NCBI RefSeq assembly: GCF_963921235.1
Contig: NC_086111.1
Span: 23,250,001-23,314,000, forward strand
Source: Mobula hypostoma
Lineage: Eukaryota
Direction: 5' to 3'
DNA length: 64,000 nucleotides
In this document: positions 1 through 64,000 of the stretch, one piece after another
Layout of the letters: each line of letters starts with the position of its first letter
Position numbering within the stretch: the first letter of the stretch is position 1
Notes under the pieces: generated by a model
What the model was told of the DNA's origin: nothing
What the model saw: only the letters and a program-made list of their open reading frames with translations
Database searches by the model: none
Position numbers and translations under genes: made by a program

Positions 1-69
1 TCATGCTCACAAGATACTCAATTACATCATGGTCATATGACAGTCACAAGATTACCACGAGGTATGTAA

Positions 70-1700
70 CACTGTGTTTTACCGTAGCCGACGTGAGGAG
101 AACCTTGTGCGGGGTCAACCCACGGAAGGCTGCTGGACCAGATGATATTCCCGGCAGAGTGCTTAGAGGATGTGCAGAGCAGCTAGCAGAGATTCTCACT
201 GACATCTTCAACATCTCCCTGAGCAGCGCCGTCATTCCTACGTGCTTCAAGGCTGCCACCATCGTCCCCATGCCGAAGAATTCTTCAGTGTCCTGCCTCA
301 AAAACTACCATCCCGTTGCACTCACATCCATCAACATGAAGTGCTTCGAGAGGTTTGTCATGAGGCACATCAAGACCCTGCTGCCCCCCTCACTAGACCC
401 CCTGCAGTTCACATACCATCCCAACTGTTCAACAGACGACGCCATTGCCATCACCCTCCACCTGGCCCTAACCCACCTGGACAAAAAAAGACACGCAGGT
501 TCGAATGCTGTTCATAGACTTCAGTTCAGCATTCAACACAATCATTCCTCAGAAACTGACTGGAAAGCTGAGCCTACTGGGCCTGAACACCTCCCTCTGC
601 AACTGGATCCTAGACTTCCTGACTGGGAGACCTCAGTCAGTCCGGGTCGGGAGCAGCATCTCCCAACACCATCACACTGAGCACGGGGGCACCCCGGGGC
701 TGTGTGCTCAGTCCACTGCTGTTCACTCTGCTGACCCACGACAGGCTGCAGCACACAGCTCGAACCACATCAGGTTCACCGATGACCCAACCATGGTGGG
801 TCTCATCAGCAAGAACAATGAGTCAGCATACAGAGAGGAGGTGCAGAGGCTAACAGACTGGTGCAGAGCCAATAACCTGTCTCTGAATGTGAACAAAACA
901 AAAGAAGATAGTTGTTGACTTCAGGAGGACACGGAACAACCATTCTCCACTGAACATCGATGACTCCTCTTTAGAGATCATTAACAGCACCAAATTTCTT
1001 GGTGTTCACCCGGTGGAGAATCTCACCTGGTCCTTCAACACCAGCTCCATAGCAAAGAAAGCCCAGCAGCGTCTCTACTTTTTACAAAGGCTGAGAAAAG
1101 TCCATCTCCCACCCCCCATCCTCACCACATTCTACAGAGGTTGTATTGAGAGCATCCTGAGCAGCTGCATCACTGCCTGGTTCAGAAATTGCACCATCTC
1201 AGATCGCAAGATCCTGCAGTGAGGTCAGCTGAGAAGATCATCGGGGTCTCTCTTCCCGCCATTACAGACACTTACACCACACGCTGCATCCATAAAGCAA
1301 ACAGCATTATGAAGGACCCCACACACCCCTCATACAAACTCTTCTCCCTCCTGCCATCTGGAAAAGGCACCGAAGTATTCGGGCTCTCATAACCAGACTA
1401 TGTAACAGTTTCTTCCCCCAAGTCATCAGACTCCTCAATACCCAGAGCCTGGACTGACACCAACCTACTGCCCTCTACTGTGCCTATTGCCTTGTTTATT
1501 ATTTATCGTAATGCCTGCACTGTTCTGTGCATTTTATGCAGTCCTGGGTAGGTCTGTAGTCTAGTGTAGTTTTGTGTTGTTTTACGTAGTTTTGAATTGT
1601 TTCATGTAGCACCACTGTCCTGAATAATGTTGTCTCGTTTTTACTGTGTACTGTACCAGCAGTTATGGTCAAAATGACAATAAAAAGTGACCTGACTTGA
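70..1700 (+). mobile_element. Rex1/Babar-clade LINE, 5'-truncated, frameshifted RT
   Basis: ORF pieces [37 protein letters not shown]; 3' AATAAA followed by a (TGACT)-like tail. Confidence 0.85.
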
Positions 1701-1931
1701 CAAAACATTTGCTTAAAACAAGTAAATCTGTCCCAGATTATCTGCAACCAGGCCATATAAGGGGAAGAACACTGCCAAGCTCAGCTAACACCAAGTACAC
1801 AAGACGCTGACTGTCCAATGTCTTACATCAAAATACATTGGAAACAAGTACCCTTAGGCTACCTCTTCCAGAACGAATTAACAAAAACCTATAAAGTATA
1901 AACTTCACCTTTAACTTTTTGGTGCTACAGT

Positions 1932-2073
1932 NNNNNNNNNNNNNNNNNNNNNNNNNNNNNNNNNNNNNNNNNNNNNNNNNNNNNNNNNNNNNNNNNNNNN
2001 NNNNNNNNNNNNNNNNNNNNNNNNNNNNNNNNNNNNNNNNNNNNNNNNNNNNNNNNNNNNNNNNNNNNNNNNN
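1932..2073. other. Assembly gap (142 N)
   Basis: Run of N. Confidence 1.
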
Positions 2074-4469
2074 GCCATTTGTTTTAACTACTGCATACAA
2101 AAAGTCTAAGAACTTCATTTATCCTGAGCTTTACCATTTTTGCACTCATTCTCATGTGGTTGGGAAGGGCAAGAAGTGGTCAGGACATAGTTTTGGAAGG
2201 GTAAAAGAAACTTATTTATATTGTCCCATACACATTTCATTAGGTATTATGATTAGACAAAAAATGCAATAGACTATTCACATAAATAATGGCTTCAAAA
2301 TGTCAGAGACCCAATTTTCTGACAGCTTACATCCTGAGGCATTAGCAAGCAGTGAGGATACTCTTCACTTGCCCGGATGAGTGAGGTTCCAACAACTCAA
2401 GATGTTCAGCACCACAAGGGCAAAGCAGCCTGCTTGATTGGTACCTTGTGCACCACCACCACGAATGTACATCAACATAAACACAATGCACCATTTATTC
2501 ATCTAGGCTACAACAACAGCACCTCCCAAAACAATCTCTAGCTCTAAGAGCTCCCCATCATTGTAGGAGAATCTTCACAAAAAAAGCCTGACGTGGTTTA
2601 AGTCAGCCTGTCTACCTGTTTCTAAAGGACAATTAGGGATAGGCAATGAACCTCACATTGACAGCAACACTCAGATTCTGAAAATGAAAATAATTAAAGG
2701 GGGGCAGGGTGGGCAGCTATGCAGAAACCATTAATATTAAATGCCCTGACTGTAATTCATGCTGCTTGTCTTTCATATTTAATACATACACATTCTTCAC
2801 ATAAATAAGTCCTTCACCACTGTTATTTTGCCTTTCAACTCAGATATTTAACACAGAAAGTTCATAATTTTCCTACATTCTGAAAATTAGGTATGAAAAA
2901 AACAACTAGCCATGTAGTTTTGAACTTAATTTGAAACCTCACATCAACCGAATCTTTTTGCACATTTAAGAGTTTTGCACTTACGGTGTTAACTATCAAA
3001 CCATTTCATGAATGTTGAAAAAATATAGATATAAAGCTCAACTAAACTAAACTAAATCAGTATCATTCAGTAAACAGAATCTGGAACTCCAATTACTTGG
3101 TCAATGTGTGACCTTTGCATCCAGAATCAGAAATGGGCAAACAAATCACCGTTAAGCAGCTCTGAATCATCAGAAGTAATTGGCAACATTCCCTGAATTG
3201 TGCAACAATTAGTTAGTCTTAATTTTCCAGTTCTGCTTGTCTACTTGTATCCAAAATTTGACTGAAATCTTATTGCTATCAGAGTAATAATTTGCCAGTG
3301 AATATTAGCAGTTGGCTGTTTATTAGCATAGCAATTCAGCCCTAGAATAATAAAGGGCAGACATCCATTATGTAATGTACTCTGCAACTATAAAATCACT
3401 ACAGAATCAATTTAAGTAGAAAAGCAAAGCAGTAACCTCTAGAAGAACTCAACACCAAACCATCTGTACACTCGATTCACTGTAGTGCTTATGGTCCTCC
3501 AGCACAAACACGACAAACACGACTGCTACTTAATAGCCATGCATTATTTTAGACGACTTGGCTCAAACTGCAGATCATGCTGAAAAAAACTGGCTGGGAA
3601 CTCTGCTTTTTACATGGCTGCACCAGATAGCTGGTGTGAAATCTTGCCCTTTGCCAATACTGCCTCAGCAATGAATTGACCACAGCCTTTTATGGAGAGG
3701 TCGTCTCTGAGGGTCAGTGTTGGGTGGATCAGGAGAGTAATGTGACCATTTTACACTGAGAACAGCAATGAGTGCAGATCATTGATGGGACTGTCAGCAT
3801 CTCCTCCGTGTATTGATCACCTTTTTGGAGGGAACTTCAGTTGCCTTCTTCCTCCTTCCGTGTGGCTCCACAACTCTCCCAGCCCAGAGATTTCTCCATA
3901 GTAACAAGCTCAACAATGTTCAGCATTAATCCACAATGATGGCACCAGCTCTCAGAAGCAGCTTCTCCACACAGACAGGCTCATTGCTAGACATGCACCT
4001 GATTCTCAGCACAGCAGATGTAAGACCAGGAATTTGGCTAAGTTTCTCACTTTGATATGAGAACAAGCACAAGCTTGGATCAGTATTTAAAAAAATGTCA
4101 GTGTATTTGGAAACCTTACATAGTACTGCAAATGCTTACCAAACCAACACAGGATGGTCTCAAATTTTTAGATTTGTAAACATTCAGGAAGTTTTCCTCG
4201 CCTGTTTAAAAAAAAGTGCCCAATTCTAAATAAACACACCTCTCTCGGCTACGGCAGTTGTGCCATGCAAGTTACCTTATAATTAAAACACACGTGTTTT
4301 GAGGGTCAAGATTCCCCTTCACAGATCAAACAGAGGATAAAGGAGTTCATATACTCTGAGGGAAATTTCACATGGGTAGGAACAGGAGAGAATACCAGAT
4401 GATTGGTTAACTACACTTTTAATAACTGCATCAATGATTGGATTATTGTAGGAATGAAAAAAAGTGTTT

Positions 4470-5405
4470 CAGCTCGACATTTAACACCATCACCCCGCTC
4501 AATAGTGATACTAATCAACAAGCTTCAAAGCCTGGGCCTTCCTCATCAGGAGACCAGTCAGTGCAGATCAGTAATGATATTGCTTTCTTGCTGACATCAA
4601 CACAAACACACTTGAAGGTTGCATGTTGAGCCCACTGCTCTCATCTCTCTACACTCATGACTACATGGCTCAGCACAAATACCATCTATAAATTCACTGA
4701 TGACACTACTGTCGTTGGCAGGATCTCAGGCAGCGACGAAGTGGTGTACGGGAGTGAGACAGATCAGCTGGCTGAGCAGTGTCGCAACAACAATCCTGCA
4801 CTCAATGTCAGTCAGCAATACCAAACAATTGATTGTGGACTTCAGGAACGGGAGATTGGGAGACACACACCTGCCCTCATTGAAGGTACAGGAGTGGAAA
4901 AGGTGAGCATTTTCAAAGGCATTAACACCTCAAAGGATATATTCTGGGTCCAACATGCTGATGCAATCATGAAGGCATGCTAGTGGCTGTATGTATTCAG
5001 AGTTTGAGTAGATTTATTAGGTCAAAGATTTTAACAAATATCTACAGATGCTGGAGAGCATTCAGACTGGTTTCATCACAGCCTGGTATGGAGGTTCCAA
5101 CACACAAGATCAAGAGGCTGCCAGCTCCACAGGCACAAGCCTCTCCAACATCAAGGGGATCTTCAAACGGCAACGTCTCAAAGCAGCATCCATCATTACG
5201 GACCCTCAATGTCCAGGACATGCCATCTTCTCATTCCTACCATCAGGGAGGAGATCAGGAGCCTAAAAACACTCAACATTTTGGGAACAGTTTTTCCCCC
5301 TCTGTAGACTTCTGACTAGGCCTCATTCATTCTCTTTCGCACCATTTTTTATTGCTGCCATAAAACAACAAATTTCATGATATATCAGTGATAATAAATT
5401 TGACT
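4470..5405 (+). mobile_element. Decayed Rex-Babar LINE 3' part
   Basis: [14 protein letters not shown] and HAIFSFLPSGRR fragments. Confidence 0.75.
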
Positions 5406-5513
5406 GATTAAGATGAGGTTGAAACAGAAAATAACATTGAAACTAAACTTTTATATTTCAAGTTTTTAAATAATTTGACCCAACTCTAGATGTATTATTT
5501 TGATCTGCGATTA

Positions 5514-6269
5514 CAGTGAGTTCTGGTTAACTGGGACAGCAGAACCAGTACGTTGTCGCCAAATTAGTGGCTGCCCCAATTAGGTGAAGTTTCACAGAAA
5601 TAATTTAAAAAGTACAAAAAAGACAAACTGCCGTTTAAATGAAATACAGAAGAAATTAGAACTTTACCAAGACTACTGCAGTACTATAAAACTGTGCTTT
5701 AGTTTCTAATATTCACAGATGCAACCATGTATTTTTGATTGACTGTAAATGGCACAAATTCAGCACAGACACTTAGTGCAGATAATGGACTGCCTTCAAA
5801 CAATACTTTCGACGATTACCTCCTCCAAATCTTCATTTTCATAGTAACATTCAAGATGATTGCTGATACCTTCAAATTCTTTGCCATTCTTAACTTGAAA
5901 TAGTGAAGTAGTTTTATTTTCATGCCTGGCCGTTTCTGGCATCTCCGAGCTGGACTGCTTGAAACCATAGTGAGTAACACAGTTCTAGACTGTCTTACTG
6001 CTTATTACTTGCCAACTATCAGTGACATAAAACACTTTTTTTTAAAAATACAAACACACAGAGGTGGCACTATTTAAAAACCGTACGCTCTACACACAGT
6101 GTAATCTCTGACAGGAACACAACATGCACAGAAACTTCAGCAACAGTCTCCTGTCCCAATTAAGTGGCATAGAGTCCCAAATAAACAAAAGGAATCCAGG
6201 CTATTTTCTCAATTTGGTTCTGTTATTTAAGAGATGTCCCCTGATGGCCCAATTAACCAGAATCCACTG
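5514..6269. mobile_element. Tigger/pogo-like (Tc1/mariner superfamily) non-autonomous DNA transposon
   Basis: TIRs CAGTGAGTTCTGGTTAACTGGG and CAGTGGATTCTGGTTAATTGGG (reverse complement), with TA on both flanks. Confidence 0.8.
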
Positions 6270-7464
6270 TATATGACTGATACAATTTGGAATACTGCTC
6301 TTTAGGTGAGTAAACTTCCCTGGATTTGTGTGTGTTTGGAGCACAGGCTCAATTCTCATTCAATGATAACTAAGCTGGTTTTACCAAAGGACTGCACTTG
6401 ACATTCTGCCAATCAACAAACCAATTATAGCTCGTTTGACTTGTCCTTTTCCAAAGCTGAAGTGGGATTCTTGGCAAGAGGATTAAAACCATTCACAATT
6501 TCCCATTATGGGTAAATGTGTAATTGAAACTAAAGGCCAAGGCTCAAATATGGGCTATAGATATTTTCTGAAGATCAAATACAAGCCAGTATCCTTAGGT
6601 GAATAATAATGTAATTATAAAAACAGTATTCTGTATATACTCAGCAGGTCAGGCAGCACCTGTGAAGAGAGAAACAATTCAGAGTTCAGTTCAATGGTCT
6701 TTCATCAGGACAAGGAACAGAGAAACAGGTTAAGATACAGAAAGGGCAAGGGGTGAAGAGGGAAAGTATGATTAGAAAGAGGAAAGATGTAAATGAGAGG
6801 AATGATATAGTAAGTAAAAGGCGTAAATGTAGAATATTCTGAAATTATCAAAACAACAGAAGGAATGCTACAAATTATATTAGAGGAGGCTCTAATTTGA
6901 ATTTCTAAAAAATGTGTTATTCCTGATGAAAGAATGTAGGAGGCCAAAAACAGATCAAAGTACAAAAGGGATGGAGAATTAAAGTGACAGTTGATTAGAA
7001 GCTTAGGGCCACAACTGTGGACTGAAGCAAATACAGAAGCCACATTGTGAACAAATGACTGAATATTGCATAGGTAAATCACTGCTTCACATAGAAAATG
7101 TGTTCTGGATTGTGAACAGGAAGGTTACAAATATGCATTAATTGGATTTACTATTGCTGAATGAAAATGGGTAATGGAAATTAAAATATTTTGAAATGAT
7201 TTTCAGACAGGATCAAAAATCCAAAAGGATCAAACTGTTACAAAGTAAAAATATCAAAATTCCTAATATATGGCTCACACTGTTTGGAGCAAAGAACTGC
7301 CAATCCAACACAGAAACAGAAAATGCTAGAAGAGGCAGCATCAGTGGAGAAATATTCAGGACAAGAATATTTCAGAACTAGAATTCTATTATTTGAAAAA
7401 TCTTGTCATTTGATGGTCAAAATTTCCCCATGCCATTTTCTTATGTTGGCCCAAAATGGCAACT

Positions 7465-8002
7465 CAAACATGAGGAATTCTGCAGATGCTGGAAATTCCA
7501 GCAACATACATCAAAGTTGCTGGTGAACGCAGCAGGCCAGGCAGCATCTATAGGAAGAAGTACAGTCGACGTTTCAGGCCCAGACCCTTCGTCAGGACTA
7601 ACTGAAGGAAGAGCTAGTAAGAGATTTGAAAGTGGGAGGGGGAGGGGGAGATCCAAAATGATAGGAGGAAACAGGAGGGGGAGGGATGGAGCCGAGAGCT
7701 GGACAGGTGATTGGCAAAAGGTGATATGAGAGCATCATGGGACAGGAGGCCCAGGGAGAAGGAAAAGGGGGAGGGGGGGGAAACCCAGAGTATGGGCAAG
7801 GGGTATAGTCGGGGGGGGGGAGAGGGGGGAGAGAGAACATGTGTATATAAATAAATAACGGATGGGGTACGAGGGGGAGGTGGGGCATTAGCAGAAGTTT
7901 GAGAAGTCAATGTTCATGTCATCAGGTTGGAGGCTACCCAGACGGAATATAAGGTGTTGTTCCTCCAACCTGAGTGTGGCTTCATCTTTACAGTAGAGGA
8001 GG
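7465..8002 (-). mobile_element. Penelope-like element 3' terminal fragment with 14-bp TSD
   Basis: GIY-YIG C-terminus LLYCKDEATLRLEEQHLIFRLGSLQP. CCAAAATGGCAACT is duplicated at 7451-7464 and 8003-8016. Carries a hammerhead motif. Confidence 0.85.
7564..7599 (-). ncRNA. Minimal type I hammerhead ribozyme motif (intact core)
   Basis: Minus strand reads AGUC CUGACGA AGGGUCUGGGCCU GAAA CGUC^GACU: stem I AGUC/GACU, core CUGANGA and GAAA, GUC triplet, palindromic ACGU stem III. Confidence 0.8.
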
Positions 8003-9451
8003 CCAAAATGGCAACTGTTGTTTTCACCACTGGCAGTATCTGGGTTAATTGAAGCTGGCTCATACCCGAGCAAACAAGTGAATTTTAAATGGCCAACAAA
8101 ACAGCAATGCAAATTACATTAAATCTGGTTTGCCAAAGTCTGGCACCCACAGCAATTAGCAAGTAACTAAAGATCAACAGCATCTCCCAACCTGCTGACA
8201 GGTACTACTGGAAAGGTCATTTTTCTTGAGTCACTGTGGAGCAGGGTTTCAATCTGAAACAATGACAATTGCTTTCTCCTCAAAGATACCGATTGGCCTG
8301 CTAGAGTTTCTCCACCACTGTGTGCTGCTTCATACTTCAACAACTATCTAAAGCTCTCTTGCTTAAAGTCAACTTGCCAGCTTTTTTCCCCTCTGCACAT
8401 TCATTGTAATGCACCTTCCATAACTCATATTACAAAAAAACACAAGAGCCCTGTAGAACTCGACTGAAAAGAAAAGGCTTCCAGTCATTAAAAATGTGTC
8501 AACTACCTACTGCTACCTGCCACTGAGCAAATTTATTAATAACCTTCTCCTTTTGGATACAATGGACTTTTGATCAACCTACAACTGGAGCTTGTCAAAG
8601 CCCGTTAGGCTTCATCTTCCTTGTGGAGACAGCTAAGACATATTCATTAAGAACCCAATTAATATTTTTCCACTTCCAGACAGAGGTAAATGGAAACTTT
8701 GAATCTCTGATAGTTGTCCTGATTTTCTTTATGTAAAACAAGATCTTTGGATTTAATTTTTCCTCTTGCAGTATTCTTTCATGACTTAATTTCCAATGTT
8801 CTTCTTAATTTCACACTTTCTGACCTTTGACTATTAATTTGTCAGCATTCTCACATGCGTAAACTGCTTTTCAGTCAAATGCACTCAATTTTACTTTCAA
8901 GTCATGACCATGTAGGCTGAGATGCCTCCACACAAACCAGTCTTTGCTCAGCCCTGTACAGTTAAAAGGCTTTGGTGCGCTCAAGAACACAGCCAGTATA
9001 CTACTAAGCAATACTGCACTGTCAGAAAGCTAGGTCTTAAATTATTCAGGTAGACAGACTATTCAGAAATGTAAGTTATAATAAAAATGAACCAAAAACT
9101 AATTATGGAAACAAATGTATGAATCAATAGCTGCATAAATCAAATCTGAGATCTTTGAAGCCAGATACACACCTCAAATCCCTCAGAACTAGTCAAGGAA
9201 TGATAGCGATTTTTGATGATTTTCCTAAAATGTTATTTGCCTGCCAGTAGGCAGATTTTTTTTTAAACAGCCAAGATATTGTACAAGCTTTCAGTTAGAT
9301 AAGTCTTTTAACCTTTTCAAGACCAGAACTAACGTTGTCTTTAACAAATAAACAATCATATACCTAAATAATACATTTACTTTGGATTTTGAAATCATTA
9401 TATTTGTAAGTGCAAAGCAATGTGTGCTGTGGCAAACAGGAATCCTCATAA

Positions 9452-10190
9452 GTGCATTTAGTGGCCACTTTATTAGGTACAGGAGGTACCTAATAAAGTG
9501 GTCATTGAGTATATTTGTGATATTTTGCTGCTGTAACCCATCCAATTCAAGATTCAACATATTATTGTGTTCCGCACACCCGTTAACATGTGATCATTTG
9601 AGTTACTGTTGCCTTCCTGTCAGTTTGAACCAGCCCAGCCATTCTCCTCTGAGCTCCCTCATTAACAAAGTGTTTCTTCCCACAGAACTGCTCATTGAGT
9701 GTGTTTTGTTTCTCACATCATTATCTGTAAACTCTAGAGACTGTTCTGTGTGAAAATCCCAGGAGACCAGCAGTTTCTGAGATATTGAAACTACCCCCGT
9801 CTGGCACAATGATTCCACAGTCAAGGTCACTTAGATCACATTTCTTCCTCATTCTGATGTAGAGTCTGAACAACTGAACCTCTTGACATTATGTGCATGC
9901 TTTTATGCCTTGAGCTGCTGCCATCTGATTGGCTGACAACATTCCCCCTAAATTTTTTTTACAGCAATGCAGACCAAGCATTGCTCTGAACAGGACATTT
10001 TCCACGGCTTGAAAACTGCACAACATTGTATATTATCATAAAAAAGAAAATTCCAGCTGTGCCATAAAGGTTATGTGTACGGGAGTGTTGTAGTGACTGT
10101 GATGCTGCGCAGTTTAGAAGGAAGAAAGTGGTGGCTGAATAGGTACTTGCATTAACGAGGTGTACCTCATAAAGTGGGCACTGAGTTTAC
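9452..10190. mobile_element. Tc1-like transposon derivative
   Basis: Terminal motif (C)AGTGGCCACTTTATTAGGTAC and its reverse complement at the ends. The internal part is related, in inverted orientation, to 25860-26320. Confidence 0.65.
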
Positions 10191-10739
10191 TTACACAGAA
10201 CAACAGTGACAGTAATTTGAAGAAACTGTTTCCTTTAGTGAGCCTTGAAAAGTGTTGCTACCATAACAGCCAGATGTGCAGAGTCACTTTCCCTCCCAAT
10301 TAACTACAGGTTCATAGGGTCTCCAATGGGAATTCATCAGAGCGGCAATTAAAAGAAAGATAAACAGGAGAGTATGGCAACGAGCGAACTTCTGAGTACC
10401 GATCCACCTACAAGAATGCAAAACCAAAACTGAGCACTAACCAAATAAGACTGAAAACATCGTGTGGTGCAAATTAATAACACCCGAGTAGCAAATGCAA
10501 ACCACTGAATAATATGGCTTGTAATATTTTGTCTGTACATCGCCCAGCCTCACACCTGCCTACACAAGAGAAACCTCCCGCACCAGCCTTCAAACCCACC
10601 TACACCTACACCCACACCCACCCGCCCCACTCAATTCCCGGGTTCCACACCACCCCGAGGCCTTCCCCACCCCAATCAGTCTCCACAGCCACATACCCCG
10701 CCCCAACCCACCCCGGCTCTCCACCCCCCCCCCACCCCT

Positions 10740-11140
10740 TACCTCCTGCGGCTGAATACGAAGGGGGTAGCACCTAGCCGCCCGCTGCGGTACCGGGCCA
10801 GGCTCTGCTGGCGTTCGCCGTCGGCTGTGTCGGTGACGGCGCCCGAGCCGAAGGGCCAGAAGCTGCGGCCTTTGGAACTGCTGCCGCCCATGTCAGCGGG
10901 AGACCATCCCCAGCGGCCAGGCTCGGGGACGGGCAGAGTGCGGGGAGAGGCCGGAACCGGGGCCGCCACCGCCTGTCGTTCCCCTTCTCCTCACTCGTGT
11001 CAGCGCCAGTCACAAGGACCCCACCTGCGACCAGGAACTGTCTACGCAGCCGCCTGACAGAAGAACAACTTCCGCTCGGTGGGCAGGATGTGACGTTGGT
11101 GCGGGCGAAGCCGGGCTTGGTTACCTGATTTAGGTGGGTG
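10740..11140 (-). promoter_or_regulatory. CpG-rich TUSC2 promoter/5'UTR with ETS-like (GCGGAAGT, ~11068-11075) and CRE half-site (TGACGT, ~11090) motifs
   Basis: Sharp local rise in GC and CpG around the first exon; motifs read directly from the sequence. Confidence 0.7.
10743..10891 (-). CDS. TUSC2: TUSC2 (FUS1) coding exon 1; remaining exons not found in window
   Basis: Translates MGGSSSKGRSFWPFGSGAVTDTADGERQQSLARYRSGRLGATPFVFSRR, resembling human TUSC2 (MGASGSKARGLWPF...PFVFTRRG). Has an N-myristoylation motif G2/S6/K7, Kozak GACATGG, and donor AG|GTAAGG (phase 2). Adjacent to RASSF1 as in human. Confidence 0.93.
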
Positions 11141-11569
11141 CGTTGGTTTGAATGCTCCATTATTACTAACGGACTCTTGTTAATAATAAAATACATGTTT
11201 CATAACATTGCAGTGCTGTTCTTAAACACATGACCAAAAGATATAGCAGTATATGGATCATCTGCAGAGGAGGAGGAATGCTAAATGGAGTGTAATGCGG
11301 GCAAGTGTGAGAGGTTTCCCTTCGGGAGGTCAAATGTAAGGGAATAGTACGTACAGTGTTAATGGCAGGACCTGAACAACCTTGATGTATAGAGGGAACT
11401 CGAGGTCCAAGTCCATAGCACGCTTAATGTGGTGCACAAGTTGATAGGATGGTAAAGAAAGCATATGGCATGCTTGATTTTATTAGTTAAGCCATTAAGT
11501 TGAAGGGTCAGGAAGGTATGTTGCACCTTTGTAGAACTCTGGTTGGGCTGCATCTGGAGTATTGCCTTC

Positions 11570-12095
11570 TAGCAACACACATCAAAGTTGCTGGTGAACG
11601 CAGCAGGCCAGGCAGCATCTCTAGGAAGAGGTGCAGTCGACGTTTCAGGCCGAGACCCTTCATCAGGACTAACTGAAGGAAGTGTGAGTAAGAGATTTGA
11701 AAGTTGGAGGGAGAGGGGGAGATCCAAAATGATAGGAGAAGACAGGAGGGGGAAGGATGGAGCCAAGAGCTGGACAGGTGATTGGCAAAAGGGATATGAG
11801 AGGATCATGGGACAGGAGGTCCGGGAAGAAAGGCAAGGGGGGGGAACCCAGAGGATGGGCAAGGGGTATATTCAGAGGGACAGAGGGAGAAAAAGGAGAG
11901 AGTGAGAAAGAATGTGTGTATAAAAATAAATAACGGATGGGGTACGAGGGGGAGGTGGGGCCTAGCGGAAGTTAGAGAAGTCGATGTTCATGCCATCAGG
12001 TTGGAGGCTACCCAGACGGAATATAAGGTGTTGTTCCTCCAACCTGAGTGTGGCTTCATCTTTACAGTAGAGGAGGACGTGGATAGACATGTCAA
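11570..12095 (-). mobile_element. Penelope-like element 3' terminal fragment, close paralog of 7465-8002
   Basis: Highly similar to the 7.5-8.0 kb copy along its length; same GIY-YIG tail. Confidence 0.85.
11635..11670 (-). ncRNA. Minimal type I hammerhead ribozyme motif (intact core)
   Basis: AGUC CUGAUGA AGGGUCUCGGCCU GAAA CGUC^GACU. Confidence 0.8.
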
Positions 12096-14117
12096 AATGT
12101 CGCTTCCTTCACAGTCATGGGAACATGGAGATGATGTCACTTACATAAAATGAATATGTTTTAGACTTACTCTTACTTTTAAACCCTCTCTTCAGATGGG
12201 TGGGATGAAGTGAGGTCCATTTTGTGGATTTAATGCGTGCATGCCAGCAGATGAGTCCAATTTACTAAAAATATCAGCACTTGCAGAGGCAAGCTCCAAC
12301 ATCCCAACTTCCAGATGAACGTGAGTGCATTTGGCTGCATGTGTCCCACCACCGCAAGTTCAAGTTCAAATTTAATTGTCATTTGCCAAACCCATGGATA
12401 TAGCTAACCAAGACGTTGTTCCTCCATGGCAAGAGTGCAAAACAGAGCACATAGTCACAAAATAATATTACTACAAGTCCCTGAAGATTAATGCTGTGTA
12501 GGAGGTTGTCCTGGTGCTACGTTTCTGCAAGAACAAGTACACAGGAGTTCTTGTCTTGTGCTGGGTCAGCTGCAGATAGAGGCAATCCAGCTTTTCTTTC
12601 AGGGAGTGAACACTGAAGAGCAGCACGTACAGGAGAGCTGGCAAGAGAGGTAGATTAGAGATCGTCATCATTAGATGCTGTGTCGTATGACTTGGCCAAT
12701 CATGGTCTTTGACCATGATTGTTCTTGGCAAAGTTTTCTACAGAAGTGCTTTGCCATGGCCTTCTTAGATTAGAGGAATGGCACTCAGAAACTCAGGAAT
12801 GCACTAAAACTTAGGCAGCCATTGCAAGAGAAAATGATGAAGGTGCTCCTGACTTTGCACGCAATTTAGTTAAAATCTTTGTTGAAACCCCATGAATTAT
12901 TTAGCTTTGATTGTAAGTGAATGACAACTGATGATGTGCAACTGTTAAGTAAAATGAGTAACTTGACTTGTAATGAAATTGCTGACTTAAATGCTCTGTA
13001 ATAATACTTCCGAATTATTTCAAGAATGAAGTGTATTTTGAACTGATTTGAATATTTCAATTACCAATATTTTAAACAGAATCTGAATTCAACAAGGTTT
13101 TCATAGAATTTCCTGAAGCATGCCTTTGAAACTAAGGCAAAAAGAAACAAATTTGTTGTGTCCATTAGATGTCAGATAAGTACTCAAAAAATTATTCAGA
13201 GCATGTGATGCTTTCTTCCATTTATAAGGGATTTATTGATAAATCTTCTAGCTAATTTGTGTACTTAGGCATTATGGCTCACTATCAGGATGGGTGAAGC
13301 CATCTTTGCCTTTAGGAGGATCTGAGAAATATATCTGCACACTCAAGATTGTGTTTCAGTAAGAGGCAACAACATTGGATCTCAATATCACATGTCTTTG
13401 GGTCCTTATTTTTGATGCAACACATCACCACAGCGATCAAGGAAACAGTCTCAGTGCCTGCCTGTATGACTGCTGCTTTCACGGGAAGGAGAATGGTAAG
13501 AAAATAGAGCTGCAAGAGTATTCACACAAATTTAGTTCTCCAAATGCATCCGTACATCACTGAAAATGGCCTTGCGAGTTGCCTTCATTGGTCAAACCAT
13601 TGTGTGTAAGAGTCAAAAAGCCATATTGCAGCTACATTAACGTTTGGTTAGGCCTCATTTGGAATATTAGGTGCAATTCTGGTTGCCCCATTGCAGGACA
13701 GATGTAGAGTATTTGGAAAGGGTGCAGAAGATGTTTACCAGAATGCTGCCTGGATTGAAGGGTATGAGCTAGAAGGAGAGCTTGGACAAACAGGTTATTT
13801 ACTGTAGAGCATCAGCGGCGGAAGAGTCCGTCATCAGGGACCCCCACCACCCAGGTCACGCTCTCTTCTCGCTGCTGCCATCAGGGAGAAGGTACAGGAG
13901 CCTCAGGACTCGCACCACCTGGTTCAAGAACAGTTACTACACCACAACCATCAAGTTCTTGAACAAAAAGAGAACTACACTCAACTTCACTTGCCCCATC
14001 ATTGAAATGTTCCCACAACCAATGAACTCGTTTTCAAGGACTCTTCATCTCATATTCTTGTTATTTATTGCTGTTTTGTTATATTTACATTTCTACAGTT
14101 TGTTCTCTTCTGCACTC

Positions 14118-16357
14118 TAGAAACATAGAAACATTGGAAATAGGTGCAGGAGTAGGCCATTCGGCCCTTCGAGCCTGCACTGCCATTCAGTATGATCATG
14201 GCTGATCATCCAACTCAGAACCCTGCACCAGCCTTCCCTCCATATTCCCTGATCCCTTTAGCCACAAGGGCCATATCTAACTCCCTCGTAAATATAGCCA
14301 ATGATCTGGCCTCAACTGTTTCCTGTGGCAGAGAATTCCACACATTCACCACTCTCTGTGTGAAGAAGTTTTTCCTAATCTTGGTCCTAAAAGGCTTCCC
14401 CTTTATCCTCAAACTGTGATCCCTCGTTCTGGACTTCCCCAACATCAGGAACAATCTTCCTGCATCTAGCCTGTCCAATCCCTTTAGGATTTTATACGTT
14501 TCAATCAGATCCCCCCTCAATCTTCTAAATTCCCACGAGTATAAGCCTAGTTCATCCAGTCTTTCATCATATGAAAGTCCTGCCATCCCAGGAATCAATC
14601 TGGTGAACCTTCTTTGTACTCCCTCTATGGCAAGGATGTCTTTCCTCAGATTAGGGGACCAAAACTGCACACAATACTCTAGGTGTGGTCTCACCAAGGC
14701 CTTGTACAACTGCAGTAGTATCTCCCTGCTCCTGTACTCGAATCCTCTTGCTATAAATGCCAGCATACCATTCGCCTTTTTCACTGCCTGCTGTACCTGC
14801 ATGCCCGCTTTCAATGACTGGTGTATAATGACACCCAGGTCTCGTTGCACCTCCCCTTTTCCTAATCGGCAACCATTCAAATAATAATCTGTTTTCCTGT
14901 TTTTGCCACCAAAGTGGATAACCTCACATTTATTCACATTAAATTGCATCTGCCATGAATTTGCCCACTCGCCTAACCTGTCACCCTGCATCTTCTTAGC
15001 ATCCTCCTCACAGTTAACACTGCCGCCCAGCTTCGTGTCATCCGCAAACTTGGAGATGCTGCATTTAATTCCCTCATCTAAGCCATTAATATATATTGTA
15101 AACAACTGGGGTCCCAGCACTGAGCCTTGCGGTACCCCACTAGTCACTGCCTGCCATTCTGAAAAGGTCCCGTTTATTCCCACTCTTTGCTTCCTGTCTG
15201 CCAACCAATTCTCTATCCACATCAATACCATACCCCCAATACCGTGTGCTTTAAGTTTGCACACCAATCTCCTGTGTGGGACCTTGTCAAAAGCCTTCTG
15301 AATATCCAAGTATACCACATCCACTGATTCTCCCCTATCCACTCTACTAGTTACATCCTCAAAAAATTCTATGAGATTCGTCAGACATGATTTTCCTTTC
15401 ACAAATCCATGCTGACTTTGTCCGATGATTTCACCGCTTTCCAAATGTGCTGTTATCACATCTTTGATAACTGACTCTAGCAGTTTCCCCACCACCGATG
15501 TTAGGCTAACCGGTCTATAATTCCCTGGTTTCTCTCTCCCTTTTTTAAAAAGTGGGGTTACATTAGCCACCCTCCAATCCTCAGGAACTAGTCCAGAATC
15601 TAAAGAGTTTTGAAAAATTATCACTAATGCATCCACTATTTCTTGGGCTACTTCCTTGAGCACTCTGGGATGCAGACCATCTGGCCCTGGCGATTTATCT
15701 GCCTTTAATCCCTTCAATTTACCTAACACCACTTCCCTACTAACATGTTTTTCCCTCAGTTCCTCCATCTCACTGGACTCTTTGTCCCCTACTATTTCCG
15801 GAAGATTATTTATGTCCTCCTTAGTGAAGACAGAACCAAAGTAATTATTCAATTGGTCTGCCATGTCCTTGCTCCCCATAATCAATTCACCTGTTTCTGT
15901 CTGTAGGGGACCTACATTTGTCTTAACCAATCTTTTTCTTTTCACATATCTATAAAAGCTTTTACAGTCAGTTTTTATGTTCCCTGCCAGTTTTCTCTCA
16001 TAATCTTTTTTCCCCTTCCTAATTAAGCCCTTTGTCCTCCTCTGCTGAACTCTGAATCTCTCCCAGTCCTCAGGTGAGCCACTTTTTCTGGCTAATTTGT
16101 ATGCTTCTTCTTTGGAATTGATACTATCCCTAATTTCCCTTGTCAGCCACGGGTGCACTACCTTCCTTGATTTATTCTTTTGCCAAACTGGGATGAACAA
16201 TTGTTGTAGTTATCCATGCGATCTTTAAATGCTTGCCATTGCATATCCACCGTCAACCCTTTAAGTGTTATTTGCCAGTCTATCTTAGCTAATTCACGTC
16301 TCATACCTTCAAAGTTACCCTTCTTTAAGTTCAGAACCTTTGTTTCTGAATTAACTA
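14118..16357 (-). mobile_element. Young CR1 LINE, 5'-truncated, with a 661-codon open RT frame, inserted in a Rex-Babar 3' fragment
   Basis: ORF 14215-16200 contains KSPGPDG, NYRPVSL, QGSVLGP and KFADD; (TGTTTCTA)n tail at 14118. Confidence 0.93.
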
Positions 16358-16560
16358 GTTGATCTCTCAGTGATCCTGATATAGTTACTGCTATAGATTT
16401 GTCGAGTATGCCCTCAGGAAAATGAATCTCAGAGTTGTATATGGTGACAGAAATGTACTTTGATAATAAAACTGACTTTGAACTGTGAACTTCATATGCC
16501 AGAATGAAGCTCAAAGATGTTATACATTTTAAGCATACACACATGTTTGCATAAGGAATA

Positions 16561-18024
16561 CAGGTGTCCCCCGCTTTTCGAACGTCCGCTTTACGAAACC
16601 TCACTGTTACGAAAGACCTACATTAGTACCCTGTTTTCGCTTTCAGAAGGTGTTTTCACTATTATGGAAAAAAAAGCAGCGCGCGATAAAAGGCAGCACG
16701 CGCCCCGAGCAGCCGCTCTCCCCGGATTCGGAACGGCATTGCTTTAACAAGTGCCTGTGAGCAGCCGTTTGCAAGATGAGTTCTACGGTATCGGAAAAGC
16801 CTAAAAGAGCTTGTAAGGGTGTTACACTTACAGTAAAACTAGACATAATTGAGCGCTTCGATCGTGGTGAACGAAGTAAGGACAAACTGAGTTTGGCTTG
16901 TGGAAGCTGACAAACATGATGTTGAAGAGTTGTTGGCATCCCATGACCAAGAACTGACAGATGAAGAGCTGATGCAATTGGAAGAAAAAAGGATAACAAT
17001 CGAAACCGAATGAGTAATGATAAAGTATGATTTTAATTTTGAAAGGGTACGTCGGTTTAGGGGATATTTGCAGGATGGTTTGAGTCCTTACAAAGAACTG
17101 TGTGATAGAAAAATGCGCAAGGCTCAGCAGTCAAGCAAGCCTCCCACATCAGCCACAGCAGACGACGAACCTCGACCTTCGACATCAAGGCAAGCAGTCA
17201 TAGGAGAAGATGACCTGCCTGCCCTAATGGAAACAGACGATGACGAGATGACACCCCAGTGTCCCACCACCCCAACCCCCAGGCCATGGACAGATACCGA
17301 TTCGCGGAGAATGCAATGGTAGCCGGGAGGCACACAGCACATCTTTAAGAAAAAAACCAAAATAAACATGCTAATTAATTAGGTGCCACTGACATGTAAT
17401 TAATCAGCATGTTTGTTTCGGCTTTTTTCTTAAAGATGTGCTGTGTGCCTCCTGGCTACCGTTGCACCCCTGCGTTCTTCGCGGCAATGTATCGCTCGGC
17501 GGCCTGGAGGGTGGGGGCCACTGCACCACCCAACCTGCGACGACTCAGTCTAACACACCATCATCAGTGTGCTCGGCGCTGTCTTCCCGATTCCGGTAAG
17601 TGATACTACACTGTACATACATTATTTCTACTTTGTATAGGCTGTGTATTTTTACGTGTTATTTGGTATGATTTGGCAGCTTCATAGCTTAAAGGTTACT
17701 GGAGAGCGCTTGCGCCGTGTTTTTGCCAAGAGCGCTAGCGTGAGATTTTCGCTATGGAGAACAGTTCAGTAATGATTATGGAAAAGTATTTCTACTTTAT
17801 GTAGGCTGTGTATTTATCATATCATTCCTGCTTTTGCTATATGTTGCTGTTATTTTAGGTTTTATGTGTTATTTAGCATGATTTGGTAGGTTATTTTTGG
17901 GTCTGCGAACGCTCACAAAATTTTCCCATATAAATAAATGGTAATTGCTTCTTCGCTTTACAACATTCCAGCTTACAAACCACTTCATAGGAGCGCTGTA
18001 CCTTCGGATGGCAGGGGAAACCTG
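16561..18024 (+). mobile_element. Internally deleted Tigger/pogo transposon
   Basis: TA-flanked imperfect TIRs CAGGTGTCCCCCGC and CAGGTTTCCCCTGC. Remnants of the N-terminal HTH (MSSTVSEKPKRACKGVTLTVKLDIIERFDRGE) are fused to the C-terminal DVEELLASHDQELTDEELMQLEE. Confidence 0.85.
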
Positions 18025-19399
18025 TATAACAAAATCCAGGTTTAGGTTTAGCACTTTAGCATATTTATCTGAGTGGAAGAATATCTCGTTCCATGACTCT
18101 ACAAAATGTTGAAATATGGCTTCTAAATCTGCATTGTGGATCAATGGCAGCAGATGGCAGCAGCAGAATGAGTTACTGCTTGGAACTGCTATCCAAATGT
18201 TTTACTTTGATGCTTGAAAGAGCATTAGGTCACCTGTAAAACAAAGTGCAAGTATTTAATATAAGTACAGGAACACTGCACTGAGAACAATAGCTTCCAT
18301 TATGCTATACATCATAAACTGCAGTTAATCATAAACCCGAGAAATTCTGTTAGAAATCCAAAGCAACACACAAAATGCTGGAGGAACTCAGTAGATCAGG
18401 CAGCATCTATAGACATGAATAAACAGTTGATGTTTTGGGCCAAGACCCTTTTTCAGGACTGGGAAGGAAGAGAGAAGATGCCACTGCAGTTAATGTGTTA
18501 CAGGTTTGAGTCTCTTCTCCAGATATTTGACCTTAAATTCTATTTAGCAGTGCAGCACAAAGGTGCTATCCTTACATAGGATATAAAACTAGCCTCTATT
18601 TTTCCACAAGATTAATATAAATAATCATGAACTATGGTACCTTCTTTGATGCCTTTGAACTAGTATTTAAACTTAAATAAACATTACTTAAGAGCAGGTT
18701 TCCCAAACAATCATAACTCTTTCAGCATTTCCCAGTTGACAATTAACTTTTGTTTGAAGTGGAATCAACAATGGCAATTTCTAAGCCATTATATGTTTCT
18801 CTTAAAATTTGAAAGTCACTTTCACATGTGTGTCAGCTTCACCACTTTGACTAGATTTGGAAACAGGCCCTGTCCAAGCTTCAACTTTCCTATTCTCCAG
18901 TCTGATCCTCTTGACCATTTTGCTCTTTGCCCTCAACCATTTCTCAATCTCCTTCCTTACTGGATTATTTCCCAAAGATACAGTACAACCCTCTGCTCCC
19001 CTCCCAATCTTTGGTTGTGATCATGAGCTTCTCTTCCAGATTCTAGACTATGGATCTGGACTATGAATCTTTGGTCAATCATTGGACAAGGCCCTTTTTT
19101 TTCCTGCACTTACTCAGTCACAACACTGGCATGATCCTATTTCCCACGTTGCCCCACCAACTATAGCACAGGTCCCAATTGGCTGACAGCTATCAGATCT
19201 CTAGCACCTACACTGGCCACACCACAACCCTAAAATTGCCTCACTCCTGGGCACACACATCAAAGTTGCTGGTGAACGCAGCAGGCCAGGCAGCATCTCT
19301 AGGAAGAGGTACAGTCGACGTTTCGGGTCGAGACCCTTCGGCAGCACTCCTGTACAACACATTTTCACTCCATCAAGGTGAAGGGAAAGTCTTGAGCCT

Positions 19400-20015
19400 T
19401 TGACGAAGGTGAAGTTCCTGGGATCAACATCTCGGAGGATCTATCCTGGGTGTACTAGGTTGATGCAATCATGAAGAAGGCATACCAGTGACTATACTTC
19501 ATATGGAGTTTGAGGAGATTTGCTGTGTCACCAAAGACTCTAGGAAATATTTACAGATGCATGGTGGAGAGCATTCTGACTGGTGCATCATAGACTGGTA
19601 TGAAGGCTCCAATGCACAAGATCGAAAAAAGCTGCAGAGGGTTGGAGATTCAACCAGCTCCGTCACGGTCACAAGCCTCCCCATCATCAAGTACAGTTTC
19701 AAAGGGCAATGCCTCAGGAAGGGAGCGTCCGTCATTAAGATCCATCATCTCATTATTGCCATCAAGGAAGAGGAACAGGAGCCTGAAGATGCACACTCAT
19801 CGTTTTAGGAGCAGCTTTTACCCTTCGGAATTCAGATTTCTGAATGGTCCATGAACTCACGAACATTGCCTCACCGTTCCTCATTTGCATCACTTACTTA
19901 TTTTTTATAGTAACTTACTATTTTTAATTAATATAAGGTCTTGCACTGTAATGCTGCCACAAAACAACAAAATTCAAGATATATATCAGTGATAATAAAC
20001 CCGATTCTGATTTTG
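19400..20015 (+). mobile_element. Rex-Babar LINE 3' fragment, preceded by a short PLE terminus (19253-19348, minus)
   Basis: WYEGSNAQDRKKLQRV; 3' end GATAATAAACCCGATTCTGATT. Confidence 0.7.
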
Positions 20016-20532
20016 ATTGCAAGAGTTTAGAGTACTGCACTAGAGTGTCCATCTGATACATCTACTTGAGTGCAGTAGAATATCAAAGTATTCTCACTGC
20101 TCTTCAAGAAAGTTTTTTTTATGACAACTGGGCATATGCAATCAATAATGGATTTTCCGAGAATGCACATATCTTGAAAATGAAATCAAAGTGTCTTTGT
20201 CATTAGTTTCCACATCGTTTCAGCGCGTTCTCTTCGTCCATCTGTCTGTTCTCTTGAATGTTGGATAGTTTCTGACTTATGCCCTAACTCTAATAGGTGA
20301 AGTGGTTCAAATTAAGCAGGTCGTGGTCAGTGATCTGGCCATTCACAAGTTATAAGGATTATAGAGCCATACAGTCATTGGGTAAGATACTTGAACAGGC
20401 AGGGAATGGAGGAATGGTGCTACGTGTAGGCAAATGGGATTACTTAGAATGGTGTCATGGATGGTGAAGACAAGGCAGACTGAAGAGCCTGGTGCTGTGC
20501 TGTACTCCCTCTGTCCCACAGGTCATATAGAC

Positions 20533-21266
20533 CAGGGGTCCCCAACCTTTTTTGCACTGTGGACCAGTTTAATATTGATAATATTCTTGTGGACCGGCCA
20601 ACCGGGAGGTGGGGGGTGTTCAAGTAGGGTTAAACTCACCTCAACATGTCTTTTACAGTTAGGCTTGCCAACTTTCTCACTCCCAAATAAGGGGCAAAAG
20701 TAGCAGTCAAATCCCAGCACACTTTACCCCAGGAAAGACTACCATGACCATGAAGCCTTGCATGGGCACCTGTGTGCGCATGTGATATGCGCATGCACGT
20801 AGGTGCCGACTTTTTTCCCACAAATCGGTTTTGCCTTCATCTTCCCAACTGTACTGTACATGCATTATTTCTACTTTATATAGGCTGTGTATTTATCATA
20901 TCATTCCTGCTTTTACTATATGTTAGTGTTATTTATTTTCAGTTTTAGGTGTTATTTTGTATGATTTGTTAGGTTATTTTTTGGGTCTGGGAATGCTCAA
21001 AACTTTTTCCCATATAAATTAATGGTAATTGCTTCTTCGCTTCATGCCATTTCGGAACGAAAGGTTTCATAGGAACTCTCTACCTTAGTGGGACAAACCA
21101 ATTTAGCCCAACATACGGGATGTCCCGGCAAATACGGGACAGTTGGCAACCCTATGTTCAAGTTCAACAGTGTGTGACAGGGAATGAGGAAAGGTGCAGC
21201 TGACTCATATCGTTTCCTCGCGGCCCGGTAGCACTTGCTCTGCGGCCCGGTGGTTGGGGACCGCTG
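20533..21266. mobile_element. Composite hAT-type MITE
   Basis: Outer TIR CAGGGGTCCCCAACC / GGTTGGGGACCGCTG. Inner element 20625-21154 (TAGGGTT...AACCCTA) has an 8-bp TSD, TGTTCAAG. Confidence 0.8.
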
Positions 21267-21809
21267 ATTTACTGACCCATCAGATCACTACAGATCATCC
21301 AGCACCTACTTGAACTAATTCTGTTTTATTTTCCCACGTTCCTATCAACTCCTTGCAGATTCTACCACTTACCTACATATTAGGGGCAATTTACAGTGGG
21401 CAACCCACACATCTTTAGAATGTTGGAGGGAGCTTCAGCACACAGTGGAATTCCACAGTGTCATGGAGAATGGGTTAACTCCTCACTGACAGCACTGGAG
21501 ATCAGGATTGAATCCAAGTTGCTTTAGCTGTGAGACAGCTGCTGGGCACTGTGCCAGTGTGCCATTAATGATATTAACTGTGTGTGTTAAAACTGCAGTT
21601 GTGAATCTGGAAACATTGCGAAAGCTTGAAATAAAGGTGTGAGGTGATTGAAAACCTAAGTATTTCTACTATTTTTTCTTGTTTTTATTCCACATAATTA
21701 AAAATTAGGATAAATAGCTAAATGGAGAGTATGACTTTGTATATGACTTCATATAGAGTTGCAAAACCTTTGGTAATTGATGTATCATTGTCACATGTAC
21801 TGAGATACA

Positions 21810-23105
21810 TCTGAAATCCTGTCTGCCCACTACCCTGGACCCCCATCAATTTGCCCATCGCACCAACAGGTCAACAGAGGACTCCATCTCCACGGCACTT
21901 CACTCTGCCCTGACCCACCTGGACAGCCCCAACTCTTACGTCAGAATGCTGTTCATTAACTTTAGTTCGGCATTCAATACTGTGATCCCCTCCAAGCTGA
22001 TCGCCAAACTTCACCAGCTTGGTATCAGCTCATCCCTCTGCAATTGGACCTTGGTCTTTCTGACTAACAGACCCCAATCAGTTAAGTTAGACAACCTCTC
22101 CTCCTCCACTGTCACCCTGAACACCGGCGTGCCTCAAGGCTGTGTGCTGAGCCCTCTCCTGTACTCCCTTTTCACCTATGACTGTGTTCCTGTACATGGT
22201 TCTAACTCCATAATCAAGTTCACAGATGACACCACGGTGGTTGCCTTGATCAGAGGGGATGATGAGATGGCCTACTGGGACGAGGTCCAGCACCTGGCCA
22301 CATGGTGAGCTGACAGCAACCTGGCCCTTAACACCCAGAAGACCAAGGAGATCATTGTGGACTTCAGGCATGCTAGGAGCCACACTCATGTCCCCATTTA
22401 CATCAACGGAGCTGTAGTGGAGCATGTATCAAGCTTCAAATTCCTTGGTGTCCACATTTCTGAGGATCTCACCTGGTCCCTGAACTCCTCCATCCTGATC
22501 AAAAAGGCACAACAGCACCTTTATTTCCTGTGGAGCATAAAGAAAGCTCATCTCTGTCCCAGGATACTGACGGACTTTTACCGCTGTACCATTGAGAGCA
22601 TACTCACCAGCTGCATCTCAGTGTGGTATGGCAATTGTCCCATATCGGACCGCAAAGCACTCCAGCGTGTGGTGAAAACTGCCCAGCGGATTATCGGCAC
22701 CCAATTGCCCACCATCGAGAACATGTACCATAAACGCTGCCTGGGCAGGGTGAAAAGCATTATCAAGGATGCATCTCACCCTAACCATGGACTTTTTACT
22801 CTCCTCTCATCCAATAGGCATTACAGGAGCCTCTGTTCCTGCACCAGCAGGCACAGGAAGAGCTTCTTCCCTGAGGCTGTGACACTGCTGAACCTCACAT
22901 CACAGCGCTAAGCAGTATTGCTCCCATATTGTACTGTCTTAGTACTTCTATATTTGTGTGCTATAGCACTTACTTTTTATTTGCAGTTATTTTGTAAATA
23001 ACACTGTTCTTTGCATTTCTGGTTAGATGCTAACTGCATTTCATCGGCTTTGTATCTGCACTCGGCACAATGGCAATAAAGTTGAATCTAATCTAATCTA
23101 ATCTA
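21810..23105 (+). mobile_element. Rex-Babar LINE, 5'-truncated
   Basis: RT motifs PQGCVLSP and KFTDD; AATAAA followed by an (AATCT)n tail; short ATACA duplication at the flanks. Confidence 0.88.
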
Positions 23106-23162
23106 ATACAGTGAAATGCCTTTTTTACATGGCATCCAGACAGATCATCTCAACTATAAGCA

Positions 23163-25203
23163 ATGTCACCTAATAAAAATAATATAGGGTTATGTGGAAG
23201 TTGAGTTCCGGTAATTTGTTCCAATAAAACTCTTAAATTTATCCAAAAAGGTTGAATTTTGGAATAGGACAAAGTAGAATGTAAAAAAGTACCAATTTCT
23301 TGATTACACCGAAAACATTGATCAGATAAGTTTGAATTTAATCCATTTATTTTTTGCGGTGTAATATATAATTGGTGTAAAAAATTATATTGTACTAATC
23401 TGAGTCGAACATTTATTGTATTTGTCATACTGTCAAGACATAGTCTATATAGAACATAGAACATAGAATAGTACAGCACAGTACAGGCCCTTCGGCCCAC
23501 GATGTTGTGCCGATCCTCAAGCCCTGCCTGCCATATAATCCCCCACCTTAAATTCCTCCATATACCTGTCCAGTAGTCTCTTAAACTTCACTAGTGTATC
23601 TGCCTCCACCACTGACTCAGGCAGTGCATTCCAGGCACCAACCACTCTCTGAGTAAAAAACCTTCCTCTAATTTCCCCCTTGAACTTCCCACCCCTTACC
23701 TTAAAGCCATGTCCTCTTGTATTGAGCAGTGGTGCCCTGGGAAGAGGCGCTGGCTATCCACTCTATCTATTCCTCTTAATATCTTGTACACCTCTATCAT
23801 GTCTCCTCTCATCCTCCTTCTCTCCAAAGAGTAAAGCCCTAGCTCCCTTAATTTTTGATCATAATGCAAACTCTCTAAACCAGGCAGCATCCTGGTAAAT
23901 CTCCTCTGTACCCTTTCCAATGCTTCCACATCCTTCCTATAGTGAGGTGACCAGAACTGGACACAGTACTCCAATTGTGGCCTAACCAGAGTTTTATAGA
24001 GCTGCATCATTACATCACGATTCTAAAAACTCTATCCCTCTACTTATGAAAACTAACATCCCATAAGCTTTCTTAACTACCCTATCCACCTGTGAGGCAA
24101 CTTTCAGGGATCTGTGGACATGTACTCCCAGATCCCTCTGCTCCTCCACACTACCAAGTATCCTGCCATTTACTTTGTACTCTACCTTGGGAGTTTGTCC
24201 TTCCAAAGTGTACCACCTCACACTTCTCCGGGTTGAACTCCATCTGCCACTTCTCAGCCCACTTCTGCATCCTATCAATGTCTCTCTGCGATCTTTGACA
24301 ATCCTCTACACTACCTACAACACCACCAACCTTTGTGTCGTCTGCAAACTTGCCAACCCACCCTTCTACCCCCACATCCAGGCTGTTAATAAAAATCACG
24401 AAAAGTAGAGGTCCCAGAACAGATCCTCCCAGAACAGATCCTTGTGGGACACCACTAGTCACAATCCTCCAGTGTGAATGTACTCCCTCTGCCTTCTGCA
24501 GGCAAGCCAATTCTGAATCCACCTGGCCAAACTTCCCTGGATCCCATGCCTTCTGACTTTCTGAATAAGCCTACCGTGTGGAACCTTGTCAAATGCCTTA
24601 CTAAAATCCATATAGATCACATCCACTGCACTACCCTCATCTATATGCCTGGTCACCTCCTCAAAGAACTCTATCAGGCTTGTTAGACATGATCTGCCCT
24701 TCACAAAGCCATATTATTTTTATTAGGTGACATTAAAGGGATAAAAACGAAATTGAATAAATACCAGAAAGAATTTATAAAAATTGCATTGGCAGTAGCC
24801 AAGAAGGCTATAGCAATTACTTGGAAATCGGATTCGTATTTAAGTATGGATCGTTGGAATAATGAAATTTTTAGCTGTGTTCCACTTGAAAAAATTACTT
24901 ATAATTTAAGAGATAAATATGATACATTTTTGAATATTTGGCGCCCTTATTTACAAAAGATAGGTTGGCATATCTAGGTGCTCCGATGATAAAGATGTTG
25001 GTCCTTTGGGGAAAGTAACAAATAAATATATTAAATTTATTTCAAATTCCATGGAGCATGTGGAGACCTTCCAATATCCAAGCAGTCTTTCTTTCTTTCT
25101 TTTTTTTTCTTTTTCTTTTCTTTCTTTTAGGTAGGGGGGGAGGGTAGATATTACTATTCCATGTAATCAAGTTTGAAAACTCAATAAAAATTATATTAAA
25201 AGA
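23163..25203 (+). mobile_element. L1-clade LINE 3' end with 5' inversion (23163-23448 inverted, 24711-25203 forward) and 11-bp TSD
   Basis: Zn-knuckle CFRC...GTFLH on minus; AKKAIAITWKS...W.PY on plus; A-rich tail. AACTATAAGCA occurs at 23152-23162 and 25204-25214. Confidence 0.85.
23449..24712 (-). mobile_element. CR1 LINE 3' fragment
   Basis: KFADD and LEYCVQFWSP fragments; (TGTTCTA)n tail. Confidence 0.9.
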
Positions 25204-25859
25204 AACTATAAGCACATTATTAGTACAAATAGGAAAGCAGAATGCAGAATATATTTACATTACAAATAAATTGCAGTGCAGGTAGATAAATATGGTGCCA
25301 CAGCCATGCCGAGGTAGATTGAAAGACCAAGAGTTTATCTTTATCCTGCAAGAGTTCCATTCAAGAGTGGGACAAGTGTTGTTCTTGAGCCTGATAGTGC
25401 GTGGGTTCAAGTTTTTGAATTTTTTTTTGGCTGATGGAAGAGAAGAGCCAATGACCAGGGAGGGAAGGATCTTTGATTACGCTGGCTGTATTCCAGACCT
25501 CGCAGGGAGCGTAGGCAGAATCAGTGGAGGGGAGAGTGGTGTTACAACTCACTGAACTTCCTTGTAGTTTTGGGCAGAGCACTTACCATAAAGTGTAAAA
25601 ACTAGTGAGAGTTACTAGGGACATGCTGAAGATCTTTTTAAGCCTATGAGGAAATAGAAGCACTGGTGTACTCTCTTGGCCGTAGTCTTGGACCAGGGCA
25701 AGCTGTTGGTGGTACATACACTACAGAACATGAAGCCCTCAACCAATTCTGCCTCATTACCATTAATATGTACGGGAGAGGAGAGAAAAAAAGTTGAAGT
25801 GAAAATTTCAGCTAACAGATGTGTGTGAGTTTTTACAAGAAGGAGAGGGAAGGTATTCA

Positions 25860-26320
25860 TTAATGCAAATATCTATTCAACCACTCATGTGGCAGCAACT
25901 CAATGCATAAAAGCATGCAGACGTGGTCAAGCGGTTCAGTTGTTTAGAACAAACATCAGAATGGGGAAGAAATGTGATCAGTGACTTTGACCGTGCATTG
26001 ATTGTTGGTGCCACATGGTTTGAGTATCTCAGAAACTGCTGATCTCCTGGGGTTTTCATGCACAACGTTGTCTAGAATTTACAGAGAATGGTGTGGAAAA
26101 TAAAAAGCACTCAGTCAGTGGCAGTCTGTGGGCGAAAATGTTTTGTTAATGACAAAGCTCAGAGGAGACTAGCTAGACTGGTCAAGTTAACAGAAAGGCA
26201 ACAATAACTCAACTAACCACACGTTACAACAGTGGTATGCAGAAGACTCATCACTGAACACACCTATTGAACCTTGAAGTGGATGGGCTACAGCAGCAGA
26301 AGACTATGAACATGCGCTCA
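25860..26320. mobile_element. Tc1-like internal fragment
   Basis: Inverted similarity to 9560-9935. Confidence 0.55.
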
Positions 26321-28484
26321 TGTTTTTAGGTTTTAACTACCAAGCTCCAATTTCTTGATGCTTCAGTTTTAGCCTCCTCTACGCTGCTCTTTCATCCTTT
26401 AAGATGCACTTCAGATGTGCATACTTGAGGGTGTCAATTTCGTTCGACCATGCTTTAGTGAATTTCCTTGTGATGTTTAGGTCTGCTGAAATGGAAGTTG
26501 TTCATAGGTACTCTCAACTTAGGAGACAGTCATACTTTAAATATCACAGCCAGACCTTTCAGGAGAGATGTTAACAAACAGTTTCACATCTGAAGTGTTG
26601 GGATAGTGAAAGTGGTGTAAAATCTGGAATTGTTCTCCACCAATGTCAGTTGATGCTAGGGTCATTGTTGACTTTAGGATTGACATGGTGTTTACCAAAA
26701 GGCTTGAAATTTAGGACAATAGCAGGTATATGGAGTAAAATCATAGATTAGCTATACTCTGGAGTGGTCAGGCAGGCTACTGCTCACATGATGAAGAAAA
26801 ATAAAGCAAAATAGATTTAGAGGTAATGGAGGAACAGAAGAAGTGAACATTACACAAACTTCTGAACTTCTAGTAGAAATGCAGCTTTAGAGTTCAAAGT
26901 AAATTTATTATCAAAGTACATATACAGTATATCATCGCGTACTAGACTGATTCATTTTCTTGCAGGCATTTACAGTAGAACAAAGAAGTACAATAGAATC
27001 AATGAAAAAATCCGCACAAAGACTGACAAGCAACCAATGTGCTAAAGAAGACAAACTGTGCAAATACAAAAAAAGAACTACTTAATCAATCAAGCAATTA
27101 ATTTACTAATATTGATTGTATATCAGTTGAGTTGTAGAGTACTTGAATGTGAGTCCATAGGTTGTGTTCAGTGATCAGTGTTGTGGTGAGTGAAGACGTC
27201 CATGCTGATTTAGGAGCCTGAGGTTTAAGGAACGGTTATTCCTGAACCTTTTGTGGGACCTAAGGCTCCTGTACCTCCTTCCTGATGGTAACAGCAAGAA
27301 GTCAAGTCAAGATTATTGTCATTTTGACCATAAGCTGCTGGTACAGTACACAGTAAAAATGAAACAACGTTCCTCCAAGACCCTGGTGCTCCATGAAACA
27401 AAAGAACAGAGCATGACCAGGATGGTGATGAGTTTCAAGGCTAACCATGAAACGTAGCCAACATGAGGAAGGAGATCAAAGCAGAATTATGGCCCAGGAA
27501 GAGTAGAAACCTGAAGAGAGCAGCGTAGGGATCAAAATAGAGATGGAGAAGCAGAATCGGTGAGGAAGCAGTATTTGGAGAGAACGTATGACTGGTATTG
27601 CAGATATGTTCAAAGGTTCGTTTTATTGTCAAAGTATGCATATACGATACAATTCTGATATTTGTCTTCTTCAGATAGCCATGAAATACACACGATAAAG
27701 AAAAAGAAACAAAACTCATAGACCCCAGAATTCCCCACCTGTTATGGTGATGATAACAATCCTCGGCCCCTCACCCACAGAAAAAAACAACGATAATATA
27801 GTCCCTGATCCCCTCACTTGCAGAAAAAAATAGCACAATAGCAACACATCCCCAATCACCCCCAACAGAAAAAAAAGTGACAATGACGATCTCTGACCCC
27901 CTCAAAAATAGTGACAGTAGCGTCAAAAAACCCCTACACCCCGCGCCCCCCCTCACACACAAAGAATTAACTGATCACCCGCCCGCCAATTGACCACAAG
28001 AACGAAAATGCCAAGAAAATGAAGGAGACCAATTTAAAGTACAGTCCAATCATATAAATCTCAGAACATCAAACATGTGGCCTAGGAAGAGAAAAAGTGA
28101 GTGGTGGGAAATGTGTGCAGGGATTGGATTGGGGGTGGCTAGTTGGAAGTGGTTTTGGCAGGGGGATATTAGTGGAGCCTGGGATGTGAACTACTTTGCA
28201 TCCAACCTGATTAGTCCTGCTTCATACCTTAAGCTAAGGACAGCAGTGTTGATTTCCCAGAGAGTTTGAAATGTGCAGTTACTGATTTCACCAGGGGCTC
28301 AAGATACATACAGTATCACTTTATAGCCTAAGAGTGAAAGACACCAGCTTTCTTTCCACTACTTCACCTTCTTGTAATTGTTAGTATAAACTTGGGGAAT
28401 TGAGCGTGTGTTGTAATCAGTTAAAACAGCTTTTGACAGAGTCCAAATAGTCTCGGGTTCTGATTCGTGATCAACTCAATGATA

Positions 28485-28995
28485 CGCACAGTTCTGGTCA
28501 CCTAACTCCAGTACAGGAAAGATATCAATAAGATGGAAAGAGTACAGAGGAAATTTACAAGGATGTTGCCAGGACTTGAGGACCTGAGTTATGAGGAAGG
28601 ATTGAATAAGTTAGGACTTTATTCCTTGGAGTGTAGGAGAATGAGGAAAAATTTGATAGAGGTGTACAAGATTATGAGTGATATTGATAGGATAAGTGCA
28701 AACAAGTTTTTGCCACTGAGGTTGGGTGAGACTAGAACTAGAGATCATGGGTTAAGGATGAAAGGTGAAATGTTTAAGGGATCATGAGAGGGTGGTGAGA
28801 GTGTGAAACACACTGCAAGAAGAAGTGGTGGATGTGAGTTTGATTTCAACATTGAAGAGAAGTGTGGGCAAGTATGTGGATGGAAGGGGGATGGAGGGCT
28901 ATGGGCCAGGTGTGGGTCGATGGGACTAGGCAGAATAATATTTCATCATGCACGAGGTGGGCCGAGGGGCCTGTTTCAGTGCTTTATAACTCTAT
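28485..28995 (+). mobile_element. CR1 3' fragment
   Basis: ERVQRKFTRMLPGL...LIEVYKIM. Confidence 0.8.
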
Positions 28996-31900
28996 GATGT
29001 GATGGAATAAAAGCCAGGACATCCAAGTAACATAAGAAGGGTCTGGACCAATTGATTATATACAGAACATGTGATATGGACACACAGTATTTCCAAATAC
29101 TGGACTCATTTTAAAAACTATGACTCTGCTAGTGACATCACTTGGTGATTCCTTGACTCTCTTCCATTCTCAATGTACTTCACCAAATCAAGCATGCAGT
29201 TTAAATTATGTCAAATAGCCAGAACAATGCATTTGTCAAATTTAGTGGCTTACAATGGCCTGGATAGATTTACAGTGCATGTTAAAGGGATAAACTATTG
29301 ATTGAATGTATTATGTGCAATAAAACCTTCCATTTGTGAAGCATTGTCTTTTTCAGCTGTGTTACAATTGCTACTGCAAAGCTAATAAAATTATTCAATA
29401 TGGGTTGGAGAACGAAACCGTCATGCCGTCTTGGTATTGTTATCTACGAAGTCCCCTTGCTGCTGCCTTTCCTCATAGTTCCAATAATTTTTCCCATATT
29501 GTATTTGTGCAATTCCCTTTTGAAAATTACTGCTGAATCTGTTCCTAAGCTTGACAGGCTGTTCATGGTTTGAACTGCATGATGCTAGTATTCTGTAAAA
29601 TCTGAATTCAAGTGTTAGTGCTGGACATTCACTGAATTCATTAATGTTTGCATTGTGCCTTGTGCGTAGCTTACCTGACAATGCACTCAATTATTATAGT
29701 AGAGATAATGAGTTTTTCTAAAAGATAATTCACTAAATAATACATTCCAAAGTGTGTGTGTGTCCATGTCTGAATTCTCACTACTTGGGAATGCAAAGAT
29801 GAAGTAACCATATTTTTGTACTGCACCGGTGTCAGAAGACAGGCAAGAGAAGGGGTTAAACAAATACCATTATGGTTGATTACTGCTAATGACTCAAGGG
29901 TAAATAATGAGACATGTCTACCCACAGCCGCTACATAAATTATCCCTGATAACGGGCTCATGTTAGCTCAGCAAGGAAAGCAATTCCTTTTCAGTATCTG
30001 TTTTAAATTTGTATTTTTTGAGTCTAATGGTTTGACCTACCTTCAAATGTTTTGTCTCAAGCGCACAAGTCAATATTCTCCACGCCTCTCTAAGATTGTC
30101 CCCAGGATCATTCTTAATGGGCCTAACAGAGTTGATGAAGGGATCATATTTCTCCTGGTTCAGGGTCTTCAGACTGGAGGTTTTAGGCACAGTGTCCACG
30201 AGTCTGAGGGTCCAGGGCCAAGAACTGGTGGGCAGAAGCCCAGAGACGACCTGTTCTGGTGTTGGAGGCCTGACTGTATGTGTCAGAGCATGGGAAAGAG
30301 GCTTGTTTTGCTATTGTTGTTTTGTTTTTATTGTCGTTGCTTGTGTTGTTCTGCTGAAAATGGTGGGCATGGTATATTGGTGCCGGAATATGCGATGCTT
30401 TGAAAATCACTGGGCATTGTAAAGTATTTATTTCACTAGAGCTAAGCCTTATCTAATTTAGGGAGTCTAGTGAGACCAGCTTCACTGTCTAACCCCTGAA
30501 ATTGGCAAGCAAGCTGTATGCCTACAATGACATCACTTTACAGGCATCATATTTAGTCAAGAGCACACACAGTAATATTTCATATATGTGGAAGCCTTCC
30601 TCTTTTTCCACTTTCCTCTTCTAGATTATATCATCGATTCAGGTTGTCAGTGGCTTCACTCCCAGACAATCTCCTGAGAATGATGCACTGGAGAGGAACA
30701 ACTAAATTATCAGAGATCAGGAGGGCTGTTCTTTTCTACCTCCTCCCCATTCCCCCCACCACCTCCCCCCCGGCCCCTGCACCCCAACCACCCATCTCAC
30801 ATAGAAAGCTTGAGGGGGGATTTGATTAATGTTTCTTTTTAAATGTATGATAATACAAATAGAAAATGTTGGTGTGAATAGATAGGGAAAGTTTTTGTGG
30901 GAGCATGGAATGGAAAGAATACGTCTTAAAGACTGAAATTTAAACAGATCTTGGTTCCTCAGATGGCTCAGAGTCAGTGTTCTTCTGGAGATGAAATACT
31001 ACATATCTGGGACCAGGAATGAGTAAGCGTGTAAGCATCGACGTGCATTTTAAGGTGTGCCTTAAAAACATCCTTTAGTAAGTATTTGGTCATGTAACTA
31101 AAAATCTCCATGAGGCTTTCGTAACATTTCAGTCAAATTCCTTGAATGATTTTACTGCATCAAAGTACCCACAGCTGAATACAAAGTAACAGCACAAATC
31201 AGAATTATTAGCAGCTATCATAGACTCAGTGATGAATTCCAAGAAGTTAAAAGCAAATATGAATATTCAGAAAGTGCACAATCAAGTGAAGAGGGATGTT
31301 ACAAGTCAGAAGAATCTGCTCCTTGGTATTCAGTGTTAGAGAGTTCAGAGCATGCAATCTGGAAACTGAGTACAGCCAGAAAATAAAATACAGAAAATTT
31401 TCTGAAAATAGAGATAGATAGATAAATCAATCAATCAATCAATAATTCCACTCTACTTCTCAGCAGATACTTAAAACACCACAAAAATATATAAGATTTT
31501 GAGGTGTAGGTGTATAGAAAGATTTTAAAGGAATCTCAGAAGGTGAGGCAAGGCAAACATCCCAACATCACTCCCCACCCCCCCACCATGCAGGACTCAC
31601 AATCCTTCTTGCTGGGATATTAGTTCTCTTCCAGTTTAGGTGCCACATGTTAAAATTGTATGATTTTCCTATTTCTGGCCTCACTGGCATGTGGCATGGG
31701 CAGCAATCCTGAGATCACAACCCTGGAGGTCCTGCCCTTTAATTTAGTACCTAACTCCCTGAACTCACTTTCAGAACTTCATCCCTCTTCCTACCTATGT
31801 CTATATGGACCACGACCTCTGACTGCTCACTCTTCCACGTAAGATTGTTAAAAACTCGATCTAAGATGCCCTGGACTCTGGCATCTGGGAGGCAACATTG

Positions 31901-32512
31901 CATCTGGGAATCTCATTCTCGTCAACAGAGCCGCCTTTCTGGTCCCCTAATGAATCCCCTATCACCACAGCTCACCTCTTCTCCCCCCTTCCCTGCTGAG
32001 CCATAGAGCCAGACTCACTGCCAGAGACCTGACCGCTATGACTTTTCTCTACTAAATCATATCCCCAACCGCATCCAGTGTTGTTGAGGAGTATCCTGTA
32101 GTAGCTGTTTAACACATTTTACCTTGACTGCCACCCAGTTTCCTGTGCCCTGCACCTTGGGTGTAACTACATCTTTATATGTCTCCCAAATGATCTGAAG
32201 TTTATCCAGTTCCAGCTCTAACTCCTTAATGCAGGATGTTAGAAGCTGGACATTGGAGGTCTCCCTGCCTTCTCACATCCCACTCTTACATTGTCCACTC
32301 CGACAAAGGCCGCTCCACTTACCCATGCCTTATTTTAATTTGCACTTGCTACTGAATCTCAATCTCTGATTGGCTGTTGTTCAAACACTGTAACTTCTGC
32401 AAAGCACTGGCTTTTAATGTACATTTGCTGACCTGAGTGAGTCATTCCTTCTCTCACTCTCAATCTGACTGGTCGCTGCTCAAATTTTAACAATTTGAGG
32501 CAATAAAAATTT

Positions 32513-32817
32513 CCTTTTTTTTTGGAGTGTGCCTGCGTGCACACGTGTGCGTGCGTGCATCCGTTATGATGTCTTTTTCATGGCTTTTACAAGGCGCAGA
32601 GCAAGAGAGAGAGAGAGAGAGAGACTGTGTGGCGCGCCACTCCTCACATAAACATTTACGCAGTATTTTCCCTTTATTTTACGAGGTCGTGTTGCATTCT
32701 CGACACTCAACCAGGCACGGATGGAAAGCGTACTCAGGGGTGGGCCCGACTAGTTTCGAACCTGGGAGCTTCCGCTCCCGGGTCCAGCGCTGATGTCGTT
32801 GTGCCACCAGCCGGCCC
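32513..32817 (-). mobile_element. tRNA-headed SINE with A-rich tail and TSD
   Basis: Minus strand starts GGGCCGGCTGGTGGCACAACG (A-box-like) and has B box GGTTCGAAACT (32762-32752). Flanks GCAATAAAAATTT and GCAATAAAACTTT. Confidence 0.7.
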
Positions 32818-32924
32818 GCAATAAAACTTTTAAAATTTATTCTTATAACATTACAGCACAATTCAGGCCTTTCAGCCGATGACATGCTGATCTTTAAACC
32901 TACACTAAGATCACTCTGTTTCAT

Positions 32925-34633
32925 TCCCCCAAGTTCAGTCCCTTCCTACCTACATCCATGATACTTCACATGCTCTGGGTCTTTCAATGATTTCAGGTTC
33001 CCTGACTCCTATTATCTTATTTTTACAATGGATGCCCAGTCCCTATACCTCAAAGCTCACTGTTTCTTTCTGGACACCAGACCAAACCAGTTCTCCTCCA
33101 CCACCACTCTCCTCTGTCTAGCAGATCTTGTCCACACTTTTAATAATTTCTCCTTTGGCTCCACCCACTTTCTTCAAACAAAAGGTGTAACCATGGGCAC
33201 TCGCAAGGGTCCCAGCTGTGCCTGACTTTTTGTCGGCTACATGGAACAGTCTATGTTCCTAGCCTACACAGGTATCTGTCCCCCACTCTTCCTATGCTAT
33301 GGCTTACTTACAGATGTTTATTATATGCCTATGGACTCTCACGGCTACCCGCATTATACCTCTTCCCACCGTTACTTGTAAAAATGCCATCCCTTCTCTT
33401 AGTTCCTCTGCCACATCTGCTCTCAGGATGAGGCTTTTCATTCCAGGAGAAGGAGATGTCCTCCTTTTTCAAAGAAAGGGTCTTTCCTTCCTCCACCATC
33501 AACATTGCCCTCAATCACATCTCTTCCATTTCACACACATCTACTCTCACTCCATCCTCCCACCACCCTGACAGGGATAGGGTTCCTCTTGTCCTCACCT
33601 ACCACCCCACCAGCCTCCATGTCCAGCACAAAATTCTATGTAGCTTCCGCCATGTACAATGGGATCCCACCACCAGGCACATCTGTCCCTCCCCCCCCCC
33701 CCACTTTCTGCAGGGATTGCTCCCTGTGACTCCCTTGTCCATTCCCCTCCCCCTCCCCCCACTGATCTCCCACCTGGCATTTATCCTTGCAAACAGAACA
33801 AGTGCTACACCTCCCTCCTCACCACCATTCAGGCCCTAAACAGTCCTGGGAGGGGACATTTCACCTGTGAGACTGTTGTGGTCATCTACTGTACCTGGTG
33901 CTCGTGATGTGGCCTCTTATATATTGATGAGACCCTACGTAGATTGGGAGACCGCTTCACTGAGCATCTACGCTGTCCACCAGAAGAAATTAGATCTCCC
34001 AGTAGCCATCTGTTTTAATTCCACTTCCCATTCCCATTCCGATGTCAATCCTTTGCCGCCTCTACTGTCGCGATGAGGCTACACTCAGGACCCTTATTTT
34101 GTCTGGGTAGCCTCCAACCTGACGACATGAACATAGATTTCTCAAACTTCTGGTATTGCACCCCCCCCCCTTCACCATTCCCCATCCCCTTGTCCTCTCA
34201 CCTCACCTCCTTGCTTGTCCAATGCCTCCCTCTGGTGCTCTTCCTCCCTTCTGTACTACTACTACGTCGACTCGGGCCTAGGGGGCCGGCGTCGGGCACA
34301 ATGACGGACTCTCCACTTCTCCCTCGCCCTCATCAGTGTGTCTGTCCTCTCCTATTATATCCCCCTTCTCCAGCCCTGTTTTACTTTCACAGATCAACTT
34401 CCCAGCTCATTACTTCATCCCTCCCTCTTCAGGTTTCACCTGTTGCCTTGTGTTTCTCCCTACCCTTCCAGTTGTAATTCTACTCATCGTTTTTTCTTCA
34501 GTCCTGCTGAAGGGTTTCGGCCCAAAAGAGTGACTGTATTCTTTTCCATAGATGCTGCCTGGCCTGCTGAGTTCCACCAGCATTTTGTGTGTGTTGCCTG
34601 GATTTCCAGCATCTGCAGATTTTCTTATTTGTG
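32925..34633 (+). mobile_element. Penelope-like element (decayed RT, linker, GIY-YIG, terminus), inserted in a minus-strand CR1 (32850-35190)
   Basis: QTKGVTMGTRKGPS, RVPLVLTYHP and FTCE..VIYC.WC fragments; hammerhead-like motif at 34500-34536. Confidence 0.85.
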
Positions 34634-35544
34634 CTAAGATAAATCTAACTCTTCCCTCCTACGCAACCCTGTTTTTCTAATATCTGTGTGCCTATGACTT
34701 TCTTAAATCCCCTTGGTGTATCTGACTCTACCACCACCCCTCGTAGGGTGTTCCATTCACTCACCACTCCTTGTTTTTAAAAAATACTTAACCCTGGCAT
34801 CCCTACCCCTTTCTTCAAATCACCTTAAAATGATGCCCCTGGTATGAGACATTTCTGCCCTGGGAAAGTCTCTCGCTGTCCACTCGAGCTACAAACGTTT
34901 GTATATCTCTTATCAGCTTGTACATCTCTATCAAGTTACCTCTCATCTTCCTTCACTCCAGAAAGATAAGATTTAGCTCGCACAACCTGCCCTCATTAAA
35001 CGTGCTCTCTAATCCAGGCTGCATCCTTGTAAATTTGCTCTGCACTCTCTCTAGAGCTTCCACATTCTTACTATAATGAGGTGACCAGAACTGAACATAA
35101 TTTTCCAAGTGTTTACAGAGCTGCAACTCTTGAACTCACCCCACTGACTGATGAAGGCCAACATCCCATATGCCTTCTTTACAACCATATCATCTGGTAG
35201 AAATTTTCCCCAAAGGACTAATTGTACTCAAAACTTATTATTAAAACCAAGTGGCCGTTAATAAATACAGACCAAAAAGTCAAGAGTAGTCAGATCCTGA
35301 AACCATCTGTGACAGATACCACAGTAAAATTAAATAGGAACTGTTGAGATTGCAGAATTAATAAACGTTGATAGAAGAGTGTAATTATAACATTGAGACA
35401 GCAGGATCTGGAAAGAGGAAATTTAAGCCATATGTATGACTTTGTTTTTACAAGTGGTTTTAAAATATGTACATTTAGAAAGGCAATTTGAAGTAGAGTT
35501 TTGTCTTAGAACTTGGGGAGGGCACATCACTGGACACAAAGTAA

Positions 35545-35605
35545 GCAATCTTAATTTTACAAAACACAAAAACCACAAAACTAGTTACTCAGTTCACATT
35601 TTATT
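35545..35605 (-). terminator. Probable RASSF1 polyadenylation signal, implying a ~2.3 kb 3'UTR
   Basis: AATAAA on the minus strand at 35605-35600, followed ~20 nt later by a GU/U-rich tract (GTTTTGTGGTTTTTGTGTTTTG). Confidence 0.65.
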
Positions 35606-36844
35606 GAATAAAACTTAAAATACAACATAATTTATAAACTTCTTTAGTCAGGTGGAGTACTTCGGTTCAGATCATAGCCCGTTTCTCTTAGACTGCTGGT
35701 TGTACCCTACCACTATTCACAATGTCAATAGTGCTTTTCAGTGGATTCACAAACAGAGCTGTGAGAGCAGGACAGGTGGTTCCACATCATCACGCCTCTC
35801 CTCCTGGGGAAGAGTACCAGTCCTAAGCTGACAGTCTATCAAACCAGAGTGATAGTCACAGAGAATTCTGAACCTGTCCTCGCCTTTAGTTCAAAAAGGA
35901 GTTAACAGCCTGCAGTCAGGAGCGAAACCACTGGAACATTCAGCAAATCAGGCCACATCTGCAGTGAGGAAAAAGTGTTCAGGCGAAAGACCCTTCATCA
36001 CAACTGTGGGGGAAAAATACTGATTTGTTTTCTCTTTTCCAATTCTGAAGAAGGATCTTTGACCTGAAAATAAACTTTTGCACAGATGCTACCTGACCTG
36101 CTAAGTGGTTCCAACAATCTGAGATTTCCAGCATCTGTAGTTTTTTTAAAAATGAATCTTATTTTGATTCCTGAGCCAAATCAACTCGCACCAGGGATTA
36201 AACACAGGACCCCATAATGCACAAGGCTCAGAATTCACCAACAGCCATTGGAAATGGATTTCTGTTCCAGGAGGCATTTGTGCAAATAATTGTGACTTAA
36301 AATTATTGCTAACAAGATACACATAACAAATGTACAGCTGCCCATTGGTCAATTTAGGATCAAGATGTATCCAGGTTTGCATTCTACTCGTGAATTGCAG
36401 CTTTGAATTATAATGACTGCTTACTGAGTGATTACCCCAAAAATAAATTGCCCTTAGCCTAAAATAATCAAGAATCATCACTAATTTCTCACACGTGCAA
36501 CTTTGCCTGCTGAACACCGCTTATTGCCAATGCTCCAAACCTTTCTTTTCCCACTCTCCCTCCCACTTCAGACTTACTGCCTTGACATTGAGCTGTCCCC
36601 AAATTTGCCAAATGCACACCAAACTGATACTCACTCTCATTACACCATACTAAGCTGGATACTCAATCACTTCACCCAAGCCAACGTAACCTTCCCATTC
36701 ACATCACCCACACCATACCAGTTGTATCCCTCTCTGCCTCCCATTCTAAACTGCATCCCCTCACTCAGCCAAGCCCATACTGTACCCCCATAGCCTAAAT
36801 ACAACTGAACTCCTTACATCTCATTTCTCTTTTTCAAGCGACCC

Positions 36845-37035
36845 GTGTTCAGTTCCTGCTGCTGTCTGTAAGGAGTTTGGATGTTCTCCCCGTGACCATG
36901 AGGGTTTCCTCCGGGTGCTCCTGTTTCCACTCACATTCAAAAGATATAAGGGTTAGCAGGTTCACTGGTCCCATGGGTGTAATTGGCCAGCACGGGTTTG
37001 TTGGGTCAAAGGGCCTATTAACATGCTGCATCGCT
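36845..37035 (+). mobile_element. V-domain SINE (HE1-like), antisense within the RASSF1 3'UTR
   Basis: V-domain-like GTTCTCCCCGTG...GGGTTTCCTCCGGGTGCTCC. Related minus-strand copies lie near 21350-21560, 43560-43745 and 49590-49750. Confidence 0.65.
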
Positions 37036-37830
37036 AAAATAAAATAAATTAAAGGAATACTTACTACATTCTGACGGACAGAAACGATGAGTCACCTGCC
37101 CCCTGACTCTACCATCTTGCCTTCAGCTGGCATTGGTGTGAGAGGATTGATGTGCTGAACAAGTGTGGAGTTAGGGAGGGATCTGAAGATCTTATGTCCT
37201 CTTCTTGCTGGTTAAGCTCCTGAGGTTTTGTTCACCAACTTTACCCCTGATTTTAAGAGTCAGACTGAGCTAAAAGTTCTCATCCCTGGGAAATCCCATC
37301 AATACCAGAATGAAATTCCCTTGTAGTTATTATCTACATAACACAGATATTTTTTTACACTTCTATATATATATATATCAGTGCTTGTGTGGCGGATGAG
37401 AATACAGCGTAAGCAACCAAAAGAAATTGCGACAGGATCGCTGCCCCCCCATCATACAAACCATGGTGAACAAAGTGCTCAGATAATGTGAGGAAGTCAT
37501 GAAGCTCGGTACATTCATCTGCATGGGCACCTCCCAGTAAAGCAGGAAGCTGCTCAAGGTAGCAGGGTGAAGGGATTTCCTTCCTTGGGCAGAGACTTCC
37601 CACAAACGGCTTGCAACTGTTCAATTCAGCATCAAGTAAAGAACTCAGTCACACTTACTAACGTCAGGCAGATCTTCTATACCACACAATATCCCACCCA
37701 GCTCGTAGTAACTCACTCAAAACTTGTATTCTCCACAGTTTGTACTTTGCTCCTGGCCAAACCAGGTAACATTGGTTCACCGTTCATACATGTGAGCGTG
37801 TGCGCAAGGTTTTTATTTCCCCCCTATCAT

Positions 37831-37877
<47 letters not shown>

Positions 37878-37884
37878 TTCTCTC
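37831..37884. repeat. (TC)n/(GA)n microsatellite just after the RASSF1 stop codon
   Basis: Direct reading. Confidence 0.95.
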
Positions 37885-37911
37885 TTGTCACTTGATGGCA
37901 AGGGATTCCGG

Positions 37912-38058
37912 TCAACCAGGGGAGCGGTTGGCGAGCTCCTCTTGCATCTTCTGCCGGCAACGGGCGTACTTTCCGAACATCTGCCTGACGTGCTCCTCCT
38001 CCTCCCGCTGTAGGATTCTCAGGAAGTTCTGCAGCTCCGGTAGAGTGAAGGCATCCCA
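37912..38058 (-). CDS. RASSF1: RASSF1 last coding exon (SARAH domain)
   Basis: Polypyrimidine tract and ttcag|TGG. WDAFTLPELQNFLRILQREEEEHVRQMFGKYARCRQKMQEELANRSPG followed by TGA. Confidence 0.96.
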   Translation of the reverse strand, partial: WDAFTLPELQNFLRILQREEEEHVRQMFGKYARCRQKMQEELANRSPG

Positions 38059-38674
38059 CTGAACAAAGAAGAGAAAAGAAAGAAAAACACCCATGGTCAC
38101 CGCTCCTCACAAACTCATTTTACCTCCGCTCCTAAGTCACAATAGCACATCTGTGGCTCTTCTAGGGTGGAACAGTGAAAGTCATTGGACTTTATATGCT
38201 GCTTCCCTTGTTTTCAGGACAGTCAAAGTGCTTTATAACCCCAATATCATTACTGTCATGATATAGAAAACAAAGCTGCCAATTTGTAAATGACAAGCTT
38301 CCACAAAACCAATGAAATAAGGACTGTTTAGCTCTGTTTTTATAATTTGATTTTGCAGCCCTGCTGTCCTTCAATCTCATCCTACATCAAAGGCAGCAGT
38401 ACCTTGGTTTAATGTTGTGTCTGAAAGAAAGCACCTTGTGTACCCCTCTCATGCGGAACTAAAATATGTGCTCAACTTTCTGGGCATGGGTTCTGATAAC
38501 ATGACTGTGTCTCAGAGGTGAGTGTTTTACCAAGTTGATACATCTATTCGTTGTCTTGGTCCTTCATTGTGATTTAATTGACACCATTTTGAAAGCTCTA
38601 TGAGCTGTTTCCTGTGACTAAAGATGAGCTCAGATGTAAGGTGTCTGCGTGCTCATTTTAGCCAGAAATGTTAC

Positions 38675-41600
38675 ACATAAGACCATAAGACATAGGAGCA
38701 GAATTAGGCTATCTGACCCGTCGAGTCTGCTCTGCCATTCAATCACGGCTGATTTTTTTTTTATCTCCTCCTCAACCCCAGTTCCCGGCCTTCTCCCCAT
38801 AACCTTTGATGCCATGTCCAATCAAGAACCTATCAACCTCTGCCTTAAATACACCCAACGACCTGGCCTCCACTGCTGCATGCGGCAACAAATTCCACAA
38901 ATTCACCACCCTTTGGATAAAGACGTTTCTCTGCATCTCTTTTGAAAGGGCGCCCCTCTATCCTGAGACTGTGCCATCTTGTCTTAGACTCCCCACCATG
39001 GGAAACATCCTTTCCACATCTACTCTGTCTAGGCCTTTCAACATTCAAAAGGTTTCAATGAGATCCCCCCTCATCCTTCTGAATTCCAGCGAGTATGGAC
39101 CCAGAGCCATCAAATGTCCCTCGTGTGATAACCTTTTCATTCCTGGAATCATCCTTGTGAATGTCCTCTGGACCCCCTCCAATGCCAGCACATCTTTTCT
39201 AAGATGAGGGGCCCAAAACTGTTCACAATACTCAAGGTGAGGCCTCACCAGTGCCTTATAAAGCCTCAGCATCACATCCTTGCTCTTGTATTCCAGATCT
39301 CCTGAAATGAATGCTAACATTGCATTTGCCTTCCTCACCACTGACTCAACCTGCAAGTTAACCTTCAGGGTGTTTTGCACAAGGACTCCCAAGTCCCTCT
39401 GCATCTCAGATTCCTGGATTTTCTCCCCATTTAGAAAATAAGTCTGTACATTTATTTCTACTACCAAAGTGCATGGCCATGCATTTTCCAACATTGTATT
39501 TCATTTGCCACTTTCTTGCCCATTCTCCTAATCTGTCTATGAGTCCTTCTGCATCCTACCTGTTTCCTCAACACTACCTGCCCCTCCACCAATCTACATA
39601 TCATCTGCAAAGTTGACAACAGAGCCATCCATTCCATCATCTAAGTGGTTTATATACAGCATAAAAAGAAGCGGTCCCAACACCAACCCCTGCGGAACAC
39701 CACTATTCATTGGCAGCCAACCAAGAAAGGATCCTTCTATTCCCACTCACTGCCTCCTACCAATCAGCCAATGCTCTAACCATGTTAGTAACTTTCCTGT
39801 AATACCATGGGCTCTTAACTTGGTAAGCAGCCTCATGTGTGACACCTTGTCCGAGGCATTCTGAAAGTCCAAATATACAACATCCACTGCATCCCCTTTA
39901 TCTATCCCACTTGTAATTTCGTCAAATACCAACAGGTTCATCAGGCAAGATTTTCCCTGAAGGAAACCATGCTGACTTTGTACTATCTTGTCCTGTGTCA
40001 CCAAGTACTCCATCACCTCATCCTTAACAATTGACTCTAACATCTACCCAACCACTGAGGTCAGGCTAACTGACCTATAATTTCCTTTCTGCTGCCTTCC
40101 TCCTTTCTTAAAGAGTGGAGTAACATTTGCAATTTTCCAGTCCTCTGGCACCATGCCATAGTCCAAACATTTTTAGAAACATAGAAAACCTACAGCACAA
40201 TACAGGCCCTTCGGCCCACAAAGTTGTGCCGAACATGTTTCTACCTTAGAAATTACTAGGCTTACCTATAGCCCTCTATTTTTCTAAGCTCCATGTTCCT
40301 ATCCAAAAGTCTTTTAAAAGACCCTATCATATCCGCCTCCACCACCGTTGCCGGAAGCCCATTCCACGTACTCACCACTCTCTGAGTAAAAAACTTACGC
40401 CTGACATCTCCTTTGTACCTACTCCCCAGCACCTTAAACCTGTGTCCTCTTGTGGCAGCCATTTCAGCCCTGGGAAAAAGCCTCTGACTATCCACACAAT
40501 CAATGCCTCTCATCATCTTATACACCTCTATCAGGTCACCTCTCATCCTCCATCGCTCCAAGGAGAAAAGGCCGAGTTCACTCAACTTATTCTCATAAGG
40601 CCTGCTCCCCAATCCAGGCAACATCTTTGTAAATCTCCTCTGCACCCTTTCTATGGCTTCCACATCCTTCCTGTAGTGAGGCGACCAGAACTGAGCACAG
40701 TACTCCAAGTGGGGTCTGACCAGGGTCTTATATAGCTACAACATTACCTCTCGGCTTCTAAATTCAATTCCACGATTGATGAAGGCCAATACACTGTACG
40801 CGTTCTTAATCACAGAGTCAACCTGCGTAGCTGCTTTGAGCGTCCTATGGACTCGGACCCCGAGATCCCTCTGATCCTCCACACTGTCAAGAGTCTTAGC
40901 ATTAATACTATATTCTGCCATCATATTTGACCTACCAAAATGAACCACTTCACACTTACCTAGGTTGAACTCCATCTGCCACTTCTCAGCCCAGTTTTGC
41001 ATCCTATCAATGTCCCACTGTAACCTGTAACAGCCCTCCACACTATCCACAACACCTCCAACCTTTGTGTCATCAGCAAACTTACTAACCCATCCCTCCA
41101 CTTCCTCATCCAGGTCATTTATAAAAATCACAAAGAGTAAGGGTCCCAGAACAGATCCCCGAGGCATTCCACTGGTGACCAACCTCCATGCGGAATATGA
41201 CCCGTCTACAACCACTCCTTGCCTTCCGTGGGCAAGCCAGTTCTGGATCTACAAAGCAATGTCCCCTTGGATCCCATGCCTCCTTACTTTCTCAATAAGC
41301 CTTGCATGGGGTACCTTATCAAATGCCTTGCTGAAATCCAAATTTTTGAAAGATCATTTCTCATGCCACCACAATCTCTAACACTGCCTCTTTCAGAATC
41401 CCAAGGTGCAGTTCCTCTGGTCTGGGTGACTTACACCTTTAGGTCTTTCAGCTTTTTGAGCACCTTCTCTCTTGTAACAGTAACTGCACTCAGTTCTCTT
41501 CCCTCACACACTGCAACATCAGGCATACTGCTAGTGTCTTCCACAGCGAAGACTGATGCAAAATACTCATTTAGTTCATCAGCCATCTCCTTGTCCCCCG

Positions 41601-42175
41601 TTATTATCTGTCCTCCCTCATTTTCTAGCGGTCCTATATCCACTCTCATTTCTCTTTTATTTTTAGCATACTTCAAAAAACTTTTACTATCCACTTTGAT
41701 ATTATTTGCTAGCTTGCTTTCATATTTCATTTTTTCCCTTCTAATGATTTTTTTAGTTGCTCTCTGTAGGTTTCTAAAACCCCTATCCTCTATCTTCCCA
41801 CTAATTTTTGCTTTGTTATATGCCCTTTCTTTTATTTTTACAATAGCTTTGACTTCCCTTGTCAGCCATGGTTGTACTATTTTGTCATTTGAGTAATTCT
41901 TCACTTTTGGAATATACATGTCCTGCACCTTCCTCATTTTTCCCAGAAATGCACGCCATTGCTGCTCTGCAGACATCCCTACCAGCAGCTCCTTCCAATT
42001 TACTTTGGCCAACTCCTCTCTCATACCACTGTAGTTCCACTTACTCCACTGAAATACTGCTACATCAGACCTTACTTTCTCCCTATCAAATTTCAGGTTG
42101 AAAACAATCATATTGTCATCTCTGGTTCCTAAGGGTTCTTCTACCTGAAGCTCCCTAATTGCCTGCGGTTCATTA
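38675..42175 (-). mobile_element. CR1 LINE containing a second nested CR1 (40174-41340)
   Basis: Two sets of RT C-terminal motifs. An internal (TGTTTCTA) tail sits at 40174, and the host ORF resumes after 41340. Confidence 0.88.
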
Positions 42176-42857
42176 CATATCAAGGACCACTGCCGTGGTA
42201 ACTAGGAAGTTAGGAGAGTGGAGGGCTGGATCTTATACATTCAACTCAGACTGGAACACGAAATTTCAGAGCTTGTTCCTATTGTTGAGGATAAACCCAT
42301 CAAGGTTGGCATTTCTTCATCACCTCGGTCAGCTTGTTTTGTTAAAACAGCCTGGATTGCTCGGTCACTCCCAAGGACAGGAGTCAACATTGACGTAGGG
42401 GGCTGGACTCATGTGCATGTCAGACCAAGTAAAGAAAGCATTTTTCTCTGTAAATTACATTACAGGACCAGTCAGATATGCTACCAACCCTAATTCCTGG
42501 AATTTTAGACCAAGATTCAAAATTCCTTGACCTATATTCTATGGATATTAGTTTGTACTACTAAAAAATAATTGCTAAACAATATAACTTGTACACTCTT
42601 AAGCACCAATCTAATGTGGTAAAATAAAAAGGACGATTTGAGTCAGGTGCCAGTTTAACACCATACCTAATATTAGAACATAGAACAAAACAGCACAAGA
42701 GCAGGCCCCTTTGGTGCACAATGTTGTGCTGAACCAGTTAAATTAGTAATCAAAATATTATTAAATATCCTTCACCCAGTTAGAATTCTTCTGATTTTGC
42801 AACTAAGCCAAGTATCTGGAACTTTACACCTAAACTACCAGCATAAGATTGACTTAC

Positions 42858-42973
42858 ATTCACTTCCCCTGTCTCATTCTCTTTCAGGACGAGACTTAAC
42901 ATCTTCTCATCTGGCCCAGCCAGCAGCCTCAGGTACAAGGGGTGTTCATCATCAGAAAGTTTCCGAGTATAAA
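42858..42973 (-). CDS. RASSF1: RASSF1 exon 5 equivalent (end of RA domain)
   Basis: ctgcag|TT TAT...GTG AAT|gtaagt, 116 nt, phase compatible with the previous exon. (V)YTRKLSDDEHPLYLRLLAGPDEKMLSLVLKENETGEVN. Confidence 0.95.
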
Positions 42974-45734
42974 CTGCAGAGGAGAAAATGCAGCAAAATT
43001 TTAAGTTTCTTATTTAATTACGCAATCATACAATCAAGACTGCAAAGATCCCTCCTCCCACTTCCCTGGTTATGAGCAGAAGGGACTGATGGCAGAGCGA
43101 ATGCTCCTATGTGCCAAGTTTTATGACACATATTGAGAAAATGAATCAAACATATTCACTCAAGTCAGACAGCCACATTTTGACTTTTGCACCCCAACCC
43201 CCCCCCCACCTTGTTTACATTCCTTTGTTCATCAGCAGTGACTCACTAAATGCTCATCGTTCAGTGTCTGGACATGCAGTTTCAATCTGAGTAACTGCAT
43301 CAGACTCTGGACACATGGTTCGATACCCAGCAGCCTAACATCCTGGAGTCGGGAAATTGCAGTTAAGAAGCAAAGGATGAGCCTCTGAGCTGTAATGGTA
43401 CAACTTCATAGGGAGTCTGGCCTGGGTTGCAATTGAGGACTTAGCCAGTGACAAGGGGACAACTCAATGACAGTTAATGAAAGTTGTATATTTAAAGTTA
43501 TTTAAATATACAGAGTGGGACAGCCCTTTCGGGCCCAATGAGCTGGAACACCCAGCAGTCCTCCTAATTAATCCCAGCCTAATCACAGGACAATTTACAA
43601 TGACCAATTAACCTACCAACCAGTACGTCTTTGGACTGTAGGAGGAAAACATACAAACTCCTTACAGACCGCCAGAATTAGCTCTGATCGCCAGTGCCCT
43701 GAGCTGTTATAGTGTTGTGCTAACTGCTACGCTACTATGGTGTCCGTTTTAAAAAAGTTTGCTTAATCTGAAGTTTCAAATGTCTGTCGATAAAGCACCC
43801 ACAAAGCTGAGTGTCATTGGATTCAAAATAACTTAATGCCATTCTTCAGTACGTAAGTGAAAGGAGAACAAAATGATTGTTATTATGGATCTGATGTAGC
43901 ATAAAATAAACACATTAAACATAAAGAACACAATAAAAAAAAGCTTGTGTGTATATTGATTGATTATATGTACATAAAGTGAATGCTAGGTACAGAGTAT
44001 CCAGTTAGTCATTTTAGTGCCAATGGATAAAAGGCCCATAAGATCTTTGTAAACACAATTGACCCAGCATAACACAAAAACTAGCTGGGAAAGTACAGGG
44101 TTTCCATTTCCTAAGTCTAGCTTCACAGCGTTTTAAGAAAAAGCATTTATAAGGGAGGATACGGGAAATACATTCTAACGAAATCTCCAGAGTGCAGCCT
44201 ATGATCCAAAACACCACATCCTTATGTTGGAGTTGGCAGGGTATCAGTAAATTCCAATTTCTATTTATGTCAGCATTTCCTCTCAGCAGAAGTGAACGTG
44301 AGGATCTTAATCAAATTGGCAAACTACCTGGACACGATCGGTCATTCAATGCATTTCAGAACACAGCATTTTTAGGAACAGGAAATGACCATTTGACTCC
44401 TGATCATGCCTGGACTCTTTCGAGTGCTGAATATACCTACACTGGCTCAGCTGCACTTAGTGTATTAAAACAAAGTGGCATCTGCTGCTCTGCTTTTGGC
44501 ATTACAGCCACATATCCTCAACAGTGCCCGGCTTCCTGCCAAGAGATTCTCCTGTGGTAGGGCGTTCTGCTGGCAAAGCTCGTTGTGAAAAGGAAAAGTG
44601 AAATTTCAAGCCTTGATTAACTATGCTATTTTACCCTATAGAGGACAATTGGTTTTAGCTCAGATCTCCTTTTCCTCTTCCTCTATGCCATCTTCCTTCT
44701 CCATGCCTTTGACTCACTGGGCAGCCCACTCACTTTGACTCAGAAAATTGCAGGGCCATATCCTTGTGCACGTAACCTAGCTGACAATCTGCAGCACTGG
44801 GTAAGGCACCACTGCCGGGAGGTGCTGTCTTTAGAATGAAAAATTAAACCCATGCCCTCTCATCTCTGTGCAAAAGACAATTACGTAATCCCATGAAAAG
44901 TAGGGGAAACCTGCTCCCCACCCTGCCCCCCCCCGCCAGTCGCCTGGCAAACATTTATCTCCGAGCAGATGCTCTGCCATTACTACAATGCTGTGTGATG
45001 TTTCTGTGAGCTAATTAGTTGCTACATTTCCGGTGTATCTACAGTAACAAGTGGTGTGTATGGGGTGCCCAGGGAAGGGTAGCGCCTCTGTTGAAGGTGC
45101 TTGTTTCCATTCTAGGACGACGCACTCCCCTCTGATCCCACCAGACACACAGTTCTCATCTGTGACTCCAAGTAGCTGTTTGCATGTGACAGCAGCCACG
45201 CTGCAGGTGGGGGTAGCCAGTGGGCCTCATAGCCCAGTGAGACAGGGACATGCCTGTCCTTAGCATGTGAAATCGGCTCTGGCAGGATGGGTGGCTGAGA
45301 TCAATAGTGAGAATCAATGGCCAGGAAGGTGGTTCCGTAACACTTTGTGGGGAGCAAGGCACAGAAAAAGTCATCGTCATCCACTGCAACCCCAGCTGTG
45401 ACGACTTCCCGTACCACTGGACCTGGACTTTCAAGGTCGAGAGAGTGGAATTGCCCCAGTTCAATGGCTTCTCCGCTTTAAACAACCGCTGTACTCACAA
45501 ATTGGATTCATTACCCACACTCAACTGCGCGGCAGAAGGAATGCACAAATCTGTTGTCGTCGGATACGACGGACAACCCATCACATTGTCAAACATACCG
45601 TGGGTTGGAAGACATGTTGGGATGTACTGAGATTGTGAATGGCAGTATTTCTGCTATACTTCCAGCATTTGCAGAATCTCTTGTATTACGTCTTAACTGG
45701 CCTGAGGACAGCAATATTCTCTGAATAGACATAC

Positions 45735-46038
45735 CTTGATCGTCTTTCTCAATCCGTTCAAACAGGGCAAACTTGCGGGGATTATCCACCACCATGAACT
45801 TGTTGAGCAGTGCTTTGATCACCTCACTGGCCTTTGTGTGGCTGCTGATGTGCAAGTGTTTTACGGTGTCCTTCGGGAGGTAGAAGGACGTGCGGCGCTT
45901 TATCGACTGCGGCCGTGCTGGCGTTGCTGCTTTCTTGGCGTCGTAAATTGACTGAGGCTTCGTGTTTGCAGAGACAGAGATTGGCCTTACCAACTTCAGC
46001 TGCACCTTTATGAACCCGGTGTATGTACCGTCACTGTT
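45735..46038 (-). CDS. RASSF1: RASSF1 exon 4 equivalent (start of Ras-association domain)
   Basis: ccacag|AAC...CAA G|gtatgt, 304 nt. NSDGTYTGFIKVQLKLVRPISV...RRTSFYLPKD...KFMVVDNPRKFALFERIEKDDQ. Confidence 0.96.
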
Positions 46039-46319
46039 CTGTGGAGGTGATGGAAGTAGAGAAAAGTCAGAGCTGTCAATTGTCACATTTACATCGTGCA
46101 CTCTGTCCTCATCCACGCTGAAGCAAAGCTTGGATCGCAGGCTCATTTTTTCTAGGCTGATTTTGCTCCACCAACTTCTGCTGAGGTACCATTTGGTTGT
46201 GATGTTGCTCGCTGGTTGTTATTAACTATGCCAACTTAACAACAATGAGCAGGCATTTGAGGTATTGAAAGGCAAGGAAAGTCTATGAAACTCGAGCTAA
46301 TGACTGTACTTCTAAGGTC

Positions 46320-47235
46320 TAGAGCACTGCTGCACAGAAACAGGCCCTTCAACTCACTTAGTCAATGCTAAGCCATGATTCTGCTTAGTCCCATTGATAT
46401 GCACCAAAACCATAGCTCTCCATACCCCTTCCCATCCATGTACTTACCCAAATTTCTCTTTAATGCTGAAATCAAACCCATATCTATCACTTCCACAGGC
46501 AGCTCATTTCATTCCCCCTTAAATATTTCACTTTGCACCCTCAACCTATGACCTGTAGTTCTAGTCTCACCCAACCTCAGTGGAAAAGCCTGTTTGTATT
46601 TGCCCTGTCTATACCCCTCTTAATTTTGTATACTCCTATGAAATCTCCCCTCATTCTCCTATACTCCAGGGAATGAAGTCCGAACCTATTCAATCTTTCC
46701 CTATAACTCAGATCCTCAAGTCTCGACAACATCCTTGTCAATTTTCTCTGTACTCTTTCAAACTTATTTACATCATTCCTGTAGGTAGGTGACCAGAAAT
46801 GCACACAGTATTCCAAATTAAGCCTCACCAATGTCTTATACAACTTCAACATAACATCCCAACTCTTGTACTCAATACTTTGATTTATGAAGGTCTTTAC
46901 AACCCTATCTACCTGTGATGTCACTTTCAATGAATAATGGATCTGTATTCCCAGATCCTTCTCCTCAGTCCCCTACCATTCACTGTGTAAGACCTACCCT
47001 GTTTTGTCCTCCCAAATTGCAACACCTCACACTTGTCTGCATTAAATTCCATCTGCCATTTTTCAGCCCATTTTTGTGGTTTTATCTGTAAATTTGTTGA
47101 TCCAATTTACTACATTATCATCCAAATTATTGATAGAGATGGCAAACAACAACAAACCCAGCACTGATCGCTGCAGCACACCACTAGCTATAGGCCTTCA
47201 GTCAGAGAGGCAACTTTCTACCACCTCTCTGGCTT
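46320..47235 (-). mobile_element. CR1 3' fragment
   Basis: LEYCVHFWSP...ERVQRKLTRML. Confidence 0.85.
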
Positions 47236-48065
47236 CTGTGAAGCCAGGGAGAGGACATAAAAATCACAACGAAGCAATAACTAAAAAAGCAAGTTAATTT
47301 AGTTCATCCATGTGAGCACACACTGGTAACATGGCAGAGCAAGCCAGAGGGCCCAAATTATCATTGTCACATTGGATGGACATTACGTGGTGTACTTCAT
47401 CTTCAGGTTAGTTTCAGGGGCCCTGTTAACAGTGGATGTCCCTGTGCTGATGTAAACAGCAATGAAAAAGGCTGTCAGGCAGAATTAGCCGCAAGATTAT
47501 ATCAGACAAGCCCAGCTGGTTCAGTGGAGAGTGGGAGGAAATTCTGGCATCAGTGGAAGAAGGAGACTAATGCAACCTCCTCCACCCTCTGCTGCTACCC
47601 TGCATTTTAGGACGGGCAATTCCCAGGACAGAGAAGTAGTAAATATCCCCGCCCGAGTGAGAAACGCAGTAAAAAGCACATTAAAAGGCTAAAGACAAAA
47701 CACAGATACGAATGGGGACTATTTAACCACTAATACAAGTTTTTATCTCATGTTCTCCACCATATCAAAGTAATGCAAGTCATAAAAGAATGCCTATTCA
47801 CTAATGAGATGCAGAAGCACAAGAAAGCTGCCAAGTTATAATAATGGGTGGCAAATACTATCCAATAAAAGCCTATTCATTTTTGAGAACAAGACACTAC
47901 TGGGTTTATAGGCAATTACTGATTGTTTTAAAAGGCGTTGAGTCCCCACTTATACTGTTGCATTCAATATGGTGAAGTTACCCCTAAAATATTGTTAGAA
48001 ATTTGACGTTAAAAAAAATTGCCGCTTATGATCAAGGTATAATCACACATCACTTGTTAACTTAC

Positions 48066-48170
48066 CAGGGTCATGATGAGATCACTGTTGATCTGTGAGT
48101 TGTACTCTTTAACCTTGGATTCGATTTCATCACGTGTAAGGACCTGTTTCTCCCAATTAATGTATTCATC
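48066..48170 (-). CDS. RASSF1: RASSF1 exon 3 equivalent
   Basis: Not in the ORF track; read manually as ctccag|GATGAA...ACCCTG|gtaag. 105 nt, DEYINWEKQVLTRDEIESKVKEYNSQINSDLIMTL (human DEPVEWETPDLSQAEIEQKIKEYNAQINSNLFMSL). Confidence 0.95.
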
Positions 48171-48674
48171 CTGGAGAATAGCAGGGAAACTTTAATTATA
48201 CACAACCTTCATTAACCCATCACAAGGCAGGTACAGAAAGGGATGTGGGGAAGAGGGTGGGAGATGTTGCTTTCATTCACTTTATAATTCCAATTTTCAT
48301 ATGCACATTGGTTTGAGATCTAAATGTGGTGGTTTATCTAGTTGTCATTTGACCAATTCCGTCAGTCACATACACGGCATCTTGGAGCAGGCAGTCGGGT
48401 CAGAATTACCTACTTCTACCTGTTTCTTATGTTCTACTTGTCAATGGTAAACCCTTCACATGTTTAACATGTAAGTGCTCAGAGAAAGTAAAGTAGTCTT
48501 TGATGGTGAAAAAGGCTTACCTATTAAAATTTGATATTTAGTAAACAATCTTACCAACACACTGGCTACAATTTTTATAGCCACTTTAATGTATCAAAGT
48601 GTCCAGTCTGCTTCTAAAGAAACATAATTTATTTATTTAGGCAAAGGAATATGGATTTCTTCCCAGCAGGACAA

Positions 48675-49547
48675 GTGGTTGATGCGGACTTGGACCCAGG
48701 TGCCCATTTCCAAGCTGTGGCACCCGAGGACTTTGATCCCACCAGAGTGAAGCTTTGGTTACCATCAATTAGTACGTACGAACATTCCTGTGACAGGTGG
48801 TGGCAAAAGCAGTTGTGGATGTCTCCCCAATCCTTTTCAGATCTTTACTTTTTACGAAATACTGCTCTTAACCTCTTGTCACATTCTTTGGCTCTCTGAC
48901 AATTTTTAAATTGAGGAGGTATAGTAGGGGTCGAATTGTCATTGGGTATATTTGAGTATATTTAAAGTGGAAGTTGATACTTTTTTGATTAGTAAGGACA
49001 TCAAAGGTTACAGGGAGAAGGCAGGAGAATGGGAACGAGAGCAATAATAAATGAGCTGTGATCGAATGGCGGAGCGGACTCAATGGGCTAAATGGCCCAA
49101 TTCTGTTCCTATGTCTTATGGTCTAAAATAACAGACACGGGACTTTATCCTCCTGATTCCAGAGTTATTTATGCACATGAATGTAAATTCCCCAGCTGCC
49201 ATGGTGAGATTTGAACTCAATGTCTCTGACTGGACCAGTGGTCCAGAACTCTGTTGCTGGTCCAACAATTTACCCCCTACCATACCAACACCCCAGTTTA
49301 AAAACTTTAAGAGCCAAAGAATGTGACAAGAGGTTAAGAGCAGTATATCATAAAAGAGTAAAGATCTGAAAAGGATTGGGGAGACATCCACAGCTGCTTT
49401 TGCCACCACCCGTCACGGGAATGTTCATACATACTAATTGATGGTAACCACAGCTTCACTTTGGCGGGATCAAAGGAGCCTTTCAAAGTCCGAGGGTGCC
49501 GCAGCATGGAAGCGGGCACTTTGGTCCAAGTCCACACATCAACCACT
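48675..49547. repeat. Long imperfect inverted repeat (arms ~48675-48917 and ~49291-49547)
   Basis: Arms align by eye at roughly 85-90% identity with one 13-bp indel. Confidence 0.9.
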
Positions 49548-50565
49548 AATGCTATTTTTTATTCTCTCCATATTCTCACGTCCCCCACTGAAGGGAAATT
49601 TACAGTGGCCAGCTCACCTACCAACCTGCAGATCTTTGGGGAAGGGGAGAAAGCAGAGTACCCAAGGCAGAAGATGCAAACACACAGATGGTCAGTATTG
49701 AACTTGGATCCATTGCTGCGTAAGGCAGCGACTTTACGAGCTGAGCCACAGTGACCTGCACTCATCTATCTGATCTGTAGTCAAGGAAAACTCATTCATA
49801 GCAATGGTGACAGTGACTGCAGTGGAGAATGGGGCACGTGATGCATCAGAGGCCTACCAACTACCAACAAAAACATGCTCATTCAAAAACCATGCAGAGA
49901 CTTCACAGTTCTAAATTAACACACAGAAAATGCTGGAGGAACTTGGCGTCAATTGTTCATTCCTCTCCATGGATGCTGCCTGACCTACTGAGTTTCTCTA
50001 GTATTTTGTGTGTGGTACTCTGGATTTACAGCATCTGCAGAATCTCGTGTTTACAATTCCAAATTAGTTGTGGGGAACGCTTGCCTATCTCCTGTGCTCG
50101 TGCTAAAATTAAATCAACAGCTGAAGGATTCAGGAAGGAAAAGGATTGCTTGGCAGTTTCTGCCCATGTGTTCAGGATGTGTCAAACAATTCCCGGAGGG
50201 TCCATTATCAAATGGAAAAGCCACATCCTGTTCACTACGTGGTCTCAGAAGGTATCATTGCTCGACTCACAGCACGCTTACAAAGCAAACCCACGTGTGT
50301 TTTGGTGAGGGGCACTGGAAGTCCAAAGCTACACCCCAGTGCATGGAGCACATGAAGAGCTAATTTTCCAAGACCCCCCGAACAACTTGCATCTTTAAGG
50401 CTGTAAAATGACTGAAGGTCCTTTATAGAAACATTACCAGGCTAAACTTAACACTAAGATCATAATATGAAAATGAGAAAGGTGAACACGGTAGTAGATA
50501 TTTATAAAAGGAGGCAGTAAAGTGACAAGGGCTAAAGAGGGAATTCCTGAGTTTATGGTGTAGTC

Positions 50566-50628
50566 CAGGGGTTCCCAACTTTTTTAATGCCATGGAGCCT
50601 TACCATTAAGCAAGTTTGGGAACCCCTG
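50566..50628. mobile_element. Tiny hAT-type MITE
   Basis: TIR CAGGGGTTCCCAA / TTGGGAACCCCTG. Confidence 0.6.
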
Positions 50629-51064
50629 AGACTCTAGTCAGTTAACAGCCCAGAGGCAATTGTGGAGTAAATGAAATTACTATGTTCAAGAACCCAAATC
50701 AAGCTTAAAACATGGAAGCAAACAAGAATCCAGCAGGTAGGCAGCCAGTTCATTTGTGTTACACTTCAGACTGAGTAAAAAGAATTACTTCATATGACAG
50801 CTCAGCTTGAGATTCTGCAGTTAGGCCTCCAGTGCAGTACTTTGGCCTGGTAAGAGCCGAATCCCTCCCCGCCCAGTCCCTCACGTACTGACTCACTCTG
50901 TTCTGGATCTGGTCCAGAAGAGAGAAAGAGATTGTGGGGGCGGTTGTTCGTACAATCAGGTTGGAGACTACCAAATCTATCTATCTATCTAAATGGAATG
51001 AGGTGTTGTTCCTCTAATCTGTGTCTAGTCTCAACTTGGCAGTAACAGAGGCTAGGAACAGACA

Positions 51065-52670
51065 TATAACCACATAACAATTACAGCACGGAAACAGGCC
51101 ACCTCAGCCCTTCTAGTCTGTGCCGAACCCTTTTTCCCACCGAGCTGCACCGACCTGCACTCAGCCCATAACCCTCCATTCCTTTCCTGTCCATATATCT
51201 ATCCAATTTAACTTTAAACGACAACATCGAACCTGCCTCAACCACTTCTGCTGGAAGCTCGTTCCACAGCTACCACTCTCTGAGTAAAGAAGTTCCCCCT
51301 CCATGTTACCCCTAAACTTTTGCCCTTTAACTCTCAACTCATGTCCTCCTGTTTGAATCTCCCTCACTCTCAATGGAAAAAGCCTATCCTCGTTAACTCT
51401 ATCTATTCCCCTCATAATTTTAAATACCTCAATCAAGTCCCCCCTCAACCTTCTACGTACTAAAGAATAAAGACCCAACTTGTTCAACCTTTCTCTGTAA
51501 CTTCGGTGATAAAACCCAGGTAACATTCTAGTAAATCTTCTCTGTACTCTCTCAATTTTGTTGACATCTTTCCTATAATTCAGTGACCAAAACTGTACAC
51601 AATACTCCAAATTTGGCCTCACCAATGCCTTGTACAATTTCAACATTACATCCCAACTCCTATACTCAATACTCTGATTTATAAAGGCCAGCATACCAAA
51701 AGCTTTCTTCACCACCCTATCCACATGAGATTCCACCTTCAGGGAACTATGCACCATTATTCCTAGATCCCTCTGTTCTACTGCATTCTTCAATGCCCTA
51801 CCATTTACCATGTATGTCCTATTTTGATTAGTCCTACCAAAATGTAGCACCTCACATTTATCAGCATTAAACTCCATCTGCCATCTTTCAGCCCATTTTT
51901 CTAACTGGCCTAAATCTCTCTGCAAGCTTTGAAAACCTACTTCATTATCCACAACTCCACCTACCTTAGTATCATCTGCATACTTACTCATCTAATTTAC
52001 CACTCCATCATCCAGATCATTAATGTATATGACAAATAACATTGGACCCAGTACAGATCCCTGAGGCACACCACTAGTCACCAGCCTCCAATCTGACAAA
52101 CAGTTATCCACCAGCACTCTCTGGCATCTCCCATCCAGCCACTGCTGAATCCATTTTACTACTTCAATATTAATACCTAACGATTGAACCTTCCTAACCA
52201 ACCTTCCATGTGGGACTTTGTCAAAGGCCTTACTGAAGTCCATATAGACAACATCCACCGCTTTACCCTCGTCTACTTTCCTAGTAACCTCTTCAAAAAA
52301 TTCAATAAGATTTGTCAAACATGACCTTCCACGCACAAATCCATGTTGACTGTTCCTAATCAGACCCTGTCTATCCAGATAATTATATATACCATCTCTA
52401 AGAATACTTTCCATCAATTTACCCGCCACTGACGTCAAACTCACAGGCCTATAATTGCTAGGTTTAGTCTTAGAACCCTTTTTAAACAATGGAACGACAT
52501 GGGCAATACGCTAATCCTCCGGCACCATTCCTGTTTCTAATGACATTTGAAATATTTCTGTCAGAGCCCCTGCTATTTCCACACTAACTTCCCTCAAGGT
52601 CCTAGGGAATATCCTGTCAGGACCCGGAGACTTATCCACCTTTATATTCCTTAATAATGCCAGTACTTCC
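51065..52670 (-). mobile_element. CR1 LINE, 5'-truncated, inserted in a PLE fragment
   Basis: ORFs 51161-51991 and 51992-52489 contain NYRPVSL, QGSVLGP and KYADD. Confidence 0.92.
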
Positions 52671-55600
52671 TTTCACATGTCAGTGTGGGAATGGAAAGAA
52701 GAACGAGAATGGCTGGTCTTTGGTCTAGATTTACAGCATTGCAGACTTCTTGTGTGGCTACGGATGAGACTCCTTCTGCCATTCAACATTGAAGAGTTTG
52801 GAAGCTCCTCAAAAACAAGAGGGTTTATCACCCTAGGAGCCACACGAATGGCAATGGTAAATATGCACAGAATCATCAACATTGAGTATGTTGACTAATC
52901 GGCACTAAGAACATAAAGGGGTTTGTTTGTACTGTTATTCTTTTTATATAAATTTATAATGGAAAATGTTTATTTTTGAAATTAACAAAGGAATAACCTC
53001 AACAATACAAATCCCTTGCCATTACATCCCATTGTTGTCTTCATTATGCTCAAAGGTGTTCAAGGTAGGAAAACACTAGATGCTATTAGACTGTAGAAAC
53101 AAGTTTTGGAGGTAAGATATGCAGATTTGTGAACACTGTGAAAGAGATCTAGTGCTTATTAATGTTAAGTGAGAAATCCAGCATGACAGAAACAAATATT
53201 TGTACGTGCTGCACCAATGCCCAGGAATAGGAAAGGCTGCAGAAAGTGGTGGGTATAACCCTGCCCATCACAGGCAAAGCTCTCCCCACCACATGAAGGG
53301 TCTTGGCCTGAATCGTCGACCGTTTCTTCCCCTCTGTAAATGCTGCCTCACCTACAGAGTTCCTCCAGCACTGAGATCTATATGGTGCGCTGCCACAAGA
53401 AAGCAGCATCCATCATCAAAGGTGCAAAGCACCCAGGCCATGCCCTCCTCTCACTACTACCATCATGTAGAAGGTCTTATGTCCTACACCACCAGGTTCA
53501 GAAACAGTTATTACCCTACAATCTTCAGGTAACTATTCCAAATTGATTCTGAACTGATTCTATGACCTACAGACTCACTTTAAAGGACTATTTACAAATC
53601 ACATTCTCAGTTTTGCTTTTTATTTGCAGTTTGTCTTCTTTTGCACATTGGTTGTTTATTAGTCTTTGTCTGTTTAAATACAGCTTTTCATAAAATTCTT
53701 TTTTGCGGCAAGAAAATGAATCTCAAGGTAGTATACACACAATAATAATAAATTTAATTTGAACTTCTAACTTTGAACACACACACAGTCCAAAGAATTA
53801 ACTCTGTCATTTTCTACTGACAGACTTAATCGACAAGATAGATCAAATTTTTAAACTTGCTCATTTTATTTATTCACAGTGATTGGACCTTTAAACTCGA
53901 AGTAACTTTTCCAAAGAAACAATATAGAAGTGAAATCAGTCAGAATTGTAAAGCAAGGAACTAGGCACACTGGTTCAGAGTTCTGGTATGAGGGGACCAT
54001 TGAATTTATTATAATGTAGAACTGAAAGACCACCCTGTGGAACAGGACATGGGTCCAGACAATGAAAAATGTAACAGGAGGGTGGGGAGATAAAATATAC
54101 CCAGAGGTGTAAGAATGAGTAGTATGCAAATCAAAACTTGTTTTTTTTTGCAAGAAATTGAATATCTTGAAGAAAAATGTGAAGGAAATCTGAATTTTCC
54201 CAGAACATGGGAGGGGGGAGGAAGGAAGGAAGCCAAGATAAGGAATGACTAGCAGGGTGCACTTAATTCTTACCACTGGCCTTTGGTCCACAAACTTCCC
54301 ACCCTTCCGTACTTCCTGCTGACTCTGTCATTAGATCATCACATTACAAGTAGGGGATGGGTAGTCCACGTGGAACACCCTGCGGCTGTCTGCTATCATA
54401 CACCCTTGCTTAGTGCTTGAAGTAGATTTGGCACTGCCATGTTCTACTGATACACATCCAATCAATTATTTCAGGAATAGTGTGAACTCTTAGTCAGGGG
54501 AGGTTGGAGAGGAAACGAATAAAAGACAAACTATTTAACGCTGTAGGGATTAACAAAAAGCTCCAGATGAAAATGACCTCACTCCAGGATCAACAGTTTC
54601 ATCACTGGATGTGGTTGGTCCCTCCCCCAAACCAAGGCAGCCAGTTCCACATAGCTTTTCATAGTTTTTAATTAGCTGATACAGGGGACATGATTGTGAG
54701 ACTGAACATTCAAGTAGTTTGGAAGGCGGGACTGAGGCATTTGGGGCAAGGGGAGTGAACAGTGCAACCAGCAGAGGGTCTCGGGGAGAAACAGAAGCAA
54801 TAGTGTGAAGAAGCCTCAGGAAAGCAGCCAAGTCAACCCCTCCCAGAAGATGTAAACATTTGAGAGCAAGGACAACTACTGCACTGTTATCAGGCTCTTG
54901 CACAGATCTCTCATATACTGAAGAATGAACCCATGATCTCCCAATCTGCCTTGTTGTGGCTCTTGCATTTTCATCTTCCTGCACTGAACTTTCCCTACAA
55001 TTGCAACACTATGTTCTGTATTGCTTTCCTTTACACTATATCAATCAATTTATGTACAGAATAATCTGCCTATGTGGTATGCAAGCAAGAGCTTTTCACC
55101 ACACCTATATAATATACTGTAGTTTCTGGAAATAACTTGGAATATGTGTAGCTCAGGGGTATGACGGGGTTGAAATGAGTTGTTCGCTTACCTTGGCAAT
55201 CTACTTCCAAATGTTTCAATACCATTCGAGGAGACTCAATCAGTGAAAAGTGTGCTGATGATATCTCCTCATATGGTGACGAAACGTTTGCAAGTCGATT
55301 GCCTGGATTGGAAAACTCAACCCAACTGTAGATTCTGCTGCATCTCTCCCGTATCTCCATCATTTTTAACGAACATTGAAGTTAGAAGAAAAGCGTGGGC
55401 CACGACCTGTGCGTCACACAAACCACCTTCCCTTCATTCCATGGTCCACTGCACTCTCCTTTCAGATTCTATCTTCTGCCCTTGGCCTCTTCGACCTATC
55501 ATCTCCCAGCTTCTCACTTCATTCCCACCTACCCGTCTTCCCACTCTCACCTGGATTCACCTATCAACAGCTAGCTCCCACTGCACGCCTCACAAAAACT

Positions 55601-56559
55601 TTACTCTGACTTCTGCCCTCTTCTTTCCAATCCAATGAAGGGTCTCAGATTGAATCATCGATTGTATATTTCCCTTCATAGATGCTGCCTGACCTGCTAA
55701 ATTCCTCTAGCATTTTGTGTATTGCTACCTGTATGGAACATATTGACTTCCATGCAAGTCGCTACATAAATACAAATTGTTTTCTGTGTTAGTTGAAAGG
55801 CCTCGGGTTGGCTTTAATATTTGCTGTACAGCCATATCCATGAAAATGTGTTATTTAAATGAATCACTGTAAATGGTGCTTCGTGAGTGGAGAGTGGCCC
55901 AAGAAAAATCAATCATAATTGAGTTGCAGTGTGGAACTCAGTGCTATACCCAGGCATCACATGGAATCCTCAGTGCAAACAGACCTCTAGCTCTTGCTGG
56001 GTTGTGCTTGAAACGGAATCCTCAATTAGGACCGTCTATGAGCTTTAGTTTCACTGATACGTGGTAACTTTGTAAATTCAAAGTGAACGGGAACTGGTCT
56101 TGGCAAGTCCTACTGGAAGTTTTACTGAAAGTTTCAATGAAAATAAAACCTAGAAGGAACAGAATCAGCCAGCTCTAGAAGTGCGTGCGTGAGCGCGAGT
56201 GAGACAGAGACAGAGACAGAGAAAGACAGAGAGACATGCATACGCAAAGAGAAATTTGTTGAGTGGTTTATGACCAGTCTGCTGGTATATCACCTGACCT
56301 CCTGATGCGATCAGCCAACGGTGGGCAGCAGTTTTACCTAACCAAGATACTGGAGCTGGAGATAGGAATGGGGTAAAGGATGGTTAGTCAAGGGTTAGGT
56401 AGATATTCTTTGGTTTCTGTCTCTGGACACCCTACCAGCCATCCCACCCCCAATGCTCTCCACAGACAGCGCTTACTCAGCTGACGACTGGGATTCGAGG
56501 GGGAATTTTTCTCAGTCAGAGAGGGACAAGTACCTAGAATCCCTAGAAAGACTGATAAA

Positions 56560-57250
56560 GGTACCATCACAGGCAACGTTCAAGCGTCCAGTCAGAGAAT
56601 GGACGGGTGCCCACTAATTCGTGTGCGGACATGACGGGCCGAATAGCCCGTTCCCGATCTCTTTAATTCTATTCTCTTCGGGCCGATCCCCTCCTCATTC
56701 CACCAGCTCTTTCCCCTTTCCCTCACGGCCACCTCCTCCAAACCCTTCTCCCCCTCGGCTTCCAGCGCTCCACAACCCACCTTGTACTTCCTGGGTTTCT
56801 TAATGAACGAGGTCCTGGCTGTGAAGAACTGCTCGAATTCCGAGTCTTCCTCCTGGCTGCAGTAACCACTGCTGCTAGTGCTGGTCCACGTCATCTGGAA
56901 CGAGGGGGAGGGGTATTTCACTCTTTTTAAGAAAAAATAATTTACGGTTGTGGGAAATCAAAGCAGCCACGTAGCGGGGAGAAAACCCTGCCTCACAACC
57001 GAAACCCTGGACACACTGTGACTAGTGATCGCTCTGGTATTGTCTCCGCCAGGCGAGCGAGCGCTTGATCCTCTCTCACACAACCGTTGAGATTGGAAAG
57101 TACACACACGGCAAATCTCCGGCGCTGATTTGCTCAAAGAAGGAAGTGCGGGGAATGTGGGATCTATACCGGCCCCTCCTTCTTCCTGTCGTTAATGTAC
57201 AACGCCACTGATATCATCTCCTAAGTATTCAACGGCTAAATATAGCAGCT
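56560..57250 (-). promoter_or_regulatory. CpG-enriched RASSF1C promoter/5' region
   Basis: Local CpG enrichment around the isoform-C exon, with GGAAG ETS-like cores near 57140-57190. Confidence 0.55.
56781..56894 (-). CDS. RASSF1: RASSF1 isoform C-specific first coding exon (exon 2-gamma equivalent)
   Basis: MTWTSTSSSGYCSQEEDSEFEQFFTARTSFIKKPRKYK resembles human RASSF1C MTWSSTTSSGYCSQEDSDSELEQYFTARTS. Donor AAG|GTGGG, phase 0. Confidence 0.93.
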
Positions 57251-58105
57251 TTAACCCCTACCGTGCCAAACTCATCCAACAACCCCTATGGGCAGGCCCT
57301 CAGTTAGAAAACAGAAGCAACGCAGAAAGGGGGTTTGGTGCAGTAGGCAATCGGGGTTTGGATGAAAGCAGAACACATTAGACAGCATGGAGGTTCAGCT
57401 ATTTGATTATACAGCCTCCAAACAATAATCCAATCCAGACGTAAAATGAATTTAAAAACACACAGACTGGGCACCCACACCCGCAACAGGAACGGACACC
57501 AACACTCCTTCACATGCCCAATGTGTCCAACCGCATCAGAGATGATCAATTCGAGATCCAAACATTTCCTCGCTGGTAGCTGGCCTGAAGTATAATTATT
57601 TCCCTTTTTGGTGAGATGAATTGTGGCGGGGTGCGGGCTGGAATTGCATGAGATCAGGAAGGGCGCACGCATGTCGCACTCTTCTCATGATTAATGTCTC
57701 ATGATACCTCCCGGAATATCTGTTGCTCAACCAAAGTCAGCCCCAGATTATCCCGCTGTTACACTGAGAGTGATGTGCACAAGGTGCGCTCTTAACATCA
57801 GAAGACTTTAAATGTATTTCACTGGACAGAAAGTATGATCGGACATGCGATGACTGTAAAGTAAATGCTACTGTACACACCCAGCCCGGTACGCGTCCAC
57901 TATCCATTCAAACCTTTACTCTGGCACATTGCCCCTGTGGTAGTGATAACTGGTCCTGGACGCCCAGCAGCGAGATGGGTAGCATTGGTGAAGGGTGAAA
58001 CACACATACTAACTGAGACTCCGGTCCTTCTCCTCTTTCATCTTTTCACAGGGCACTGTGACTTTGGTCCGCTCTTCCGTTCCCACCGGCCAGCCATTTC
58101 AGAAC

Positions 58106-58388
58106 AGCAGAGTGTGCGGCCCCCGCCCCTTTCACCTCTTCCCACCATCCAGGAAACATAAACAGTCTTTCCAGCAGAGAGTGCGGCCCCCGCCCCTTTC
58201 ACCTCTTCCCACCATCCAGGAAACATAAACAGTCTTTCCAGCAGAGAGTGCGGCCCCCGCCCCTTTCACCTCTTCCCACCATCCAGGAAACACAAACAGT
58301 CTTTCCAGTAGAGAGTGCGGCCCCCGCCCCTTTCTCCTCTTCCCACCATCCAGGAAACACAAATAGTCTTTCCAGCAGAGAGTGCGGC
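58106..58388. repeat. 67-bp minisatellite, ~4.2 copies
   Basis: GTGCGGCC recurs at 58114, 58181, 58248, 58315 and 58382. Confidence 0.95.
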
Positions 58389-58487
58389 CAATCATCTGCA
58401 CTTCTTCCAATCCTGTGTACTGCATTTCGTGCTCGCAATGTGGTCTCCTCTACATCAGGGGAAAAAAAGAAATGCAGACAAGGTCAA

Positions 58488-59768
58488 GGCGCACAAAATG
58501 CTGGAGGAACTCAGCAAGTCAAGTGGCATCTAGGAAAAGGAGTGCAATCGACGTTTCGGGCCGAAACCCTTCGGCAGGACTGGAGAGAACAAAGCTGAGG
58601 TGGATTTAAAAGGGAGGGGGGGAGAAGCACAAGGCGATAGGCGAATCCCGGAGGGGGAAGGATGAAGCAAAGAGCTGGGGAGTTGATTGGGGAAGGAGAC
58701 AGAAGGCTATTGAAGAAAGAAAAGGGGGGAGGAGCACCAGAGGGGGGCGATGGGCGGGCAGGGAGATAAGGTGAGAGAGGGAAAAGGGGATGAGAAATGG
58801 TGAAGTGGGGGGGGCATTACCGGAAGTTTGAGAAATCGATGTTCATGCAATCAGGTTGGAGGCTGCCCAAACGGAACACAAGGTGTTGTTCCTCCAACCT
58901 AAGTGTGGCTTCATCACCACAGTGGAGGAGGCCATGGATGGACGTATCGGAATGGGAATGGGAAGTGGAATTAAAGTGGGTGGCCACTGGGAGATCCTGC
59001 TTGTTCTGGCGGATGCAGCGTAGGTACTCGGCGAATCAGACTCCCAATCTACGTCGGGTCTCACAGGAGGCCGCACCGGGAGCACCGGACACTGTATATG
59101 ACCCCAGCAGACTCACAGGTGAAGTGTCGCCTCACCTGGAAGGACTGCTTAGGGCCCTGAATGGTGGTGAGGGAGGAGGTGTAGGATCAGGTGCGGCACT
59201 TGTTCTGTTTGCAAGGGTAAGTGTCAGGAGGGAGATCAGTGAGGAGGGGCAAGGGAGTCGCGTAGGGAGCGATCCTTGTGCAAAGCAGAAAGTGCGGGGG
59301 TGGGAGGGGGAGAGGGGAAATGCGCTTGGTGCTGGGATCCCTTGGAGGTGGCGGAAGTTTCGGAGAATTACGTGCTGGTCACGGAGACTGGTGGGGTGGC
59401 AGGTGAGGACAAGCGGATCCCTATGCCTGGTAGAGTGGCAGGATGGTGGGGTAAAAGCAGATATGCGTGAAATGGAAGAGATACGGTTGAAGGCAGCGTT
59501 GATGGTGGAAGATGGGAAGCCCCTGTCTTTGGAAAAGGAGGACATCTCCTTCGTTCTAGAATGAAAAGCCTCATCCTGAGAGCAGATGCAGCAGAGACGG
59601 GTGAATTGAGAGAAGGGCGTGGCTTATTTTAAACAAATAACAGGGTGTGACGAGGTACCGTCCAGGTAGCTCTGAGAGTCAGTGAGTTTATAATAGACAT
59701 CGGCGGATAAGCTGTCTTCGGAGATAGAGGCAGTGAAATCGAGAAAGGGGAGGGAGGTGTCGGAAATG
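58488..59768 (-). mobile_element. Penelope-like element 3' half
   Basis: MSSFSKDRGFPSSTINAAFNRISS...PLVLTCHPTS; GIY-YIG remnants; terminal hammerhead variant at 58546-58581. Confidence 0.87.
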
Positions 59769-60596
59769 CACACCTACAGATTAGGTGCCTATGTTCAGTG
59801 TGCAGGACAATGCTGAAGTTATCTCCCTATTGCTCGCCACCTTTATGCTCCATAGATAAGAGTGGACGTGGAGAGGGACAGAGGGTATTATCTCAGAATA
59901 GGACGTCCCATTAGAATGGAAATAAGAAAGAACTTCTTTAGCCAGAGGGTGGTGAACCTGTAGGATTCATTGCCACATACAGCTGTGGAGGCCAAGTATT
60001 TGGGTATATTTAAAGCAGAGGTTGATAGGTTCTTGATTAGCAAGCATGTCAAAAGCTTCAGGGAGAAGGCAGGAGAAAGCGTGGAGAGGAATAATAAATC
60101 AGCCATGATCAAGAGGTGGAGCAGACTTAACAGACGGACTGGCCTAATTCTACTCTGATGGCTGATGGTCATCCCACTCTCATTCCGACTCATTGGTCTG
60201 TGAACTCCTGTACTGCTACAATGTGGCCCAGCACAAGCCCGAGGAACAGCACCTCATCTTCCATCTGGGAACACTGCGACCAAACGCATTTAATACTGAA
60301 TTCCGTACCTTGATTTCCCTGTCTGTATCAGTCACCCACCTGTAGTATTTCAGCTTGTTTGTGCTTCAACCCTTCCTGGGCGTGACCTGCCGGGAATGTC
60401 TTCCTGCTCTGTATTTCACAAGTCCAACATTCTTTTGTCTACCTTTTCACTCTCTTGACAGCTCTCATTCATTGACCATATAACCTTGTGAATAATTTAT
60501 AACCCAGTTATACCCTGTCAGAGACATACCTCATCCGGATGGGCTGTACACTAAACTTCTCTCTCTCCCTCCCCACTCTGACGAAAGGTTTTTGAG

Positions 60597-63435
60597 TACA
60601 AGACATTGGCGCAGAATTAGGCCATTTGGCCCATTGAGTCTGCACCACCATTCCATCACAGCTGTTTCAAATTCCTTCTCAACCCCATTCTCCTGCCTTC
60701 TCCCTGTAGCCTTTAATGCCCTTATTAATCAAGGATCTATCAACCTCCGCTTTAAATATGTCCAGTGACTTGGCTTCCGCAGCTGTCTGTGGCAATGAAT
60801 TCCACAGGTTCACCACCTCTGGGTAAAGAAATTCCTCGGTTCTGTTCTAAAGGGAGTTTGAGGCTGTGCCCTCTGGTTCTAGACTCTCACACTATTGGAA
60901 ACATCCTCTCCATTCTACCAAGACCTTTCAATACTTGTTTCAGTGAGATCCCCCCTCATTCTTCGAAACTCCAGCATGTACAGACCCAGAGCATTCAAAT
61001 GCTCCTCACATGTTAACCTTTTCATTCCTAGGATAATTCTTATAAACTTCCTCTGGACCCTCTCCGATGCCAGCACATCTGTTCTTAGTTAAAACTGCTA
61101 ATAATACTCCAAATGTGGTCTAACCAATGTTTTATAAAGCCTCAGCATTACATCCTTACTTTAATATTCTAGTCCTCTGGAAACCTGTGTGGATGAGAGT
61201 GTGCCAACGAAGACTTACTGTACATTCCCAAACCAAAAGCCATGGATGAACCAGGAGGTATATCATCTGCTGAAGGCTAGATCTGTGGCATTCAAGTCTG
61301 GCAACCCAGGCCTGTACCAGAAAACCAGGTATGATTTGCGGAGGGCTATTTCAAGGGCGAAGAGACAATTTCAAGACAATTTTGAACGAGGTTAGAGGCG
61401 ACATCAGATGCAAGGTAACTCTGGCAGGGTCTGCAAGACATTACTTCCTACAAAGTGAAACCCAATAGTATGAATGGTAGTGATGCTTCACTACCAGATG
61501 AACTCAACGCCTTCTATGCACGCTTTGAAAGGCAGAACACGACTACAGCTGTGAAGATCCCTGCTGCAGACCCTGTGACCTCTGTCTCAGAGGCCAATGT
61601 TAGACTGTCTTTAAAGAGAGTAAATCCTCGCAAGGCAGAGGGTCCCGATGCAGTACTTGGTAAGGCTCTGAAAACCTGTGCCAACTAACTTACAGGAGTA
61701 TTCAAGGACATTTTCAAACTCTCTCTGCTATGGGCGGAAGTTCCCACTTTCTTCAAAAAAGCAAAAATTATACCAGTGCTTAAGAAGAATAATGTGGGCT
61801 GCCTTAATGACTATCACTCACATCGACAGTGATGAAATGCTTTGAGAGGTTGGCCATGACTAGAATGAACTCCTGCAAGGAGTTCAGCAAGGACCTGGAC
61901 CCATTGCAATTTGCCTATCGCCACAGTAGGTCAACAGCAGACGCAATCTCAATGGCTCTCCACACGGCTTTAGACCACCTGGACAACACAAACACCTATG
62001 TCAGGATGCTGTTCATTGACTATAGTTCAGCATTTAATACCATTAGTCCCACAACCCTGATGGAGAAGTTGCAGAACCTGGGCCTCTCCAATTGGATCCT
62101 TAACTTCCTAACTGGAAGACCACAGTCTGTGCGGATTGGTGATAACATATCCTCCTCGCTGACGATCAACACTGGTGCACCTCAGGGGTGTGTGCTTAGC
62201 CCACTGCTCTACTATCTGTATACACAACTGTGTGGCTAGGCATAGCTCAAATACCATCTACAAATTTGCTGACAATATAACTATTGTTGGTAGAATCTCA
62301 GGTGGTGACGAGAGGGCGTACAGGAGTGAGATATGCCAACTGGTGGAGTGGTGCTGCAGCAACAACCCGGCACTCAACGTCAGTAAGACAAAAGAGCTGA
62401 CTGTGGACTTCAGGAAGGGTAAGACGAAGGAACACATACCAATCCTCACAGAGGGATCAGAAGTGGAGAGAGTGAGCAGCTTCAAATTCCTGGCGGTCAA
62501 GGTCTCTGAGGATCTAACCTAATCCCAACATATCAATGCAGCTATAAAGAAGACAAGACAGCAGCTATATTTTATTAGGAGTTTGAAGAGATTTGGTATG
62601 TCAACAAATACACTCAAAAACTTCTATAGTTGTACCGTGGAGAGCATTCTGACAGGCTGCATCACTGTCTGGTACGGAGGGGCTACTGCACAGGACCAAA
62701 AGAAGCTGCAGAAAGTTGTACATCTAGTCAGCTCCATCTTGGGCAGTAGCCTACAAAGTACCGAGGACATGTATAGGGAGCAGTGTCTCAGAAAGGCAGC
62801 GTCCATTATTAAAGACCTCCAGCACCCAGGGCATGCATTTTTCTCACTGTTACCATCAGATAGGAGGTACAGAAACCTGAAGGCACACACTCAGCGATTC
62901 AGGAACAGCTTCTTCCCCTCTAAATGGACATTGAAGCTTTGGACACTACCTCACTTTTTTTTTGATATACAGTATTTCTGTTTTTGCACGTATTTTTAAA
63001 GATCTATTCATATACATAATTGATTTACTTGTTTATTTATTGTTTTATTTTACTTATTATTTTTTTCCTCTGCTAGATTATGTATTGCATGGAACTGCTG
63101 CTGCTAAGTTAACAAATTTCACATCACATACCAGTGATAATGAACCTGATTCTGAAATGAATGCTAACATTGCATTTGCCTTCCTTACTACCAACTCAAC
63201 ATGCAAGTCAATGTTTAGGAATCCTGCACTAGGACTCCCAAGTACCTTTGCACCCCAATTTCAGAATTCACTCCTCATTTGAGAAAACAGTCTACACGTT
63301 ATACCTTATACCAAAGTGTATGACTGTACACCTTCCCACATTGTATTCCATCTACCACTTCTTTGGCCATTCTGCTCATCTGTCAAAATCTTTTGTGGAC
63401 TCATTGTTTCCTCAACACTACCTGCCCCTCCATCT
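60597..63435 (-). mobile_element. CR1 3' fragment split by a Rex-Babar insertion
   Basis: CR1 sequence ...TAGTCCTCTGGAAA resumes as GAAATGAATGCTAACATTGC at about 63153. Confidence 0.75.
61183..63153 (+). mobile_element. Rex-Babar LINE, 5'-truncated
   Basis: [28 protein letters not shown] and KFADN fragments; GATAATGAACCTGATTCTGA end. Confidence 0.9.
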
Positions 63436-63549
63436 AACTTTAACCTGCAGTATTAACCCCATTTCTCTTCCCACAGCCTGACTTTCTGAGTACATCCAGC
63501 ATTTTCTGTTTTCATTCTAGTCTGTGCAACAGACTGCTTTCCCCAAAGG

Positions 63550-64000
63550 TGTCATGGTCTGGTCCGTGAAGTCCGCATTCCGGTTCATGGTCCGGTCCAT
63601 CGATCCTTGCTCCAAGTTTTCCTGTCTACCCTGTTTCTGTTCCTGTCGAGCACTAATTGAGGCAGCTGATTCTCGTTGGGGCTGGCTGCATAAATACCTC
63701 CAGAGTCCAGGGTGTGGCTGCTGGATTGTTCTTGTCCTTACTCCTTGTATCCCTTCCCCTGCCTTCTGTTTCCTTGCCTGAAGCCTTGCCTTGTCTTGCC
63801 GGTAACTCTCGCCTCACCTAAAGCTCTTGTCCCGCCTTGCCTTGTCTTGCTGGTAACTCTCGCCTTGTCTCGCCTGAAGTCTTGTCCTGGAGCCACCCTG
63901 TACCTAGCTCCCTTCCTGTCCCTTGCCTCCGTCGGGTAAGTCAGGCCATCTTGCCGTTACCCTGCAGTTGGTTCTGTCCCTTCCTGTCCCTTGCCTCTGT
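63550..64000 (+). mobile_element. Probable LTR start, running off the window
   Basis: Begins TGTCA, has a TATA-like CATAAATA at about 63689 and short internal direct repeats. The other end is not visible. Confidence 0.45.

What the first reader, a model, noticed from the sequence alone, without database searches (positions are those of the whole stretch)
7564..11670. Two intact minimal hammerhead ribozymes in Penelope-derived elements bracket the TUSC2 promoter, one sense in intron 1
Seen: both minus-strand copies (7564-7599, 11635-11670) read AGUC-CUGA[C/U]GA-stemII-GAAA-CGUC^GACU, with predicted cleavage at 7568/7567 and 11639/11638. Stem III is only the palindrome ACGU. Known: PLEs carry minimal type I hammerheads with very short palindromic stem III that are thought to work mainly as dimers. 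Inference: this very common repeat end (about ten copies or relics in 64 kb) seeds the genome with half-ribozymes that could cleave when two copies meet in one RNA or in trans. The 7.5-kb copy is transcribed in TUSC2 pre-mRNA. Both copies would share one RNA in upstream-initiated or RASSF1 read-through transcripts.
Basis: partly seen in the sequence, partly recalled or inferred. Interest (0 to 1): 0.75.

Follow-up and report, generated by a model that had tools for sequence, protein, structure and literature searches.

The report
Penelope hammerhead motifs around TUSC2 promoter
Two dead fragments of a Penelope-like jumping gene, each carrying that family's already known miniature hammerhead (self-cutting RNA) motif, lie just upstream of a ray's TUSC2 gene and inside its first intron; they look like ordinary passengers, not a working RNA-cutting device.

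Summary
Both 36-nt minus-strand motifs sit exactly where stated, with complete hammerhead core boxes, a 4-bp helix I and ACGU as the only helix III.

They belong to two 5'-truncated retrocopies (about 530 bp) of a Penelope-like element (PLE). Each has the ORF end, a 3' UTR, the hammerhead and the terminal region. The 7.5-kb copy also has a perfect 14-bp target-site duplication and the optional PLE "tail". I count 11-13 relics in the window; only these two keep the core.

The gene context is right. RNA contigs define TUSC2 exon 1 (at least 11050 down to 10743, GT donor) between the copies, so the 7.5-kb copy is sense in intron 1.

The functional reading is not supported:
- The motif is the published PLE minimal hammerhead, which cuts poorly even as a dimer and, in the anole element, only with PLE protein.
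- Both copies have G10.1·U11.1 instead of G-C.
- Nearest-neighbour energies favour an inactive hairpin over the double hammerhead.
- The 7.5-kb insertion is absent from a related species.
- The TUSC2 start lies between the copies.
- RASSF1 ends 26 kb upstream.
- Only contigs were available, so RNA ends could not be examined.

This scan has already reported the same motif many times on other pieces of this genome. Ordinary; low interest.

The parts
7465..8002 (-). 5'-truncated Penelope-like element copy 1 (538 bp): ORF C-terminal remnant, 3' UTR, minimal hammerhead, terminal box and optional tail
   Evidence: It is 89.6% identical to copy 2 over 519 nt; alignments are. The empty site in organism C joins 7447 to 8001 (X11 record 10). 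Both junctions are present in organism B (X6 records 25 and 26).
8003..8016 (-). Target-site duplication, 5' copy (14 bp, AGTTGCCATTTTGG)
   Evidence: Exact 14-mer shared with 7451-7464.
7451..7464 (-). Target-site duplication, 3' copy
7564..7599 (-). Minimal hammerhead motif 1. Core CUGACGA / GAAA, C17 at 7568, predicted cut 7568/7567; G10.1.U11.1; a private change in loop II at 7581.
   Evidence: The family letter at 7581 differs in 76-93% of laid depth (table 3).
7465..7500 (-). Optional ~36-nt PLE 'tail' extension. Present in the 7.5k, 34k, 50k, 18k and 36k copies; absent in 11.6k, 19k, 58k, 53k and 55k.
   Evidence: Alignment. The feature is described as unique to PLEs in PMC11167929.
7888..8002 (-). 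C-terminal remnant of the element's ORF (...DEATLRLEEQHLIFRLGSLQPD.MNIDFSNF, stop at 7888-7890)
   Evidence: ORF 7888..8112. The same ORF end occurs in the 11.6k, 58k and 34k copies. No Pfam match.
11571..12099 (-). 5'-truncated Penelope-like element copy 2 (about 530 bp, no tail, no recognisable TSD; boundaries +/- a few bases)
   Evidence: Family contigs diverge from it at 12099 and 11571-11575 (table 7). The 5' junction is present in organism B (X6 record 31).
11635..11670 (-). Minimal hammerhead motif 2. Core CUGAUGA / GAAA, C17 at 11639, predicted cut 11639/11638; G10.1.U11.1.
10743..11050 (-). TUSC2 exon 1 (minimum extent). ATG at 10891, GT donor at 10742-10741.
   Evidence: RNA contigs X5 record 23 (depth 327) and X10 record 8 (depth 141) both end at 10743. 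Sequence. Pfam TUSC2 profile positions 1-52, E=0.026, below cut-off.
6623..6724 (-). Degenerate PLE tail relic in TUSC2 intron 1 (keeps CUGAUGA but has lost GAAA and CGUC)
19244..19348 (-). Short PLE tail copy that starts at the hammerhead's 5' edge; core position 6 is C
58480..59800 (-). Larger decayed PLE fragment (frameshifted ORF pieces plus 3' end); hammerhead with C at position 6
34092..34660 (+). PLE copy with tail; hammerhead core decayed
37912..38100 (-). Last coding exon of a RASSF1-like gene (SARAH domain), stop at 37912-37914
   Evidence: Nore1-SARAH E=1.7e-17; ORF. The RA-domain exon is at 45736-45996, E=1.2e-9.

Best explanation
Both motifs are the minimal type I hammerhead that Penelope-like retrotransposons carry near their ends. 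Here they sit in two dead, 5'-truncated retrocopies of one young subfamily. One copy inserted about 520 bp or more upstream of the TUSC2 transcript start. The other inserted, in sense, into TUSC2 intron 1, after the lineage split from a related species (organism C). In the active element the motif lies about 70-100 nt upstream of the sites where reverse transcription starts. There it is thought to process tandem element transcripts as a double hammerhead or with help from the element's protein. In these solitary copies it is a passenger. As a monomer it has no helix III and is predicted to fold into a hairpin that pairs G5-G8 with the cut-site CGUC. No partner motif lies in the normal TUSC2 pre-mRNA. 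So it most likely does nothing to TUSC2 RNA. Shown: sequence, family, insertion anatomy, gene context, lineage-specific presence. Inferred: lack of activity.
For: - Motif and core letters.
- Insertion anatomy: 14-bp TSD, 5' truncation within the ORF end, and the optional 30-40 bp tail described as unique to PLEs (PMC11167929).
- Empty site in organism C and filled site in organism B (table 8).
- TUSC2 exon 1 lies between the copies.
- Monomer MFE is an inactive hairpin at -10.0 / -8.2 kcal/mol. The double hammerhead scores -9.5, against -16 to -20 for two monomers and -25 to -34 for non-hammerhead dimers.
- Published activity: no monomer cleavage and low dimer activity (PMC4209133). The anole PAc motif cuts only with PLE protein, core mutants still insert, and no RNA-seq ends were found at the cut site (PMC11167929).
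- Three sister copies from two subfamilies share C at invariant core position 6. This suggests source elements spread with a dead core.
Against: - Both core boxes survived although the motif held five CpGs, while 9 of 11 relics lost them. These two are simply the youngest copies, but weak selection cannot be excluded.
- Nearest-neighbour energies ignore tertiary contacts and protein chaperones.
- PLE-tail RNA is very abundant in the two RNA runs (table 2), so partners for trans pairing exist in the cell.
- Low-level RNA-run coverage upstream of the TUSC2 start (depth about 5, like the intron) could mean that rare transcripts span both copies. It could equally be genomic DNA background.
- RNA ends could not be examined, because no raw reads were available.
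Confidence: 0.85

Rival explanations
1. The two copies, or one copy and any other PLE-tail RNA, pair into a double hammerhead. This cuts TUSC2 pre-mRNA or upstream/read-through transcripts at 7568/7567 and 11639/11638 and lowers or gates TUSC2 expression.
For: Helix I and the ACGU helix III are self-complementary between copies, so a nested double-hammerhead structure can be drawn. Dimer cleavage of PLE motifs is reported in vitro (PMC4209133; Lunse et al. 2017, cited in PMC6765202). PLE-tail RNA is abundant in the RNA runs.
Against: - The TUSC2 transcript start (at or above 11050) lies between the copies.
- RASSF1 ends 26 kb upstream.
- The double-hammerhead fold is about 7-10 kcal/mol worse than two inactive hairpins.
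- Both copies have G.U at 10.1-11.1.
- Published dimer activity is low and needs high Mg2+.
- The insertion is not conserved.
- TUSC2 exon 1 is well expressed relative to the intron (depth 327 against 3-7), and spliced contigs exist.
- Earlier notes of this scan list many intact sense-intron copies in other genes. That argues against a strong cost, but I did not test it.
Confidence: 0.05
2. Protein-assisted monomer cleavage. Where an active PLE protein is expressed, it binds the terminal region of the intronic copy and folds the motif into a cleaving form, as reported for anole PAc. TUSC2 pre-mRNA would then be cut only in such cells.
For: PMC11167929 reports that the PAc hammerhead cuts only when PAc protein is added and that endonuclease mutants do not abolish this. 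The 7.5-kb copy keeps the whole terminal region, including the tail, that should hold the protein-binding and RT-initiation site.
Against: [quoted passage not shown]
- No intact PLE ORF is in this window; the 58-59.8 kb fragment is frameshifted.
- Helix II of both copies is weakened.
- No data on activity exist for this ray family.
Confidence: 0.06
3. The copies matter as DNA, not as ribozymes. PLE terminal regions carry promoter activity, so the 11.6-kb copy, which sits in sense about 0.5 kb upstream of TUSC2, could act as an alternative promoter or regulatory element.
For: PLE terminal repeats are reported to contain promoters (review PMC6765202). The 11.6-kb copy has the same orientation as TUSC2. 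There is low RNA-run coverage at 11228-11424.
Against: Coverage upstream of 11050 (depth about 5) is no higher than in the intron or at 12213-12400, so it looks like background. The copy is 5'-truncated and may lack the promoter part. No contig joins the copy to exon 1 (table 8).
Confidence: 0.04

Closest known systems
Minimal hammerheads (min-HHR) of metazoan Penelope-like elements (Cervera & De la Pena 2014, PMC4209133; Lunse, Weinberg & Breaker 2017)
   Same: [quoted passage not shown]
   Different: Helix II here is only 4 bp with a tetraloop, whereas the described schistosome families have 7-8 bp. These two copies have G.U instead of the conserved G10.1-C11.1. The host is a ray, which the 2014 paper does not list.
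Hammerhead of the anole Poseidon element PAc (Frangieh et al. 2024, PMC11167929)
   Same: The motif lies about 70-100 nt upstream of the two alternative 3' ends of genomic copies (the optional 30-40 bp tail). In the 11.6-kb copy an AUG inside the core box opens an ORF with the cut site 24 nt downstream; in PAc it is 26 bp downstream.
   Different: No biochemical data exist for the ray family. Whether the element's ORF really starts at that AUG is unknown, and other copies have C or A at that position.
Double hammerheads of newt satellite 2 and avocado sunblotch viroid (Forster et al. 1988, cited in PMC4209133)
   Same: A weak or absent helix III, so activity is expected only when two motifs pair.
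   Different: Those motifs lie in tandem multimeric transcripts a few hundred nt apart. Here the two motifs are 4.07 kb apart and are separated by a transcription start.
Conserved intronic hammerheads of amniotes (Rfam HH9, HH10; recalled from my own knowledge of De la Pena & Garcia-Robles 2010)
   Same: Sense orientation in an intron of a protein-coding gene.
   Different: Those are complete monomeric ribozymes with a stable helix III and loop-loop contacts, kept at orthologous sites. This one has no helix III, gets no Rfam match and is absent from a related species.
Non-LTR retrozymes (PMC7229834; bioRxiv 10.64898/2026.07.22.740005)
   Same: Type I hammerheads related to PLE terminal regions; present in Chondrichthyes.
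   Different: Retrozymes are tandem repeats that yield circular RNAs. These are single truncated PLE copies with an ORF remnant.

Membership tests
PLE minimal hammerhead (min-HHR) | Catalytic boxes C3-A9 (CUGANGA), G12-A14 (GAAA), A15.1-U16.1 and H17 | tested here: met
   Both copies have exact matches. The other 9 relics each fail at one or more positions.
PLE minimal hammerhead (min-HHR) | [quoted passage not shown] | tested here: met
   An extra A follows the CUGAYGA box in both copies and in nearly all relics. The feature is listed in PMC4209133.
PLE minimal hammerhead (min-HHR) | Conserved G10.1-C11.1 pair | tested here: inconclusive
   Both copies have G.U, which is still pairable. The 19k, 58k, 34k and 18k copies have G-C, so the ancestral state fits and the change is a CpG transition. 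This is decay of a member, not a different architecture.
PLE minimal hammerhead (min-HHR) | No loop 3; palindromic 15.2-16.2 (helix III only between two molecules) | tested here: met
   GAAA is followed directly by CGUC, giving ACGU.
PLE minimal hammerhead (min-HHR) | Short helix I (4-5 bp) and base-paired helix II | tested here: met
   AGUC/GACU plus one U.G; helix II is 4 bp. On the 11 window copies 81.5% of cells pair, against 19-46% when partners are slid. Covariation is not above shuffles (48/500 and 235/500).
PLE minimal hammerhead (min-HHR) | Self-cleavage as a dimer | not testable with these tools
   Only contigs were available, so no RNA ends. Energies disfavour the active fold.
Penelope-like element | ORF with RT and C-terminal GIY-YIG endonuclease | tested here: inconclusive
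   The ORF end is shared by four copies. The 58-59.8 kb fragment reads like a Cys-rich GIY-YIG region by eye. Against that: Pfam gave no match, PDB gave none, the Atlas gave none, and the homologue search gave one unnamed hit.
Penelope-like element | Optional 30-40 bp 'tail' at the 3' end of a fraction of copies | tested here: met
   Five copies end about 36-45 nt later than five others, at a shared sequence. PMC11167929 describes this as unique to PLEs.
Penelope-like element | Target-primed insertion marks: TSD and 5' truncation | tested here: met
   Perfect 14-bp TSD and a precise empty site for the 7.5-kb copy. No TSD was found for the 11.6-kb copy.
Rfam hammerhead families (type I/II/III, HH9, HH10) | Match to the covariance model | tested here: not met
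   No match at gathering score in the window. No hammerhead match at E<=10 in 7480-7680.
Conserved intronic ribozyme | Presence at the orthologous site in related species | tested here: not met
   A contig of organism C lacks 7448-8000. Organism B has both junctions.

The most novel reading that the evidence does not exclude
The tens of thousands of half-hammerheads spread by this PLE family, many of them sense in introns, might occasionally pair in trans or be folded by PLE protein. They would then cut host pre-mRNAs such as TUSC2. PLE activity would in that case impose a ribozyme-mediated cost or regulation on host genes.
Probability: 0.04. Interest if true: 0.7.

Novelty: new member of a known kind. 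Interest (0 to 1): 0.15.

Why it matters
If solitary PLE hammerheads cut host pre-mRNAs, a retrotransposon would be spreading a trans-acting RNA-cleaving activity through genes. That would be a new route from transposon activity to gene expression. The evidence here points the other way. These are ordinary, recently inserted, decaying copies of a known motif, and their position around the TUSC2 start is incidental. The useful outcome is an annotation: a dated insertion with an empty site, TSD and tail, and the TUSC2 exon 1 boundaries. It also gives a reason not to treat each sense-intron copy in this genome as a separate discovery.

Tried and rejected
- Rfam at gathering score and at E<=10: no hammerhead family matched. 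This is uninformative for a motif that lacks helix III.
- Covariation on the 11 window copies: not above shuffles. There are too few copies and they are decayed, so this speaks neither for nor against the structure.
- Protein evidence for the Penelope ORF gave nothing usable. Pfam on six ORF pieces, PDB sequence search and the ESM Atlas found nothing. One homologue search found a single unnamed 166-aa hit, whose precomputed Pfam tag was not reproduced.
- TUSC2 exons 2 and 3: motif scans of all six frames found nothing in readable sequence. Its flanks show no obvious splice signals.
- RNA ends: all 24 runs offered are stored as contigs, so starts, ends and strand cannot be seen (table 6: none).
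- Joints between the two copies (for example 7635->11713) occur in both DNA and RNA runs, or have short sides. I read them as contigs of other family members aligned in mosaic, not as deletions or ligation products. No listed joint links the two cut sites.
- Lunse et al. 2017 (PMC5785218) is not held in the library. I cite it only through the review PMC6765202.
- I built no consensus of the element and did not join exon pieces into a spliced model. Exon pieces were searched separately, by reference.
Full report
**Observation**

The order is:
- a 4-nt helix I strand (AGUC);
- the box CUGACGA (7.5-kb copy) or CUGAUGA (11.6-kb copy);
- an extra A;
- 12 nt of helix II and loop;
- GAAA, then CGUC, then GACU.

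C17 is at 7568 and 11639, so the predicted cut sites are correct. Helix III is only A15.1-C15.2 / G16.2-U16.1 with no loop (ACGU). A degenerate pattern finds these two exact matches and two one-mismatch copies, against 0.14 expected from shuffles. The excess comes from a repeat family, not from independent chance. Rfam finds no hammerhead at gathering score or at E<=10 around the first motif. The curated models require a helix III hairpin, so this is expected.

**What carries the motifs**

The two motifs lie in copies that are 89.6% identical over 519 nt (8002-7496 against 12076-11567). Each copy begins inside the end of an ORF (...DEATLRLEEQHLIFRLGSLQPD.MNIDFSNF, then a stop). It continues through about 290 nt of C-rich 3' UTR. 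It ends with the hammerhead and a conserved terminal box.

The 7.5-kb copy runs 8002->7465 and is flanked by a perfect 14-bp duplication (8016-8003 and 7464-7451). The 11.6-kb copy runs about 12099->11571 and has no recognisable duplication.

Using the copies themselves as blastn queries, I find 11 alignable terminal relics and a few scraps in the 64 kb. This confirms 'about ten'. Only the two named copies keep every core letter.

Across subfamilies the UTR upstream of the motif is barely alignable, at 57% mean column identity. The 36-nt motif scores 79% and the downstream box 83%. So the motif and the terminal box are kept together as a block. The motif is not better kept than its 3' flank. 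Covariation in helices I and II on these 11 decayed copies does not exceed shuffles.

**Family assignment**

Cervera and De la Pena (PMC4209133) defined the minimal hammerhead of metazoan Penelope-like elements by these features:
- the core boxes;
- a G10.1-C11.1 pair;
- palindromic 15.2-16.2 with no loop 3;
- a 4-5 bp helix I;
- a position in the terminal repeats.

They found thousands of mostly solitary copies from truncated elements, fishes included. Every feature is met here except one. In both copies 11.1 is U, so the closing pair of helix II is G.U. Four sister copies still have C, and the change is a CpG transition.

A second, independent PLE mark is the optional 30-40 bp 'tail', which Frangieh et al. 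(PMC11167929) describe as unique to PLEs and explain by two internal reverse-transcription start sites. In the window five copies (7.5k, 34k, 50k, 18k, 36k) extend about 36-45 nt beyond the point where five others (11.6k, 19k, 58k, 53k, 55k) end.

Protein evidence for the ORF is weak. Pfam, PDB and the Atlas gave nothing, and one homologue search gave a single unnamed hit. The 58-59.8 kb fragment reads like a Cys-rich GIY-YIG region only by eye. I therefore file the copies as PLE-derived on the RNA-motif, tail, duplication and truncation evidence.

Earlier notes of this scan on other pieces of the same genome reached the same classification many times. They call the host a devil ray and give more than 80,000 intact-looking copies. 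I did not test those numbers.

**Gene context**

An ORF at 10969-10739 (minus) contains MGGSSSKGRSFWPFGSG...ATPFVFSRRR. It matches positions 1-52 of Pfam TUSC2 weakly (E=0.026, below cut-off).

Two runs that behave as RNA (X5, X10) give contigs covering 10743-11050 and 10743-10949, at depth 327 and 141. The surrounding unique sequence is at depth 2-7, and DNA runs show about 6. Both contigs end at 10743, which is followed by GTAAGG. The X10 contig continues for 708 nt that do not lie in 6500-12400. So TUSC2 exon 1 lies between the two copies, the transcript starts at or above 11050, and the 7.5-kb copy is sense in intron 1.

Exons 2 and 3 were not found in readable sequence. I did not touch the N stretch at 1932-2073.

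A RASSF1-like gene is on the same strand upstream, with an RA-domain exon at 45736-45996 and a SARAH exon at 37915-38100. Its stop codon is at 37912, 26 kb from the 11.6-kb copy. Read-through would therefore have to be very long.

RNA-run depth upstream of the start (about 5 at 11228-11424, about 6 at 12213-12400) equals intron depth. It could be rare transcripts or genomic DNA background. The contigs cannot tell these apart.

**Age**

A DNA contig of organism C (about 3-6% diverged) joins 7447 directly to 8001, which is a precise empty site. Contigs of organism B (about 2% diverged) run 25 nt into the element at both junctions (table 8). The 7.5-kb insertion therefore arose after the split from C and before the split from B.

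The 5' junction of the 11.6-kb copy is also present in B. Its state in C was not shown. There is no deep conservation of either motif at its site.

**Would it cut?**

- As a monomer, each 36-mer is predicted to fold into a hairpin in which G5-G8 pair with the cut-site CGUC. The energies are -10.0 and -8.2 kcal/mol, against -6.0 for helices I and II alone.
- The nested double-hammerhead structure (two intermolecular helices I, a 4-bp helix III, two helices II) evaluates to -9.5 kcal/mol. Two monomer hairpins give -16 to -20, and non-hammerhead dimers give -25 to -34. These numbers omit tertiary contacts and proteins, so they are only indicative.
- They do agree with experiment. A single schistosome motif showed no activity, and dimers or trimers showed low activity, mostly at unphysiological Mg2+ (PMC4209133).
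- The anole PAc motif cut only when PAc protein was present. Core mutants still inserted, and no RNA-seq reads began or ended at the cut site (PMC11167929).
- In the window, three copies from two subfamilies share C at invariant position 6, a transversion. This suggests that source elements spread with a dead core.
- The normal TUSC2 pre-mRNA contains one intact motif and one degenerate relic (6623-6724), so it has no partner.
- No listed joint links the two cut sites. The joints between the copies occur in DNA runs too, or have short sides, and I read them as mosaic alignments of other family members.

**Verdict**

The functional inference is unsupported and mostly restates the published dimer hypothesis. 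The most likely reading (about 0.85) is two passenger copies of a known PLE motif. The rivals are dimer or trans cleavage, protein-assisted cleavage, and promoter exaptation. Each has about 0.04-0.06 and all are testable as listed under the next steps. Novelty: a new member of a known kind. The scan has already reported this motif many times on other pieces of this genome.

Noticed in passing
window 11508-11663 (-): In the 11.6-kb copy N7 = U, so the core box CUGAUGA contains an AUG (11663) that opens a 51-aa ORF running through the terminal box. The cut site is 24 nt downstream of it. Anole PAc has the ORF start at helix II and the cut site 26 bp downstream (PMC11167929). The ray element's ORF may also start inside the hammerhead. 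Other copies have C or A at N7, so this is unresolved.
   Followed up: partly
window 19313-19348, 58546-58581, 34500-34535: Three copies from two subfamilies share C at invariant core position 6 (CUGC[C/U]GA). As a shared transversion it probably came from source elements with a catalytically dead core. If so, cleavage is dispensable for spread.
   Followed up: partly
window 7465-7500 and equivalents in the 34k, 50k, 18k and 36k copies: There are two classes of 3' end, with and without a ~36-45 nt extension. This fits the optional PLE 'tail' attributed to two internal reverse-transcription start sites.
   Followed up: yes
window 14215-16200 (-): An uninterrupted 661-aa ORF that, by eye, carries reverse-transcriptase motifs of another (LINE-like) retroelement; possibly a young copy.
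   Followed up: no
window 9455-10045: A second very high-copy repeat inside TUSC2 intron 1 (summed contig depth up to 3x10^5 in DNA runs); not identified.
   Followed up: no
window 12100-37900: The RASSF1 stop codon (37912) and the TUSC2 start (about 11050) are about 27 kb apart and the gap is full of retroelement copies. From memory, the two genes lie much closer in mammals.
   Followed up: partly
window 1932-2073: A 142-N stretch on the TUSC2 strand, downstream of intron 1. TUSC2 exons 2 and 3 were not found in readable sequence.
   Followed up: no
window 7485-7681 and 11425-12212 (table 2): Summed contig depth on the PLE end is about 3x10^6 in a DNA run, against about 6-8 on unique sequence. 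In an RNA run it is about 3x10^5, against 327 on TUSC2 exon 1. Per genomic copy the RNA signal is no higher than intron background. That suggests passive transcription of the many copies rather than a highly expressed element. The tool warns that these depths are a poor measure.
   Followed up: partly
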